A DNA stretch of 64,000 bases from the IMG/VR virus record IMGVR_UViG_3300032167_007427, one strand, 5' to 3'. Position numbers and translations under genes: made by a program. Every line of letters starts with the position of its first letter. The first letter of the stretch is position 1. Below are positions 1-64,000 of this stretch, piece by piece. The notes below the pieces were generated by a model that saw only the letters and a list, made by a program, of their open reading frames with translations, did no database searches and had not been told where the DNA came from. Origin of the DNA: an uncultured virus (IMG/VR IMGVR_UViG_3300032167_007427). Taxonomy: Duplodnaviria > Heunggongvirae > Uroviricota > Caudoviricetes.

Positions 1-1323
1 ATGTCGGGGCTTGCGTATAAGAAAGAAGTTCTCGACATTAAATCCGAAAGAATGATCCGTGTATTGCGTGGAGGCAATATCGGAGATGAGAGGTATTATT
101 TCAAAGCCGACGATGTCTTCATTTCAGATGAATTTGTAAAGCCGGAACTCTTTTTGAAAAAGAACTATATGATTACCCCCGCAGTTAGCAGTTTGGAACA
201 CATTGGTAAAATTGCTTTGATTGATGAAGACCTTGAGAATACGGTTGTCGGCGGATTTGTATTGATGCTTATTCCGTTGTTTAACGATGATATCCTGTCG
301 AAGTATTTACTGTATGCGTTTGCAGCAAAAAACCACAGGGATAATTGTAGAAGTATAACTCATAAATCCGGGCAAGCGTTTTATAATCTTTCACGGGAAC
401 TTATGATGAATCTGCCGATTCCGTTACCGCCACGGTCTGAAATGGCTCGGATTATTACAAAATTAGAAGAAGCGTTGCCTTGCGTTGAAGCTTATAGAAC
501 GATTGAGTGTGAAAGCAATGAGCTCAACCTTTCCTTCCCGGTTCAACTCAAGAAGTCCATACTCCAATGGGCAGTACAAGGAAAACTTGTACCACAAGAC
601 CCCACAGACGAGCCTGCAGAGGCTTTGCTTGAGCGTATCCGGGGTGAAAAGGAACGGCTCGTGCGTGAAGGCAAAATCAAGAAAGATAAGCACGAATCGG
701 TCATTTTTAGACGGGATAATTCTCATTATGAAAAGCGAGGTTCTGAGACTGTATGTATCGATTCTGAATTGCCATTTGAAATTCCAGAAAGTTGGGCGTG
801 GGCTCGTCTATCCTCGTTTGGTATATTCAGTAGTGGCAAAACACCCTCAATGGCAAATCCGTCATTTTGGAACGGTAATGTACCATGGGTCTCTTCAAAA
901 GATATGAAAAAACCCATCATCATAGATTCCGAAATGCATATTAGTAATGAAGCTGCTCGGGATATGCAACTATATCCATCCGGGACACTATTATTGGTGG
1001 CTCGAAGTGGTATTTTGAGGAGATTGTTGCCATTGTGTGTTCTTGGCGTTGATAGTACTATTAATCAGGACATTAAAGCGTTCTCTTTATATAATCTTGA
1101 TTTGTCCGAGTGGTTATTTTTTGCTATAAAAGCATTTGAGCCTTACATACTTAAAGAGCTTGTAAAATCAGTTACAACTGTAGAAAGTCTTAAATTTGAT
1201 GAGTTTTCGCGACTGTTAATTCCAGTCCCACCAATGGCTGAACAACAACGAATTATCAAAGCTCTCAAACACTCCATCAAACTTATAAAACCGTTATCCA
1301 ACAACCCGTTATTCTCATTATGA
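1..1323 (+). CDS. hsdS: Silent/partial type I specificity cassette (TRD1 + conserved spacer + TRD2a), truncated at window start
   Basis: IPLPPxxExxRI and IPVPPMAEQQRII HsdS motifs; central QLKKSILQWAVQGKLVPQ...DNSHYEK block shared with 3351-4892. Confidence 0.9.
   Translation: MSGLAYKKEVLDIKSERMIRVLRGGNIGDERYYFKADDVFISDEFVKPELFLKKNYMITPAVSSLEHIGKIALIDEDLENTVVGGFVLMLIPLFNDDILSKYLLYAFAAKNHRDNCRSITHKSGQAFYNLSRELMMNLPIPLPPRSEMARIITKLEEALPCVEAYRTIECESNELNLSFPVQLKKSILQWAVQGKLVPQDPTDEPAEALLERIRGEKERLVREGKIKKDKHESVIFRRDNSHYEKRGSETVCIDSELPFEIPESWAWARLSSFGIFSSGKTPSMANPSFWNGNVPWVSSKDMKKPIIIDSEMHISNEAARDMQLYPSGTLLLVARSGILRRLLPLCVLGVDSTINQDIKAFSLYNLDLSEWLFFAIKAFEPYILKELVKSVTTVESLKFDEFSRLLIPVPPMAEQQRIIKALKHSIKLIKPLSNNPLFSL
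562..734 (+). repeat. ~173-bp inverted repeat, partner at 3889-4061
   Basis: Near-identical DNA for LQWAVQGKLVPQ...RRDNSHYEK on opposite strands. Confidence 0.9.
720..734 (+). repeat. hsdS recombination site 1 (TTCTCATTATGAAAA)
   Basis: One mismatch to the 7-1-7 palindrome, at the spacer/TRD2 junction. Confidence 0.75.
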
Positions 1324-1326
1324 GAA
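1312..1326 (+). repeat. hsdS recombination site 2 (TTCTCATTATGAGAA)
   Basis: Perfect 7-1-7 palindrome at cassette start. Confidence 0.85.
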
Positions 1327-1894
1327 GCAGGGTAAAAACGAGGAATGCATAGATGCTTTTCTTCCGTTTGATATACCTGAAACTTGGCATTGGGAACGTT
1401 GGGGAAACATATCAATAAACATCCAATACGGATATAATGCCCCCGCCAAAGATAGTGGGCGTATTCGCATGGTAAGAATAAGCGATATACAAAACAATTC
1501 TGTACGGTGGGACACCGTTCCATTTTGCGATATATCTGAAAGCGAGATCGCAGATTATAAGTTGAAACCGTGTGATATCCTTTTCGCAAGGACTGGCGGT
1601 ACAGTCGGTAAGTCTTTTCTCGTTGAGGATGTGCCTGTGGAAGCCGTGTACGCGGGATATTTGATACGAACGCAATATAGTGTCGAACTGAACTCAAAGT
1701 ATATGAAATACTATATGGAAAGCCCCCTTTATTGGGCACAGCTTAAGTCTGGGACTACTGCTACTGCACAGCCAAACTGTAATGGCGTAACATTGTCGCA
1801 AATGTTCATCCCCGTCCCCCCACGTCAGGAGCAAGATCGTATTGTTGAAAAGTTAGACGGAATTTTGCCACTTTTGCAGCACCTTGCTCCATAA
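1313..1894 (+). CDS. hsdS: Silent HsdS TRD2 cassette b (begins at recombination site)
   Basis: Reads SHYEKQGK...LPFDIPETWHWERWG in frame into ORF 1469-1894, ending IPVPPRQEQDRIVEKL. Confidence 0.88.
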   Translation, partial: SHYEKQGKNEECIDAFLPFDIPETWHWERWGNISINIQYGYNAPAKDSGRIRMVRISDIQNNSVRWDTVPFCDISESEIADYKLKPCDILFARTGGTVGKSFLVEDVPVEAVYAGYLIRTQYSVELNSKYMKYYMESPLYWAQLKSGTTATAQPNCNGVTLSQMFIPVPPRQEQDRIVEKLDGILPLLQHLAP

Positions 1895-1896
1895 AG

Positions 1897-1911
1897 TTCT
1901 CATTATGAGAA
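1897..1911 (+). repeat. hsdS recombination site 3 (TTCTCATTATGAGAA)
   Basis: Perfect copy at cassette start. Confidence 0.85.
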
Positions 1912-2464
1912 GTTGGGAGAAAAAGTTGTTTGTATTGATGACGAAATACCTTTTGTGATACCTGAATCGTGGGCTTGGGTAAGGCTTGGAAACTTATTCG
2001 CTCATAACACGGGAAAGGCTCTCAACTCCTCTAATAGTGCCGGGGAACTAATGACCTACATAACCACTTCAAACCTTTATTGGGGGCGTTTTGTGTTGGA
2101 GAAGCTCAAAGAGATGCCGTTCACGCAGGCTGAGGTTGACAAGTGTACTGTAACATACGGAGATTTGCTCGTATGTGAAGGTGGGGACATCGGTCGTTCT
2201 GCAATATGGGAATTTGACTTTCCTATGCGCATTCAAAACCACATCCATCGTTTACGATCCTATGGGCATATTAGTACAAAATTTTATTATTATGCTATGT
2301 ATTTGTTCAAGCATTCGGGTTTAATCGGTGGAAAAGGTATCGGCATCCAAGGACTGTCATCCAATGCCATACACACTCTTTTATTACCGTTACCCCCGTG
2401 CAAAGAGCAGCAACGCATTGTTGAAGCTATAGAGCAATTAATTCCTTTTTGTGAACGTCTATAA
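1898..2464 (+). CDS. hsdS: Silent HsdS TRD2 cassette c
   Basis: SHYEKLGEKVVCIDDEIPFVIPESWAWVRLG...LPLPPCKEQQRIV; starts at recombination site. Confidence 0.88.
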   Translation, partial: SHYEKLGEKVVCIDDEIPFVIPESWAWVRLGNLFAHNTGKALNSSNSAGELMTYITTSNLYWGRFVLEKLKEMPFTQAEVDKCTVTYGDLLVCEGGDIGRSAIWEFDFPMRIQNHIHRLRSYGHISTKFYYYAMYLFKHSGLIGGKGIGIQGLSSNAIHTLLLPLPPCKEQQRIVEAIEQLIPFCERL

Positions 2465-2465
2465 A

Positions 2466-2504
2466 AGAAGGCATACACCTCAAATTGAAGTGTATGCCTC
2501 TTTC
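2466..2504. terminator. Hairpin between convergent genes
   Basis: AGGCATACAC...GTGTATGCCT with A/T flanks. Confidence 0.7.
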
Positions 2505-2505
2505 C

Positions 2506-3309
2506 TTACCAATCGATTACGGAATCTACGATTTCTCGTTGTTCGGTCGAGGTTTTTCGCAGATAAATACGGGTGGTCTCGATGCTCTCGTGTCCCATAA
2601 GATCTGCGAGGAATGCTATATCGTTACAACGCTCCAAAAAACTCTTTGCAAAGCGGTGACGGAATGAATGCGGGTATACAACCGCCGGATTTATGTTGTA
2701 CTTCACAGCAAGCTTTTTTAGCTGTCCTGAAATGCCACGGGTTGTAATGCGTTCACCATACTTATTCAAAAAAATGAAGCCACTTTCTTGATGCTTATCC
2801 GCCAACCAAGAAAGGGCTTCATTCTGTAAGGCTTTGGGGATGTAAATTCTACGCAATTTCCCGCCTTTTGAATATAAATCAAGGTGGCCAAGTTTTATGT
2901 GTTCAACCTTGATTTGTATGAGTTCGCTTACACGCGCACCCGTTGCAGCAAGGAAGCGTATGACGAAATACCAAAACATCTCATCTTCGTTTTTGAGGCA
3001 GGTTTTGAAGTACTCATAATCCGCTTCACTTATGACATTTTCAAGAAATGCCTTTTGTTGTACCCGGACAAATGGCTGCTTCCATTTCTCCTTTCCGATA
3101 CTTTCAAGGTAACAGTTTATAGCCCGCAACCTCAAATTTACCGTTTTTGGCTTATAGCTCTCGATGAGCCAAATCTTGTAAGCCTTCAAGTTTTTCAGGG
3201 TGACCTCTGCGTATTGTTCTTGGTATTGCCGGACGGCGAACATATACGAAGAAATCGTGTTTTCGGAGAGGTTAGAACCCCTCAAGTGTCTCTCGAATTC
3301 TTTTATCAT
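2506..3309 (-). CDS. Tyrosine recombinase (shufflon invertase)
   Basis: TGARVSEL, KGGKLR, HSFRHRFA, LMGHESIETTRIY; RBS AAGGAGG before MIKEF. Confidence 0.93.
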   Translation of the reverse strand: MIKEFERHLRGSNLSENTISSYMFAVRQYQEQYAEVTLKNLKAYKIWLIESYKPKTVNLRLRAINCYLESIGKEKWKQPFVRVQQKAFLENVISEADYEYFKTCLKNEDEMFWYFVIRFLAATGARVSELIQIKVEHIKLGHLDLYSKGGKLRRIYIPKALQNEALSWLADKHQESGFIFLNKYGERITTRGISGQLKKLAVKYNINPAVVYPHSFRHRFAKSFLERCNDIAFLADLMGHESIETTRIYLRKTSTEQREIVDSVIDW

Positions 3310-3350
3310 AGTGAAAGACCTCCTTTCACTATAATTATACACCTTGGGTT

Positions 3351-4892
3351 TTACAGGGTCTTTACGAGCGTCATAAGTTCATCAATTTTAGCTACGATTC
3401 GATGTTGTTCTTCCCGTGATGGAACTGGTAATAACATTGACAATATACTGTTTCTATCAATACCGGGGATGACACCTTGACCATAAGTTTTTATACGATC
3501 AAAATTCGCTTGAATAAAGAAGAGAATATATTTTGTTATTAACCCCGATGGACACCGTATCGCCATAATTTGTCTTGCTATGTGTGCTTTTTCAATATCA
3601 CAAATCACTGTTTTTCCATACCCGGAGCCCTTACATACTAATAAGATATCTCCTTTTTGCGTTAAAACTTTAGGAACAGGAGTCCATCTATTGATTAGCA
3701 CCCCACTTTCAGACAAACTGCTTGCACCGGTTATATAAGGTATGCCGTTATGCATATCATTATAATCACTGGGAGGAAAGTCCGTTCCCGATAATAATTG
3801 CACTACATTTCCGAGCCTTTCCCAACGCCATGTCAAGGGTAGTTCATAAGGCACTTCGTCGTCTATACAAACAACTTTTTCGCCCAACTTCTCATAATGA
3901 GAATTATCCCGTCTAAAAATGACCGATTCGTGCTTATCTTTCTTGATTTTGCCTTCACGCACGAGCCGTTCCTTTTCACCCCGAATACGCTCAAGCAAAG
4001 CCTCTGCCGGCTCGTCTGTGGGGGCTTGAGGCACAAGTTTTCCTTGTACCGCCCATTGGAGAATAGATTTCTTTAACTGCTCCGGGAAAGATGTATTTAG
4101 CTTTGTAAGTGCCTGCTCGGCTGCATCGTATTGTTCGAGCAAAGGCTCATACTTTTCTATTTCACAAACAATACGCTTTTGCTCTGCTAACGGAGGTACG
4201 GGCAAAAGCATTGCTTTTAAGGTGTTGACACTAACGCCTCCAATAATTCCTGTAGTATTTTCCTTAAAGGCTGCTTGGAACAGCGGGCTTTGGAGATAAT
4301 AGTATAAAAACTTGTAATCAATTCCGAATGATACGAAGCAGCACAGTTTATTTCCGAAGCAAACATCTTGATTTGTGAAGGCGATTTTACGACCGGCGCT
4401 TCCTCCTTCTATACACAAGAGTATGCTGTCCCTGGGAGCAATTCTAAATTGATCTTTTGCAAAAGGTATCCGCACACCGTTGTCGTATGTGATGACGTGA
4501 TCAAAACCAACATCCTTTGTACCAATATAGAAACGACCGTCTGAAAGTCCCGTGTAATGAAGCTTCTTTTCCGTTTCGTTTATGCTGTTGCCCGTGTACA
4601 TATCGTTGACGGACACCAATCTGCACCATTCCCAAGAATCGGGAATGTCAAAAGGCACTTCAAGTTCAACGGTCTCATTGCCGATTTTCTCATAAGGAGT
4701 ATTATCGGCACCACGGAAGATAACCGAAGGGTTCTTTTCACGTTTGATTTTCTTGGCTTTTATAAGTGCTTCCTTCTCTGCTCGGATACGTTCAAGCAGT
4801 ACACTCGCAGGCTCATCGTTAGGGTCTTGAGGCACAAGTTTACCTTGAACTGCCAATTGCAGAATGGAATTCTTCAACTGTTGTGCTGTCAT
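3351..4892 (-). CDS. hsdS: Expressed type I specificity subunit
   Basis: Two TRDs plus conserved regions; overlaps hsdM stop. Confidence 0.95.
   Translation of the reverse strand: MTAQQLKNSILQLAVQGKLVPQDPNDEPASVLLERIRAEKEALIKAKKIKREKNPSVIFRGADNTPYEKIGNETVELEVPFDIPDSWEWCRLVSVNDMYTGNSINETEKKLHYTGLSDGRFYIGTKDVGFDHVITYDNGVRIPFAKDQFRIAPRDSILLCIEGGSAGRKIAFTNQDVCFGNKLCCFVSFGIDYKFLYYYLQSPLFQAAFKENTTGIIGGVSVNTLKAMLLPVPPLAEQKRIVCEIEKYEPLLEQYDAAEQALTKLNTSFPEQLKKSILQWAVQGKLVPQAPTDEPAEALLERIRGEKERLVREGKIKKDKHESVIFRRDNSHYEKLGEKVVCIDDEVPYELPLTWRWERLGNVVQLLSGTDFPPSDYNDMHNGIPYITGASSLSESGVLINRWTPVPKVLTQKGDILLVCKGSGYGKTVICDIEKAHIARQIMAIRCPSGLITKYILFFIQANFDRIKTYGQGVIPGIDRNSILSMLLPVPSREEQHRIVAKIDELMTLVKTL
3889..3903 (-). 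repeat. hsdS recombination site 4, in expressed hsdS
   Basis: TTCTCATAATGAGAA, reverse complement of sites 2 and 3. Confidence 0.85.
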
Positions 4893-6376
4893 TCCTCATC
4901 CTCCGTAAGATCGATACCGAGGATGCCCGTAATCTGTTCAAGAATTCGGTCAATATCGGCATTGAGACTTGCTCTCTTCTCTTGATATTGTTGGATGAGT
5001 TCCTTGGGTGCAAGAATCTCCTCCTCTTCGTGAGGATAGCCACAGAGGTCAATATTATAATTACGGGCAGCAATTTCCTCAACAGTATAGCTCATCGCCT
5101 GGTCGAAACCATCGACAGTAATTGGCTTACGGTCGTCCCACCACTCGATTGCGGGGGCAAAATGCTCCAGCTTCATTGGCTTTGTTTTAGAGAAGTTTTT
5201 ATAGCCCTCGGGCATATCAATACGATAAAACCAGGTTTCTGTTGTGGGACCGGTTCTGTCGAAGAACAGTATATTTGTAGTAATTGATGTGTACGGTGCA
5301 AAAACACTATGCGGCATACGAATCACCGTATGAAGATTGAACTCAGAAAGGAGCTTCTTTTTGAGAGCTACTTTGGCGTTATCTGTACCGAACAGGAAAC
5401 CATCCGGGAGAATTACTGCCGCACGACCATTCACTTTAAGTCTGTACATAATTACGGCCATAAACAGATCTGCTGTTTCACTACTTGCCAGGTCGGACGG
5501 AAAATGGTTTTTGACTTCATTCTTCTCGTGTCCACCATAAGGAGGATTCATAAGAATAACATCAAAGCGGTCCCTATCCGTATAGTTCAAGACGTCTTTT
5601 GTAAGCGAATTATCGTGGAAAACCTGGGGGACATCAATGTCGTGGAGAAGCATATTCGTAATACAAAGCGTATACGGAAAAGGCTTTTTTTCAATGCCAT
5701 ATATCGATGTTGCATACTTCTCTTGATCTTCTGTGGTTTCAACCTTATTCTTGAGCTCGTTAAGCCAGCTTGTCAAGAATCCACCCGTACCACAAGCGAA
5801 GTCAGCCACACGCTCACCAATTTGAGGATTTATCATTTTTGCCATAAAGTCGGTTACCGCACGAGGAGTATAGAACTCACCCGAAGATCCCGCACTCTGC
5901 AGTTCTTTCAGAATACTCTCATAAATCTCACCGAAGGCGTGACTCTCCTCATAATCGCCAAGGTCAAGCTCGTCAATAATGTTGATAACCTGACGAAGAA
6001 GAACACCATCTTTCATGTAGTTGTTTGCGTCCTCAAAGGTTGTCTTAACGATAGACTTGCGTATAGGAGTTTCTTTGCTAACCTCAAGGCCCTTTAATGT
6101 TGGGAACAATACATTATTCACGAAATTCAATAATGTATCTCCAGTCATTGCATTACCGGAACGGTCATCAACTGCCCAATTCGCCCAACGACAATTTTCA
6201 GGAATAATGGAAACATAGCTCTCGTCATCGAATTCCCAATCCTGCTCTTTTGCGTCATATACTTTAAGGAACAGAATCCAAGCCATCTGCTCTATACGCT
6301 GAGCATCTCCATTAACACCCGCGTCGTTCCACATTATATCACGTATTCTTTTTACGAAATTTGACAAACTCGCCAT
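4889..6376 (-). CDS. hsdM: Type I N6-adenine methyltransferase
   Basis: GEFYTPR, DFACGTGGFL, NPPY. Confidence 0.97.
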   Translation of the reverse strand: MASLSNFVKRIRDIMWNDAGVNGDAQRIEQMAWILFLKVYDAKEQDWEFDDESYVSIIPENCRWANWAVDDRSGNAMTGDTLLNFVNNVLFPTLKGLEVSKETPIRKSIVKTTFEDANNYMKDGVLLRQVINIIDELDLGDYEESHAFGEIYESILKELQSAGSSGEFYTPRAVTDFMAKMINPQIGERVADFACGTGGFLTSWLNELKNKVETTEDQEKYATSIYGIEKKPFPYTLCITNMLLHDIDVPQVFHDNSLTKDVLNYTDRDRFDVILMNPPYGGHEKNEVKNHFPSDLASSETADLFMAVIMYRLKVNGRAAVILPDGFLFGTDNAKVALKKKLLSEFNLHTVIRMPHSVFAPYTSITTNILFFDRTGPTTETWFYRIDMPEGYKNFSKTKPMKLEHFAPAIEWWDDRKPITVDGFDQAMSYTVEEIAARNYNIDLCGYPHEEEEILAPKELIQQYQEKRASLNADIDRILEQITGILGIDLTEDEE

Positions 6377-6381
6377 AATAT

Positions 6382-8739
6382 TTAACCTGCCTTATATAGT
6401 TCTTCCTTCAGTTCCTGTATTGCTCTTAAATATCCATCTCTTCCACCGAAGAGTGCAGCAATTTTTGCCGGAGAACCGAATCTCTTTCTAATATCTTCAA
6501 GTTTCAAGACCTCAGTCTTCTCTATCTCGTAAACGCCAAGATTCATATAGCGATCAAGTAAAGCCTCCAGCACCTCACGTGCAACACCGCTATATTTGCT
6601 CAAAAAGTCACGTTTTTTAACGTTATTAGCTCGTTCGCGACGAGTTAACGGCTTCTGATCGAATGCAACATGGCAGATGAAATCGAAGTCATCCACATCG
6701 CTCATTCCTTGATCTGCCTTCATTTGTTCCAAATCAATACCTTGCTCGTTGAGCAAATCTCGGATTGCTTCTTTTTTCGCTTCTGCTGACCACTTCCGAA
6801 TGAAATTATCAAGAGAAGCATATTTGCCGAGAATATTGGATTTCGTATAGTCGACAATGCTTTCCTGGCGCAGCAACTTTCCTTTGGCATCATAAATCGA
6901 TACCGTTTTACCCGTAATTTGTACACTACACCCATTTTCATCAACTATAGGTTTTACACGAGGAACAACAGGGGGGTCAATAAGGGGGCCATCTCCGCCA
7001 GGGTCATCTCCACCCCTCGGCTTCTTTTCGTTATTTGGGTCATAACCGTCATCTTGTTCAACATCTCCGTCCCATTTTGGATCTGCAAACAAGCGAGTAA
7101 CATTACGGAAATCCATAACTACAAAATGCGTCTTTCCATCCTGCTCACGAAGACGTGTTCCACGACCGATAATCTGCTTAAATTCAGTCATAGATCCAAT
7201 CATCTCATCAAGGACTATAAGCTTTGTCATTTTGCAGTCCGTGCCTGTAGACAGTAGTTTTGATGTGGTTGCGATAACTGGGTAAGGTGAAGACACAGAA
7301 ATAAAGTAATCAAGTTTACTCTTACCATATGTATCCGAGCCGGTTATACGTACAACATAGTCGGGGTTCTGTTGGCACATATCTGCGTTAAGATTCGTCA
7401 GAGCGACACGCATACGCTCAGCGTGATCTTCCGTTGCACAGAAAACAATTGTCTTTTGCATACGCCCGGTACTCTTCAAGTATTCGGTAATCTCTCTTGC
7501 AACCTCATATGTTCTATCTTCGATGACGATGTTGTAATCGTAATCGCTGTTGGTATATATTCTATCCTCTATTTCAATTCCGTTTTTGTCGATTTGGCCC
7601 TTGTAAGGTCTCCAACCTTCACCAATGTTAGTCCTGATATTTATTACCTTAAACGGGGCAAGAAAACCATCTTCGATACCGTCTTTGAGACTGTATGTAT
7701 ATACTGGTTCACCGAAATAATCGATATTTGAAGCATACTTCGTTTCTTTAGGAGTTGCGGTCATACCAATCTGTGTAGCGGATGAAAAATAGTCAAGGAT
7801 ACGTCTCCAATTGCTATCTTTATCAGCCGAACCTCTATGGCACTCATCAACGATTATAAGGTCAAAGAAGTCTTTGCTGAACAACTGTGCAAATCGTTCT
7901 ACCGACTCCTCACCTGTTGAATCATCACTATCATCATTACCGGTAAGTTGCTGATACAATGCAAAATACACTTCGTGAGAAGTAATTGTCAGAGGATCAT
8001 CTTTGGCAAAATTAACTTTGTGTATTGTCTTTTCAAGCGGTGCAAAATCCTGAACAATGGTCTGGTCAACAAGGTTGTTTCGGTCAGCCAAATATAAGAT
8101 TTTTTTCTTCAAACCACTTCTCAACAAACGATATACAATTTGGAACGCTGTATAAGTTTTTCCCGTTCCCGTAGCCATAACGAGTAACAGGCGGTTCTGC
8201 CCTTTGGCAATAGCCTCTACGGTTCTGTTTATAGCGTTTCTTTGGTAATAACGAGGATCATACGTTGTGGCTGATGAATAGTAAGGTTGGTCAATAATTG
8301 CTTTTTCAGCCGGGGTAATATTAGCACCCTGTTCCCATCGAGCCAAAAGCTCATCGGGGGAAGGAAAATCATCAAGAGTTATAAATCTTTCTTTTCCGGT
8401 CAAAAAATCATGTTCCTGGAAACCATCACCATTAGAACTATAAGCAAAAGGAACATCAAGCATTTGAGCATATGTCATAGCCTGTTGTAATCCATAAGAA
8501 ACAGAATGATTATTATCTTTAGCCTCAACAATGGCAATCGGCTTGTTTTTATTTATATATAAAACATAATCTGCTTTTTTAGGCTTGCTGCGCACTACCA
8601 TATTACCACGCAAATTAACTTTTCCGTCCGTAATTTGCGTTTCCATAGTTATCATACTCCCCCACGTTTTTTGCACAGCAGGAGTAATATAATGCAGTTT
8701 TATGTCCTCTTCTGTCATCTGTTTTTTGCCTAATATCAT
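6382..8739 (-). CDS. hsdR: Type I restriction subunit, EcoAI-like
   Basis: ADY..IVEAK nuclease, MATGTGKT, DECHR, QIIGRGTR, TRRERA C-terminus. Confidence 0.96.
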   Translation of the reverse strand: MILGKKQMTEEDIKLHYITPAVQKTWGSMITMETQITDGKVNLRGNMVVRSKPKKADYVLYINKNKPIAIVEAKDNNHSVSYGLQQAMTYAQMLDVPFAYSSNGDGFQEHDFLTGKERFITLDDFPSPDELLARWEQGANITPAEKAIIDQPYYSSATTYDPRYYQRNAINRTVEAIAKGQNRLLLVMATGTGKTYTAFQIVYRLLRSGLKKKILYLADRNNLVDQTIVQDFAPLEKTIHKVNFAKDDPLTITSHEVYFALYQQLTGNDDSDDSTGEESVERFAQLFSKDFFDLIIVDECHRGSADKDSNWRRILDYFSSATQIGMTATPKETKYASNIDYFGEPVYTYSLKDGIEDGFLAPFKVINIRTNIGEGWRPYKGQIDKNGIEIEDRIYTNSDYDYNIVIEDRTYEVAREITEYLKSTGRMQKTIVFCATEDHAERMRVALTNLNADMCQQNPDYVVRITGSDTYGKSKLDYFISVSSPYPVIATTSKLLSTGTDCKMTKLIVLDEMIGSMTEFKQIIGRGTRLREQDGKTHFVVMDFRNVTRLFADPKWDGDVEQDDGYDPNNEKKPRGGDDPGGDGPLIDPPVVPRVKPIVDENGCSVQITGKTVSIYDAKGKLLRQESIVDYTKSNILGKYASLDNFIRKWSAEAKKEAIRDLLNEQGIDLEQMKADQGMSDVDDFDFICHVAFDQKPLTRRERANNVKKRDFLSKYSGVAREVLEALLDRYMNLGVYEIEKTEVLKLEDIRKRFGSPAKIAALFGGRDGYLRAIQELKEELYKAG

Positions 8740-8846
8740 TTTGACTCCTTTCTCACTTCTGATAATTAGAAATTATCGGAAGTTGGTGGAAATAATGAAT
8801 AGGAAGTGCCCCTTCCTTTCATTTCTATGATTTTGCCATGATTCAC

Positions 8847-9512
8847 TTATACTTTTAATCTGTGGCGGATGTCATTAAGCCACTCGCCATTATATTTGAA
8901 ATATCTCGGTCCCGCCACAGATGCACCATTCATCTTCTCAGATGCGAATGCAGTCAAAGAATAGATTTTTCCGTTACTTTCAATATGTTTTTCATCTACC
9001 ACTATACACGGTACTCCCTCCTTATCCGAAGCCGAGTAAAAGAACTCGACTACCGATCCTACAGGAATATCACACAGAGCGAATGAAAACGGCGACATAC
9101 GTTCTTTCTGCGTTTCGACTATTTCATTAGCGGTCTCTTCGGCTTCTTTCTCAATGTCATTTGGCTGAATTAGTTTTAGCTTTTCTGAACAACCGTGTAT
9201 CTCTGCAATAGCCTCTAAAATCGAGTAAGCATCTTCGGCGGACATTGCGTAAAATTCACGGACTCTCTTTTGCCCATTAAAATTATCGATTGAACGCAGA
9301 TTTGGATTTAGTTTATCAATTATTGAATGTATTTTTAGATCTGAAAGACGTGAATTCACTTCATATGTTGCATATACACGAAAAGCAAACGGTATGCATT
9401 CACTACGGTTTAGTTGTTGAAGTCTTTTCTCAATATCATCCGCATACCCGATTTTAACAAACTCGGGAAAGGAAGGATTCGTTAAAATATAAATAACTCC
9501 CATTTTTTCCAT
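8847..9512 (-). CDS. GIY-YIG (T5orf172-like) nuclease with small C-terminal domain
   Basis: GVIYILTNPSFPEFVKIGY...KRLQQL...REFY. Confidence 0.8.
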   Translation of the reverse strand: MEKMGVIYILTNPSFPEFVKIGYADDIEKRLQQLNRSECIPFAFRVYATYEVNSRLSDLKIHSIIDKLNPNLRSIDNFNGQKRVREFYAMSAEDAYSILEAIAEIHGCSEKLKLIQPNDIEKEAEETANEIVETQKERMSPFSFALCDIPVGSVVEFFYSASDKEGVPCIVVDEKHIESNGKIYSLTAFASEKMNGASVAGPRYFKYNGEWLNDIRHRLKV

Positions 9513-9530
9513 TATACAATGCTCCTTGAT

Positions 9531-9740
9531 TTATGCGGACTGCCCGACGATCTCCATTATATCGCCAACATCTACATTCAGTTTATTGCAAATCTTAACT
9601 ATGATTTCCATACGTACATATTCATCTTTTGAAAGTTTGGCCATTGTAGATGGGCTCAACTCTGCTAATTGCTGAAGGTCTTTTTTCTTCATATTGCGGT
9701 CTATAAGAATTTTGAAAAGCTTCTTATATGAAACACCCAC
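9531..9740 (-). CDS. Small Cro/C1 HTH regulator
   Basis: SYKKLFKILIDRNMKKKDL...KICNKLNVDVGDIME; GTG start with GAGG. Confidence 0.88.
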   Translation of the reverse strand: MGVSYKKLFKILIDRNMKKKDLQQLAELSPSTMAKLSKDEYVRMEIIVKICNKLNVDVGDIMEIVGQSA

Positions 9741-9780
9741 ATAGACACCTCATTTCATAGTGATATATTTATACACAATA

Positions 9781-9809
9781 ATTATATCACTAAAACTCCG
9801 CAATTGCAA
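9781..9809 (-). promoter_or_regulatory. SigA-type promoter for HTH/GIY-YIG genes
   Basis: TTGCAA-N17-TATAAT with extended TG. Confidence 0.75.
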
Positions 9810-9812
9810 TAA

Positions 9813-10211
9813 TTAACTCTGCATTTGCGAAGTTTTCGTGGCCCAATTTATGATATACATCATTTCTTCGTACGAATTTCCGTCTCTTCCGACTATGAAA
9901 TCAGCCAAAGTATATACCTCAGTAAGTTCATCGTAGTATTCTGTGCCACTGTTACAATATCGCCATTCCCCGTGAAACCAATCTGCCAGTTCAGCAAAAA
10001 ATAAATTACAGTCGTTTCCCGTGATTTCATAAACCTTCAATACACGTTCATAATCAAGGATTTCTATTTCCCAACAGCCATCGCCGTTATTACCACCTGC
10101 ATTCAAGTAAATAATATATATTTCGCCATCACAGCCGTGAATTTTTCCAGGTAAAAACACCGCATCGATACCGTCTTCGATTTCGACAACGTTACTATTA
10201 CAATTTCTCAT
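9813..10211 (-). CDS. Hypothetical acidic protein
   Basis: 132-aa ORF overlapping the upstream stop by 4 nt. Confidence 0.6.
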   Translation of the reverse strand: MRNCNSNVVEIEDGIDAVFLPGKIHGCDGEIYIIYLNAGGNNGDGCWEIEILDYERVLKVYEITGNDCNLFFAELADWFHGEWRYCNSGTEYYDELTEVYTLADFIVGRDGNSYEEMMYIINWATKTSQMQS

Positions 10212-10696
10212 AAAATATTTCTAACCTCAACTTGATTACAGTAAGCGTAATAAACGGTATTTTTAGTTCCGCTCGGTTGACCATTCCACGCAGCTATAAC
10301 TCTCGCCGAATGGTCTACCATCCATTCATTACGTATCTGAAAACACGGTTTACTATAACAACTACATACGTACTTAACAAAATCAGCTTTCTCAAGAATA
10401 CTATTATAACGTCTCCGCCAGGATTCATTCCATGTTTTTTCATAACCTTCATAAGGGCAGGCACACACCAACCGTAAGGCTTCGTTATTCTCCCTCAACG
10501 AAAGAACTATCTCTGCAGCCCAAATATCAACACCTTGTGCCATACCGGTTATGAACGTAGTAAAACCATCCTCAATAGCAAGTATTATTTCGTTTTTCAA
10601 CAGTTCTTTTACTGTATTCTCCGGTGCCCCCAACTTATACGGACGGTGTCCGGTAAAGCATACCCTATGTTTCCTCAATTCAATTTCTGAAGCCAT
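10208..10696 (-). CDS. SLOG (YspA/DUF1273) family protein
   Basis: VCFTGHRP, GMAQGVDIWAAE, RNEWMVDHS, SGTKNTV. Confidence 0.9.
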   Translation of the reverse strand: MASEIELRKHRVCFTGHRPYKLGAPENTVKELLKNEIILAIEDGFTTFITGMAQGVDIWAAEIVLSLRENNEALRLVCACPYEGYEKTWNESWRRRYNSILEKADFVKYVCSCYSKPCFQIRNEWMVDHSARVIAAWNGQPSGTKNTVYYAYCNQVEVRNIL

Positions 10697-10815
10697 AAAA
10701 ATCTCCTATAAATATCAGTGTATATAAAGCTCCTTGCATTATAGCCGTGCTTGGCGTTTATTCTTTTGTTCATGCTTATTGTTTATAATATAAGCATAAG
10801 TGTAATGCTATAAGC

Positions 10816-11151
10816 GTGGGAGGTGAAAACGTGACAAAGGAAAACATCGGACGCAGGATAAAAGAAGCAAGAACCAAACGTGGACTTACACAAGAACAGT
10901 TGGCGGAGAAAGCTGAAATAACTGTTGTATACCTTAGTGAACTTGAACGAGGGGTAAAATTACCAAGTCTCACGGTATTTGTCAGCATCGCAGAGACTTT
11001 ACACGTATCCACCGACTCGCTATTACGAGACGACTTAGAAACCGGCAAAGAATACATCTATAACGATCTCACTAAAAAGCTTGAACGTCTTACTCCGAAA
11101 CAGCGCATTGCTGTAACAGAAATCGTTGATGCTTATATACGTAATCTTTAA
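10816..11151 (+). CDS. XRE-family HTH regulator
   Basis: IGRRIKEARTKRGLTQEQLAEKA...YLSELERG; true start may be GTG 10831. Confidence 0.9.
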   Translation: MGGENVTKENIGRRIKEARTKRGLTQEQLAEKAEITVVYLSELERGVKLPSLTVFVSIAETLHVSTDSLLRDDLETGKEYIYNDLTKKLERLTPKQRIAVTEIVDAYIRNL

Positions 11152-11156
11152 TATTC

Positions 11157-11190
11157 AGGCAACCATCTGCGGATAGGTTGCCTTTTGATT
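11157..11190 (+). terminator. Intrinsic terminator
   Basis: AGGCAACC...GGTTGCCT followed by TTT. Confidence 0.7.
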
Positions 11191-11331
11191 TATCCCAAGC
11201 TGTCGAATAATCTCGAATACTTTTCATTTTTCGACAGCACTATTCGACGGTATTCTTTGATATAAGTGTATTATACTATGCTCACAGCACGGCTATCGTG
11301 CGAATAGTTTAACAAAGAGAGGTAAAAAAAT

Positions 11332-12390
11332 ATGACTTTCGTCATAAAACGTAAAATCGATGAATTGGGAAGATTGGTTCTCCCCATCGATCATAGGAAT
11401 CATTATAACATTTCATCGGGAGATGCAGTTAGTATAACCATAGTGGATAAAGGGTTTCTAATAAAGAAAGTCAACAAAATCACCGATGAGTGTAAATTTG
11501 TTGATGCTCTCGGTCGCATTGTAGTACCCAAACACGTAAGAGAAACCTTTAATCTTGAAACCAAAAGTAGTGTAGAAATACACGCTGCAGAAGAAGGAAT
11601 CCTTCTAATCCCCTGTACGGCTACTGACACACCGGTCAACATAACAGCAGATAATCACAGTAAAGATACGAGCAAAAACGAGGTATATGAAAAGGACTAT
11701 GCTTCCACACGGAAAGCATATCATACTTTACTATCAAACAACGGCGGTGACGAAGCTTATGATCTTATCAAATCACGAGGTATTATGCAGGCTATTGACA
11801 AACGTTTCCTCGAATTGCCACATATTATAAATCCCGAGAAAAAGAAGGCTTACGACAAATGCTTGCAAATACTTGACTCTTGGGCTATGCTCAAAGGCTG
11901 TAAGATAAGGGGAGAAGTAGACTATACTCACTTTGATGCACACATTGAAATGGAAAGCAAATTCTTTGAGTTCTTTGAAGCTCGTTCCTTTGATTATTTA
12001 CGAAATGTATTGGATGGAGCTCGTAGTATTACATTTACACCCACAAATGAAGATGAAATCAGAATGACCGCTTGTTTTGATTATTTCGAGAATATAGGCG
12101 ACATGGACAAGATCATCGAAGAAGAAATCGCCAAACACGCCGACGTTGTCGAAGCGTTAAATTACTCTGCAGACTTAGAACGTAATATAGTACTATCCGA
12201 TCCTATAATGTATAATTTCCTTTCCAAGGCAGCCGAAGAAGCCGGAACCACACCAGAGGAATTCCTTGAAATATTCGAGAGTGTTTGGGAAGAAAACCCT
12301 ATGGTTATACTTGAGTTATTACATAACGAGTTCCGCAAACGCGCAGAGGGTGTTTTACCCGATGATGAGAATCCGACGATAACAGAATAA
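11332..12390 (+). CDS. Tandem AbrB/SpoVT-domain protein with unknown C-terminus
   Basis: RKIDELGRLVLP and VDALGRIVVPK. Confidence 0.8.
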   Translation: MTFVIKRKIDELGRLVLPIDHRNHYNISSGDAVSITIVDKGFLIKKVNKITDECKFVDALGRIVVPKHVRETFNLETKSSVEIHAAEEGILLIPCTATDTPVNITADNHSKDTSKNEVYEKDYASTRKAYHTLLSNNGGDEAYDLIKSRGIMQAIDKRFLELPHIINPEKKKAYDKCLQILDSWAMLKGCKIRGEVDYTHFDAHIEMESKFFEFFEARSFDYLRNVLDGARSITFTPTNEDEIRMTACFDYFENIGDMDKIIEEEIAKHADVVEALNYSADLERNIVLSDPIMYNFLSKAAEEAGTTPEEFLEIFESVWEENPMVILELLHNEFRKRAEGVLPDDENPTITE

Positions 12391-12391
12391 T

Positions 12392-12434
12392 AAAGAGCGA
12401 CCTTTTCTACTACTACGAGGAAGGTCGCTCTTTT
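12392..12434. terminator. Bidirectional terminator
   Basis: AAAGAGCGACCTT...AAGGTCGCTCTTT between convergent genes. Confidence 0.85.
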
Positions 12435-12439
12435 ATACG

Positions 12440-13177
12440 TTATTTGTTATCTTCCTCATCAACTGCAAAATCTATAAAATTTTCGTAGGAAAGATCAGTG
12501 TCTATGGGGGCCTTTGCTTGCAACCAAAATTCGATAAATTCATTCCAAGCTGAATCAGGAAAGCCAAGTTCACTAAGCCTTTGTCCTATTTCTCCAGCTC
12601 TTTTCCTGCCGAGATTTCTAATCCTTAAGATCGCATCTTTGTCGGCATTTAGTACATCTGCAAGGGTTGTATAATTAGCACGAAGCAAACAATTAGTAGC
12701 ACCTACGGATAGCTGCAAATCTGTAACTTTTACAGGCTCATGTGAGACATCTACAGTTTCATCTTCACCTTTGGCAACAGCAAAGCCATTCGCATAACCT
12801 TTGTCATATTCTTCTCTTAATTGGATTTTTGAAAGTGTACTTGCACGCAACTCCGCCTGGGAATTAATATACCCTTCAAGACCCTGTATAATTAAAAAAC
12901 GCCTCGGACGTACGATGAGATTTCTTGTAGCCCTTTTGATTATTTGCCTTGCACGTTCTCTCGTTACACCGAAATGATTACCGATCTCTTCAAAAGTGTA
13001 TAAATAGCGATAACGCATAATTAAGGCAAGCTGATCCTGATCCGAAAGCATAGCTATGGCGGCGCTTATACCATTTCTTATATCAGGATTATTACAATTG
13101 ATTTCTATATCCTCATCGAAATATTTGATGAAGTCATCTATTAAATTTTGAGGATATGTAGTTTGTTTAATATCCAT
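12440..13177 (-). CDS. Sigma-70 region 4 / RNAP alpha-CTD fusion protein
   Basis: TFEEIGNHFGVTRERARQI; DLQLSVGATNCLLRANY...IRNLGRK. Confidence 0.8.
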   Translation of the reverse strand: MDIKQTTYPQNLIDDFIKYFDEDIEINCNNPDIRNGISAAIAMLSDQDQLALIMRYRYLYTFEEIGNHFGVTRERARQIIKRATRNLIVRPRRFLIIQGLEGYINSQAELRASTLSKIQLREEYDKGYANGFAVAKGEDETVDVSHEPVKVTDLQLSVGATNCLLRANYTTLADVLNADKDAILRIRNLGRKRAGEIGQRLSELGFPDSAWNEFIEFWLQAKAPIDTDLSYENFIDFAVDEEDNK

Positions 13178-13210
13178 ATTACCTCACTAAAAAATATTGT
13201 GTTATAAGAC

Positions 13211-14188
13211 CTATCTTGTATTACTAAGGTCACGTGCCTCGCTGATTGTATCGCAAGTGAGTAATGTATCAAGCATAGCCCACACTCGACCATTACGATA
13301 GATGTTTCCGGTTTTCACGGTTTTACTCGGAACAATAGTGGGGCCGAGCTCAAATATGAAATGTTCAGTTTCCCATATTTCATCGGGCATTTCAGGAATT
13401 TCCATATGAACATTTTTGGTTACCGTGTAGTCTTCGATATGATGAATAGCCTGTAACTGTCCGGCATATCGAAATGCTATGTAGTTCGGAGGTTCTTTGG
13501 GAAAACCGTACTTACCAACCGGGCAAAAATATTTGTTATGTTTCTTTACTATTTCTATCCAGGTAAGACTACATCTGTCCGGTGTACCGCTACCTAAAGA
13601 TACAACATAAACCCAATTTGAATCCTTATTCTGCATCGTCATTATACCTCTCAAATATTCACAAAACTCATCTAACAGTCTTTTTTCAGCATGGTTGTTA
13701 GAAGCCATGTGCGAGTCCATTGCCAACGCATACACTTCTTTCCACGGCAAATGCAACACCGGAGTACCGTTGACAATCTTAAACGGTAAATATGCGTCCG
13801 CAAATTCCCTTGAACATTCCGAAAGTGTAATTATAACCTTTTTTGTCGCTTTCGATTTTACAAAATCATCTCGCAAAGAATACTTTGTAAGCTGTTCCGC
13901 TTCGGGTAATATCCACCCTCTCTTTGCTTCAAAGATAATATGTACATTATGTCCGTCTGTTATTTCAATATCGGTAATACCAGTCGTGGCATCGTAACTT
14001 TGATTTTTTATAGTAATTTCTTGAGGCTCAATCGCAACACCGGTGACACTACCCACTACTTTTGAAAGAAACATCGGACACTTATTTAACGCCCACGACA
14101 TACTCAATGTAATGTCGTTTTCTTTGTCTCCCAATAATTGAAATATACTGCTTATCTCTTTTCCATAGGAAATCAACTGTGACATCAT
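13211..14188 (-). CDS. PD-(D/E)XK nuclease-like protein
   Basis: EN..T, TDIEI...IFEAK...QL..Y pattern. Confidence 0.65.
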   Translation of the reverse strand: MMSQLISYGKEISSIFQLLGDKENDITLSMSWALNKCPMFLSKVVGSVTGVAIEPQEITIKNQSYDATTGITDIEITDGHNVHIIFEAKRGWILPEAEQLTKYSLRDDFVKSKATKKVIITLSECSREFADAYLPFKIVNGTPVLHLPWKEVYALAMDSHMASNNHAEKRLLDEFCEYLRGIMTMQNKDSNWVYVVSLGSGTPDRCSLTWIEIVKKHNKYFCPVGKYGFPKEPPNYIAFRYAGQLQAIHHIEDYTVTKNVHMEIPEMPDEIWETEHFIFELGPTIVPSKTVKTGNIYRNGRVWAMLDTLLTCDTISEARDLSNTR

Positions 14189-14511
14189 TAACCTCTTTCT
14201 TTCAGAAGCTCAATCATACGATTTATAATCGGTTGTACATCACCTTTATTATAACGATTATCAAAACAACCGTACTGTGCAAAGTGGTCTTCTCTAAATA
14301 GCATCGTAAATAACGCACAGCACAAATCATAATCAGCCGTGGGTACTCGTTTCAACTCATCATTGCAGTTAATCGGTTCTGTAATCATATACGCCCCATA
14401 ATCTCTTTTTGTATCGCCCATTTCTTCGAGCATATCCTGAAAGTAATCGACTAAGCAACAAGGCTGTGGCGGTACTTGGGACAAAAGTTTTATCTTATCG
14501 TTATTAGTCAT
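14188..14511 (-). CDS. Small helical protein (DUF6508-like)
   Basis: ALFTMLFREDHF...GCF...IINRM; coupled to next gene. Confidence 0.55.
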   Translation of the reverse strand: MTNNDKIKLLSQVPPQPCCLVDYFQDMLEEMGDTKRDYGAYMITEPINCNDELKRVPTADYDLCCALFTMLFREDHFAQYGCFDNRYNKGDVQPIINRMIELLKERG

Positions 14512-14513
14512 AT

Positions 14514-14786
14514 TTATGCTCGTCTCCTCTCCACAAACCATCTTCCGATAATATTACCGGTCAAGTTGGTGCTACGTTCAAAAAACAGATAGCTCTGCTT
14601 ACCGTTCACGAGAATTGTGTATCTATCACCTTGTCCGCCGGCTTTAAGTGCGGGGGCCTGTCTGATATCAAGAACACGATCTATGGCATACTTTTCTCCA
14701 TCTTCCCAGGTCAACTCCCTGGGAAGCATTATACCGTCCTCCTTAAACTCTGCACGGACAGCAACATAAACCTTGGGGTTATTCAT
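14514..14786 (-). CDS. Small protein of the dinB/ImmA cassette
   Basis: KVYVAVRAEF...PRELTWEDG..YAIDRV...GGQGDRY; RBS GAGGA. Confidence 0.75.
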   Translation of the reverse strand: MNNPKVYVAVRAEFKEDGIMLPRELTWEDGEKYAIDRVLDIRQAPALKAGGQGDRYTILVNGKQSYLFFERSTNLTGNIIGRWFVERRRA

Positions 14787-15333
14787 TGTAGTCTGCATTC
14801 CTCGGCACCTCCATATCACGAAGGAAGTTTCCACTCGCACTTATAGGCGGTTCAATCATTTTGTAACCTTTCCACTTCATAACGCGGAACTTGAAGTCAA
14901 GCAGCTCGGCCGGCACACGAAGCATTGCTGCCGCAGAAAAGAAAGTTGTATCTCTATTCAATGCATAAAGTACATCCTTATCATCCATAAGAAATTCAGC
15001 AGCAAAAAGGTTCGCTTCCTTCTCCATCATAGAGCTTTCATCAAACATTGCCACATCGTGAAAAGCCGATAATCCCTCAGAACGGTGGAGCATTGCGTGT
15101 CCAAGTTCGTGTGCAAGGATTATTCTTTGTATAACGACAGGCAAGTCACTATTTATCGTGATAGTCTTTATCCGTTTACATTCTAAATAAAAACCTTTAA
15201 TTGCATCGGGGGCAGTTCCAAAAGATTTATACAAGACAACAATCCCCATATCCCTACAAAGCCGTATGGGGTCGCTTTCGCTGTAGGTCTTTTTTAACCT
15301 TTGAACTGCACTACAGATGTCTGAAAATGACAT
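14779..15333 (-). CDS. ImmA/IrrE zinc metalloprotease
   Basis: LAHELGH, EKEANLFAAEFL. Confidence 0.93.
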   Translation of the reverse strand: MSFSDICSAVQRLKKTYSESDPIRLCRDMGIVVLYKSFGTAPDAIKGFYLECKRIKTITINSDLPVVIQRIILAHELGHAMLHRSEGLSAFHDVAMFDESSMMEKEANLFAAEFLMDDKDVLYALNRDTTFFSAAAMLRVPAELLDFKFRVMKWKGYKMIEPPISASGNFLRDMEVPRNADYNE

Positions 15334-15420
15334 TGATTCTTCCTTTCCTACCAAAAGGTATAATTGTCCCTTGTCCCTTGGTATTAGTTTAACATATCCT
15401 ATGTACAATAAATGGGACAG

Positions 15421-15846
15421 TTAAGATTTACGTCCGAACTTTTTCTTTGCTTCTTCTCTGCAAGTAAAATATGCCTGGGTTACAGCTTCAAAAAACATAT
15501 CCTTCTGTTCTTGTGAAAGTTCTCCGCCGGCAAACAATGCAGTGTTAGCAGCAAGCAAGCCCTCCATATCACGAGCACCTTTCTCACCATAAAGCGCACG
15601 AGCCTCTGCAACATAGTCATCCTGCTCTATGTCAGCAAGAGGGTCTGTACATTCATCATCAGAAAGGTACTTTACGGATACTTTCAAAACACCTGCTAAC
15701 TTAACAAGTGTGGATTTCCTTGGTATTGCCCCCTGAGATTCGTAAGAAGCCACAGTCCTTCTTGAAACACCAATACTTTCGGCAAGTTCCAACTGTGTCA
15801 TTTTTGATGTTTCTCTTGCTCTTTTAATCTTATCTGAGAAAGTCAT
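15421..15846 (-). CDS. XRE repressor (ImmR-like)
   Basis: MTFSDKIKRAR...TQLELAESIGVSRRTVASYE; RBS AAGGAG. Confidence 0.92.
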   Translation of the reverse strand: MTFSDKIKRARETSKMTQLELAESIGVSRRTVASYESQGAIPRKSTLVKLAGVLKVSVKYLSDDECTDPLADIEQDDYVAEARALYGEKGARDMEGLLAANTALFAGGELSQEQKDMFFEAVTQAYFTCREEAKKKFGRKS

Positions 15847-15877
15847 AACTATCTCCTTTTCAAAAATATCGTCTCGT

Positions 15878-16008
15878 AACTTCACCAACTTCACAAAATC
15901 TATTGACAAATCGCTTATGCTGTACTATCATATTTGCGTGAAGTTTGTGAAGTTGTGCTTTTATTTTAGCACTCAAACTTCATCTTGTCAATAGTTTTGT
16001 GTGAAGTT
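15878..16008. promoter_or_regulatory. Face-to-face promoters with AACTTCAC operator array
   Basis: + strand TTGACA(15903)-N17-TATCAT; - strand TTGACA(15991)-N17-TAAAAT; six AACTTCA(C)/GTGAAGTT boxes. Confidence 0.8.
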
Positions 16009-16028
16009 TTGTAAAAAGAGGTGAGAAA

Positions 16029-17270
16029 ATGAGCAACAGGGCTATTTTGCATAGTGACTTAAATTGCTTTTATGCTTCTGTCGAAATGATGCTTAACCCC
16101 AAATTACGTGGCAAAGCTGTAGCGGTATGCGGCTGCACAGAAGACCGTCACGGTATTGTTTTAGCAAAATCTGAACTTGCTAAAAAAGCAGGAGTAAAAA
16201 CCGGGATGGTCAATTGGGAAGCACAACGCCTTTGCAAAGACCTTGTCATTGTTCCACCGCAATATGACCAATACCTAAAATACTCAAAGTTAACCCAGGC
16301 TATCTATTCTCGATACACAGATTTAATAGAGCCCTTTGGTATGGATGAGTGTTGGCTCGATGTAACCGGAAGTCGTAATGCCTGTGGAAATGCTATGACT
16401 ATTGCAGAAAACATTCGTAAAACGGTACGTAACGAATTAGGTCTTACAGTATCTATAGGCGTCTCATACAACAAAATCTTTGCAAAACTTGGGTCGGATA
16501 TGAAGAAACCCGATGCTATTACTGAAATCACCAAAGACTCTTTCAAAGAAAAGATATGGGGACTTCCTTGCAGCGAACTTATATATTGTGGCCCCGCAAC
16601 AACAAAAAAGTTAGCTCGCATAGGAATTTATACAATCGGACAATTAGCCAAAGCCGACCCGCAACTCTTGAGGAGCATTCTCGGTGTAAATGGATATGCT
16701 TTATGGACATATGCAAATGGTCAGGACACTTCATGTGTTATGCACCGCGACTTTGTTTCCCCCGTTAAATCAATAGGACACGGAATAACTTGTGTAGCTG
16801 ACCTCGTAGACGAAGATGAAGTATGGAAAGTTATACTCTCCCTCTCTCAAGATATAGGACACCGTTTGCGTATACACGAACTATCTGCACGTAGTGTCCA
16901 AATTTCAATACGTGGAAACGACCTCTTCGGTACACAGTATCAAGCAAAATTACCTTTCAAAACGCAATTACCCTCTGAAATCGCCTCGACAGCTTTCCAC
17001 ATTTTCAAGAGTAATTATCGTTGGAGAAATAATGTCAGAGCCGTAACAGTACGTGCCATTGACCTCGTTCCCTATAACACATCGGAGCAGTTATCTTTAT
17101 TCGATGATATTGAAAGACGTGATCGGCGTGAACGTTTAGAAGATTGTGTAGAAGAAATCCGTGGAAGGTTCGGCAAAGACGCACTTACCTATTGCACATT
17201 GCTTGGCAACATTAAAATTCCTGGCGACGGACGAGAAAAAGTAAAAATGCCTGGAATGATGTATAGATAA
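16029..17270 (+). CDS. dinB: Y-family DNA polymerase IV
   Basis: ILHSDLNCFYASVE, GMDECWLD, SIGVSYNKIFAKLGSDMKKPD. Confidence 0.95.
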   Translation: MSNRAILHSDLNCFYASVEMMLNPKLRGKAVAVCGCTEDRHGIVLAKSELAKKAGVKTGMVNWEAQRLCKDLVIVPPQYDQYLKYSKLTQAIYSRYTDLIEPFGMDECWLDVTGSRNACGNAMTIAENIRKTVRNELGLTVSIGVSYNKIFAKLGSDMKKPDAITEITKDSFKEKIWGLPCSELIYCGPATTKKLARIGIYTIGQLAKADPQLLRSILGVNGYALWTYANGQDTSCVMHRDFVSPVKSIGHGITCVADLVDEDEVWKVILSLSQDIGHRLRIHELSARSVQISIRGNDLFGTQYQAKLPFKTQLPSEIASTAFHIFKSNYRWRNNVRAVTVRAIDLVPYNTSEQLSLFDDIERRDRRERLEDCVEEIRGRFGKDALTYCTLLGNIKIPGDGREKVKMPGMMYR

Positions 17271-17312
17271 TTGTAGGTTCAAAAATTGCCGCATAATTTT
17301 ATATTTGAACCA

Positions 17313-17341
17313 TTGACAATTATCGGTACAAGTGTTATAAT
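17313..17341 (+). promoter_or_regulatory. Consensus SigA promoter
   Basis: TTGACA-N17-TATAAT with TG. Confidence 0.85.
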
Positions 17342-17372
17342 GTTTATAGTAAAATTTGAACGGAGGAATTTT

Positions 17373-18314
17373 ATGTCTCGACAGTACAACGAAAAAATGG
17401 AAAATAGATTTGAATTATACGGGGATGAATACGAGTTGGTCTATCCTACTAATCTTGAGGAACTTGTAGAAGCCATCCGCATAAGAGATCTCCTTCAGCA
17501 AGGAATCGATTCCCATGAACCCGACAGCGGTCATCCTTATTATCATCTCCACAGAACTCAAACGGAATGGATTGATGACTTTGTCGTTAATCTCGGGGAA
17601 TTTGACAACAGCTTCTTGATGAAAAATATAGCCTTTCTTACCAAAAAGAACGGCATCGGCATCGGGAATCTCGAAAAAATACTTGGCATCAGTGCGGGTT
17701 ATATATCTCGCACAGCTAAAGGTACATCCGGTAAAAAAATGAGCATCGACAATGTGTGGCGCATAGCTCGTTTGTTCGGAGTTGATCTTCGCTCCCTTCT
17801 TGAATGCGACTTGAAAATTTCCAATACTAATACCGAACTTCTCATACGTTTTTTAGAAAAATTAAGTCGTCAAACAGAAGCAAACGAAATCATATGGAAA
17901 AACTGCGGCGGTGCTATCTGTAATTTAGATGAACGTCTTGCGGCCTTTCCTTACTTCGTAGAAGAAGAGGATGCTTTGGTTTATAAGGTTCCGCATCTTA
18001 ATCCTGATAAGCGGTTCATAATAGTCGATGATATTTTCTCTTGTAAGGACATCGACCCACAAAGAGAGTTTATTATGGTTGCCTACACTATGGAGGGACG
18101 TGAAAATTTCTATGAAGTGGATTTTTACTTCCTATCTGCGGATGCAAATTCTCCTGAACAATATCGTTTGGAAAAAGCATTCTTTTCTGCCGATGATAAA
18201 TTCCAGGTACTTGATACATATGCAAGCAACTTGATGCACAATGTGCAAACACAAGAAATGGACGCAACTTTGACTCCCACGGTCAGAAACCTCATCACCG
18301 ATTATCTTAACTAA
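17373..18314 (+). CDS. Protein with central XRE HTH (candidate repressor)
   Basis: NIAFLTKKNGIGIGNLEKILGISAGYISR...IARLFGVDL; RBS GGAGG. Confidence 0.75.
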   Translation: MSRQYNEKMENRFELYGDEYELVYPTNLEELVEAIRIRDLLQQGIDSHEPDSGHPYYHLHRTQTEWIDDFVVNLGEFDNSFLMKNIAFLTKKNGIGIGNLEKILGISAGYISRTAKGTSGKKMSIDNVWRIARLFGVDLRSLLECDLKISNTNTELLIRFLEKLSRQTEANEIIWKNCGGAICNLDERLAAFPYFVEEEDALVYKVPHLNPDKRFIIVDDIFSCKDIDPQREFIMVAYTMEGRENFYEVDFYFLSADANSPEQYRLEKAFFSADDKFQVLDTYASNLMHNVQTQEMDATLTPTVRNLITDYLN

Positions 18315-18327
18315 AGGAGGACACCAT

Positions 18328-18522
18328 ATGGCAGATAACCAAAAAAAGAATAAAACAATGGTATATACGCCCAACCGCCACATCCCTATTGGTGAGGCTA
18401 TAAAAACTGAGAGTGGTGAATACGCTCTTCGTATTAAAAGACCCAATAGTAAAGATATAGAAATAATCTCAATAGGAAAACTTGTATCCGAGGTTGCCCA
18501 AACAGCCGAAGCACAAGGTTAA
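18328..18522 (+). CDS. Small hypothetical protein
   Basis: Strong RBS AAGGAGG; 64 aa. Confidence 0.7.
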   Translation: MADNQKKNKTMVYTPNRHIPIGEAIKTESGEYALRIKRPNSKDIEIISIGKLVSEVAQTAEAQG

Positions 18523-18595
18523 GCAGAGAACCCAAGAGAGGGACTCGCTATTACACAGAATATAGCTCTCGACGAGCGGAACCAAATACGAGTTC

Positions 18596-18649
18596 AGCCG
18601 GCACGAGCATCCCAGGTTTATAGCCTGGAATGTTTGTGTCGGCTTTTTT
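18596..18649 (+). terminator. Long (21-bp) hairpin terminator
   Basis: AGCCGGCACGAGCATCCCAGG pairs with CCTGGAATGTTTGTGTCGGCT; T run follows. Confidence 0.8.
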
Positions 18650-18981
18650 GTGTATATGAACATAGCCGGCTACATCTATACCAACAAATCGAACATATCG
18701 GAAACCGTATAACTTATTATTCTATGCTCCCGATTTGTAATTTATGCATTATTTTCAAAAATTCTCGTTTAGACACTTATCGACCACAAAAAACATTTTC
18801 CTTGCATATAATTTAATATCCTCAAATATGCTCAGAGCATAAAATGTCGGGTAATAGCATAGTATTAAAATACGAAAAGTTTATTGCTGAATTTGCTATT
18901 ACTATGAAGATAAAATAACACGTAAATAAAAAATCATAGGGGTCTACCCGCGCACAAATCTAAAAGAAAGGAGAAATCAAA

Positions 18982-19131
18982 ATGACGGAAGTAAGAAATC
19001 TTGATGATCGTAAGGTTTGTACTATCGAGCCATCGATGAAAACAGTAGTTATTATCATCAAAGGCGTAGAGACAAGCATTATCTTTAACGATGATGGTAC
19101 ATACGACATCAAACACCGAAAGATTAAATAA
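18982..19131 (+). CDS. 49-aa protein not in ORF track (MTEVRNLDDRKVC...)
   Basis: RBS AAAGGAG, open frame to TAA. Confidence 0.7.
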   Translation: MTEVRNLDDRKVCTIEPSMKTVVIIIKGVETSIIFNDDGTYDIKHRKIK

Positions 19132-19152
19132 TAGTAAGTCCACCTTGTAACC

Positions 19153-19257
19153 AAAATCGCCAGACCGCACGACGGCAGAGCGAATGTTGGGTTTTTCCCA
19201 ATGTTCTCTTTGCCGTCGTTTTTTTGTTCTGACGATAACGGCGACTCTGGCGATTTT
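19153..19257 (+). promoter_or_regulatory. Structured leader with nested terminator
   Basis: Outer stem AAAATCGCCAGA/TCTGGCGATTTT encloses a hairpin plus T run. Confidence 0.7.
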
Positions 19258-19289
19258 CAAAAATCAATGAAAATCAAAGGAGCCAAAAA

Positions 19290-19829
19290 ATGACAAACGA
19301 AAGCAAAAAATATTATATCCCTCTCCCAAAGAACGAAAACGCCCCCACCGGGTACATTGAGTTTTTCCGTGACTATCAGTTCGTTGAGGTAAGCGAAGAA
19401 GTCTACCGTACATATTATCAGCCTATTTGGAGAACGTGGAAACACGCAAAACGCCACGGCACTTGCACAGGTGAAGATTGGAAACGTTGTCTCGGTGATT
19501 GCGTCGGTTGTAACCGTTGTCATCATCTCGACAATTGCATCTCGCTCGATGTCGTTGTTGACGATTTAGAAGAGACAACCCTGGGTGACACCGTCGCTGA
19601 TCCTTCTTACCTAATAGATGAAGTAATGGCACAGAACACCGCACTTGAGGAGCTTCTCAATGCTTTACAGGATATTGACCCTGACGGACGTAGGATCGGA
19701 GAGCTTTTGCTTGAGGGCAAATCAAGACTCGATATATCAAAGATATTTAACATCGGTACGTCCACCTTTTATAAACGTTTCGATAGGCTCAAAGACAAGC
19801 TACGCCAGTACCTCGAAAAAAATTCTTAA
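19290..19829 (+). CDS. Phage sigma-70/ECF-like factor
   Basis: ISLD linker, C-terminal region-4 HTH (DISKIFNIGTSTFYKR), Cys cluster. Confidence 0.75.
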   Translation: MTNESKKYYIPLPKNENAPTGYIEFFRDYQFVEVSEEVYRTYYQPIWRTWKHAKRHGTCTGEDWKRCLGDCVGCNRCHHLDNCISLDVVVDDLEETTLGDTVADPSYLIDEVMAQNTALEELLNALQDIDPDGRRIGELLLEGKSRLDISKIFNIGTSTFYKRFDRLKDKLRQYLEKNS

Positions 19830-19844
19830 AAATTTTTCGCATTT

Positions 19845-19882
19845 GGTGGAAAAACAGCATCGAAATGTCCAACCAGGGGGTG
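19845..19882 (+). promoter_or_regulatory. 38-bp motif, copy A
   Basis: GGTGGAAAAACA-N6-AAATGTCCAACCAGGGGGTG, repeated at 59412. Confidence 0.7.
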
Positions 19883-19928
19883 GAAGGCACAAAAAGCCGA
19901 CCAAATCCACCCCAAAGGAGGACACGCT

Positions 19929-20108
19929 ATGGACGGTCCCAACAGAACGAACACCATCGAGCGTGACGAAGAACTCATCGGTATTCTCTTCGCTATCTCG
20001 GTAGTGTCCAAGAGGCTGGCAAGAAGCCTTCAACGTCTTGCAGAATATGAAAAAGGAGGAAACACAACAGATGGGAAAGATGTCGGAACTCTCTCTGCTT
20101 CTCGATGA
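19929..20108 (+). CDS. 59-aa phage protein not in ORF track
   Basis: RBS AAAGGAGG; DEELIGILFAISVVSKRLAR. Confidence 0.7.
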   Translation: MDGPNRTNTIERDEELIGILFAISVVSKRLARSLQRLAEYEKGGNTTDGKDVGTLSASR

Positions 20109-20385
20109 ATATCGGGAAGTAAACCGCCGAGCCGCAGAACTTGCGGAGGAAATCTACAATACTCTGACCGGCAATGAAACGACTGTACATGGGAGTGTCG
20201 AGGAACATAAACCCCTTACACTTGAAGAGGTACGTGCCGTTCTTGCCAACAAATCCAAAGATGGATTCACCGAACAAATCCGTGAGCTTCTGAAAAAATA
20301 TGGTTCGGACAGGCTTTCGGGTATCGCCCCGGAGAACTATCAAGCTTTGCTTGAAGATGTGGAGGGACTAAAAAATGCCACCTAA
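20071..20385 (+). CDS. Phage hypothetical protein
   Basis: LTLEEVRAVLA...IRELLKKYG..RLSGI; RBS AGGAGG. Confidence 0.8.
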   Translation: MGKMSELSLLLDEYREVNRRAAELAEEIYNTLTGNETTVHGSVEEHKPLTLEEVRAVLANKSKDGFTEQIRELLKKYGSDRLSGIAPENYQALLEDVEGLKNAT

Positions 20386-21502
20386 AGGTCACGCTCTTCT
20401 TTCTGCCTCCTCCTCACATCGATGGCTCAACTGTCCGCCGTCGGCTCGTCTCTGCGAAAACTACGACGATAAAGGAAGTGATTTCGCAGCCGAAGGAACT
20501 GACGCACACACCTTGTGCGAGTTCCGTTTACAAGAAGCTCTCGGAATTCCCTCCGAGAACCCTATCGAGAACCTCACCTGGTACAACGAAGAAATGGAAG
20601 ATTGTGCTGTCAGCTATGCATCTTTCGTTTCCGAAATCGTGGAAAAGGCTCGTCGAACTTGTTCTGACCCGGTGGTACTTATCGAACAGCATCTCGATTA
20701 CAGCAAATTTGTGCGAGAGGGGTTCGGCACCGGTGACTGCATTGTAATCGCAGACGGTGAACTTCACATCATTGATTACAAACACGGTCGCGGTATTCTT
20801 GTAGAGGCAGACAATAACCCGCAGATGAAGTTATACGCCCTCGGTGCCTTGGAGATCTTCGACGGTATCTACGATATTGAAACCGTCAGTATGACAATCT
20901 TCCAACCCCGCCGTGGCAATGTCAGTACTTACTCCCTCTCAAAGGCTGACCTTTACGCTTGGGCTGAAGAAGTCCTTAAGCCCATCGCTGAACTCGCCTA
21001 TAAGGGAGAGGGACAGTACAACTGTGGAGAATGGTGTCAGTTCTGCAAGGCAAAGACCGATTGCAGAAAACGTGCTGAAGCCAATATGGAACTTGCAAAA
21101 TATGACTTTATGGACCCGCCCCTCCTTACCGATGAGGAGATTGAAGATGTCCTTTCAAAGGTCGACAACCTGGTATCCTGGGCAAACGATGTCAAGGAGT
21201 TTGCTTTCCAAGCTGCGATGAGTGGCAAGGAGTGGAAGGGTTGGAAACTCGTTGAAGGTCGCTCCGTCCGTAAATATGTAAACGACGATGCCGTTGCAAC
21301 AGCAGTTACGGAGGCAGGATACGACCCATACGAAAAGAAACTGCTCGGACTTACTGAAATGCAGAAACGTCTCGGCAAAGCCAAATTTGAGGAACTTCTC
21401 GGAAGCCTCATTCATCGCCCCCAGGGCAAACCTACGCTCGTGCCGGAGAGCGACAAACGCCCGGCAATCACTACTGCAAAAGCAGATTTTTATGAAGAAT
21501 AA
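20375..21502 (+). CDS. DUF2800 Cas4-like PD-(D/E)XK nuclease
   Basis: HALLSASSSHRWLNCPPS, GFGTGD, IIDYKHG, WCQFCKAK..C. Confidence 0.9.
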   Translation: MPPKGHALLSASSSHRWLNCPPSARLCENYDDKGSDFAAEGTDAHTLCEFRLQEALGIPSENPIENLTWYNEEMEDCAVSYASFVSEIVEKARRTCSDPVVLIEQHLDYSKFVREGFGTGDCIVIADGELHIIDYKHGRGILVEADNNPQMKLYALGALEIFDGIYDIETVSMTIFQPRRGNVSTYSLSKADLYAWAEEVLKPIAELAYKGEGQYNCGEWCQFCKAKTDCRKRAEANMELAKYDFMDPPLLTDEEIEDVLSKVDNLVSWANDVKEFAFQAAMSGKEWKGWKLVEGRSVRKYVNDDAVATAVTEAGYDPYEKKLLGLTEMQKRLGKAKFEELLGSLIHRPQGKPTLVPESDKRPAITTAKADFYEE

Positions 21503-21514
21503 GGAGAAAAAACT

Positions 21515-22087
21515 ATGTCTAACAATGTAAAAATTAAGAACCCCTGTAAGGTTATAACCGGAAAAGACACTCGCTGGTCTTACGCAAATGTATGGGAGCC
21601 TAAGGCAATCAACGGTGGCACTCCCAAGTATTCCGTTTCCCTCATCATCCCCAAGTCGGATACCGTAACGGTAGCAAAAATCAGAGCTGCCATCGAGGCT
21701 GCTTACAAGGAAGGCGAATCCAAGCTCAAAGGCAACGGAAGAAGCATTCCCCCTCTCACCGCCATTAAGAACCCTCTCCGTGACGGTGACACCGAAAGAC
21801 CCGATGACCCCGCATACGCTAATGCATACTTCGTCAATGCAAACTCTGCTACCGCCCCCGGTATTATCGATGCAGACCACAATGAAATCTTCGCTCATTC
21901 CGAAGTATACAGCGGTGTATACGGTAGAGCTTCCATCAACTTCTACGCCTTCAATTCTAACGGCAACAGAGGTATCGCTTGCGGTCTTAACAATCTTCAG
22001 AAGATTCGTGACGGTGAGCCTCTCGGTGGCAAGGCATCCGCAGCATCCGACTTCGCATCCGATGACGATGACGATTTTCTCGCTTAA
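21515..22087 (+). CDS. DUF2815 (gp2.5-like) ssDNA-binding protein
   Basis: RWSYANVWEP, PLRDGD, GIACGLNNLQK, acidic tail ending in F. Confidence 0.9.
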   Translation: MSNNVKIKNPCKVITGKDTRWSYANVWEPKAINGGTPKYSVSLIIPKSDTVTVAKIRAAIEAAYKEGESKLKGNGRSIPPLTAIKNPLRDGDTERPDDPAYANAYFVNANSATAPGIIDADHNEIFAHSEVYSGVYGRASINFYAFNSNGNRGIACGLNNLQKIRDGEPLGGKASAASDFASDDDDDFLA

Positions 22088-22105
22088 TGAAAGGAGCGTG
22101 ACATT

Positions 22106-22282
22106 ATGTTAAGTACAATTTTCACTTGCATTCTTATGTTCGTTTTCACCGCTCTTTGCGGAACTACTATGGCTTCAATGATTTTCACTATCATTGAGGA
22201 ACGTAAACAGTCCAAGCGCAACGAAGAACGTGAACTTCGAGATATCGAGTATCACGAAAAGCGTATGAGGGATTTTAAGTAA
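22106..22282 (+). CDS. 58-aa membrane-anchored protein not in ORF track
   Basis: RBS AAGGAG; hydrophobic N-terminus, charged C-terminus. Confidence 0.7.
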   Translation: MLSTIFTCILMFVFTALCGTTMASMIFTIIEERKQSKRNEERELRDIEYHEKRMRDFK

Positions 22283-22343
22283 TCAGCCACGGTGGTGGCG
22301 GGGACCACTCTGCCACCACTCCGTCAGAAAGGTAACCGAAGAT

Positions 22344-24284
22344 ATGAAAACAATAAGCATTGATATCGAGACCTTCAGTAGCGTTGACCTCGCCAAAAGC
22401 GGGGTCTATCGCTATACGGAATCACCGGACTTTGAGGTTATGCTCTTCGGCTATTCCGTTGACGGCGGTGCTGTATCCGTAGTCGACCTGGCGATGGGTG
22501 AAAAGATACCTCCCGATATACTGTCGGCTCTCGAAGATGAAAACATTATAAAATACGCTTTCAATGCAAACTTTGAGCGTATTTGTCTTTCCCGTATGCT
22601 CGGCTATGAAACGGGAATATACCTTGACCCCTCTTCTTGGCATTGCACGATGATATGGTCAGCTTATATGGGGTTACCGCTTTCCTTGCAGGGATGCGGA
22701 ACTGTTCTCAACCTCGACAAGCAAAAGCTGACCGAGGGCAAAGACCTTATAAAGTATTTCTGTGTACCGTGTCAGCCCACAAAGGCCAACGGTGGTCGTA
22801 CTCGTAATCGTCCCGCCGATGCTCCCGAAAAATGGGAACGCTTCAAAGTATATAACGCTCGTGACGTAGAAACCGAAATGGAGATACAGCAGAAGCTTTC
22901 GAAGTTTCCAGTACCGGAGTATCTTTGGGATGAATACCACATTGACCAGCAGATTAACGACACCGGGGTTTCCCTTGATATGACACTTGTACGTGAAGCT
23001 ATCGCTATGGACGGTGTGTCCGGTGACGAACTGTCCTCTGCTATAAAGTCTCTGACCTCACTTGACAACCCCAACTCTGTCTCGCAGATGAAGGACTGGC
23101 TTTCCGACAACGGACTTCAAACCGAAACCCTTGGTAAAAAGACGGTTGCAGAGCTTCTCAAAACAGCCCCTGAACACCTCCGTGAGGTTCTTATCCTTCG
23201 TCAGCAACTTGCTAAGTCCTCCGTTAAAAAGTATCAGGCGATGCAAAACGCCGTATGCTCGGACGGACGTGCAAGAGGGATGTTCCAATTCTACGGGGCC
23301 AATCGCACAGGAAGGTGGGCGGGACGTCTCATACAGATGCAGAACCTTCCGCAGAATCATTTGTCCGATCTTGAAGAAGCCCGTGGACTTGTCCGTTCCG
23401 GTAACTATGAAGCAGTGAAAATGCTTTATGAAGATGTCCCGGATACCCTTTCACAGCTCATACGTACAGCTTTCGTTGCGCCCAAGGATAAGAAATTCAT
23501 AGTAGCCGACTTCTCCGCTATCGAAGCCAGGGTGATTGCCTGGATTGCAGGAGAGGATTGGAGACAAAAGGTTTTTGCCCAAGGTAAGGATATTTACTGT
23601 GCTTCTGCTTCACAGATGTTCGGTGTTCCCGTGGAAAAACACGGTGTTAACGGTCATTTACGCCAGAAAGGAAAAATCGCAGAACTTGCTCTTGGTTACG
23701 GTGGTTCGGTCGGTGCCTTAAAGGCAATGGGTGCTCTCGAAATGGGACTTTCAGAAGATGAACTTCAACCCCTTGTTACCGCTTGGCGTGAAGCCAATCC
23801 CAACATCGTGGACTTTTGGTGGGAGGTCGATTCTGCAGTAAAGAAAGCTGTTCAGAATAAGACATCCACGGGAACACACGGTATCACCTTTACTTATAAA
23901 AGCGGAATGCTTTTTATTACTCTTCCTTCCGGCAGAAACCTCGCTTATGTAAAACCCAAAATCGGGACTAACAAGTTCGGCACTTCGTGTGTCACTTACG
24001 AGGGTGTCGGAGGAACAAAGAAGTGGGAGAGGCTTGAGTCCTACGGTCCCAAGTTTGTAGAGAACATTGTACAAGCCACCGCCCGTGATATTCTCTGCTA
24101 TGCGATGAAAACTCTGCGTAACACCTCAATGGTTATGCACATCCACGATGAAATCGTAATAGAAGCAGATCCGAGAATGTCTCTTGATGCCATCTGCGAA
24201 CAGATGGGTAGAACTCCTCCGTGGGCAGAGGGGCTACTTCTCCGTGCAGATGGATATGAAACCATATTTTACAGAAAGGACTGA
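22344..24284 (+). CDS. Phage family A DNA polymerase
   Basis: IDIET exonuclease, RTGRWAG, ADFSAIEAR, RQKGK..ELALGYG, HIHDE. Confidence 0.95.
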   Translation: MKTISIDIETFSSVDLAKSGVYRYTESPDFEVMLFGYSVDGGAVSVVDLAMGEKIPPDILSALEDENIIKYAFNANFERICLSRMLGYETGIYLDPSSWHCTMIWSAYMGLPLSLQGCGTVLNLDKQKLTEGKDLIKYFCVPCQPTKANGGRTRNRPADAPEKWERFKVYNARDVETEMEIQQKLSKFPVPEYLWDEYHIDQQINDTGVSLDMTLVREAIAMDGVSGDELSSAIKSLTSLDNPNSVSQMKDWLSDNGLQTETLGKKTVAELLKTAPEHLREVLILRQQLAKSSVKKYQAMQNAVCSDGRARGMFQFYGANRTGRWAGRLIQMQNLPQNHLSDLEEARGLVRSGNYEAVKMLYEDVPDTLSQLIRTAFVAPKDKKFIVADFSAIEARVIAWIAGEDWRQKVFAQGKDIYCASASQMFGVPVEKHGVNGHLRQKGKIAELALGYGGSVGALKAMGALEMGLSEDELQPLVTAWREANPNIVDFWWEVDSAVKKAVQNKTSTGTHGITFTYKSGMLFITLPSGRNLAYVKPKIGTNKFGTSCVTYEGVGGTKKWERLESYGPKFVENIVQATARDILCYAMKTLRNTSMVMHIHDEIVIEADPRMSLDAICEQMGRTPPWAEGLLLRADGYETIFYRKD

Positions 24285-24291
24285 TAGTCAC

Positions 24292-24756
24292 TTGAACATC
24301 AAAGTAAGCAAATACAACGCCGAGGGCTATTACAGCCCTACTGAATACGAAGGAATGACAAATGTTCTTCGTGAACAGGCAATTCAAGAACGAGAGAGAA
24401 AGAAAATACAGAATCGCTATAAAGAAGGTATGCCCCTCGTGTTTATCTGCTCTCCATATAGAGGCGACATAAAAGCTAATACGCATAATGCACGTAAATA
24501 CTGTCGTTTCGCATTTTCACAAGGTTATAACCCCTTCGCTCCTCATCTTTTTTATACTCGTTTCCTTGATGAAGATAATGAGTTTGAACGAGAAATGGGC
24601 ATCAAGATGGGCAAAGCCATACTTGCAAAATGCAAGGAAGTATGGTGGTTTGGAGATGAACCTACCGAAGGAATGAAATCCGAACTTGAAACAGCTAAAG
24701 CATTCAACAAGAATGTTAGACACTTCAACATAAATCTCGAGGAGGTCAAAGACTAA
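24292..24756 (+). CDS. DUF4406-like (nucleoside deoxyribosyltransferase-fold) protein
   Basis: VFICSPYRGD, PFAPHL, CKEVWWFG...GMKSE; TTG start. Confidence 0.75.
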   Translation: MNIKVSKYNAEGYYSPTEYEGMTNVLREQAIQERERKKIQNRYKEGMPLVFICSPYRGDIKANTHNARKYCRFAFSQGYNPFAPHLFYTRFLDEDNEFEREMGIKMGKAILAKCKEVWWFGDEPTEGMKSELETAKAFNKNVRHFNINLEEVKD

Positions 24757-27023
24757 TGTTTACAATATATCGCTCCGATTACATAGGCAACCCCGGCAAC
24801 TGTTCATATCCCCACAAACACGTCATTACCGATATGGAAAGCCTTAAAACGGCAGTATGCCACGATTATGTTTGTGCTGAATACCGCAACAACTATCGCA
24901 ATGGAGAAAACTTCATAGGAACTGATTGTTTGCCGGTCGATTGCGATAATGACCACTCCGAGAATCCTGACGATTGGGTTATGCCTGCAGATGTCTTTGA
25001 GGCTTTCCCCGGTGTTACATTTGCTGTTCACTACAGCCGTTCACATATGCGTGAGAAAAACGGCAAAGCTGCGAGGCCCAAATTTCACGTACTCTTTCCC
25101 ATATCTCATATGACTGATGCTACCGCATACAGCAATATGAAAAGGCTGGTCAACTCCGTTTTCCCGTACTTTGACACCAACGCTCTCGATGCTGCACGTT
25201 TCTTTTTCGGCACACAGAATCCCGAAATAGAACTTTATGAGGGTAATATCACTCTTACAGAATTTTTCGAAGACGATTTTGATGCCGATATGCCCGGAAC
25301 CGGTGTGCCATCAGTTATACCCGAAGGCAGCAGAAATGCAACAATGTCACGTTTTGCAGGAAGAGTCATCAAAAAATACGGTGATACAGAAGAAGCTTAC
25401 AACGCTTTTCTTGAAAGAGCCAATCTCTGCGATCCTCCTCTTGACGAAAAAGAACTCTCAACCATATGGCGTTCAGCACAGAAGTTTTATGTTCGTGTAA
25501 GCCAGCAGGATGGATATGTTGCCCCCGACACTTATAACTCCGATGTTTCATATAAACCAGGGGACTATTCAGACGTCGGTCAAGCCGAAGTGCTTGCAAA
25601 GCATTTTTGCAATGAGCTCCGCTACTCTCCCGCAACTCACTTTATCCGCTATAACGCAAACTACTGGCAGGAAAGTGAACCCGGCGCCCAGGCTGTTGCT
25701 CACGAACTTACACGCAGACAGCTCGAAGAGGCTTCGGCTAACCTTTTCTCTGCACTTCGTAAACTTGAAGGCAACGGTGGTCAGGATGTTCTGAAAAACA
25801 CTACCAAGGCAAAAGCTGAAGCACTTATGTCTCCCGTACAGCTTGAAGCATACCACGAGTTCCTTGAGGCACAGACCTATCACAAGTTCGTGCTCCACCG
25901 TCGTGATTCAAAGAATATAACCTCCACACTTCGTGAGTCCCGTCCTATGCTTGAAATTAGTCCACGCGACCTTGACAGTAACAGCTTTCTCCTGTGTACT
26001 CCGGCTGCGACATACGACCTTCGTAAAGGTCTTGACGGTGCACAGAACCATAATCCCGAAGACTTTATTACGAAGATTACAACCGTTTCACCGGGAGATA
26101 AAGGCAAACAAATATGGGACGACTGCCTTAACCTTATCTTCTGTAATGACAAAGAGCTCATCGAGTATGTACAGATGATTTGTGGTCTTGCCGCCATTGG
26201 TCAGGTATTCCTTGAAGCACTCATCATAGCATACGGAGGCGGTCGAAACGGCAAGTCAACCTTTTGGAACGTCATTGCCCGTGTCTTGGGTCTTTACAGC
26301 GGTAACATATCCGCCGACACATTAACCGTAGGTTGCCGTCGCAATGTGAAACCCGAAATGGCTGAAACAAAGGGCAAACGTCTCCTTATTGCAGCGGAGA
26401 TGCAGGAAGGTGCACGTCTTAATGACTCAACCGTAAAACAGCTCTGCTCCACCGATGACATATTTGCTGAAAAGAAATACAAGGACCCCTTCAGCTTTAC
26501 CCCTTGTCATACACTCGTCCTTTATACAAACCACCTCCCGAGAGTATCCGCCTCTGATGACGGTATATGGAGACGTCTCATCGTTATTCCGTTCAATGCC
26601 AAAATCGAAGGTAAGAGCGATATTAAGAACTATGGTGATTACCTTTATCACAATGCCGGAGAATCCATACTTGCGTGGATTATCGAAGGTGCTAAAAAGG
26701 TCATCGATGCCGATTACAAATTCAAACTCCCTGAATGCGTACAGAGGGCTATCGATGAGTACCGTATTCAGAATGACTGGTTTAACCATTTTCTTGAGGA
26801 CAAGTGTGATGTTGATCCCTCTTACCGTGAAAGTTCAAATGCCCTCTACCAAGCTTACCGCAATTACTGTATGGATACAAACGAGTATGTTCGTTCAACC
26901 ACGGATTTCTATTTTGCCCTTGAGAAAGCCGGATTTACGAAGCTTAACCTTAGTGGTCGTAAATTTATAAAAGGACTCAGACTTAAGGTTGATGACGGTG
27001 ATTTTGAGGACTTTTTGAGATGA
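24756..27023 (+). CDS. P4-family primase/SF3 helicase
   Basis: DCDND primase, EGSRN PriCT, GGGRNGKST. Confidence 0.93.
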   Translation: MFTIYRSDYIGNPGNCSYPHKHVITDMESLKTAVCHDYVCAEYRNNYRNGENFIGTDCLPVDCDNDHSENPDDWVMPADVFEAFPGVTFAVHYSRSHMREKNGKAARPKFHVLFPISHMTDATAYSNMKRLVNSVFPYFDTNALDAARFFFGTQNPEIELYEGNITLTEFFEDDFDADMPGTGVPSVIPEGSRNATMSRFAGRVIKKYGDTEEAYNAFLERANLCDPPLDEKELSTIWRSAQKFYVRVSQQDGYVAPDTYNSDVSYKPGDYSDVGQAEVLAKHFCNELRYSPATHFIRYNANYWQESEPGAQAVAHELTRRQLEEASANLFSALRKLEGNGGQDVLKNTTKAKAEALMSPVQLEAYHEFLEAQTYHKFVLHRRDSKNITSTLRESRPMLEISPRDLDSNSFLLCTPAATYDLRKGLDGAQNHNPEDFITKITTVSPGDKGKQIWDDCLNLIFCNDKELIEYVQMICGLAAIGQVFLEALIIAYGGGRNGKSTFWNVIARVLGLYSGNISADTLTVGCRRNVKPEMAETKGKRLLIAAEMQEGARLNDSTVKQLCSTDDIFAEKKYKDPFSFTPCHTLVLYTNHLPRVSASDDGIWRRLIVIPFNAKIEGKSDIKNYGDYLYHNAGESILAWIIEGAKKVIDADYKFKLPECVQRAIDEYRIQNDWFNHFLEDKCDVDPSYRESSNALYQAYRNYCMDTNEYVRSTTDFYFALEKAGFTKLNLSGRKFIKGLRLKVDDGDFEDFLR

Positions 27024-27033
27024 TAAACACCTC

Positions 27034-27134
27034 TATGTTGCGGTCGCTTATAGTCATATATAAAACTTTTCTTAAGAAGAAAAAAATCAATATAAGAAAA
27101 AGTTTAGTAAATGACTAATGGAGACCGCAACATA
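27034..27134. other. Candidate replication origin (AT-rich nested palindrome)
   Basis: Three nested inverted repeats immediately after the primase. Confidence 0.6.
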
Positions 27135-27165
27135 AACCGTAAGAACCCCTATGGAGTAAGGAAAA

Positions 27166-27447
27166 ATGAGAGAAAAGACTATAGAACAAAAACTTAAAAC
27201 GGATGCAAAAAAGCGAGGGGGCCTGGCACTCAAGTTCATAAGTCCAAGCTTTGATGGTATGCCGGACAGAATCGTACTTTTGCCCGGTGGGCATATCGGG
27301 TTTGTAGAGGTTAAAGCACCGGGCAAGGCACCTCGCCCTTTACAACGAGCCAGGCTTAAATTACTGATGAGACTTGGCTTCAAAGTATACGTCCTTGATG
27401 ATATTTCGCAGATTGGAGGAATCCTTGATGATATACAAGCCTCATAA
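27166..27447 (+). CDS. VRR-NUC nuclease
   Basis: GMPDRIVL...FVEVKAPG..PRPLQ. Confidence 0.92.
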   Translation: MREKTIEQKLKTDAKKRGGLALKFISPSFDGMPDRIVLLPGGHIGFVEVKAPGKAPRPLQRARLKLLMRLGFKVYVLDDISQIGGILDDIQAS

Positions 27448-28780
27448 CTACCAAACCTATGCTACCGATTTCATACTTGAACACCCCGAAGCTGCGGTGT
27501 TCCTTGATATGGGCCTCGGCAAAAGCGTTATAACATTAACAGCACTTCTTGAATTGTGCCTTGACCGCTTTGAAATATCAAAGGTTCTCGTCATAGCACC
27601 ACTGCGTGTCGCCCGGGACACATGGTCAACAGAGATACACAAGTGGGACCACCTCAAGCACTTTACATACTCGGTGGTAATCGGAAGTGTTTCAGAACGC
27701 AAAGCAGCACTTAAAAAGAAAGCACACATATACCTCATAAACCGTGAAAATGTTTCATGGCTCGTTGAGGAAAGCGGTTTCACCTTCGATTTCGATATGG
27801 TAGTCATTGATGAGCTTTCGTCCTTCAAGTCATATCAGGCAAAGAGATTCAGAAGTCTCCTAAAAGTCCGCCCAATGATAAAACGCATAGTTGGTCTTAC
27901 GGGTACTCCTTCAAGTAACGGACTTATGGACTTATGGGCAGAGTTTCGTGTGCTTGACCTTGGCAAACGTCTCGGTCGATTTATTACCCATTACCGCAAC
28001 ACATACTTTCAACCTGACAAAAAAAACGGTATGGTCATCTATTCGTACAAGCCTCTGCCCGGAGCTGAAGAAGCCATATATAGCAAAATATCCGATATGA
28101 CGATTTCTATGAAAGCGGTTGATCACCTGGATATGCCTGAATGTGTATTCAACGAGGTAAAGGTAAGCCTGACAGATGCAGAAAAATCGAAATATGACAC
28201 CTTGCGAGATGAGCTTATCCTCTCTATAGGAGAAAACGAAATCGATGCTTCAAATGCAGCCTCCCTCTCAAACAAACTATCGCAGATGGCAAACGGTGCC
28301 GTTTACGGAGAGGGCAAATACGTTCACAGCATACACGACCATAAACTTGATGCTCTTGAAGACCTTATAGAAGCATCAAACGGCAAACCTGTTCTTGTGG
28401 CATATTGGTTCAAACACGACCTTGACCGCATAAAGGCAAGGTTCAAAGTGCGAGAAATCAAGACATCCAATGACATCACCGATTGGAACAACGGCAAAAT
28501 CCCCATAGCTGTTATCCACCCAGCCTCCGCTGGACATGGACTCAATCTCCAAGCCGGAGGTTTTACCCTTATATGGTTCGGGTTAACGTGGAGTTTAGAG
28601 CTATATCAACAAACTAATGCCCGTTTATGGCGACAGGGGCAAAAATCGGCTACTGTCGTCATCCACCATATAGTAACCGAGGGCACCATTGACGAGCTTA
28701 TCCTTAAAGCCCTTAATAAAAAAGAAAAATCGCAAAATTCCCTTATTGATGCTGTAAGGGTTGTGCTGAAAGGAGCATAA
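27428..28780 (+). CDS. SNF2-related helicase
   Basis: DMGLGKS, DELS, LTGTP, GHGLNLQ, ARLWRQGQ. Confidence 0.93.
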   Translation: MIYKPHNYQTYATDFILEHPEAAVFLDMGLGKSVITLTALLELCLDRFEISKVLVIAPLRVARDTWSTEIHKWDHLKHFTYSVVIGSVSERKAALKKKAHIYLINRENVSWLVEESGFTFDFDMVVIDELSSFKSYQAKRFRSLLKVRPMIKRIVGLTGTPSSNGLMDLWAEFRVLDLGKRLGRFITHYRNTYFQPDKKNGMVIYSYKPLPGAEEAIYSKISDMTISMKAVDHLDMPECVFNEVKVSLTDAEKSKYDTLRDELILSIGENEIDASNAASLSNKLSQMANGAVYGEGKYVHSIHDHKLDALEDLIEASNGKPVLVAYWFKHDLDRIKARFKVREIKTSNDITDWNNGKIPIAVIHPASAGHGLNLQAGGFTLIWFGLTWSLELYQQTNARLWRQGQKSATVVIHHIVTEGTIDELILKALNKKEKSQNSLIDAVRVVLKGA

Positions 28781-28781
28781 A

Positions 28782-29018
28782 ATGACAGATATTAAGCCTT
28801 ATGAAAGACTTGCAAATGCCATCATTATTCAGGCATGCAAGGATTACAAAACAGCCTATAAACGCTATATACGAAATTCACGTCGCACGGATAAACCCGA
28901 TAAAGAGCTTGTAGAGCTTGAAGCATTTTTTCGCTCCGATTGGTATAAGGCTCTTACAACCGTAGACGGAGAGTACTTAATGGACAGAATTAAGAAGGAG
29001 GTAACCCATGAACGCTAA
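28782..29018 (+). CDS. Phage hypothetical protein
   Basis: LANAIIIQACKDY...FFRSDW. Confidence 0.75.
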   Translation: MTDIKPYERLANAIIIQACKDYKTAYKRYIRNSRRTDKPDKELVELEAFFRSDWYKALTTVDGEYLMDRIKKEVTHER

Positions 29019-29433
29019 AGAATATTTGAGCCAGGCATACAGGCTCGATCAACGCATTAATGCCAACCTTGAGGAAGTTGCCAGACTCCGCGAAATGGCA
29101 AGTTGTATTTCTTCCTCTTCTTGGGACGAAAAAGTAGCACGAACACGCCCCACAGACCCGCCCTATGTAAATTGTCTTTATAAAATCATCGACCTCGAAA
29201 AGCACATTGACGCCGAAGTTGACAAGCTCGTTGACCTCAAGGCACAGATACGTACCGTTATCGATGCGCTCCCAAACAAGGATGAGCAGACAGTTCTCCG
29301 TTACCGCTGTCTTCTCAATTACACCTTCGAAAAAATAGGCGACCTTATGTGCACCGATAAAAGCACCGCATGGTATTGGTACAATCGTGCGCTTGAGCAC
29401 ATAGTTCTTCCTGAAAATCCTATCAAAATATAA
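29008..29433 (+). CDS. RinA/ArpU-like (DUF1492) late activator
   Basis: AKEYLSQAYRLDQRI, VLRYR...FEKIG; last gene before packaging genes. Confidence 0.75.
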   Translation: MNAKEYLSQAYRLDQRINANLEEVARLREMASCISSSSWDEKVARTRPTDPPYVNCLYKIIDLEKHIDAEVDKLVDLKAQIRTVIDALPNKDEQTVLRYRCLLNYTFEKIGDLMCTDKSTAWYWYNRALEHIVLPENPIKI

Positions 29434-29540
29434 AACTTCCAACAGATTAGACAAACTAAACGTCTAAAGTATGCTATACTTATAATGCAGAAGAATAAAA
29501 CAAAGCCTGTGTGGTTACCAAGCCATACGGGCTTTTGTTA
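29434..29540 (+). promoter_or_regulatory. Candidate late promoter followed by terminator-like hairpin
   Basis: Extended -10 TGCTATACT 29472-29480; hairpin 29502-29535 with T run. Confidence 0.6.
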
Positions 29541-29560
29541 TGCCCGAAAGGAGGAACTGT

Positions 29561-29644
29561 ATGGGCTACCGTAATGTCGGCTATATAGAACAGCTATGGT
29601 ACATCCTCAAATACAAGGCAAAAGAACTCTTCCATAGGAGGTAA
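29561..29644 (+). CDS. 27-aa peptide MGYRNVGYIEQLWYILKYKAKELFHRR
   Basis: RBS AAAGGAGG; 3' end carries the HNH RBS. Confidence 0.6.
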   Translation: MGYRNVGYIEQLWYILKYKAKELFHRR

Positions 29645-29648
29645 CATA

Positions 29649-30008
29649 ATGCCGAAGAAACCCAAACGACCGTGTTCTTACCCCGGATGTCCGAAGCTTA
29701 CTGACGGACGGTTCTGCGAGGAACACTCCAAGGCTGAAGCCAAACGCTACGAGAAGTACGACAGAGACCCTGCTGTACGCCGTAGGTACGGTCGAGCCTG
29801 GAAACGTATACGTGACAGTTATGTTGAGAAGCACCCTCTGTGTGAGCTGTGTGAGCGTGACGGTAAACTTGTACCGACAGAAGAGGTACATCATAAGACC
29901 CCACTTGCTGAAGGTGGCACACACGCAAGAGATAATTTAATTGCTTTATGTAAAGCCTGTCACGCAAAGATCCACGCCGAACGTGGAGACCGATGGCACA
30001 ATCGTTGA
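29649..30008 (+). CDS. HNH endonuclease (packaging-associated)
   Basis: CELC, VHHK, NLIALCKACH. Confidence 0.93.
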   Translation: MPKKPKRPCSYPGCPKLTDGRFCEEHSKAEAKRYEKYDRDPAVRRRYGRAWKRIRDSYVEKHPLCELCERDGKLVPTEEVHHKTPLAEGGTHARDNLIALCKACHAKIHAERGDRWHNR

Positions 30009-30150
30009 GGTTGTGTCTTTTTTGATGCACAGACCCTGCCCCGGTAGGGGGATGTAAATCTCCGGGACCTTCATCCTGAACAACGGGCGTGGGGTATCAT
30101 GTGCAAAAATTCAAAAACAAAGGGGGTATTAACCCCGGGAGGTGAAAACC

Positions 30151-30690
30151 GTGGCAAAAGACGGCACAATGCGAGGCGGTCCGCGTCCCGGTCAAGGCAG
30201 ACCGAGGAAGGCTCTCGCAGATAAAATCAATAATGGAACGGCGGACGGTGCTCTCATATTACCCGAACCCGCTACATTCACGGGTGAAGATGTACCGCCC
30301 GTAAAAGAATACTTAAAGGCTCAACAGAAAAACGGCAAAGAACTATGCGCCGAGGGGATTTACAAAGAAGTATACCTTTGGCTGAAAGCTCGTGGTTGTG
30401 AAAAACTCGTAAGCGGTCAGCTTATTGAGCAATATGCAATGTCCGTTTCCCGATGGGTACAATGCGAAGAGGCAATCTCCGAGTTCGGTTTTCTTGCAAA
30501 GCATCCCACCACTGGAAATGCCATCGCTTCTCCGTATGTTTCGATGAGCCAACAGTATATGAAACAATCAAACCAAATATGGTATCAAATTTATCAGGTC
30601 GTAAAGGAAAACTGCTCGGTCGATTTCGGTGGTGGCAGTCCCCATGACGATATGATGGAAAAACTACTCGCTTCACGGCGTGGAAAGTAA
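30151..30690 (+). CDS. Terminase small subunit (P27 family)
   Basis: RGGPRPGQGR, HPTTGNAIASPY; position after HNH. Confidence 0.85.
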   Translation: MAKDGTMRGGPRPGQGRPRKALADKINNGTADGALILPEPATFTGEDVPPVKEYLKAQQKNGKELCAEGIYKEVYLWLKARGCEKLVSGQLIEQYAMSVSRWVQCEEAISEFGFLAKHPTTGNAIASPYVSMSQQYMKQSNQIWYQIYQVVKENCSVDFGGGSPHDDMMEKLLASRRGK

Positions 30691-30701
30691 GGAGAACAAA
30701 A

Positions 30702-31739
30702 ATGAGACTTTTTTCAACTGAACAGATAAGCAAATATCATCCAGACAAATATGCCGACCAAATCTCGGATGCAATTCTGACCGAGTGCCTTTTACAGGAT
30801 AAGAACAGCCATTGCGGTATCGAAACTATGGTAAAGGACAACACGGTTATACTCGGCGGTGAGATTACCACAAACGCAAATATCGACTATATCGGTATCG
30901 TCCGTAGGGTTGCCGACAAGCTCGGCTATACCGTTGATTCGGTTATCAACCTTATCGGCAAACAGTCCCACGAAATCAACACAGCAGTTACAGCCGACGA
31001 AAACATCGGTGCAGGCGACCAGGGCATTATGTTCGGGTATGCAACAGCGGAAACAAGAAGTAAGCTTCCTTTCGGTTTTGACCTTGCAAACAAAATCATA
31101 GAAGCTATTGAATTTGATGTTGAAACCAATCCCCGTAGTATCTTTGTTGGTGATGCCAAAACACAGGTGACGGTTGATCTTGATGCCGAGCCCACATTCG
31201 CATCTGTACACAGTATCGTTGTCTCGGTGTGCCATAAGGACACAGTAACCATCGACGAAGTAAGAGGTGTAGTAACTGTTTTGATTAAAAATATCTTCGG
31301 AGAAAACCCTCTCCCTGCACTCATCATCAATCCCTCCGGCACTTGGACCCTCGGTGGCCCCACAGCAGACTGCGGACTTACCGGTCGTAAAATCGTATGC
31401 GACCAGTACGGCGGTTATTGTGCTGTAGGCGGTGGTGCCTTTTCGGGTAAGGACCCTACAAAGGTTGACCGCTCCGCTACATATATGGCAAGGCACCTGG
31501 CTTGTGAGCTCCTTGAGTATTTCGGGCTCAAGTGGTGCGAGGTTCAGCTTGGTTATGCTATCGGCATCGCAGAGCCTGTATCTGTAGTTATTAAGAATGA
31601 CAAAGACATCCCTCTTGAGGACTATGTCCGTGAGAACTATGACCTCACACCCCTGGGTATTATCAGAAGGCTTAACCTACTCAACCGTGATTATGAGCTT
31701 ATTTCAGAGGGGTGCCATTTCAGGGGGACACTCATATGA
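30702..31739 (+). CDS. metK: S-adenosylmethionine synthetase
   Basis: HPDK..DQISD, GAGDQG, GGGAFSGKDPTKVDRS. Confidence 0.93.
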   Translation: MRLFSTEQISKYHPDKYADQISDAILTECLLQDKNSHCGIETMVKDNTVILGGEITTNANIDYIGIVRRVADKLGYTVDSVINLIGKQSHEINTAVTADENIGAGDQGIMFGYATAETRSKLPFGFDLANKIIEAIEFDVETNPRSIFVGDAKTQVTVDLDAEPTFASVHSIVVSVCHKDTVTIDEVRGVVTVLIKNIFGENPLPALIINPSGTWTLGGPTADCGLTGRKIVCDQYGGYCAVGGGAFSGKDPTKVDRSATYMARHLACELLEYFGLKWCEVQLGYAIGIAEPVSVVIKNDKDIPLEDYVRENYDLTPLGIIRRLNLLNRDYELISEGCHFRGTLI

Positions 31740-33001
31740 GCAAGAAAACTACAACCGATATGCAACTCGTCTCTCTTGACAAACTCATACCTTATGTTAA
31801 CAATGCCCGAACCCACTCCCCCGAACAGATAGGCAAACTTCGTTCAAGCCTCCGTGAGTTCGGCTTTATAAATCCCGTCATCATCGACCGTGACTTCGGT
31901 ATCATTGCCGGTCACGGTCGTGTTCTTGCTGCACGTGAGGAAGGCATCACAGAAGTTCCTTGTGTGTTTGTTGACCACCTGACCGAAGCTCAGAAGAAAG
32001 CGTACATCATTGCTGACAACCGTATGGCCCTTGATGCCGGATGGGATGAAGAACTCCTCCGTGTCGAGATTGAAGCATTGCAGGCAGAGGCTTTTGATGT
32101 GTCACTTACGGGTTTCGGCGATGATGAAATTGCAGACCTCTTCGGGAAGGAAAAGGACACGGTTGAGGATGATGGCTATGACCTTTCCGATGCTCTTGAA
32201 AAAGCTGCCTTTGTAGAACGTGGTGACAGATGGTTCGTCGGCAGACACCGCCTTTTCTGTGGTGATGCCACCAACGCCGATGACGTTGCTGCTCTTATGG
32301 ACGGTAACCGTGCAAACCTTATTCTTACTGACCCTCCTTACGGTGTGTCTTTCAAGAGTTCAAGCGGACTTACCATTCAGAACGACAGTATGAAGGACGA
32401 GGAGTTCTATAACTTCCTTCGTAAGGCTTTTGATAATATGGTCGCTCATCTTGAGAATGGCGGCTCAGCCTATGTATTCCACGCAGACACCGAAGGACTT
32501 ACATTCCGTAAGGCTTTTGTTGACGCGGGCTTCCACCTGGCGGGTGTGTGCATTTGGGCAAAGAACAGTCTTGTTCTCGGTCGTTCCGATTATCAGTGGC
32601 AGCACGAGCCTGTGCTGTATGGCTTCCTTAAGAACGGTAAACACAGATGGTACTCCGACAGGAAGCAGACAACCATATGGAACTTCGACAAGCCCAAGAG
32701 AAATGCAAACCATCCCACAAGTAAGCCTCTCGACCTGCTTTCTTATCCTCTCGGTAACTCCTCACAGGAGAATGCTATCGTAATCGATACATTCGGTGGT
32801 TCCGGTTCTACGCTTATGGCTTGTGAGAAAACCAACCGTATCTGTTATACGATGGAACTTGATGAGAAGTACGCTTCCGTTATCCTTCGTCGCTATGTTG
32901 AGGATACGGGAAACGCAGATGATGTATATGTCATACGTAACGGTGAGCGTATTCCTTATGCCGAGCTTGTAAAAGAAGTGGAGGCAGACGTAAATGAGTA
33001 A
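31736..33001 (+). CDS. ParB-domain N6/N4 DNA methyltransferase
   Basis: IIAGHGR ParB, TDPPY, HPTSKP, DTFGGSGST. Confidence 0.93.
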   Translation: MSKKTTTDMQLVSLDKLIPYVNNARTHSPEQIGKLRSSLREFGFINPVIIDRDFGIIAGHGRVLAAREEGITEVPCVFVDHLTEAQKKAYIIADNRMALDAGWDEELLRVEIEALQAEAFDVSLTGFGDDEIADLFGKEKDTVEDDGYDLSDALEKAAFVERGDRWFVGRHRLFCGDATNADDVAALMDGNRANLILTDPPYGVSFKSSSGLTIQNDSMKDEEFYNFLRKAFDNMVAHLENGGSAYVFHADTEGLTFRKAFVDAGFHLAGVCIWAKNSLVLGRSDYQWQHEPVLYGFLKNGKHRWYSDRKQTTIWNFDKPKRNANHPTSKPLDLLSYPLGNSSQENAIVIDTFGGSGSTLMACEKTNRICYTMELDEKYASVILRRYVEDTGNADDVYVIRNGERIPYAELVKEVEADVNE

Positions 33002-35144
33002 CCTTACCCTTGGAAGTCTCTTTGATGGTTCGGGTGGTTTTCCCCTTGGTGGACTAATCGCAGGTATAACACCTGTGTGGGCATCGGAGGTTGAACCCTT
33101 CGCAGTCCGTGTAACAACAAAAAGATTTCCTTTTATGAAGCATTACGGTGATATCTCTGCTATGGACGGCAGCAAGATTGAACCCGTAGATATAATTACC
33201 TTCGGTTCTCCTTGCCAAGATATGAGCGTGGCGGGAAAGCGGAGCGGACTCGACGGTGAAAGGTCGAGTCTTTTTTATGAAGCCGTCCGTATTATTAAAG
33301 AAATGAGGAACGCAACAAATGGAAAATCCCCACGATGGATTTGTTGGGAAAACGTCCCCGGGGCTTTCTCAAGCAATAACGGACACGACTTCAAAGCCGT
33401 CCTCGAAGCGATCATCGGCATCGTCGAAGAGGGTGTCGAGGTGCCTATGCCTGACAAAAACGCCTGGGCATATGCAGACATACTCGTGGGCGACAGATGG
33501 AGCGTGGCATACAGAACTCTCGACGCTCAATACTGGGGTGTCCCCCAACGTCGCCGCAGAATCTACCTTGTCGCAGATCTTGCAGGTGGGAGTGCCGGAG
33601 ACGTATTATTTAAGTCCGAAGGCTTGTCAAGGTATTCTGCGGAGAGCTTCCGTGCGTGGCAAAGAGCTGCCAACGGTTTTGAAAATTGCATTGGAGAGAC
33701 AGGCAGGAATATAAGCACAGCATTCGATGGCTTAGTTCTGAATGACCAAGTAGGAAGCCGAATGGATGTCACCGATGACGTGACTTGTACTCTTCGAGCT
33801 GAAGCACACCATCCCCCGTGTGTCCTTGACACAATCCCTCTCGAAAACCACCCAAACGATGGTCGTATCAAAATAGAAGAAGACGGCAAAGTACAAACCC
33901 TCTCTTCCCGTATGGGAACGGGTGGCAACAATGTACCTCTTGTTATGAAGATTCGTAGCGGATGTTCCGGTGGTGGAAAAGGTGCATTAATCCAAACGAA
34001 CAAGTCAGCAACCCTGGCTTGCAATAATGACCAGACAATGTTTGTTCCCACAAATTGGGACGGCGGTCAAATATCTCCCACCCTTACAAAACAGAACGCC
34101 AGAGGCAATCAGCGAATGCCCGACAAAGACAACTTCAACTGTGTACTTGAACCTTACGGGATAAGTGCTCACGATAGTAATGCAATGAAGTCCGGTAATC
34201 CCCACAGCGGTGTGTATAAAGCTGACACCTCTCGCACCCTTGATGCAAACGGCGGTAATCCTGCCTGCAATCAAGGGGGCATCGCTGTTGTTTGTATCGA
34301 CCAAGGCGGTGGTAAATCTTCTTGTAATGTTACAGAAGAAAAATCCCCAACACTCACTTGTACCCACGGTGGCGAGCCCGCGGTTTGCACTAAGAGTGAA
34401 ACTATTGTAATTGAAGGTAGCGGAGCACGTCCTTCTCACCACGGGGATGGATATAAGGAATCCGATGTAATGTACACCCTTAATACTGTTGAGCGTCATG
34501 CAGTATATGCAATGACCACGGGGTATTACGCACAGGTGTCGGAGGAAACATCTCCTACGCTCCTTTCCAGGGACTATAAAGACCCGACCGTGGTCACCGA
34601 ACCTTCTTACGGTATCGGACGTGACGCATATAACCAAGGACAGAACGCAAAGTTTATGCCTACCATAGAAGAGGAGCTTCAGCCGACACTCGTTGCCAAA
34701 GGCCCCGGTGCTGTAGCCGAACCCATTTCCTTTTATCCTCAGATGAAAGCAGAGTGTACTTGTCCCCTCGAGGGTAAGTCTAACACACTTGTAAACGGTA
34801 CAAATCCCGGTTATCAAAACGGAGTCATTGATACCGACTATACTGTTCGCAGACTTACTCCCGTTGAATGTGCAAGGCTTCAAGGATTTCCCGATTGGTG
34901 GTGTAGCGGTCTTGACGAACCGAGCCCCGCTATTCAGGATGTCCGTTATTGGCAAGAAGTGTGGGATACCTACGCACGAGTTATAGGCGGATGCAAACCG
35001 AAAACAGAAAAACAAGTTCGTAAGTGGCTTGCACACCCTCATTCAGATGCAGCAGAATATAAGCTTTGGGGCAATGGAGTAGCTTTGCCGTGCGTGTTTT
35101 TCGTACTTGCAGGCATCGTGTATTGTACACAAAATGACCGCTGA
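32994..35144 (+). CDS. dcm: C5-cytosine methyltransferase with greatly expanded variable region
   Basis: SLFDGSGG, GSPCQD, ENV, QRRRR, RRLTPVECARLQGFP, GNGV. Confidence 0.93.
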   Translation: MSNLTLGSLFDGSGGFPLGGLIAGITPVWASEVEPFAVRVTTKRFPFMKHYGDISAMDGSKIEPVDIITFGSPCQDMSVAGKRSGLDGERSSLFYEAVRIIKEMRNATNGKSPRWICWENVPGAFSSNNGHDFKAVLEAIIGIVEEGVEVPMPDKNAWAYADILVGDRWSVAYRTLDAQYWGVPQRRRRIYLVADLAGGSAGDVLFKSEGLSRYSAESFRAWQRAANGFENCIGETGRNISTAFDGLVLNDQVGSRMDVTDDVTCTLRAEAHHPPCVLDTIPLENHPNDGRIKIEEDGKVQTLSSRMGTGGNNVPLVMKIRSGCSGGGKGALIQTNKSATLACNNDQTMFVPTNWDGGQISPTLTKQNARGNQRMPDKDNFNCVLEPYGISAHDSNAMKSGNPHSGVYKADTSRTLDANGGNPACNQGGIAVVCIDQGGGKSSCNVTEEKSPTLTCTHGGEPAVCTKSETIVIEGSGARPSHHGDGYKESDVMYTLNTVERHAVYAMTTGYYAQVSEETSPTLLSRDYKDPTVVTEPSYGIGRDAYNQGQNAKFMPTIEEELQPTLVAKGPGAVAEPISFYPQMKAECTCPLEGKSNTLVNGTNPGYQNGVIDTDYTVRRLTPVECARLQGFPDWWCSGLDEPSPAIQDVRYWQEVWDTYARVIGGCKPKTEKQVRKWLAHPHSDAAEYKLWGNGVALPCVFFVLAGIVYCTQNDR
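33319..33714 (+). CDS. Out-of-frame protein nested in dcm (beta-polypeptide-like)
   Basis: RBS GAGGA 9 nt upstream; STLSQIL..VPETYYLSPKACQGILRRA..RGKELP. Confidence 0.65.
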   Translation: MENPHDGFVGKTSPGLSQAITDTTSKPSSKRSSASSKRVSRCLCLTKTPGHMQTYSWATDGAWHTELSTLNTGVSPNVAAESTLSQILQVGVPETYYLSPKACQGILRRASVRGKELPTVLKIALERQAGI

Positions 35145-35186
35145 TTACTGCCCCGGTATTCTACATAGGAAAGTGTCATAAATGAC

Positions 35187-35215
35187 TGGCTATTCAGGAC
35201 ATTTAGAGTTAATAT
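35187..35215 (+). promoter_or_regulatory. Moron promoter unit 1
   Basis: TGGCTA-N17-TAATAT. Confidence 0.65.
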
Positions 35216-35246
35216 GTGAGTACCAAAAAACAAGGAGGTCATTACA

Positions 35247-35936
35247 ATGACAATTACAATCAACGCACAGGGCGCAGAACGCAAACGCCTGGTAAAGACA
35301 CTTAGTCATTGGCTTGGTGAGGATGCCCATTACTGCGGAGCTCCCACATTCGCTTACGAGGTCGGTCGATTCACCGTTGACAAAAACGGTAGCATTTCAT
35401 ACAGCGACCTTATCGATGCAGAGGTGGTTGAGAGACTGCTTGAATACCTTTACGACGAGAACTTCGACATCGACATGAGAGACACTACAGAAGAACCTGA
35501 AACAGACAGTTCTACTAACGAAGTTTCCGGTGTAACGATGAGACTTCCCGCAGCGGACTTCACAGATGCCACACTCGCAAACCTTGAGGCACTTGTCAAT
35601 GCCAAAGGCAACCTCATCAAAAAAGCTCTCGGCACCGATGCCCTTCCCATTAACCGACACGAAGAGTACATTGAGTTTCCCTGGTTCAAACCTTTCACCG
35701 AAACGAAAGAGATGGAAGCCTACGCACACTTTCTGAATGCCCTTTGCGAAATGGCAAAGACACAGAAACGTATCACAGCGAAGGAAAAAGCGGTCGATAA
35801 CGAAAAGTACGCATTCAGATGCTTCCTTCTCCGCCTCGGTTTCATCGGCGATGAGTACAAGCAGGAACGTAAGATTCTCCTTCGCAACCTGGAAGGCTCA
35901 TCCGCCTTCAAAACAAAGAAGGAGGTAGGAGCATAA
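35247..35936 (+). CDS. Phage protein (often labelled virulence-related)
   Basis: YCGAPTFAYEVG; NEKYAFRCFLLRLGFIG. Confidence 0.8.
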   Translation: MTITINAQGAERKRLVKTLSHWLGEDAHYCGAPTFAYEVGRFTVDKNGSISYSDLIDAEVVERLLEYLYDENFDIDMRDTTEEPETDSSTNEVSGVTMRLPAADFTDATLANLEALVNAKGNLIKKALGTDALPINRHEEYIEFPWFKPFTETKEMEAYAHFLNALCEMAKTQKRITAKEKAVDNEKYAFRCFLLRLGFIGDEYKQERKILLRNLEGSSAFKTKKEVGA

Positions 35937-36166
35937 TGTTCGGAATCAGAAAAGAAACCCTCGAAAGGCTCCGCCGTGAATATCCCGTGGGATGCCGTGT
36001 GGAACTCATAAGTATGAACGACCCTTACCGAACCGACCTCGTTCCCGGTTGCAAAGGCACGGTTAAGCACGTTGATGACACAGGTACAATCCACGTTCGT
36101 TGGGACATCGGCTCAAGTCTCGGTGTTGTATACGGAGAAGATGCCTGCAAAGTTATCGATGACTAA
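35936..36166 (+). CDS. DUF4314 protein
   Basis: YPVGCRVEL..MNDP...GTV..VDDTGTIHVRWD. Confidence 0.88.
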   Translation: MFGIRKETLERLRREYPVGCRVELISMNDPYRTDLVPGCKGTVKHVDDTGTIHVRWDIGSSLGVVYGEDACKVIDD

Positions 36167-36186
36167 ATGTAGTGTTCGAGAAGTCG

Positions 36187-36276
36187 AATATACACAATAT
36201 AATGTACAAATGATTGTGTAGTATATTATCGCAAAATGACTGGATAATATGTGCTTTTAGAGGTAATATGTGTACA
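36187..36276 (+). promoter_or_regulatory. Moron promoter unit 2 with inverted-repeat operator
   Basis: TACACAAT-N14-ATTGTGTA then TGGATA-N17-TAATAT. Confidence 0.75.
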
Positions 36277-36312
36277 CCGAAAGGGAGAAAACACAAATTA
36301 CGGAGGCACAAA

Positions 36313-37260
36313 ATGAACGCAAAAACCGCAACCTTTATAGAGGAAATGAAGAAACAGACTATCGGCGTTGAAGTCGAGATGAACAACATCAAAAGAGAGA
36401 CTGCAGCCAAGACGGCAGCAAGCTTTTTCAGGACAGGAAGATACGAAAACACCGCAAGCAGAAACGGTTACTACACTTGGAGCGCTTGGGACGACCAAGG
36501 CAGAGAGTGGAAGTTCCAAAGAGACGTCAGCATCAGCGGTCCCGACGATGAAAAGTGCGAAATGGTAACACCGATCCTTACCTGGGACGACATTGAAACC
36601 TTGCAGGAACTTTGCAGACAGCTTCGACACAAAGGAGCCAAGAGCGATGCAACAAGAGGATGCGGAGTTCACATCCACATCGGTGCTAACGGTCACACAC
36701 CCCAAACCATCCGCAACCTTGCAAACATAATGTCAAGCCACGAAAGCCTCCTGAGCTCAGCACTTAACCTCGACTCCGGCAGAGTTTCACGCTACTGCCG
36801 AATGGTAGACAAGAACTTCCTCACCAGGGTGAACAACAAAAAGCCCAAGACAATGTCAGCACTTGCAGACATTTGGTACGGAGCACACGGAAGCAACTAC
36901 GGAAGAAACAACCATTACAACGACAGCCGATACCATATGCTTAACCTCCACGCAACCTTCACCAAGGGAACGGTTGAGTTCCGACTTTTCCAGTTCGATG
37001 CCCCCACAGCCGAACGCAAGGGTGGCATCCACGCAGGACAGCTCAAGAGCTACATACAGCTTTGCCTTGCCCTTTCACAGATGGCTAAAACGGTGAGAAC
37101 CGCAAGCCCCAAGCCTCAGCAGAACGAGAACCCCAAATACGCAATGAGAACCTGGCTCCTCCGCCTTGGTTTCATCGGCGACGAATTCAAGACAGCAAGA
37201 GACCTCTTTACAAATCGCCTTGACGGTGACGCAGCCTTCCGAAACGGCAGAATCGGATAA
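36313..37260 (+). CDS. Amidoligase (COOH-NH2 ligase) family protein
   Basis: TIGVEVE, EMVTPIL, CGVHIHIG, RYHMLN, TVEFRLF. Confidence 0.9.
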   Translation: MNAKTATFIEEMKKQTIGVEVEMNNIKRETAAKTAASFFRTGRYENTASRNGYYTWSAWDDQGREWKFQRDVSISGPDDEKCEMVTPILTWDDIETLQELCRQLRHKGAKSDATRGCGVHIHIGANGHTPQTIRNLANIMSSHESLLSSALNLDSGRVSRYCRMVDKNFLTRVNNKKPKTMSALADIWYGAHGSNYGRNNHYNDSRYHMLNLHATFTKGTVEFRLFQFDAPTAERKGGIHAGQLKSYIQLCLALSQMAKTVRTASPKPQQNENPKYAMRTWLLRLGFIGDEFKTARDLFTNRLDGDAAFRNGRIG

Positions 37261-37339
37261 GGTACACACCGACAATGCCCACCGACCGCTTGAGGCGGTC
37301 TTAAGGTGGTGAAAGGCAAATTTGAAAGGAGATTTTTTT

Positions 37340-37804
37340 ATGCCAAAACGTTATTACATTGCTTACGGAAGCAACCTCAATGTGGAGCAGATGCGATACC
37401 GATACCCTGATGCACGGGTTGTAGGAACGGCAACCCTTGAAGGATGGAGACTTCTTTTCAGGGGAAGCAAGACGGGGTCTTACCTAACTATCGAACCGAA
37501 GGAAGGTTCAACAGTACCCGTTGCTGTTTGGGAGGTTTCCGAACGTGACGAAAGACATCTTGACCACTACGAGGGTTACCCCACCTTCTACTACAAGAAG
37601 GACATCGAAGTGGAGTACAAAGGCATTGCAACCGGCAAGGTTCGCAAGCGTCAAGCTTTTGTGTACATAATGCATGAGGACAGACCGCTCGGTCAGCCGT
37701 CCGACTATTATCTCAAGGTTTGTGCCAGGGGTTACCTTTACTTTGACTTCAACATTGACCACTTAATTCAGGCGGTCAACGACAGTAAGGAGGAAACGAT
37801 ATGA
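37340..37804 (+). CDS. Gamma-glutamylcyclotransferase (AIG2-like)
   Basis: YIAYGSNL, LDHYEGYP. Confidence 0.9.
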   Translation: MPKRYYIAYGSNLNVEQMRYRYPDARVVGTATLEGWRLLFRGSKTGSYLTIEPKEGSTVPVAVWEVSERDERHLDHYEGYPTFYYKKDIEVEYKGIATGKVRKRQAFVYIMHEDRPLGQPSDYYLKVCARGYLYFDFNIDHLIQAVNDSKEETI

Positions 37805-38016
37805 AAACGCCCACAGATGCCCGTATAAGCGCCGTGTGCCCCATTTGCGGTGAGACCTATAACGCTCCCCCGGCGCTCTCAAGAGCCGACGGAAAGACCC
37901 TTATTTGCCCCGACTGCGGAATCCGCGAAGCCTTGTCTTCCATTGGGATTGAGCCTGACGAACAGGAAAAAATCCTCGAAACCATCCACGAGCACACACG
38001 CAGCAAACAGCTGTAA
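37801..38016 (+). CDS. Small zinc-ribbon protein
   Basis: CPICG...ICPDCG. Confidence 0.8.
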   Translation: MKTPTDARISAVCPICGETYNAPPALSRADGKTLICPDCGIREALSSIGIEPDEQEKILETIHEHTRSKQL

Positions 38017-38104
38017 TATACACAATTTTGTCCTCCAAAGATTGTGTACTATATTTCTCGGTTATAACTGGCTATATAGCACATCCTATGGTAATATGTG
38101 TACA
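38015..38104 (+). promoter_or_regulatory. Moron promoter unit 3 with inverted-repeat operator
   Basis: TACACAAT-N14-ATTGTGTA then TGGCTA-N17-TAATAT. Confidence 0.75.
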
Positions 38105-38129
38105 ACAAAAGAAAGCGGAGGACACCCAA

Positions 38130-38321
38130 ATGACAACCTACAAAACCTTCAAAACTCAGGTCGCAAACATCAAAACACAGAACGACCTCATCGATGCCCA
38201 CATAGCGATTTGCCAGGCTTACAGCAATTACAAAATCAGCCACGCACAGTTCACCGAACTTCGCAAGGCAATGATTGAAAAAAGAGCAGTAAAGCACATC
38301 GCCTGGGGCCAAGGCATTTAA
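38130..38321 (+). CDS. Small hypothetical protein
   Basis: RBS GGAGG after promoter unit 3. Confidence 0.7.
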   Translation: MTTYKTFKTQVANIKTQNDLIDAHIAICQAYSNYKISHAQFTELRKAMIEKRAVKHIAWGQGI

Positions 38322-38334
38322 GGAGGACAGCACA

Positions 38335-38604
38335 ATGACATTCACAGATAAGTTCACCACGATGGAACACCTTACAGAAAAGGTTTCCCCCAGCTACGGT
38401 GCGGTTCTTAAATACGGCAACAGAGTATTCGTTACCGACATCCATTGGAAAGGCGGATTCACCGCAACCATTTACGAATTTGTTGATGACCCCGAAGAAA
38501 CCGGACTTGGTGATATCGAATGCAGGCTTTCCAGAATAGCCGAAGCAACACAGCACTTTGAAGACAGCGGTCACGCCATTGCCTGGTGCTTGAAGCAAAA
38601 ATAA
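38335..38604 (+). CDS. Hypothetical protein
   Basis: RBS AAGGAGG; 89 aa. Confidence 0.7.
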   Translation: MTFTDKFTTMEHLTEKVSPSYGAVLKYGNRVFVTDIHWKGGFTATIYEFVDDPEETGLGDIECRLSRIAEATQHFEDSGHAIAWCLKQK

Positions 38605-38654
38605 TCAAAACCCAAATAAATACAGGATAGAGCCGAGAGGCTCTGTTCCTCTCT

Positions 38655-38676
38655 ACAGCCAGACGGCTGTTTTTTT
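38655..38676 (+). terminator. Intrinsic terminator ending the moron block
   Basis: ACAGCC-AGAC-GGCTGT plus T run. Confidence 0.7.
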
Positions 38677-38701
38677 ATTCCTTTGAAAGGAGGCGACCGA
38701 C

Positions 38702-40300
38702 ATAGCCAAAAAGAAATATACCCCTACAAAGTTCAAAGCCAAAGACTCCGTCTACGATAAAAACGCCGCCGACTATGCGGTCAACTTTATTGAATGCCTC
38801 TGTCATACAAAAGGCACCTGGGCGGGAAAACGCTTTGAACTTCTTGATTGGCAAGAACAAATAATCCGTGACCTTTTCGGTACACTCAAGCCGAACGGTT
38901 ACCGACAGTTCAACACCGCATACATTGAAATTCCGAAGAAGATGGGCAAGTCTGAGCTTGCGGCAGCGGTAGCACTCCTCCTCACTTGCGGTGACGGAGA
39001 GGAACGTGCCGAGGTATACGGTTGTGCTGCAGATCGACAGCAAGCCTCTATTGTATTTGAGGTTGCCACCGATATGGTGCGTATGTGTCCGGCACTCTCC
39101 AAACGAGTAAAAATTCTATCAGCTACAAAGCGTATCGTATATATTCCCACGAACAGCTTTTATCAAGTTCTTTCTGCCGAAGCTTACTCCAAGCACGGCT
39201 TTAACATACACGGCGTAGTTTTTGATGAACTCCACACCCAGCCAAACAGAAAACTCTTTGATGTTATGACAAAGGGTTCGGGTGATGCTCGTATGCAACC
39301 GCTTTATTTTCTTATAACCACCGCCGGAACCGACACTCGCTCTATTTGCTATGAAACACACCAAAAGGCAAAGGACATCATCGCGGGGCGAAAGATTGAC
39401 CCAACCTTCTATCCCGTAATTTACGGAGCTGACGAAGCGGATGACTGGACTGACCCGAAGGTATGGAAAAAGGCAAACCCCTCTCTCGGTGTTACTGTAG
39501 GCATCGACAAGGTTCGTGCAGCTTGTGAATCAGCCAAGCAGAACCCTGCCGAGGAAAACGCATTCAGGCAGTTAAGGCTGAACCAATGGGTAAAGCAGTC
39601 AGTCCGTTGGATGCCTATGGAGAAATGGGACCGGTGTGATTTTGCAACACCTGAAGACGAGCTCGAAGGTCGTGTGTGCTATGGTGGTCTTGACCTTTCT
39701 TCCACCACAGACATCACGGCTTTCGTGCTTGTCTTTCCACCCACCGATGATGATGACCGCTATGTCATTCTTCCGTACTTCTGGATACCCGAGGATTGCC
39801 TTGAACTACGTGTACGACGTGACCACGTTCCGTATGACCTATGGGAGCGACAAGAGTTTCTCAATACAACTGAAGGAAATGTAGTCCACTACGGACACAT
39901 CGAGAAGTTTATAGAACGCCTCGGTGAGAAATACAACATTCGAGAAATAGCTTTCGACCGTTGGGGGGCCACGCAGATGGTTCAGAACCTCGAAGGAATG
40001 GGTTTCACCGTCGTTCCTTTCGGACAGGGCTACAAAGATATGTCACCACCTACAAAGGAGCTTATGAAGCTTGTGCTTGAGGAGAAAATCGCACATGGCG
40101 GACATCCGGTACTTCGGTGGATGATGGATAATATCTTTATCCGTACAGATCCGGCGGGTAATATAAAACCCGACAAGGAAAAATCCACAGAAAAGATTGA
40201 CGGCGCGGTTGCCACCATAATGGCTCTCGACCGTGCAATCAGATGTGGTAATGATATGAGTGCTTCGGTTTATGACAACCGAGGTATTTTATTTATATAA
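38702..40300 (+). CDS. terL: Terminase large subunit (ATA start inferred)
   Basis: EIPKKMGKS Walker A, VFDELH, GLDLS, KIDG. Confidence 0.93.
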   Translation: MAKKKYTPTKFKAKDSVYDKNAADYAVNFIECLCHTKGTWAGKRFELLDWQEQIIRDLFGTLKPNGYRQFNTAYIEIPKKMGKSELAAAVALLLTCGDGEERAEVYGCAADRQQASIVFEVATDMVRMCPALSKRVKILSATKRIVYIPTNSFYQVLSAEAYSKHGFNIHGVVFDELHTQPNRKLFDVMTKGSGDARMQPLYFLITTAGTDTRSICYETHQKAKDIIAGRKIDPTFYPVIYGADEADDWTDPKVWKKANPSLGVTVGIDKVRAACESAKQNPAEENAFRQLRLNQWVKQSVRWMPMEKWDRCDFATPEDELEGRVCYGGLDLSSTTDITAFVLVFPPTDDDDRYVILPYFWIPEDCLELRVRRDHVPYDLWERQEFLNTTEGNVVHYGHIEKFIERLGEKYNIREIAFDRWGATQMVQNLEGMGFTVVPFGQGYKDMSPPTKELMKLVLEEKIAHGGHPVLRWMMDNIFIRTDPAGNIKPDKEKSTEKIDGAVATIMALDRAIRCGNDMSASVYDNRGILFI

Positions 40301-40448
40301 TTGCTGCCGTCATTTTATTGTCCCCTATCAAACACCATTTTTGATTATGAAAAATCATGCAGCCGTGATATGATTTTTCATACGGCTAAATACAATTACA
40401 CTTTTTTGTGTTATAATGCCCTCAAACAAATGAACAAGGAGGCGCATT

Positions 40449-40730
40449 ATGCTCTACAAAGAAAAATTTTATGATTTTTTACTGTCAGAAAAAACCATAT
40501 CAAGTGAAAAGGCTGTGATGTCACGGATAGCTAAAGCGAAGGCCGCTGAAAGAATACTTGGCATGGAGTTAGACAAAGTTGTCGCAGATGATGATTTAAT
40601 GTATGATTCCCTTATCAAACTGTCCTACAATGAAGACCCCGCTCATACACCAATGCAAAATGCAGTACGCAAATATTACAAATTCACACATGGTAAAGAA
40701 TTCCCGCGTATGAAAGATTACCGCAGATAA
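40449..40730 (+). CDS. Moron hypothetical protein
   Basis: TGTTATAAT upstream, RBS AAGGAGG, terminator hairpin 40738-40763. Confidence 0.75.
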   Translation: MLYKEKFYDFLLSEKTISSEKAVMSRIAKAKAAERILGMELDKVVADDDLMYDSLIKLSYNEDPAHTPMQNAVRKYYKFTHGKEFPRMKDYRR

Positions 40731-40790
40731 TACATTGAAGCATCCATCAAACGGTGGATGCTTTTCTTAAACCCAAATCAAGGAGGTACA

Positions 40791-41567
40791 ATGGAAAAGC
40801 CTATAAAACATATTGTTTCGCTGTCCGGTGGTAAGGATTCTACTGCTATGCTTCTCCGAATGCTTGAGGAAAGTTGGCCCGTTGATATAATCCTTTTCTG
40901 TGATACGGGCATCGAGTTTGAAGGTATGTATCGACACATAGATAAACTTGAAAAGTATATCGGTATGCCTATTACGAGGCTCAAGTCAAACTATGATTTT
41001 GAGTATCTTCTCCTGGAGCATATGCCGAAACGTAAAAATCCAGAACTTTTCGGTCGCAAGGGATACAGTTGGAGTGGTCCCCGTAACCGTTGGTGTACTG
41101 CAATGCTCAAGCAAAGGGTTATAGACAAATACCTCCGTAGCCTTGCTAAGGAATACACCTTAAAACAGTATATCGGTATCGCCGCAGATGAACCTGAACG
41201 TATAAAGGAATACAACTACCCCTTGTTAGAATGGGGCATGACCGAAGCCGACTGCCTTGCCTATTGTAAGGAGCGAGGCTTTGATTGGGATGGGCTTTAT
41301 GATATCTTTCATAGGGTATCTTGTTGGTGCTGCCCTCTGCAGTCCTATGATGAACTCCGAAAGCTTCGAAAACATTTCCCGGAGCTGTGGGCAAAACTTG
41401 GTGAATGGGATGAAAAGACATGGCGCACATATTTAAAGCACTACTCCGTAAAACAACTTGAAATACGCTTTGCCTTCGAGGAGGAACGCCTGGCACAAGG
41501 ACTTCCTATCAAGGGTAAGGCGTTTTTTGATGCCCTACGAGAAAAGCTGAAAGAAGGTGAAGGATAA
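40791..41567 (+). CDS. PAPS-reductase-family PP-loop protein
   Basis: SLSGGKDS, DTG, RWCT..LK, RVSCWCCP. Confidence 0.88.
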   Translation: MEKPIKHIVSLSGGKDSTAMLLRMLEESWPVDIILFCDTGIEFEGMYRHIDKLEKYIGMPITRLKSNYDFEYLLLEHMPKRKNPELFGRKGYSWSGPRNRWCTAMLKQRVIDKYLRSLAKEYTLKQYIGIAADEPERIKEYNYPLLEWGMTEADCLAYCKERGFDWDGLYDIFHRVSCWCCPLQSYDELRKLRKHFPELWAKLGEWDEKTWRTYLKHYSVKQLEIRFAFEEERLAQGLPIKGKAFFDALREKLKEGEG

Positions 41568-42931
41568 TGGGTATCTTTTCAGGACTTTTCAAGTCCCGTG
41601 ATAAGCCTCAAAACAGTACTGCCGGAAGTTCATACACATTCTTTATGGGCGGTACGACATCAGGCAAACCTGTAAATGAACGTTCCGCAATGCAGATGAC
41701 AGCGGTATATTCCTGTGTCCGTATTCTTGCAGAAGCGGTAGCGGGACTTCCGTTACATCTCTATCGCTATACTGAAAACGGCGGTAAAGAAAAAGCTATA
41801 GACCATCCGCTATACCTATTGCTCCATGATGAACCAAACCCCGAGATGTCAAGCTTTGTGTTCAGAGAAACTCTTATGACACACCTGCTCCTTTGGGGTA
41901 ATGCTTACGCACAAATCATACGCAACGGTAAGAATGAGGTCATCGCTCTGTATCCGTTGATGCCGAACAAGATGACCGTTGACCGCGACGAACATGGACA
42001 ACTCTACTACACTTACCAACGCTCCAATGACGAAGCGCCTACAATGAAAGGCTCGTCCGTTATACTTAAACCTTCGGATGTGCTTCACATTCCCGGTCTT
42101 GGTTTTGATGGTCTCGTCGGATATAGTCCCATCGCAATGGCTAAAAACGCTATCGGTATGGCTATAGCCTGTGAGGAGTTCGGTGCCAAGTTCTTTGCTA
42201 ACGGTGCAGCACCTTCGGGTGTCCTTGAGCATCCCGGTACTATTAAAGACCCAAGCCGTGTGCGTGAAGCCTGGCAGAGTCAATTCGGAGGCTCGTCTAA
42301 CTCCGGTAAGGTTGCCGTACTTGAGGAAGGAATGAAGTATACACCGATTTCCATCTCTCCCGAACAGGCACAGTTCCTTGAAACACGCAAATTTCAAATA
42401 AACGAGATTGCTCGAATTTTCAGAGTTCCTCCTCATATGGTAGGTGACCTTGAAAAATCGAGCTTTTCAAATATTGAGCAACAGTCCCTTGAATTTGTAA
42501 AGTACACTCTTGACCCTTGGGTTATCCGTTGGGAGCAATCCATTATGCGTTCTCTTCTGAGCCTCGATGAAAAGAAAACATACTTTGCCAAATTCAATCT
42601 TGATGGACTACTCCGTGGCGATTATCAAAGCCGTATGAATGGCTACGCCATTGGTCGTCAGAACGGTTGGATGTCCGCAAACGATATCCGTGAGCTTGAA
42701 AACCTCGACCGTATTCCCGAAGAGGAAGGTGGCGACCTTTACCTTATTAACGGCAATATGCTCCCCATGAGAAATGCGGGTGCTTTTGCAAATATCCCTA
42801 CTGATGACGGAAAGGAGGAAACACCCGATGAAGAAGTTTTGGAATTGGACGAATCAGGCAATGACGGAGACGACTCCGGCAATGAGAACTCTGCACCTCA
42901 ACGGCACAATCGCGGAAGAAAGTTGGTTTGA
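41567..42931 (+). CDS. HK97-family portal protein
   Basis: AVYSCVRILAE, LLWGNAY, EIARIFRVPP. Confidence 0.95.
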   Translation: MGIFSGLFKSRDKPQNSTAGSSYTFFMGGTTSGKPVNERSAMQMTAVYSCVRILAEAVAGLPLHLYRYTENGGKEKAIDHPLYLLLHDEPNPEMSSFVFRETLMTHLLLWGNAYAQIIRNGKNEVIALYPLMPNKMTVDRDEHGQLYYTYQRSNDEAPTMKGSSVILKPSDVLHIPGLGFDGLVGYSPIAMAKNAIGMAIACEEFGAKFFANGAAPSGVLEHPGTIKDPSRVREAWQSQFGGSSNSGKVAVLEEGMKYTPISISPEQAQFLETRKFQINEIARIFRVPPHMVGDLEKSSFSNIEQQSLEFVKYTLDPWVIRWEQSIMRSLLSLDEKKTYFAKFNLDGLLRGDYQSRMNGYAIGRQNGWMSANDIRELENLDRIPEEEGGDLYLINGNMLPMRNAGAFANIPTDDGKEETPDEEVLELDESGNDGDDSGNENSAPQRHNRGRKLV

Positions 42932-43664
42932 CGATGATATCACTCCTCAGCTTTTCCGTGAGGAACTTGAATCCGGTAGTGGTGATATCACCGTATGGAT
43001 TAACTCTCCCGGCGGTGACTGCGTTGCGGCGGCACAGATTTACAATATGCTGATGGATTACAAGGGTTCTGTTACGGTCAAGATTGACGGCATCGCAGCT
43101 TCGGCTGCTTCCGTTATCGCAATGGCAGGTACAGAAGTCCTTATGTCTCCTGTCGGTATGCTAATGATTCACAATCCTATGACGATTGCTATGGGCGATG
43201 CAGACGAGATGGAGAAAGCCATTGATATGCTTGGAAACGTAAAGGAATCCATCATAAACGCTTACGAAATCAAAACAGGACTTTCCCGTGCCAAGCTCGC
43301 GCACCTTATGGATGCGGAAACTTGGATGGATGCAAATAAGGCTCTTGAGCTTGGTTTTATAGACGGTATCCTGGCTCGTGATGCCGGCCCCACAGCAATC
43401 CCTACCACGGAAGAGGATGACGACGAGGACGAAGATGAAGATGAAACCGTAGTCGTCAAACCCGAAAAAACCGAAACAAACGAGAACACAAGTACAGCTA
43501 AAACGTCTATGCTGTTCTCACGTAAGGCGGTCGAGGTTGCACTTATGAATAAGATGCGCCACAAAATGATTGCAGAAGCTGCAAAGATACAGCCTAAAGA
43601 AACTACACCCACCGGTCGTAAAGTTGATGACCTTTACGACAGACTCAATCTTTTGAAACATTAA
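42828..43664 (+). CDS. ClpP-like prohead protease
   Basis: INSPGGD, AASAASVI, MIHNP. Confidence 0.93.
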   Translation: MKKFWNWTNQAMTETTPAMRTLHLNGTIAEESWFDDDITPQLFREELESGSGDITVWINSPGGDCVAAAQIYNMLMDYKGSVTVKIDGIAASAASVIAMAGTEVLMSPVGMLMIHNPMTIAMGDADEMEKAIDMLGNVKESIINAYEIKTGLSRAKLAHLMDAETWMDANKALELGFIDGILARDAGPTAIPTTEEDDDEDEDEDETVVVKPEKTETNENTSTAKTSMLFSRKAVEVALMNKMRHKMIAEAAKIQPKETTPTGRKVDDLYDRLNLLKH

Positions 43665-43680
43665 CAAGGAGGAATTTGTT

Positions 43681-44883
43681 ATGACACTTAACGAACTTCG
43701 CACCAAGCGTGCAACCGCGTGGGAAGCAGCCAAGGCATTTCTTGACTCCCACAGAAACGATAAGGGCGTTCTCTCTGCCGAGGATGACGCTACTTATTCT
43801 CGTATGGAAAACGAGATTACAGACCTCGGCAAGGAAATCTCTCGTATGGAGAGACTTGAGGCTATGGATGCTGAAATGTCTAAGGCAACAAGTACTCCCC
43901 TGACTACAAAGCCCGACGCACCCAAGACTGACACTAAGGTGGGCAGAGCTTCCGACGCCTACAAGGAGGCATTCTGGAACCACGCAAGAAAGCGTGACTC
44001 CTATGAAATTCGTAATGCTCTCCAGGTAGGTACGGATACTGAAGGTGGTTACCTCGTACCCGATACCTTTGAAAAGAAACTCATCACTTCTCTTGAAGAG
44101 GAAAATATCATCCGTAAGCACGCTCACGTATTCACCACTTCGAGTGGTGCACACAAGATTCCTGTTGTATCCACCCGTGGCACAGCTGCTTGGGTAGATG
44201 AAGAGGGACAGATTCCCGAGAGTGACGATGCATTCGGACAGCAGCTCATCGGCGCACACAAGATTTCCACTCTTATTAAGGTTTCCGAGGAGCTCCTCAA
44301 CGACTCCGCTTTTGACCTTGAAACTTACTTTGCTACCGAGTTTGCTCGTAGAATCGGTAATGCAGAGGAGGCTGCGTTCATCTCCGGTAACGGTACTGGC
44401 AAGCCTACAGGTATTCTCGCCGATGTTGGCGGTGCTGAAATCGGTGTAACCGCAGCATCCGAAACTGCAATTACAGCAGATGAGATTATCGACCTCTTCT
44501 ACTCCCTTAAGTCTCCTTATCGTAAGAAGGCAATTTGGGTGCTTAACGATAGAACCATCAAGGCTATTCGTAAGCTCAAGGACTCCAACGGTCAGTATCT
44601 GTGGCAGCCTGCTCTTCACGAGGGTGAGTTTGATACTATCCTCGGTAAGAGAATCTATACCTCTCCCTTTGCCCCCGAACTCGGTGCAGGCGCGAAGTCT
44701 ATCGCATTTGGTGACTTCTCCTACTACTGGATTGGTGACCGTCAGGGTGTGGCATTCAAGCGACTCAATGAGCGTTATGCAGAGACGGGTCAGGTTGGCT
44801 TCCTTGCATCCAAGCGTGTAGACGGTAAGCTCATCCTTCCCGAAGCTATCAAGGTACTTCAGCAGAAGGGTTCCGCTACCTAA
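43681..44883 (+). CDS. HK97-family major capsid protein
   Basis: GGYLVP, VSEELLNDS, FGDFS. Confidence 0.95.
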   Translation: MTLNELRTKRATAWEAAKAFLDSHRNDKGVLSAEDDATYSRMENEITDLGKEISRMERLEAMDAEMSKATSTPLTTKPDAPKTDTKVGRASDAYKEAFWNHARKRDSYEIRNALQVGTDTEGGYLVPDTFEKKLITSLEEENIIRKHAHVFTTSSGAHKIPVVSTRGTAAWVDEEGQIPESDDAFGQQLIGAHKISTLIKVSEELLNDSAFDLETYFATEFARRIGNAEEAAFISGNGTGKPTGILADVGGAEIGVTAASETAITADEIIDLFYSLKSPYRKKAIWVLNDRTIKAIRKLKDSNGQYLWQPALHEGEFDTILGKRIYTSPFAPELGAGAKSIAFGDFSYYWIGDRQGVAFKRLNERYAETGQVGFLASKRVDGKLILPEAIKVLQQKGSAT

Positions 44884-44902
44884 TTAACAGGAGGTGACGG
44901 TG

Positions 44903-45214
44903 ATGTCGGAATTGCTTACAAAGGTCAAGCAAAACCTTATACTTGAACACTCGGCTGATGACACTTTACTGCAGTCCTACATCACCGCCGCCGTAGCATA
45001 CGCAGAGAGTTATCAGCATATCCCCGAAGGAACATACAAAGAAACCGCTATGCCCGCCACAACAGAACAAGCAGTTATAATGCTTGCTTCTCATTTTTAT
45101 GAGTCACGTGACGGGAGTACAGGCGGTTTCTTTGCTGATAACCCCCAGGCGGCAACACAAGTATGGAACACAGTCAATCTGCTTCTTCGGCTTGACCGAG
45201 ATTGGAAGGTGTAA
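44903..45214 (+). CDS. Head-tail connector (gp6-like)
   Basis: VKQNL...DDTLLQSYI..A; position. Confidence 0.85.
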   Translation: MSELLTKVKQNLILEHSADDTLLQSYITAAVAYAESYQHIPEGTYKETAMPATTEQAVIMLASHFYESRDGSTGGFFADNPQAATQVWNTVNLLLRLDRDWKV

Positions 45215-45216
45215 CT

Positions 45217-45552
45217 ATGTCATTCGGTAAAATGAATACATCAATAGACCTCGGTATTTTCAAGAAGGTCAAGGACACCGACGGCTTTGCCACATCCGTT
45301 TATGAGGGTGTGGCATTTGTCCGTGCTTACAGAGAAGGGCGACACGGTTCACAGCGTTGGGCAAATCTTGCTTCATTCTCCGAAGCTACAGACCTATTCC
45401 GCTTACGCATAATACCCGGTATTACAATCACGACTGACCATATCCTCTATTGCAACGGTGAGAAATTCGACATCATCTCTGTGGAGGATGTAAAAGGTCG
45501 TGGTATGTATATCGAGGTTCTTGCTAAAAAGGTGGTGTCAGCAAGTGGCTAA
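45217..45552 (+). CDS. Head closure/adaptor protein
   Basis: Position and size. Confidence 0.8.
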   Translation: MSFGKMNTSIDLGIFKKVKDTDGFATSVYEGVAFVRAYREGRHGSQRWANLASFSEATDLFRLRIIPGITITTDHILYCNGEKFDIISVEDVKGRGMYIEVLAKKVVSASG

Positions 45553-45976
45553 AGTTGATATCAAAATGCCGGATGAGTTTCTTGAAAAGCTCTCGAAACT
45601 CGGTTCACAGACAGATGTTATAGCCGAGCGTGTTCTTGAAGCAGGCGGTGAGGTCGTCCTTGCGAAAATCCGCAGTAATCTCTCCTCCGTAGTAGGCAAA
45701 AACACGAAGGTGGAATCACGTTCTACGGGTGAGCTTGAACGTTCCCTCGGTATGTCAAAAACTCTTGTAGACAGACAAGGTAACCATAACATCAAGATTG
45801 GCTTTGCCGAACCCCGTTCCGATGGTGGAAGCAATGCTAAAATTGCCAATATTATCGAATACGGAAGGCACGGCCAACCGGCAAAACCTTTTCTTAAGCC
45901 GGCAAAAACAAGCTCAAAAACTGCGTGTGAAACAGCTATGAAACAGAAATTTGAGGAGGAAATCAGCAAATTATGA
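45545..45976 (+). CDS. HK97 gp10-like protein
   Basis: TGELERSL, EYG...QPAKPFLKPA. Confidence 0.85.
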   Translation: MAKVDIKMPDEFLEKLSKLGSQTDVIAERVLEAGGEVVLAKIRSNLSSVVGKNTKVESRSTGELERSLGMSKTLVDRQGNHNIKIGFAEPRSDGGSNAKIANIIEYGRHGQPAKPFLKPAKTSSKTACETAMKQKFEEEISKL

Positions 45977-46314
45977 GTGTGCTTTCAGATATTAATGCAA
46001 CCCTTAATGGTTGCGGTATTCCTCTTGAAACAGGTGTGTTTACAGATAATGCACCCGATAAATATATCGTAGTTGTTCCATTGATAGATACATTTGGGGT
46101 TAACGCAGATAACACCCCCACCTACGATGTACAGGAAGCCCGCATATCCTTGTACAGCAAATCAAACTATATTGCGGACAAAAACAAAATCGTTCGGTTT
46201 CTCATTTCCGCAGACTTCACCATTACAGGCAGACAGTATGTCGGATATGAAAGCGGAACTGGATATCACCACTATGTGGTCGATGTCGCAAAACACTATG
46301 AAATGGAGGAATAA
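45973..46314 (+). CDS. Tail terminator-like protein
   Basis: YESGTGYHH; position. Confidence 0.7.
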   Translation: MSVLSDINATLNGCGIPLETGVFTDNAPDKYIVVVPLIDTFGVNADNTPTYDVQEARISLYSKSNYIADKNKIVRFLISADFTITGRQYVGYESGTGYHHYVVDVAKHYEMEE

Positions 46315-46319
46315 CCTAT

Positions 46320-46916
46320 ATGGCTACAATAGGTCTTGATAAACTTTTCTACTCTAAGATTACCGAAGACAAAGACGGTAACGAAACCTATGCAACTCCT
46401 ACACAGCTTGCAAAGGCTATGACCGCTGACCTCTCGGTTGAACTTGCAGAGGCAACGCTGTACGCAGACGATGGTGCTGCAGAAATCGTCAAGGAATTTA
46501 AGAGTGGTACTCTTTCTCTCGGTATCGATGATCTCGGTGCGGCTATTGCTTCCGATCTTACGGGTTCGACTATCGATGAAAACGGCGTTGTTATGTCATC
46601 TGCCGAGGACGGTGGTTCTCCTGTTGCAGTTGGATTCCGTGCAAAGAAGGCAAACGGAAAGTACAAATACTACTGGCTTTACAGAGTAAAGTTCGGCATC
46701 CCCGCCACGAACCTTGCTACCAAGGGCGACAGCATTACCTTCTCCACCCCTACAATCGAAGGTACTATTATGCGCCGTAACAAACCCGATATCAGCGGTA
46801 AGCATCCCTGGAAGGCAGAGGCTACCGAGGGCGAAAACAATATTACCGAGGCTACCATTGCGAATTGGTACAAAGAAGTATATGAGCCGAGCTATGCTGC
46901 TCCGGCTTCTGAATAA
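46320..46916 (+). CDS. Major tail protein (phi13-like)
   Basis: IGLDKLFY, LYADDG, YWLYRVKF. Confidence 0.9.
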   Translation: MATIGLDKLFYSKITEDKDGNETYATPTQLAKAMTADLSVELAEATLYADDGAAEIVKEFKSGTLSLGIDDLGAAIASDLTGSTIDENGVVMSSAEDGGSPVAVGFRAKKANGKYKYYWLYRVKFGIPATNLATKGDSITFSTPTIEGTIMRRNKPDISGKHPWKAEATEGENNITEATIANWYKEVYEPSYAAPASE

Positions 46917-46927
46917 GGAGGTACAAT

Positions 46928-47311
46928 ATGATAACCGACAGAACAGCTACTATCACCATCGGCGGTGATGAATATACTCTTGTTCTTACAACAAAGGCAA
47001 CCAAGGAAATCGCAGGTCGTTACGGCGGTCTTGAAAACCTTGGAGAAAAGCTCATGAAGTCCGAGAACTTTGAAATGGCTATCGGTGAAATCGTATGGCT
47101 TATTACTCTTCTTGCAAACCAGGCTCTTCTCATACACAACATCAAGCATAAGGATGACCAAAGAGAACTCCTTACTGAGGATTATGTTGAGATTCTCACA
47201 TCTCCCGCCGACCTTGCAACCTTTAAGGCGGCAATCACAGAAGCTATGTTTAAGGGCACAAAACGCAACGTGGAAAGTGAGACTGATTCAAAAAACGCAC
47301 AAGTCGAGTAA
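46928..47311 (+). CDS. Tail assembly chaperone (gpG-like)
   Basis: Between major tail and tape measure; ends at slippery site. Confidence 0.85.
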   Translation: MITDRTATITIGGDEYTLVLTTKATKEIAGRYGGLENLGEKLMKSENFEMAIGEIVWLITLLANQALLIHNIKHKDDQRELLTEDYVEILTSPADLATFKAAITEAMFKGTKRNVESETDSKNAQVE

Positions 47312-47499
47312 GTGACGAAGAGTTATTTACTCGACTTTTATATTACGGCATCGGTCAGCTTCATCTGTCTATGGATGAAGTGTGGCTGATGCCGTTTGGC
47401 TTACTCCTTGACCTTTGGGAGTGTCATAAGCAGTACACTGGCATCGCCAAGCCGAAACGGGAACGATTCATTGATGACATCATCCCGGACGGAATCTGA
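47290..47499 (+). CDS. -1 frameshift extension (gpGT-like)
   Basis: A AAA AAC plus hairpin; -1 frame open to TGA 47499. Confidence 0.8.
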   Translation, partial: KKRTSRVSDEELFTRLLYYGIGQLHLSMDEVWLMPFGLLLDLWECHKQYTGIAKPKRERFIDDIIPDGI

Positions 47500-47516
47500 C
47501 GAAAGGTGGTGGTTAT

Positions 47517-50129
47517 ATGGCAGATAACTTCGGTCTAAAGATAGGGCTTGAGGGTGAAAAGGAATTCAAGAAAGCTCTCGCAGATATCAATCAGAGCTTT
47601 AAGGTTCTCGGCTCGGAAATGAAGGTCGTTGAGTCCCAATTTGGAAAGAACGATAATTCTGTCGAGTCCCTCACCGCCCGTAACCAGGTACTAAACAAAG
47701 AAATCGAAGCTCAAAAGCAGAAAATAGAAACGCTCCGAGCTGCTCTTGAGAATGCCTCATCCTCTTTCGGTGAGAATGATAGGCGTACACAAAACTGGCA
47801 GATACAGCTTAATAATGCCACTGCTGCCCTCAACGATATGGAGCGTGAACTAAAAAACAATAACGAAGCTCTCGACCAAGCCTCAAAAGAATTTGATGAT
47901 GCCGAAGATAAGGCTGATAAGTTCGGCGATGAGGTTGAGGATGCCGGAGAAAAAAGCGATGATGCCGGCGGTAAGTTTTCCGGTCTCGGCACAGCTTGTA
48001 AGGCTGCCGCCGCAACTATTACCGCAGCGTTTGCAGCCGTGTCCGCTGCCGCCATAGCCGGAGGTAAAGCTCTCATTGATATGACCAAGGAGGGTGCAGC
48101 TTATGCGGATACCGTGCTTACCGAATCTACTGTAACGGGTATTGCTACTGATAAACTCCAAGAGTATATGTATGCTGCAGAGCTTGTAGACGTTTCTACG
48201 GAAACGCTCACCAAGTCTATGGCAAAACAAATAAAGTCTATGAAGGCTGTACAGGATGGCACAAAACTTTCCGTCGAAGCCTACGATAAACTTGGTGTTT
48301 CGGTAACCAATGCAGATGGCAGTTTACGAGACTCCGATACTGTGTATTGGGAAGTTATCGATGCGCTTGGCAAAGTCGAAAACGAAACTGAGCGAAATGC
48401 CCTGGCGATGCAAATCCTCGGCAAATCCGCCCAGGAACTGAATCCTCTTATTGAAGCGGGTGCCGGGAAAATGGCTGAACTTGGAGAACAAGCACAGGCC
48501 GCCGGATATGTAGTTAACGACGATATGCTCGGTGCATACGGGGCACTTGATGACCAGTTACAGTATCTGAATGTAGGTGCAACTGCAGCCAAGAATGCTC
48601 TCGGTACAGTACTTCTCCCGGTACTTACAGACCTTGCTACAGAAGGCAACGCACTCCTTGGAGAGTTCACAAACGGCATCCTTGATGCCAATGGTGACCT
48701 CGGTGCGATGTCCGATGTCATTGGTGAACTTTTACCCGAAGTTCTCGATATGATTATGGAGTTCTTACCCGAACTTCTTGAAATCGTAGGCGAGATAGTT
48801 GGCTCCTTGGCACAGGCTCTTATTGATAATCTACCTACGATTATTGATACTGCGTCGCAGATAATTTTTGCGTTGTTACAAGGTTTGATTGCAGCCCTAC
48901 CTCAAATAGCGGAGGGAGCATTACAGCTTGTTATGGCTCTTGTAACGGGCATCTTGGAGAACCTTCCGCTTCTTCTCGAAACCGCCTTACAAGCGGTTGT
49001 AATGCTTGCTACAGGCATTGCAAACGCACTACCCACGTTGATACCGACTATCATCCAGGTGGTTATTCAGATTGTACAAACTCTTATAGAGAATCTGCCT
49101 TTGATACTCGATGCAGCACTTCAGCTCATTATGGGACTTGCCCAGGGCATCCTTGATGCACTCCCCGTGCTGATTGCGGCTTTGCCTGAAATCATTATGG
49201 GGATTATAAACTTCCTCCTGGATGCAATACCTCAAATAATCGAAACGGGTATACAACTTATAACCTCCCTTGTGTCAGCTCTTCCCGAAATCATCACCGC
49301 AATTGTTGAAGCTATCCCTCAGATTATTGAAGGTATCATTACGGCTGTGCTTGGTGCAATCCCCCTCATTATACAGGCTGGTATTGACCTCTTGATTTCG
49401 CTTATCAAGGCTTTACCGCAAATTATAACAACCATCGTCAATGCAATTCCTCAGATTATTTCCGGTATAATCAACGCTGTAATCGGCAATATCCCCCTCA
49501 TAATCCAGGCGGGCGTTGACCTCTTTATTTCGCTCATTAAAAACCTTCCCACAATCATCGTGGAAATCGTAAAAGCCGTACCACAGATTATTGCGGGTAT
49601 CGTTAAGGCTTTCGGTTCTCTCGTTGGAGAGATGGCATCCATAGGTGGAAATATCGTAAAGGGTCTGTGGGATGGTATAACCGGTCTTGCGGATTGGCTT
49701 TGGGATAAGGTTTCAGGATGGATCTCCGGTATCTGGGACGGGATTTGTGATTTCTTCGGTATCGCATCTCCCTCGAAGGAAATGGGATGGGTCGGTGAGA
49801 TGCTTGTTGACGGTCTCGCAGGCTCACTTAGCTCACACGGTAAAGAAGCCGTGAAAGCAGCCGAGGGAATGAGTTCTGACATTACCGATGTTATGCACGG
49901 ACTGGCGGATGATATGGAAATGGCACTTCCCACCGATTTCAACATCGATGGAAATGTACGTGCAAGTGTATCGGGTTCTGCCACAGATGCTGTAAAGAAC
50001 GGATTGTCGCTTGTACTCAACATTACGAATTTTAACAACTATTCAAGCGAGGATATTCAGCAACTCACAAACGAGGTGCTGGTAACCGCAGGTCAATTTG
50101 CAAAACGGAAAGGGGTGGTATTTGCGTGA
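47517..50129 (+). CDS. Tape measure protein
   Basis: Coiled-coil N-terminus, ~11-aa LP.II repeats. Confidence 0.93.
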   Translation: MADNFGLKIGLEGEKEFKKALADINQSFKVLGSEMKVVESQFGKNDNSVESLTARNQVLNKEIEAQKQKIETLRAALENASSSFGENDRRTQNWQIQLNNATAALNDMERELKNNNEALDQASKEFDDAEDKADKFGDEVEDAGEKSDDAGGKFSGLGTACKAAAATITAAFAAVSAAAIAGGKALIDMTKEGAAYADTVLTESTVTGIATDKLQEYMYAAELVDVSTETLTKSMAKQIKSMKAVQDGTKLSVEAYDKLGVSVTNADGSLRDSDTVYWEVIDALGKVENETERNALAMQILGKSAQELNPLIEAGAGKMAELGEQAQAAGYVVNDDMLGAYGALDDQLQYLNVGATAAKNALGTVLLPVLTDLATEGNALLGEFTNGILDANGDLGAMSDVIGELLPEVLDMIMEFLPELLEIVGEIVGSLAQALIDNLPTIIDTASQIIFALLQGLIAALPQIAEGALQLVMALVTGILENLPLLLETALQAVVMLATGIANALPTLIPTIIQVVIQIVQTLIENLPLILDAALQLIMGLAQGILDALPVLIAALPEIIMGIINFLLDAIPQIIETGIQLITSLVSALPEIITAIVEAIPQIIEGIITAVLGAIPLIIQAGIDLLISLIKALPQIITTIVNAIPQIISGIINAVIGNIPLIIQAGVDLFISLIKNLPTIIVEIVKAVPQIIAGIVKAFGSLVGEMASIGGNIVKGLWDGITGLADWLWDKVSGWISGIWDGICDFFGIASPSKEMGWVGEMLVDGLAGSLSSHGKEAVKAAEGMSSDITDVMHGLADDMEMALPTDFNIDGNVRASVSGSATDAVKNGLSLVLNITNFNNYSSEDIQQLTNEVLVTAGQFAKRKGVVFA

Positions 50130-50854
50130 ACTATTTTGTGTATAAAGGCATCAAGTCTTCAGATATGGGTCTTAGAATTGAGAGCAAGGAGGTTTTCTCC
50201 GCTCCCGAATACGAAGTGGACTTCTTATCCATTCCCGGCAGACACGGAGATTTGATTTCCGGTGACGGTAGATTCCCCAATGTCCAAGTGGCATATTCGG
50301 TATTCCTACCTGCGAAAAGCGTTACGGAATTATCACAAAAGATTACCGCAGTTAAGGGTTGGCTTTATTCCGGTCTTAACCAATATCACACCCTCTCCGA
50401 TACTTACGATACAGAATTCACACGAAAAGCGGTATATGCCGGAAAGCTTGACATTGAAGATGAGCTCAACCGTATCGGAATATTTACCATAAGCTTCTCG
50501 TGTGAGCCATTCCGTTATTCCGTTGCGGGGGAAAAGGGTCAGCTTGTAGGAAACGGAAAAAGTCTTATAAATCCATACCCTTTTCCAAGTTATCCGGTAA
50601 TCCGTGTAGTAGGTAACGGTGGCGGTATGCTGACCATTCAATCTGCCGACAGCAATGCAAGCTGGGTATTTAACAACATCAATGCCTATGTTGAAGTTGA
50701 CTCAAAACAGATGGTTTGCTATAAGGGCACCGAACCGAAGAACGACACCGTTGAAGGCGACGGCTTTCCTATTTTGTATCCCGGGGAGAATACATTTTCT
50801 TTTGACGGAGATATAAAGGGGATAACTGTTACTCCAAGGTGGTGTTCTATATGA
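50126..50854 (+). CDS. Distal tail protein
   Basis: IPGRHGDL, FSCEPF, GFPILYPGEN, PRW. Confidence 0.85.
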   Translation: MNYFVYKGIKSSDMGLRIESKEVFSAPEYEVDFLSIPGRHGDLISGDGRFPNVQVAYSVFLPAKSVTELSQKITAVKGWLYSGLNQYHTLSDTYDTEFTRKAVYAGKLDIEDELNRIGIFTISFSCEPFRYSVAGEKGQLVGNGKSLINPYPFPSYPVIRVVGNGGGMLTIQSADSNASWVFNNINAYVEVDSKQMVCYKGTEPKNDTVEGDGFPILYPGENTFSFDGDIKGITVTPRWCSI

Positions 50855-52680
50855 TTCCTGTACTATACAAAGCTAATGCCACCAACTTCAACACGTTCGG
50901 TATCGGTGTTCTTAAGGATTGTACTTCATGTGAAGTTACCGAGGAACGTAACGGAGCCTTTGAGTGCGAATTCAAGTATCCAATCAATGGCCCCTTGTTC
51001 AAGGAAATCGCCACAGAACGCCTTATAAAGGCAAAACCTAACGATACAGCTAATGACCAGGTCTTTCGCATTTACCGCATTTCTACGCCTATAAACGGCG
51101 AAATAACGGTGTATGCACAGCACATATCATATGACCTTTCAAGCATAGCTGCATTACAATGGTCAAGTGAGTCAATCTCACCGAGCCTCGCAATGGAGCG
51201 TGTATTTCAGAATACTGCTACTCCTCATAACTTTACCTGTCATACCGATTATTCCTCGGCAAAACCGTTCTCCGTTTCCAAACCGCAGAGTGTTCGTGCG
51301 TGTCTTGGCGGTGTGGCAGGCTCTTTTCTTGATTTGTGGGGTGGCGAATATGAGTGGGACAACTTCCACGTTATACACCATCAAGGCAGAGGCCAGAAAA
51401 CAGGTGTGGTCATTGAATACGGTAAAAACCTCACCGATCTTGAACACGAAAGTGAAAACACCGACGTTTATACAGACCTTTTGCCGTATGCGGTAATTAC
51501 AGCCGAAGACGGAACAGAAACGGTTGTAACCCTTACAGAGGTACTTCTTCCTATTGCAGATACCACGCTTGTTCAAAGGAAAACTCTCATTATGGATTTC
51601 ACTGATAAATTCGATGACGAGAATCCTGCTACAGAAGAGGCACTCCGCGCTTATGCAAATAACTATCTTGAAAGTAACCCTCTCGGCACATCAGTCCCTA
51701 CATTGACAGTTGCATTTGAACCTCTGTGGAAACAGCCGGACTGCATTGCGGTGCTTGAACGTGTATCTCTGTGCGATACCGTACTGGTGCGCCACAGTCG
51801 TTTGGGCATCACAGCGAAGGCAAAGGTAATCACCACGGTCTATGACACCCTCGCAGAGAAGTATGTGTCCATCACACTCGGTTCGGCAAAGGCAAATCTT
51901 CTCGACAATGTAACATCTGCGGAGATTGCTGCCGAAGAAGCGACTAATAAAATCGACCGCTTCCCGGCACTTATGAATTCTGCAATCAAAAATGCTACGG
52001 GTCTCATCACCGGACAGACCGGCGGATATGTGGTTATAAACACAGACAGTGAAAGCGGTAAGCCTTACGAGCTTCTCATACTTGATACCCCTTCAAAGGA
52101 AACTGCGGTCAATGTATGGCGATGGAATGTAGGCGGACTTGGGTTCTCCAAGAACGGCTACAACGGTCCCTACGAAACGGCTATCACCTCAGATGGACAG
52201 ATTGTAGCTGACTTCATTACTTCAGGTTCATTAGTGGCAAACATTATTAAGGCGGGTGTGCTCCAATCCCAAGATGGATCGTCCTATTGGGATTTGGAGA
52301 CCGGCGAGGTCGTTCTTCGTGCTTATGCCTCCACGGAAAGCGTGGAAAAGGTTGAAGACCGAATTAATAACATCGAAGAGCAGAAAATGTACCGCCTTGT
52401 TATCAGCTCATCCAACGGTAATATCTTCAAAAACAATAATATCAAAACAACTCTTTATGCCACAGTATTCTCTTGGGATGAAAACGTTACGGATACCCTT
52501 GATGACAATCAGTTTATATGGACAAGGGTTTCCGATGATGCCGAAGCGGATAAACTGTGGAATGATGCTCACTTCGGTGGCACAAAGCATATAGAAATTG
52601 ATTCAGATGATGTCAAGGTAAGGGCAACCTTCTTCTGCGACCTCATCGATACAACTACAAGAAACAGCCTGCTCGGCTGA
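50851..52680 (+). CDS. Tail spike / baseplate hub protein
   Basis: VTEERNG.FE...YP, QVFRIY, YGKNL. Confidence 0.85.
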   Translation: MIPVLYKANATNFNTFGIGVLKDCTSCEVTEERNGAFECEFKYPINGPLFKEIATERLIKAKPNDTANDQVFRIYRISTPINGEITVYAQHISYDLSSIAALQWSSESISPSLAMERVFQNTATPHNFTCHTDYSSAKPFSVSKPQSVRACLGGVAGSFLDLWGGEYEWDNFHVIHHQGRGQKTGVVIEYGKNLTDLEHESENTDVYTDLLPYAVITAEDGTETVVTLTEVLLPIADTTLVQRKTLIMDFTDKFDDENPATEEALRAYANNYLESNPLGTSVPTLTVAFEPLWKQPDCIAVLERVSLCDTVLVRHSRLGITAKAKVITTVYDTLAEKYVSITLGSAKANLLDNVTSAEIAAEEATNKIDRFPALMNSAIKNATGLITGQTGGYVVINTDSESGKPYELLILDTPSKETAVNVWRWNVGGLGFSKNGYNGPYETAITSDGQIVADFITSGSLVANIIKAGVLQSQDGSSYWDLETGEVVLRAYASTESVEKVEDRINNIEEQKMYRLVISSSNGNIFKNNNIKTTLYATVFSWDENVTDTLDDNQFIWTRVSDDAEADKLWNDAHFGGTKHIEIDSDDVKVRATFFCDLIDTTTRNSLLG

Positions 52681-52699
52681 ATATAAGGAGGAAATCCAA

Positions 52700-53779
52700 A
52701 TGAGTAAAGCACAAGGTCAGTTTACGATTATTGACTATAACGACGCCCTAACCTTAACGGGTTATATAGGCTCGAACCTGGCAAAAACACAGATGTACAA
52801 CCCCGATAACGCAACTTACACTCCCGACTGGAGTACCACCAATGTGGTGCTAACCCCCAGCCTTTATGTTATTGGTACTACGGCTGATAAAATCACTTCT
52901 ACCAATGTAACTTCAGTTAAGTGGTATGTGGGTAGTTCTACAACTGCTCTAACATCATCCGGTAACTACGCATTAAGTGGCACAAAAAGCCATATTCTCA
53001 CAATCAAGGGAAATGTAATGGCTGGACTTCCCGGTATTGATTACCGATGTGTTATCACATATAAGGATGATGCTACGGGTCTTTCAATTACACACCCTCT
53101 TACAATCTCGTTTACTCGTGTTGTAAACGGTGGCGGTATTGTTGACTTGCTTCTTACCACCCCCAACGGTAATGTCTTTAAAAACAACGAAATAGCAAAT
53201 CTTACAGCGAAAGCCGAGCTTTGGCGTGGCAGTACGGTAGACTCAACAAAGGTAAGCTATAAATGGGCTATTATGGATAGCTCTGTTACATCCACAACCT
53301 CAAGTGGTTATGATGCATCTTTCGGTACAGGTTGGAGAAAGCTTAGTGATAACCCTGCAATATGCGTAGGAGTAACTTCTTCTTCAATGATTGTATTTCC
53401 TGATGCTGTTGACAGCTATGCGGTATTCAAGTGTGTTGCAACAGATACAGATGAAACATCAAACACTTATAACAAAACCTTTGTTGATGTTGTTACCTTC
53501 ATTGACAACTCTGACCCCATCCAGGTAATAATCACTTCCACGGGTGGCGATGTCTTTAAAAACGGTGTCGGCTCTACCGTACTCACCGCTGTATGTTATC
53601 AGGCAGGTACAGAAATCGATACCGACGGTAAGGGTACTTATACCTGGACAAAGTATAACAAGGACGGAGCAATCGACACCTCTTGGGGTACATCCGGCAG
53701 TAAGACCGGTAAGACTTTGTCGGTGTCTTCTTCTGATGTTGCGACCAAGGCAACCTTTATGGTGGAAGTAACCCTGTAA
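52700..53779 (+). CDS. Tail structural protein (beta-rich)
   Basis: Thr/Ser-rich, repeated G.VFKN; position. Confidence 0.7.
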   Translation: MSKAQGQFTIIDYNDALTLTGYIGSNLAKTQMYNPDNATYTPDWSTTNVVLTPSLYVIGTTADKITSTNVTSVKWYVGSSTTALTSSGNYALSGTKSHILTIKGNVMAGLPGIDYRCVITYKDDATGLSITHPLTISFTRVVNGGGIVDLLLTTPNGNVFKNNEIANLTAKAELWRGSTVDSTKVSYKWAIMDSSVTSTTSSGYDASFGTGWRKLSDNPAICVGVTSSSMIVFPDAVDSYAVFKCVATDTDETSNTYNKTFVDVVTFIDNSDPIQVIITSTGGDVFKNGVGSTVLTAVCYQAGTEIDTDGKGTYTWTKYNKDGAIDTSWGTSGSKTGKTLSVSSSDVATKATFMVEVTL

Positions 53780-53789
53780 GGAGGAATAT

Positions 53790-54878
53790 ATGAGAGCTGT
53801 AGCACAGTTTACCATTATAAATCTTTGTGATGTTATAACCTCCGAAACTGCTCCCGAAAACCCGTATGTCGGTATGCTGTGGGTAAACACTACTACAGTT
53901 CCACCGGAAACTATGGTGTGGGATGGACTCGGTTGGGTAGTTCAAAATAATATTGAAGAGCTACGTACAACCGTTTCTACTCACACTTCACGTTTCGGTG
54001 AGTTTCAGACTTCTGTAGATGGTCTTACAAGTTATGTTTCAAACCTTACGAAAACAGTAGAAACCGTAAGCGGTGACCTATCAGGTGAAAAAGAAACTGT
54101 TCTTGAAATGCAGGAGCAAATCTCCGAACTGGAACACACAGTTAGTGGTCTCTCCCTTACCATGACTGAGCAATACGCCGGTGGTATAAATCATATAAAG
54201 AATTCCGCCGGACTTAATGGCATTACCGATGATTGGGTAACTTCTGGAACGGTATCTACTGATACTTCTACTGATGTTCAAAGCAATACAACCTCCGATT
54301 CATCCTTTGTGCTTGGTGATTCCTCTACTCTCAAACAGACTGTAACTGGATTAATAACGGGTACTTCTTATACGATTTCTATTCGTGCAAAAAAAACTTC
54401 ATCGGGTTACTCGTCATATTTCTATGTGAAATATAACGGTTCAAAAATCAAATATCTGTTCAGCAGTTCTTCCACTTTTGAATGGACTGAATATACCGCT
54501 GTTTTACCCGATGTACAGGACAGCACAATATTGATTTACGCATATAACCGTCTTGCAAATCTCTATATCTCCGACATCATTTTAGCAGAAGGAACGGCAA
54601 TCCATAAATGGACTCCCGCTCCTAATGAGATTTATACCACCGAAGTAAAAATCGACCGTAGAGGTATCGAGGTTTCAAATGCAGACTCTGCTCAAAGAAC
54701 AGTTATTAATAATACCGAGTTCTCCGGTTATTACAACGAAGAAAAAATATTCACACTAAATAAGGACGAAACGATTACAAAGAAAACTACCGTGGATGGT
54801 GAACTTACCGTCGGTAAAACAAAGTTTGTCCCGATGGCAACTGCATCTGAAGGTCTTAACATCGTAGTCCTTGATTAA
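53790..54878 (+). CDS. Tail protein (coiled coil + carbohydrate-binding-like)
   Basis: GGINHIKNS...WTPAPNE; position. Confidence 0.7.
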   Translation: MRAVAQFTIINLCDVITSETAPENPYVGMLWVNTTTVPPETMVWDGLGWVVQNNIEELRTTVSTHTSRFGEFQTSVDGLTSYVSNLTKTVETVSGDLSGEKETVLEMQEQISELEHTVSGLSLTMTEQYAGGINHIKNSAGLNGITDDWVTSGTVSTDTSTDVQSNTTSDSSFVLGDSSTLKQTVTGLITGTSYTISIRAKKTSSGYSSYFYVKYNGSKIKYLFSSSSTFEWTEYTAVLPDVQDSTILIYAYNRLANLYISDIILAEGTAIHKWTPAPNEIYTTEVKIDRRGIEVSNADSAQRTVINNTEFSGYYNEEKIFTLNKDETITKKTTVDGELTVGKTKFVPMATASEGLNIVVLD

Positions 54879-54895
54879 ACAAGAAAGGAGTTACT

Positions 54896-57412
54896 ATGGC
54901 TATAAGCGGTAGTTTTTCAAATTATCCCGCAAGCGGGTTCGGATTGTATTGTACTTGGTCAGCAAGTCAAAGTGTAACCGGTAACTATTCAGACATAACT
55001 CTTAACGTCTATTTGAAGCATTACAGTATTTATGTCGGCGCACGTGACGATGCCGTTGTTTCAATAAACGGAACTTCCGAAACATACTCCACACCGGCTA
55101 TTTCACAAAGTACAGAAACAGCAAGTACAACCCTTTTGAAGTCGAAAACAGTGCGTGTTTCGCACAACATAGATGGTACAAAATCGGGTGTTGCACTTTC
55201 TGCTTCTTGGAGATTTAGCGGTACTTATGCCGGGGTATCAATTGGTACTATTACGGCTTCAACAACAATCACGCTTGATTCCCTTGATCGTACTGCGCCG
55301 ACTGTTTCATGTACAGTTTCCAATATAACCGCTAATGGTTTTAAGATTTCTGCCACCTCATCTGCAACTGCAGACATTTGGCAGTACAGTACTAACGGCG
55401 GTACAAGCTGGACACAGTTCTCCACATCTGCGGGGACAAGTGCAACCTATACACTTTCATCACTTACACCGAACACAACTTATTCCGTTAAGGCTCGCGC
55501 AAGAAAGAAATCCAATCAGGTATACGGAATGTCAAGTGCGGTATCCACAAAAACTTTAGGTGGTTCAACAATTGGAAGTGTATCCACATTAACCGCTGAC
55601 ACAACAACGGTAAGCATCAGCATAAATACAACGGTTTATAATGCTTCATACACGCACACCCTCCAAATCAAGAATGGTTCGTCAACATATGTGGAAATAA
55701 CAGGTCTATCCTGGGCAAAAGGTACTGCCACAAGAACTATTACCCTGACTGCTGCACAAAAAACTTCACTCTTGACAGCAATGGCTTCTATAAAATCATT
55801 TACAGGTACTTTTGCTCTCATTACCTATAGTGGCTCAACTCAGATTGGAACAACGGCTACGAAAACTGCAACTGTACAAACAACAGCTTCAAGTTCTGCG
55901 CCATCAATGAGTAACTTTTCTTGCCGTGACGGAAGAAGTAATACCTCAAACTTAACCGGTGATGACCAGTTATATATTCAAAGCTACTCTTATTTATATG
56001 TCACGCCTGGAACAGTAACGGCAAAAAATAATGCTACAATTGCTTCTTATTCCGTAACTTGCAATGGTGTAACCCAATCAAATACAACGGGTGCGGAAAT
56101 CAATCTTGGAACGGTATCAAAATCAGGATCTGTAGACGTTGTTGTTACTGCTACAGACTCCCGTGGGTATACAGTTAGCCTTACCCAAAAAATAACGGTT
56201 ATCGCTTACGAGAAACCAAAGGTATCATCCATTACATTACGCCGTACCAATGATATAGAAGCCGAGATGCAGCTAACCTTTAATGGTTCGATTTCACCCG
56301 TTACCATTGATGGAACTCAAACAAACAGCCTGTTATACGTTCAGTACCGTTATAAGAAAACAAGTGCAACAACCTACGGCTCGTATACGAACATAACCTC
56401 ATCCGTAACCAAGAGCGGCGCAAATTTCTCATATACGAATTTAGAGTTGTGTGAACTTGATGCTAATTCATCGTATGATTTCCATTTATACATACGTGAT
56501 CAGCTAAACACGCTATCAGCATTAAACCTTTATATAACAGTTCCCCAAGGTACACCACTTGTTGCGCTCCGAAAGCAGAAGGTGGGAATAAACAACCCCA
56601 GCCCCACTGTTGCTCTTGATGTAGCAGGAGATGCTAAGGTTTCGGGTACACTCACGGCTTCAACAGTAACAGCAACAACCCTTAATGGTTCACTTGCTCC
56701 CTCAAAGTTATCATCTGCAGTAACTATCGCAAAGGGTGGTACGGGTGCTACTACCGCAGCCGGGGCGGCCACCAACATTGTTGGAGGACAAGATATCACC
56801 CCCAGATCTATCTCCGTTACAGGTAACAGATATTACATCGACGACCTTTACGGACTTAATATGCAGAATTCCGATGTTGTTGGTGTTAACGGTATATACT
56901 TTGGTGATGCAGTTGACTCTCAAGGTGAGGGATTAAACTTCTATCGTAGTGCTACTACTTGGGACAGACTTTACTCATATGCGGGAACGTTGTATTATTC
57001 ACCCAATGTTGCTACGGACACCCATCCCGGAACAAGATACACCGTGTATCATTCCGGCGGTTCCACAATCCCTCTTACCAAGGGTGGAACAGGTGGTACT
57101 ACTGCAGCAGATGCTCGAACCAACCTTGGTATAGCAAGCACCTGGCTTTGGAACGGCTCTCTCTCAAGCGGAAGTATTACCTTTAATTATGGCTCTTATA
57201 AAGCCTATGCTATTCTTGGAAATCCGAGTTCAGGTTCAGCAAAGGTAGGTTTATTCCTGCCCAAAAATATGGTTTTAACATATAATACGCAGTTTCAGTT
57301 GGCAGACGAATCGAACTACAAAACATTCAATGTAATGTATTCGGGAACAACGGTTACGCTTACTGCAGGCGATGGAAGTGGAATTATAACAAATGTTTAC
57401 GGTATAAACTAA
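54896..57412 (+). CDS. Tail fibre / receptor-binding protein
   Basis: Ser/Thr-rich FN3-like stretch; two KGGTG.TTAA.A.TN repeats. Confidence 0.75.
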   Translation: MAISGSFSNYPASGFGLYCTWSASQSVTGNYSDITLNVYLKHYSIYVGARDDAVVSINGTSETYSTPAISQSTETASTTLLKSKTVRVSHNIDGTKSGVALSASWRFSGTYAGVSIGTITASTTITLDSLDRTAPTVSCTVSNITANGFKISATSSATADIWQYSTNGGTSWTQFSTSAGTSATYTLSSLTPNTTYSVKARARKKSNQVYGMSSAVSTKTLGGSTIGSVSTLTADTTTVSISINTTVYNASYTHTLQIKNGSSTYVEITGLSWAKGTATRTITLTAAQKTSLLTAMASIKSFTGTFALITYSGSTQIGTTATKTATVQTTASSSAPSMSNFSCRDGRSNTSNLTGDDQLYIQSYSYLYVTPGTVTAKNNATIASYSVTCNGVTQSNTTGAEINLGTVSKSGSVDVVVTATDSRGYTVSLTQKITVIAYEKPKVSSITLRRTNDIEAEMQLTFNGSISPVTIDGTQTNSLLYVQYRYKKTSATTYGSYTNITSSVTKSGANFSYTNLELCELDANSSYDFHLYIRDQLNTLSALNLYITVPQGTPLVALRKQKVGINNPSPTVALDVAGDAKVSGTLTASTVTATTLNGSLAPSKLSSAVTIAKGGTGATTAAGAATNIVGGQDITPRSISVTGNRYYIDDLYGLNMQNSDVVGVNGIYFGDAVDSQGEGLNFYRSATTWDRLYSYAGTLYYSPNVATDTHPGTRYTVYHSGGSTIPLTKGGTGGTTAADARTNLGIASTWLWNGSLSSGSITFNYGSYKAYAILGNPSSGSAKVGLFLPKNMVLTYNTQFQLADESNYKTFNVMYSGTTVTLTAGDGSGIITNVYGIN

Positions 57413-57422
57413 GGAGGCAGAA

Positions 57423-57791
57423 ATGAAGATTACAGTTGATAACGAAGGCTTCATTGAGAACTATGCAACTCTTGGAGAAATCATCGATAGTACCGAAATA
57501 GACGAGCCCACAGATCTTGAACATTTTGAACGTAACCATCGATCCTACCGCCTCAAAGACGGTAAACTCTTATTTGATGAAGAGCGATTTGTTGTCCTTC
57601 AGAATGAAGCTGAAAACATACGTCTTCGTAATGAACGTGATAAGGAATGTTTCTCTGTTATAAATCGAGGGTGGTTATGGTATGACACACTCACAGAAAA
57701 GCAGACTAAGGAACTGCGTAAATGGTATAAAGACTGGCTCGATGTAACCGAAACCAAGAAAAAACCCAACAGACCATCGTGGCTGAAATAA
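57423..57791 (+). CDS. Tail fibre assembly-like protein
   Basis: LRNERD...WY..WLDVT...P..P.W; follows fibre gene. Confidence 0.65.
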   Translation: MKITVDNEGFIENYATLGEIIDSTEIDEPTDLEHFERNHRSYRLKDGKLLFDEERFVVLQNEAENIRLRNERDKECFSVINRGWLWYDTLTEKQTKELRKWYKDWLDVTETKKKPNRPSWLK

Positions 57792-57855
57792 GGAATTATG
57801 GCACTCCGATATGGGTGCCTTTTTCATATTCAAATCAAAGAAGGAGGAAACGCCA

Positions 57856-58116
57856 ATGGTAATCAATCTTACCACTGTCGCGGCTACGATTACTGCTCTC
57901 GGAGTTATTTTCGGTGCTGTGTTCGGCATCTACAAATGGTTCCTTAAGCAGGAAAAGCAAGACCGTGACATCAAAGCCATAAAGGAAGAACAGACCGTGC
58001 TTGTTCACGGTGTCCTTGCTTGCCTTATGGGTTTGAAGGAACAGGGGTGCAATGGCCCCGTAACAGAAGCCATTGAGAAAATCGAAGAGTACATCAACAA
58101 ACAGGCACACAAGTAA
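57856..58116 (+). CDS. Single-TM lysis-cassette protein
   Basis: N-terminal TM, LKEQGCNGPV. Confidence 0.65.
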   Translation: MVINLTTVAATITALGVIFGAVFGIYKWFLKQEKQDRDIKAIKEEQTVLVHGVLACLMGLKEQGCNGPVTEAIEKIEEYINKQAHK

Positions 58117-58130
58117 AGGAGGTACGTGCT

Positions 58131-58418
58131 ATGACAACATTTGATATCGCTATCGTTCCCGCATTGGCGGCAATCGTCTACACCATTATCGACATTGCGA
58201 AAACAGCTATGGGCAGTGATGAAAGGTTCAGAAGATTTATCCCTCTCATTGCCTGTGTTCTCGGTGCAATATGCGGTGTAATCGCATTTTATTTTGTTCC
58301 CGGTGTTATGGGAACGGACAATCTGCTCGTTGCTATTGTCCTCGGTTCAGCAAGCGGACTTTCTGCAACGGGTACAAACCAGGCAGTAAAACAGCTTACA
58401 AAAAAGGAGGAAAAGTAA
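58131..58418 (+). CDS. Holin
   Basis: Three hydrophobic segments, SGLSATG.NQ. Confidence 0.85.
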   Translation: MTTFDIAIVPALAAIVYTIIDIAKTAMGSDERFRRFIPLIACVLGAICGVIAFYFVPGVMGTDNLLVAIVLGSASGLSATGTNQAVKQLTKKEEK

Positions 58419-59348
58419 ATGAAACTTCATAAGCTCATTCTAACCGAAAACGCCTGCTATAAGGCTGGTAAAAAAATCACCGTCAAGGGTATTATGGTTC
58501 ATTCCACGGGTTGTAATAATCCTTGGCTCTGGCGTTATGTCGGCCCCAATGACGGCAAACTCGGTGAAAACAAGTATAACACCCATTGGAACACCTACCA
58601 TCCCGGCGGTCGTGAAGTATGCGTTCACGCCTTTATAGGCAAACTCGCTGACGGATCTATTGCAACGTACCAGACATTGCCGTGGAATCACCGTGGTTGG
58701 CACGCAGGTGGTTCGGCAAATAATACCCACATCGGATTTGAAATCTGTGAGGATGATTTGACCGATGCTACATACTTCAACAAAGTCTATCGTGAAGCTG
58801 TGGAACTTTGTGCATACCTTTGTAAGGAGTATGGCCTCACCGAGAAGAACATCATCTGTCACAGCGAAGGTTACAAGCAGGGCGTTGCTTCAAACCACGC
58901 AGACGTTATGCACTGGTTCCCTAAGTACGGAAAGTCTATGGATACCTTCCGTGCTGATGTAAAGGCATTGCTCGGAAAGAACTCTGAAACAGTCACCAAG
59001 GATGATACTACCGTGTATCCCGAAAAGCTGACCACCGGCTATTACCGTGTACGTAAGTCCTGGAAGGATAGTAAGTCCCAGGTAGGTGCTTACCGTGTTC
59101 TCTCTAATGCAAAAGCTACCGCCGACAAAAATCCCGGTACTTACGTATTTACCAACGATGGTAAAGCAATTTATCCTACAGCAACACAGACAACGTACCG
59201 TGTCCATACTGTAGTGACCGGCGACAGCCTTTGGAAAATCGCGCAGAAGTACCTCGGTGACGGTAACCGATATCCCGAAATCAAGTCGCTCAACGGTCTT
59301 ACTTCCAACACCATCTACAGCGGATGGAAACTGAAAATACCTAACTAA
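58419..59348 (+). CDS. Endolysin (Amidase_2 + LysM)
   Basis: IMVHSTG, GWHAG, IGFEICE, HADV; GDSLWKIA LysM. Confidence 0.92.
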   Translation: MKLHKLILTENACYKAGKKITVKGIMVHSTGCNNPWLWRYVGPNDGKLGENKYNTHWNTYHPGGREVCVHAFIGKLADGSIATYQTLPWNHRGWHAGGSANNTHIGFEICEDDLTDATYFNKVYREAVELCAYLCKEYGLTEKNIICHSEGYKQGVASNHADVMHWFPKYGKSMDTFRADVKALLGKNSETVTKDDTTVYPEKLTTGYYRVRKSWKDSKSQVGAYRVLSNAKATADKNPGTYVFTNDGKAIYPTATQTTYRVHTVVTGDSLWKIAQKYLGDGNRYPEIKSLNGLTSNTIYSGWKLKIPN

Positions 59349-59351
59349 CAC

Positions 59352-59393
59352 TATGCCCATCGAGGAGAAATCTTCGGTGGGCATATTTTTTTT
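59352..59393 (+). terminator. Late operon terminator
   Basis: TATGCCCATCGA...TCGGTGGGCATA plus T run. Confidence 0.8.
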
Positions 59394-59411
59394 GCACATT
59401 TTTTGATTTTG

Positions 59412-59449
59412 GGTGGAAAAACAAATTCAAAATGTCCAACCAGGGGGTG
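59412..59449 (+). promoter_or_regulatory. 38-bp motif, copy B
   Basis: Arms identical to 19845-19882. Confidence 0.7.
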
Positions 59450-59475
59450 AAGAACACTAAAAGCGAGGTCAAAAT

Positions 59476-59859
59476 ATGCAAAAAGAAAATGAAATCATCG
59501 CCCTCCAAAAGCAAGGTTATGGCTATAGACGTATTGCTACTATGCTTGAACTTCCGATAAACAAGGTGCGCTATTTTTGCGAAAAGAATCCTTATAACTC
59601 TAATAATAAAAAGTGTCTTAACTGTGGTATCGCAATCAAAAACACACCACATAAACGTGAAAAGAAGTTCTGTTCAGATAAATGCCGTATGGATTGGTGG
59701 AATTCTCACCCTGAACTTGTAAACCGTAAAGCAATGTATCACCTTATCTGTAGCCATTGCGGTAAACCTTTTGATGCCTACGGAAAGGCAAACAAAAAAT
59801 ACTGTTCTCGTGCTTGTTATGCTGATGCCAGACGTAAAGGAGGAAGCAACAATGAGTGA
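59476..59859 (+). CDS. HTH + double zinc-finger protein
   Basis: GYGYRRIA; CLNC..FCSDKC; CSHC..YCSRAC. Confidence 0.8.
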   Translation: MQKENEIIALQKQGYGYRRIATMLELPINKVRYFCEKNPYNSNNKKCLNCGIAIKNTPHKREKKFCSDKCRMDWWNSHPELVNRKAMYHLICSHCGKPFDAYGKANKKYCSRACYADARRKGGSNNE

Positions 59860-60013
59860 TGAACTCTTCCGTCGCATTCTTCTTTATAAAACCACAATGG
59901 CTACTATCAAGAAAATGCTTGAAAATGGCTTAATTACTCCCGAAGAATACGCCATAATTGACACAAAAATTGCCGAGAAATATGCCTTAAATTCGTCTGT
60001 TATATATCGCTGA
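59852..60013 (+). CDS. SHOCT-like small protein
   Basis: KKMLENGLITPEEY; RBS AGGAGG. Confidence 0.75.
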   Translation: MSDELFRRILLYKTTMATIKKMLENGLITPEEYAIIDTKIAEKYALNSSVIYR

Positions 60014-60072
60014 TAACCGTTGACTTATCAGGGATTTAGAGTGATATATATGATGACAATAAGGAGGTATAT

Positions 60073-61374
60073 ATGGATAGAAATGTAGAAAGGGTGGTAT
60101 TCAATACACCTAAAAAGCCAAAGGCAACAAAAGTTGCTGCCTATGCACGTGTTTCAAGTGGCAAGGATGCAATGCTTCATTCCTTATCGGCTCAGGTCAG
60201 TTATTATTCTAACCTCATTCAAAATCACGAGGGCTGGTTGTATGTTGGAGTTTACAGAGACGAAGGAATAACGGGCACTAAAGAACAGAGGAACGGGTTT
60301 CAAAGGCTTATGAACGATTGCCGAGCCGGGAAAATTGACCTAATAATAACAAAGAGTATTTCACGCTTTGCACGAAATACAGTCACATTACTTGAAGCGG
60401 TTAGAGAGCTCAAATCTTTGGGAATCGGAATACTTTTCGAGGAACAGAACATTAATACCCTCACAGCTGAAGGAGAATTTATGATTACAATTCTCGCATC
60501 CTATGCTCAAGAGGAGAGCCTATCAGCAAGCGAAAATCAGAAATGGCGTGTAAAGAAAAACTTTGAAGAAGGTAAACCCTGGACGGGAAAGATGCTCGGT
60601 TACCGTTATGATCACGGCACATATAGAGTTATCCCCGAAGAGGCCGAAACTGTTAAACTGATTTTTTCAACCTACCTTAAAGGGAAAGGGATAATTTCCA
60701 TTGTAAATATGCTCAACGCCAAAGGAATCCCTTCTCCGAACAGTGAAAAATGGAGTCAAACCACGGTAAGAAAAATACTCAGCCAATACACCTATACAGG
60801 AAACTTGCTGCTACAGCGATTTTACCGTAATAACCATCTTGAAAAAATCACAATGGTTAATCACGGCGAATTGCCGATGTACCACGTTGAGGGGTGCCAC
60901 GAACCTATTATCCCACTTGAAGAATTCACAGCCGTCCAGAATCGCCTTGCAGAACAAGCCGAAAAGTTCAATAAATCCAAAGGCACTAAAAAACTATACC
61001 CTTTTACAGGACGAGTTGTGTGCGCCGGATGTGGAAAGAACTTCAAAAGAAGGACCACGCCTACTACTGTCACCTGGGTTTGCCCAACTTACAATTCACA
61101 AGGTAAATCCGCTTGTGATGCAAAACAGATTCCCGAAGAAACACTTATCAAAACATGCAAAGAAGTCCTCGGTGTTGAGGATATTACTACGGAGTTGCTC
61201 TACAGCCGTTTAACGGCTATACGAGCCGATAAAAACAACACACTAATATTCTGTTTCCGTGACGGAAAAGAAATCGTTAAACGATGGAAAGACCGTTCAC
61301 GCTCGGAAAGTTGGACTCCTGAAATGAGAGCCGAGGTAAGCAGACGAAGAAGGGAGAGTATGGTTAATGGCTAA
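60073..61374 (+). CDS. Large serine recombinase 1
   Basis: AYARVSS, KSISRFARN, CAGC...WVC zinc ribbon. Confidence 0.93.
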   Translation: MDRNVERVVFNTPKKPKATKVAAYARVSSGKDAMLHSLSAQVSYYSNLIQNHEGWLYVGVYRDEGITGTKEQRNGFQRLMNDCRAGKIDLIITKSISRFARNTVTLLEAVRELKSLGIGILFEEQNINTLTAEGEFMITILASYAQEESLSASENQKWRVKKNFEEGKPWTGKMLGYRYDHGTYRVIPEEAETVKLIFSTYLKGKGIISIVNMLNAKGIPSPNSEKWSQTTVRKILSQYTYTGNLLLQRFYRNNHLEKITMVNHGELPMYHVEGCHEPIIPLEEFTAVQNRLAEQAEKFNKSKGTKKLYPFTGRVVCAGCGKNFKRRTTPTTVTWVCPTYNSQGKSACDAKQIPEETLIKTCKEVLGVEDITTELLYSRLTAIRADKNNTLIFCFRDGKEIVKRWKDRSRSESWTPEMRAEVSRRRRESMVNG

Positions 61375-62947
61375 AACCGTCACAAAGATACCCGCCACGA
61401 TAAACCCTATTACACGAATGCCCATAATGGGAAGGCGTAAACGCCGTGTTGCGGGATATGCGAGAGTATCCACAGATAAAGATGAACAGTTTAGCTCATA
61501 TGAAGCACAGGTCGATTACTACACAAAATACATACAGGCTAATCCTGAATGGGAGTTTGTCAAGGTTTATACCGATGAGGGCATTTCAGCAACAAGCACA
61601 AAACGCCGAGACGGCTTCAATGAAATGATTAATGATGCGCTTAACGGTAAAATAGACCTCATTGTAACCAAGTCCGTCAGTCGTTTTGCTCGAAACACGG
61701 TCGATAGTTTGACTACAATTCGCAAACTCAAAGAAAAGATGGTCGAGGTCTATTTTGAAAAAGAAAACATATGGACTTTTGAATCTAAAGGTGAGTTGCT
61801 TCTCACAATCATGTCCTCTATTGCACAAGAGGAGAGCCGATCCATCTCCGAAAACATAACCTGGGGTAAAAGGAAAAGCGCATCGGACGGAAAAGTCAGC
61901 CTTGCATATAAATATTTCCTTGGCTACGATAAAGGCCCCAACGGACTTGTTATAAATGAAGAGCAAGCCGTAATTGTCCGTCGTATATACCGAGATTTCA
62001 TTGCCGGAAAAACAACTTGGACAATAGCAGAAGAGTTGACTGCCGAGGGTATATTAACTCCCGGAGGTAAAGAACAATGGCGTACAACAACCGTTGAAAG
62101 CATCCTCACAAACGAGAAATACAAAGGGGCAGCACTTCTACAAAAAACTTTCACGGTTGACTACCTTTCAAAGAAAGTAAAAGTAAATGAGGGAGAGGTT
62201 CCCCAATATTACGTCGAGGATAGCCACCCCGCCATCATACCCCCTGATGAATGGGATAGGGTTCAAAAGGAAATCGCAAGACGTAGAAGCCTTGGGCGCA
62301 AGTATAGCGGGAACGGCATTTTTGCAACACGCATTGTATGCGGTGAATGCGGTGCATATTATGGGGCAAAGGTATGGAATTCCAACGATAAATACCGCCG
62401 TGTTGTATGGCAATGCAACGATAAGTTCAAAGGCAAAGGTAAAGATAAATGTACCACTATCCACCTTTCTGAGGATGAAATCAAGCGTAGATTTATAACC
62501 GCATTCAATATCCTTTTTGATAGCAAAGACGAGGTTATTGCAAATTGTGAGATGGTCGCAAGGCTCTTCTCCGACACTACGGATCTTGACGAAAAGAAGG
62601 ATACCTTATTACAAGAACTTGAGGTTGTTTCGGAGCTTATTCAAAAGCTGATTGATGAGAACGCTTCTCAGGCACAAGACCAAGGCGATTATATGGCTCG
62701 GTATAACGCCTATGTAAAACGGTACGAGAGTTTCAACGAAAAGTTCAAAACCATAGAACAAGAAATCCTTGTCCGAAAAGGACGAGCCGATGCCTTTGAT
62801 GATTTTATAAGGGTCTTTGCCACAGTTGAGGACAAACTTCTTGATTTTGATGACAACCTATGGGTACTTACAATCGATAAAGTAAAGGTAATGCCGAACG
62901 GTGAACTTCGTTTTGTTTTCCAAAACGGAGCAGAAATTATCGCCTGA
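61367..62947 (+). CDS. Large serine recombinase 2
   Basis: GYARVST, KSVSRFARN, CGECG, coiled coil. Confidence 0.95.
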   Translation: MAKTVTKIPATINPITRMPIMGRRKRRVAGYARVSTDKDEQFSSYEAQVDYYTKYIQANPEWEFVKVYTDEGISATSTKRRDGFNEMINDALNGKIDLIVTKSVSRFARNTVDSLTTIRKLKEKMVEVYFEKENIWTFESKGELLLTIMSSIAQEESRSISENITWGKRKSASDGKVSLAYKYFLGYDKGPNGLVINEEQAVIVRRIYRDFIAGKTTWTIAEELTAEGILTPGGKEQWRTTTVESILTNEKYKGAALLQKTFTVDYLSKKVKVNEGEVPQYYVEDSHPAIIPPDEWDRVQKEIARRRSLGRKYSGNGIFATRIVCGECGAYYGAKVWNSNDKYRRVVWQCNDKFKGKGKDKCTTIHLSEDEIKRRFITAFNILFDSKDEVIANCEMVARLFSDTTDLDEKKDTLLQELEVVSELIQKLIDENASQAQDQGDYMARYNAYVKRYESFNEKFKTIEQEILVRKGRADAFDDFIRVFATVEDKLLDFDDNLWVLTIDKVKVMPNGELRFVFQNGAEIIA

Positions 62948-62960
62948 ACTCAACGTCCAA

Positions 62961-62992
62961 AAAGCTCCTGTGCATTTTCACGCAGGAGCCTT
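62961..62992. terminator. Hairpin between convergent genes
   Basis: GCTCCTGTG...CGCAGGAGC. Confidence 0.65.
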
Positions 62993-62997
62993 ATTGG

Positions 62998-63933
62998 TTA
63001 TTCTTCTTCGTCATTGATTAATCCATCAACTCCCTCGGTATCTTCGTCTCCGATAGTATCATCAATGTCATCGACATCATCGAATACAATACTCTCGTAG
63101 GCATCGTCATCACCAAAGGTTTCATCCGCTACAAACGACATTTCTTTAGCATACAGTTTATTCATAGAAAGGCGTTGCTCAAGGTTCTTTTTCTTACCGT
63201 TATATGCAATTATCATTGCCTCGCAGACACCTAAAGAACCTGGGCGTCGGTCTTTTGCGTTACGCATTAGTTGCTTGATAGATAATGCGCCAACCTTATC
63301 TTTGAAAATATCTTCATCAAGGCGACCGCGATATGTTACAACAAGCTTGGCGGTGGCATTCAGAATATTTGCTGCAAAAGAGTTGGAATCGCCCTCCCAG
63401 GCTCCAATACAAAGACGAAGAACACGATTCAAGACGTGATACCCGTATTTAGAATATATGGCCTCCAAGGTTGAAACCGCACAGATAGAACCTGGTGCTT
63501 TCTTACGAGAAATACGTAATCCATACGATTCTACAAGCCCTTTGATTGTAAGTTGGTCATTATTACCCGCCTCTACATTAGCTGTAAAAACTTCGTGGGG
63601 ATTTAGGCTTTTTACAAACTTCTGCTGATTTGCAAAAATATCAGCTTCGTGTTCGTAACATAAGTCATCATAAATCATGCACCAAACGGGTGTATCTCTC
63701 GAGCCTGATACCATTGCTACAATCTCAATGGTGTGCTGACCATTAAAGACGTAGTTTATGCCGTTTCTTCGACTTACTTTTACGGGATTAATTTGATAAA
63801 GGTCGAAGTTCTCCGCAGCACGAATAACGTGTTGTTCTGAAAGGCTACGCTGATAATCCTGGTTTGACACAAGATTTTTAATTGGGATTTTCTCGAAATA
63901 GACATTGGGGACAAATTCCATAAATTCATCCAT
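62998..63933 (-). CDS. ParB/Srx-like (DUF6551-like) protein with acidic tail
   Basis: YQR.L, PVKVS.R, VFNGQHT. Confidence 0.7.
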   Translation of the reverse strand: MDEFMEFVPNVYFEKIPIKNLVSNQDYQRSLSEQHVIRAAENFDLYQINPVKVSRRNGINYVFNGQHTIEIVAMVSGSRDTPVWCMIYDDLCYEHEADIFANQQKFVKSLNPHEVFTANVEAGNNDQLTIKGLVESYGLRISRKKAPGSICAVSTLEAIYSKYGYHVLNRVLRLCIGAWEGDSNSFAANILNATAKLVVTYRGRLDEDIFKDKVGALSIKQLMRNAKDRRPGSLGVCEAMIIAYNGKKKNLEQRLSMNKLYAKEMSFVADETFGDDDAYESIVFDDVDDIDDTIGDEDTEGVDGLINDEEE

Positions 63934-64000
63934 TTAATCATCCTCCTCCGCTTTTAACGCCAACTCATATGCGGTATCGGCGAGTTCGGTCAAAGCCTCT
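63934..64000 (-). CDS. 3' end of an upstream gene (partial)
   Basis: ...ELALKAEEDD-stop abutting the next ATG. Confidence 0.5.
   Translation of the reverse strand, partial: EALTELADTAYELALKAEEDD

Follow-up and report, generated by a model that had tools for sequence, protein, structure and literature searches.

A small gene of 131 codons was found wholly inside the gene for a cytosine-5 (C5) DNA methyltransferase, in its +1 reading frame, in the DNA of a gut phage, an uncultured virus (IMGVR_UViG_3300032167_007427; the whole stretch of 64,000 nucleotides that was analysed is called the window below). The nested ORF is a real gene under purifying selection and more than a chance frame, and the arrangement is conserved in phages of many bacterial phyla. 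Its product is probably a small subunit without numbered motifs, which docks onto the enzyme.

A gene nested in a phage cytosine-5 methyltransferase gene

The window represents phage DNA, with genes for a DNA polymerase, a primase-helicase, a SNF2-type helicase, the small and large terminase, a portal and a major head protein surrounding the methyltransferase gene. The main protein belongs to the C5 DNA methyltransferases, matching Pfam PF00145 (E = 2e-42) and TIGR00675 (E = 4e-37, 128.7 bits against a cut-off of 100.65), and motifs I, IV, VI, VIII, IX and X (scored with the patterns FxGxG, PCQ, ENV, QxRxR, RxLTxxE and GNxV, respectively) all lie on this one chain in canonical order. Residues F10/G12/G15, P73/C74, E119/N120/V121, Q185, R186, R187 and R189 (motif VIII), R619-E625 and G693/N694 are invariant in the alignment of the main family. 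The profile of the main protein could be aligned with M.HhaI over residues 6-140 (motifs I-VI), 168-194 (motifs VII-VIII) and 621-641 (motif IX), and the insertion between the first two of these segments comprises 27 residues, compared with 3 in M.HhaI. A variable region of about 420 residues separates motifs VIII and IX, and it is the one basis on which the enzyme may be called multispecific, as was suggested in a sequence-only reading of this DNA that preceded our analysis. The same reading had placed motif IX in the main frame, where it was indeed located (main aa 619-632).

That reading had also claimed a 131-aa ORF with its own ribosome binding site over motifs VI-VIII, and such an ORF exists, starting at ATG 33319 with a GAGG box 10 nt upstream (Table 1). 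The ORF spans main residues 109-240 and therefore covers motifs VI and VIII, such that the coding sequence of a second chain sits entirely within that of the methyltransferase (33319..33714 within 32994..35144) in another frame. The GAGG box is built from main-frame codons for Met-Arg, and the Arg codon that forms it is AGG in 96-97% of 94 relatives, in which AGG accounts for 13% of all Arg codons. Should the ATG be lost, M52 of the nested protein could act as a fallback start, as was the case in M.EcoHK31I. The N-terminal third of the nested protein is basic, rich in Ser and Lys and predicted to be disordered, and its best-conserved part includes the block LSQIL...YYLS.KAC.GILRRA..RGKELP..L..AL. 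The LSxILE..YYLS block might be equivalent to the stretch that ordinary C5 methylases carry in frame after motif VIII; a PDB profile search gave no such methylase at E <= 10. Searches with the nested protein gave no match in Pfam or NCBIfam, no match to PF00145 at E <= 1 (and no numbered motif is carried), no hit at E <= 10 in a PDB profile search and, in a protein atlas, solely unnamed 'hypothetical protein' clusters from bacteria and viruses. A relation between the nested and the main family was considered and rejected (hhalign probability 0.12). In the RNA data, one run contained 5% of the sampled words, solely as contigs, which speaks neither for nor against the nested gene.

Table 1. Location of the methyltransferase gene, the nested gene and associated features in the window
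Feature	Position	Strand	Basis or context
Main gene, 716-aa DNA cytosine-5 methyltransferase	32994..35144	+	ORF, PF00145, TIGR00675
Nested +1-frame gene, 131 codons (ATG 33319, TAA 33712-33714)	33319..33714	+	ORF inside 32994..35144
Shine-Dalgarno-like GAGGA (GAGG 33305-33308)	33305..33309	+	9-10 nt before the nested ATG
Best-conserved part, nested residues 58-129	33490..33705	+	Invariant or near-invariant columns of the nested-family alignment
Terminator-like hairpin	33246-33281		38-73 nt upstream of the nested ATG
Motif VI (ENV)	main aa 119-121	+	Within the span of the nested ORF
Insertion between motifs VI and VII, main residues 141-167	33414..33494	+	M.HhaI alignment
Motif VIII (QRRRR), main aa 185-189	33546..33560	+	Read in the +1 frame, contributes to the conserved nested segment
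Motif IX (RRLTPVECARLQGF), main aa 619-632	34848..34889	+	Main frame

Selection on the +1 frame

Loci were collected by main-frame homology alone (80 loci from genomes, 80 from viral contigs, 58-84% identity), and the +1 frame was open over the homologous stretch in 160/160 of them, ending 129-142 codons after the aligned start. At this start an ATG was present in 146 loci, a GTG in nine and another codon in five, of which three belong to the non-redundant set and each have an ATG 3-6 nt downstream. In the non-redundant set (94 of the 136 complete genes, < 95% nucleotide identity) the +1 frame was open in 94/94 genes and the +2 frame in 0/94, with a mean of 4.7 stops. As a null model, synonymous codons were resampled gene by gene; the +1 frame then had 1.82 stops on average, with a probability of 0.15 that it stays open. 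Homologs carrying stops in this frame, which the sequence-only reading had named as evidence against the gene, were thus not encountered in either set. Pairwise amino-acid identity in the +1 frame was 0.618, as against 0.294 under the resampling null, and 0.689 in the main frame.

The synonymous constraint anticipated in the same reading was likewise evident: main-frame dS was 2.01 before the overlap, 0.96 in its first half and 0.39 in its second half, and rose to 1.69 after the +1 stop. Codon identity at positions encoding the same residue was 0.40-0.51 at main residues 1-96 and 0.60-0.92 across the overlap, with a peak of 0.89-0.92 at residues 193-240, followed by 0.55 and 0.46 past the +1 stop (residue 240). 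In the segment encoding the best-conserved part of the nested protein, a dS of 0.39 was accompanied by a same-amino-acid codon identity of 0.77-0.92. The limits of the synonymous suppression match those of the ORF.

Occurrence of the nested gene in other phages

Separately called proteins that match the nested protein at E <= 0.01 numbered 686 (72-230 aa), and 3264 cluster representatives matched it at E <= 0.001; no Pfam family of their own was found among either group. The C-terminal block (consensus LSxIL..(Y/F)(Y/F)LS..A..GI(L/I)RR....(G/R)K.LP) was detected by tblastn in 136 phage records. In all eight distant annotated methylase genes that were checked (P1 dmt, Mycobacterium phage Omega gp127, Bcep22 gp25, Vibrio CP-T1 gp12, Sinorhizobium NV1.1.1 dmt, Pseudanabaena Pan4_35, Rctr41k_14 and Pseudomonas D14E) it is located in the +1 frame, where an open stretch of 135-192 codons has a start close to its beginning. 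Among nine phage records inspected, the nested ORF is annotated in one, that of Streptococcus phage MM1 (ORF14), and unannotated in the other eight. The PHROG family phrog_16143, which bears the label 'DNA methyltransferase', matches 20 of 43 nested-family members (best E = 1.6e-8), and the copy in the window matches it at E = 0.012. A +1 ORF of about 130-190 codons that lies over motifs VI-VIII and has the C-terminal block characterises this group (MM1 ORF14, the P1 dmt +1 ORF and phrog_16143), and the window ORF shows these features. In the literature covered, which takes in only part of the subscription journals, no publication was found that describes such a nested ORF as conserved among phage C5 methylases, those on M.EcoHK31I apart. 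The MM1 annotation indicates that this ORF had been noticed once before.

Split relatives and gene arrangements

Gene arrangement was surveyed in 266 loci, 220 of which have a fused main chain with a short +1 ORF, as in the window. A further 21 look fused and have their C-terminus outside the locus, 12 are broken or otherwise arranged, and four gave no match. The gene is split in the remaining loci, either with a beta gene that overlaps the alpha gene in the +1 frame (five loci, and probably two more, L247 and L252) or without overlap (two loci, L249 and L250). In L248, the alpha gene (motifs I-VIII) stops shortly after motif VIII, and the 441-aa beta chain, which starts in the +1 frame 374 nt before the alpha stop, consists of the nested domain, recognition modules and motifs IX and X, in this order. 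In L250, alpha occupies 2240..2971 and beta 2968..4365, and L249 is organized likewise. The nested protein of the window aligns with residues 12-138 of the L250 beta chain (39% identity, E = 3e-19), and the main chain of the window aligns with residues 221-458 of the same protein. Moreover, many longer proteins begin with the nested domain and continue, in one frame, into recognition modules and motifs IX and X. Judged from these gene sequences, the domain is part of the methyltransferase chain in relatives, and the split-locus arrangements make it a normal part of the methyltransferase polypeptide in some lineages.

The possibility that all long 'beta-like' proteins are frameshift artefacts was ruled out for the beta-type cluster P0327, given its 134 member sequences and the two non-overlapping loci, and L248, L249 and L250 keep the split at 61-64% identity. 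Isolated beta-like cases may be artefacts, for example P0134, which is 98% identical to the fused locus L164 in its best segment. Split forms are rare among the 266 loci and are found beside the 12 broken genes; some of them may on that account be genes in decay. In the loci that encode the domain downstream, alpha has a +1 frame with stops (L250) or without any such sequence (L249), so that main-frame constraint alone does not hold the +1 frame open. The beta chains of the split forms begin at the same Met as the nested ORF and, if the split enzymes work at all, must be translated from this start. The -1 frame of the non-overlapping beta genes shows a short likeness to the alpha tail, which gives no order of the arrangements, since conserved beta coding would yield the same likeness.

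Predicted structure and complex

When modelled alone with AF2, the nested protein reached a mean pLDDT of 61 and was predicted with confidence at residues ~95-130 only (two C-terminal helices; pLDDT ~90 at residues 100-130), and the L250 beta chain alone reached a mean pLDDT of 43. The complex prediction that had been proposed from the sequence favoured an interaction: the model of the main and nested chains scored 0.73 (runs of 0.70, 0.75 and 0.73), compared with 0.01 for the best of three controls, and of 157 solved complexes 116 attained this mark, as did 2 of 215 mismatched pairs, although these figures are approximate, given the use of custom alignments. At least 73% of the contacts were shared between the runs, with a partner pLDDT of at least 59. 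The complex score is to be read as the model's own confidence, at chain pLDDTs of about 60, and training on monomeric C5 methyltransferases might have helped it by placing a detached piece according to fold likeness. We know of no solved heterodimer of this kind.

The predicted interface comprises residues 141-167, 174-184, 202-220 and 614-629 of the main chain and residues 37-47, 70-89, 96-98 and 120-128 of the nested chain. The predicted contacts with the lowest error are those of main residues 159-166 with nested residues 40-45, and the main-chain insertion (141-167) is the predicted docking strand for nested residues 37-47. Motif IX is predicted to touch nested residues 84-89, with main residues 622, 625 and 628 contacting nested residues 87-89. 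The bases of the insertion lie in the overlap, and thus the docking surface of the enzyme and the residues that dock onto it would share the same bases.

A proposed docking subunit and alternative explanations

According to the mechanism that we propose, the nested ORF would be translated from its own ATG and GAGG box on the methyltransferase mRNA, and the small protein would dock where the catalytic domain (aa 141-167, motifs VII-VIII and the tail after motif VIII) meets motif IX. It would add a strand to the enzyme insertion between motifs VI and VII, its LSQIL...YYLS segment and helices would pack against motifs VIII and IX, and docking may in this way complete or stabilise the junction of the catalytic and recognition parts, such that the enzyme probably needs the small protein for full activity or correct assembly. 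In the fused form, the recognition modules and motifs IX-X would have become joined to alpha, with the docking domain left free-standing in the other frame. Translation in this phage, binding and the need for activity are inferred. A point against a subunit is that nothing obvious is absent from the main chain, because all six numbered motifs are present on it. The sequence-only reading had proposed an overprinted subunit of a two-chain enzyme; the selected nested gene stands, and the subunit part draws indirect support from the split relatives and the complex model, which together make a two-chain enzyme plausible.

The nested protein could also be real but separate from the enzyme, for example by regulating the expression or timing of the methylase, by binding DNA or by acting in anti-defence, with no more than the locus in common. 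Its lack of a recognisable methyltransferase motif or family, its basic, Ser/Lys-rich N-terminal third with its predicted disorder and a main chain already complete in motifs would all suit such a role, which we nevertheless consider rather unlikely, as it is hard to square with split relatives in which the domain is the covalent N-terminus of the chain that bears the recognition modules and motifs IX-X. Moreover, the domain occurs solely inside or beside such methylase genes, in all 266 loci as well as in the eight annotated phages, and the main and nested chains scored far above the best control when modelled as a complex.

The remaining explanations dispense with an independently translated nested protein and have much less in their favour. 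That fused genes retain the +1 ORF as an untranslated leftover from an ancestral beta gene of the split kind, kept open through main-frame constraint only, is very improbable: the main frame is itself highly conserved and 15% of the synonymous resamplings leave the +1 frame open, but the frame is open in every one of the 94 genes, the ATG and the choice of the AGG codon are conserved, synonymous change is suppressed about five-fold and within the ORF limits only, +1 identity is twice that of the null, and stops do occur in the +1 frame of alpha in loci that encode the domain elsewhere. We attach an even smaller probability to ribosomal frameshifting or DNA slippage yielding a 240-aa trans-frame protein (main residues 1 to ~108-150 followed by the +1 part). 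Many PF00145 proteins of about 240 aa do join the main N-terminus to the +1 frame (for example P0274, with 11 members on 19 contigs, and the NCBI entry P0322), but their switch points vary from protein to protein, as expected of scattered indels or assembly errors and not of one programmed site, and these fusions are without motif VIII; furthermore, independent initiation is indicated by the conserved ATG and GAGG box, and it is at the same Met that the split-form beta chains begin. That the constraint acts on an RNA or DNA element, be it a structure or a binding site, and not on a second protein is largely refuted already and of negligible probability, since the suppressed region extends over about 400 nt and coincides with the ORF limits, stops are missing from 94/94 genes and L249 and L250 encode the same amino-acid sequence with no overlap at all; the terminator-like hairpin upstream of the ORF is the feature that would speak for it.

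Returning to the docking subunit, we tentatively extend it, at somewhat less than even chances, to a very large group of C5 methyltransferases of phages and prophages, with members in gut Clostridia phages, coliphage P1, mycobacteriophage Omega and cyanophage Pan4, which could be obligate two-protein enzymes with a subunit hidden in the +1 frame and with about 240 bases encoding both faces of the interface (the enzyme insertion and tail, aa 141-220, and subunit residues aa 37-112). The second subunit of this proposed class would have escaped annotation on account of its position in the +1 frame of the enzyme gene.

Implications

Genes that lie entirely within another gene, out of frame, and are clearly under selection are a rarity in bacteria and phages and are discarded by gene callers. 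The nested gene described here occurs in phages of many host phyla, the model phage P1 among them, but was mostly missed in the annotated records inspected. Orphan phage methyltransferases are anti-restriction tools and candidates for epigenetic engineering. Should the nested product be a subunit, a major family of these enzymes has been misread as to its composition, and codon-optimised, recoded or truncated constructs would silently lose a component. The C5 activity of P1 Dmt is uncertain, and it would merit a new look with regard to the +1 ORF if the obligate two-protein class proves true. The same parts survive in three arrangements, namely as separate genes, as overlapping genes and as a fused gene with a nested remnant, a series that constitutes unusual natural material on how gene overlaps arise and resolve. 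The series also lends itself to studying how one stretch of DNA can serve two proteins that may bind each other.

Comparison with known systems

A case in which overlapping frames of one transcript give rise to two proteins that bind each other is reported for XLalphas/ALEX of the mammalian GNAS locus (PMC1186735); this system is eukaryotic and unrelated in sequence and function, and binding in the window is a prediction. Closer to the window is Streptococcus phage MM1 (NC_003050.2), in which ORF14 (141 aa) has been annotated inside the methylase ORF13, likewise in the +1 frame, and sits over motif VIII, like the nested ORF of the window. Residues 104-136 of ORF14 align with nested residues 75-107 (39% identity over 33 residues, E = 9e-6), a weak similarity, and the label in the record is merely 'DNA methyltransferase'.

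The sequence-only reading had named M.EcoHK31I as a precedent, which two reports confirm: in this heterodimeric C5 methyltransferase (YGGCCR), beta is encoded inside alpha in another frame, both polypeptides are needed and have to associate for activity, and motif IX is present on beta and absent from alpha (PMC2836561, PMC3404938). The test used there was a knockout of the start codon that is silent in the alpha frame (PMC2836561, PMC3404938). The window resembles this enzyme in having a second polypeptide wholly inside the methyltransferase gene, in another frame, and differs from it in that motif IX lies on the main chain and in that phages of many bacterial phyla have conserved the arrangement. 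The defining content therefore differs, because the beta polypeptide of M.EcoHK31I supplies motif IX and the nested protein supplies none, and homology of function is unlikely, as beta carries motif IX and the nested protein no numbered motif.

M.AquI, a two-chain C5 methyltransferase (PMC3404938), is more similar to the split relatives than to the window itself, in which the gene is unsplit and all motifs are found on one 716-aa chain. In L248, L249 and L250 the enzyme is divided in a similar manner, with motifs I-VIII on alpha and the variable region and motifs IX-X on beta. These relatives differ from the M.AquI described there in that the start of the L248 beta gene overlaps alpha by 374 nt out of frame, and in that the beta chains of all three loci open with an extra docking domain.

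Genomic neighbourhood of the methylase gene

The methylase gene is likely located in a DNA-modification cluster (window positions 30702–33001 and 35247–41567). Upstream of it lie a 345-aa ORF, whose sole match was phrog_1569 (labelled as function unknown) and whose sequence we take to resemble a SAM synthetase, and a gene coding for a ParB_N domain plus an N6/N4 methylase, the stop of which overlaps the start of the C5 gene by 8 nt. Two amidoligase-like genes and one PAPS-reductase-like gene were found downstream.

Additional features within the methylase gene

A terminator-like hairpin is present within the methylase coding sequence, 38–73 nt upstream of the nested ATG, and might influence ribosome or polymerase traffic before the nested start. 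Among 94 relatives (complete methylase genes, non-redundant at <95% nucleotide identity), 75.7% of the cells paired, vs 72.1% in shuffled sequences. One pair (columns 9/24) had changed on both sides in 20 sequences. A control with the partner slid by −1 came close to these scores, with 65.9% of cells paired and a covariation of 0.173, vs 0.179 for the unshifted pairing. The long open frame antisense to the variable region is probably a by-product of composition.

Additional sequence features in the methylase gene
Feature	Window position	Strand	Description
Terminator-like hairpin	33246–33281	+	9-bp stem, 8-nt loop, followed by a T run
345-codon open frame	34005–35042	−	antisense to the methylase variable region

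Divergent arrangements among related proteins and loci

Dozens of called proteins of ~240 aa (P0271–P0322) join the methylase N-terminus (motifs I–VI) to the +1 frame, with frame-switch points that vary between proteins; one of them (P0274) occurred on 19 contigs and another (P0322) in NCBI nr. These proteins look like products of frameshifted genes or assembly errors. In a split-type locus with separate alpha and beta genes (L245 894–2904 and L246), two tyrosine-recombinase-like genes occupy the expected place of the N-terminal part of alpha, which is reduced to a fragment beginning near motif VI ahead of the beta gene, an arrangement that may represent a methylase interrupted by insertion of a mobile element. 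Four beta-like proteins (P0150, P0155, P0181 and P0196), in which the nested-type domain is N-terminal to recognition modules and motifs IX–X, extend past motif X: a motif I segment (GSLFDGIGGFPL...WASEIE.FP) follows, after which the chain terminates. These four may represent methylases arranged as circular permutations or tandem fusions.
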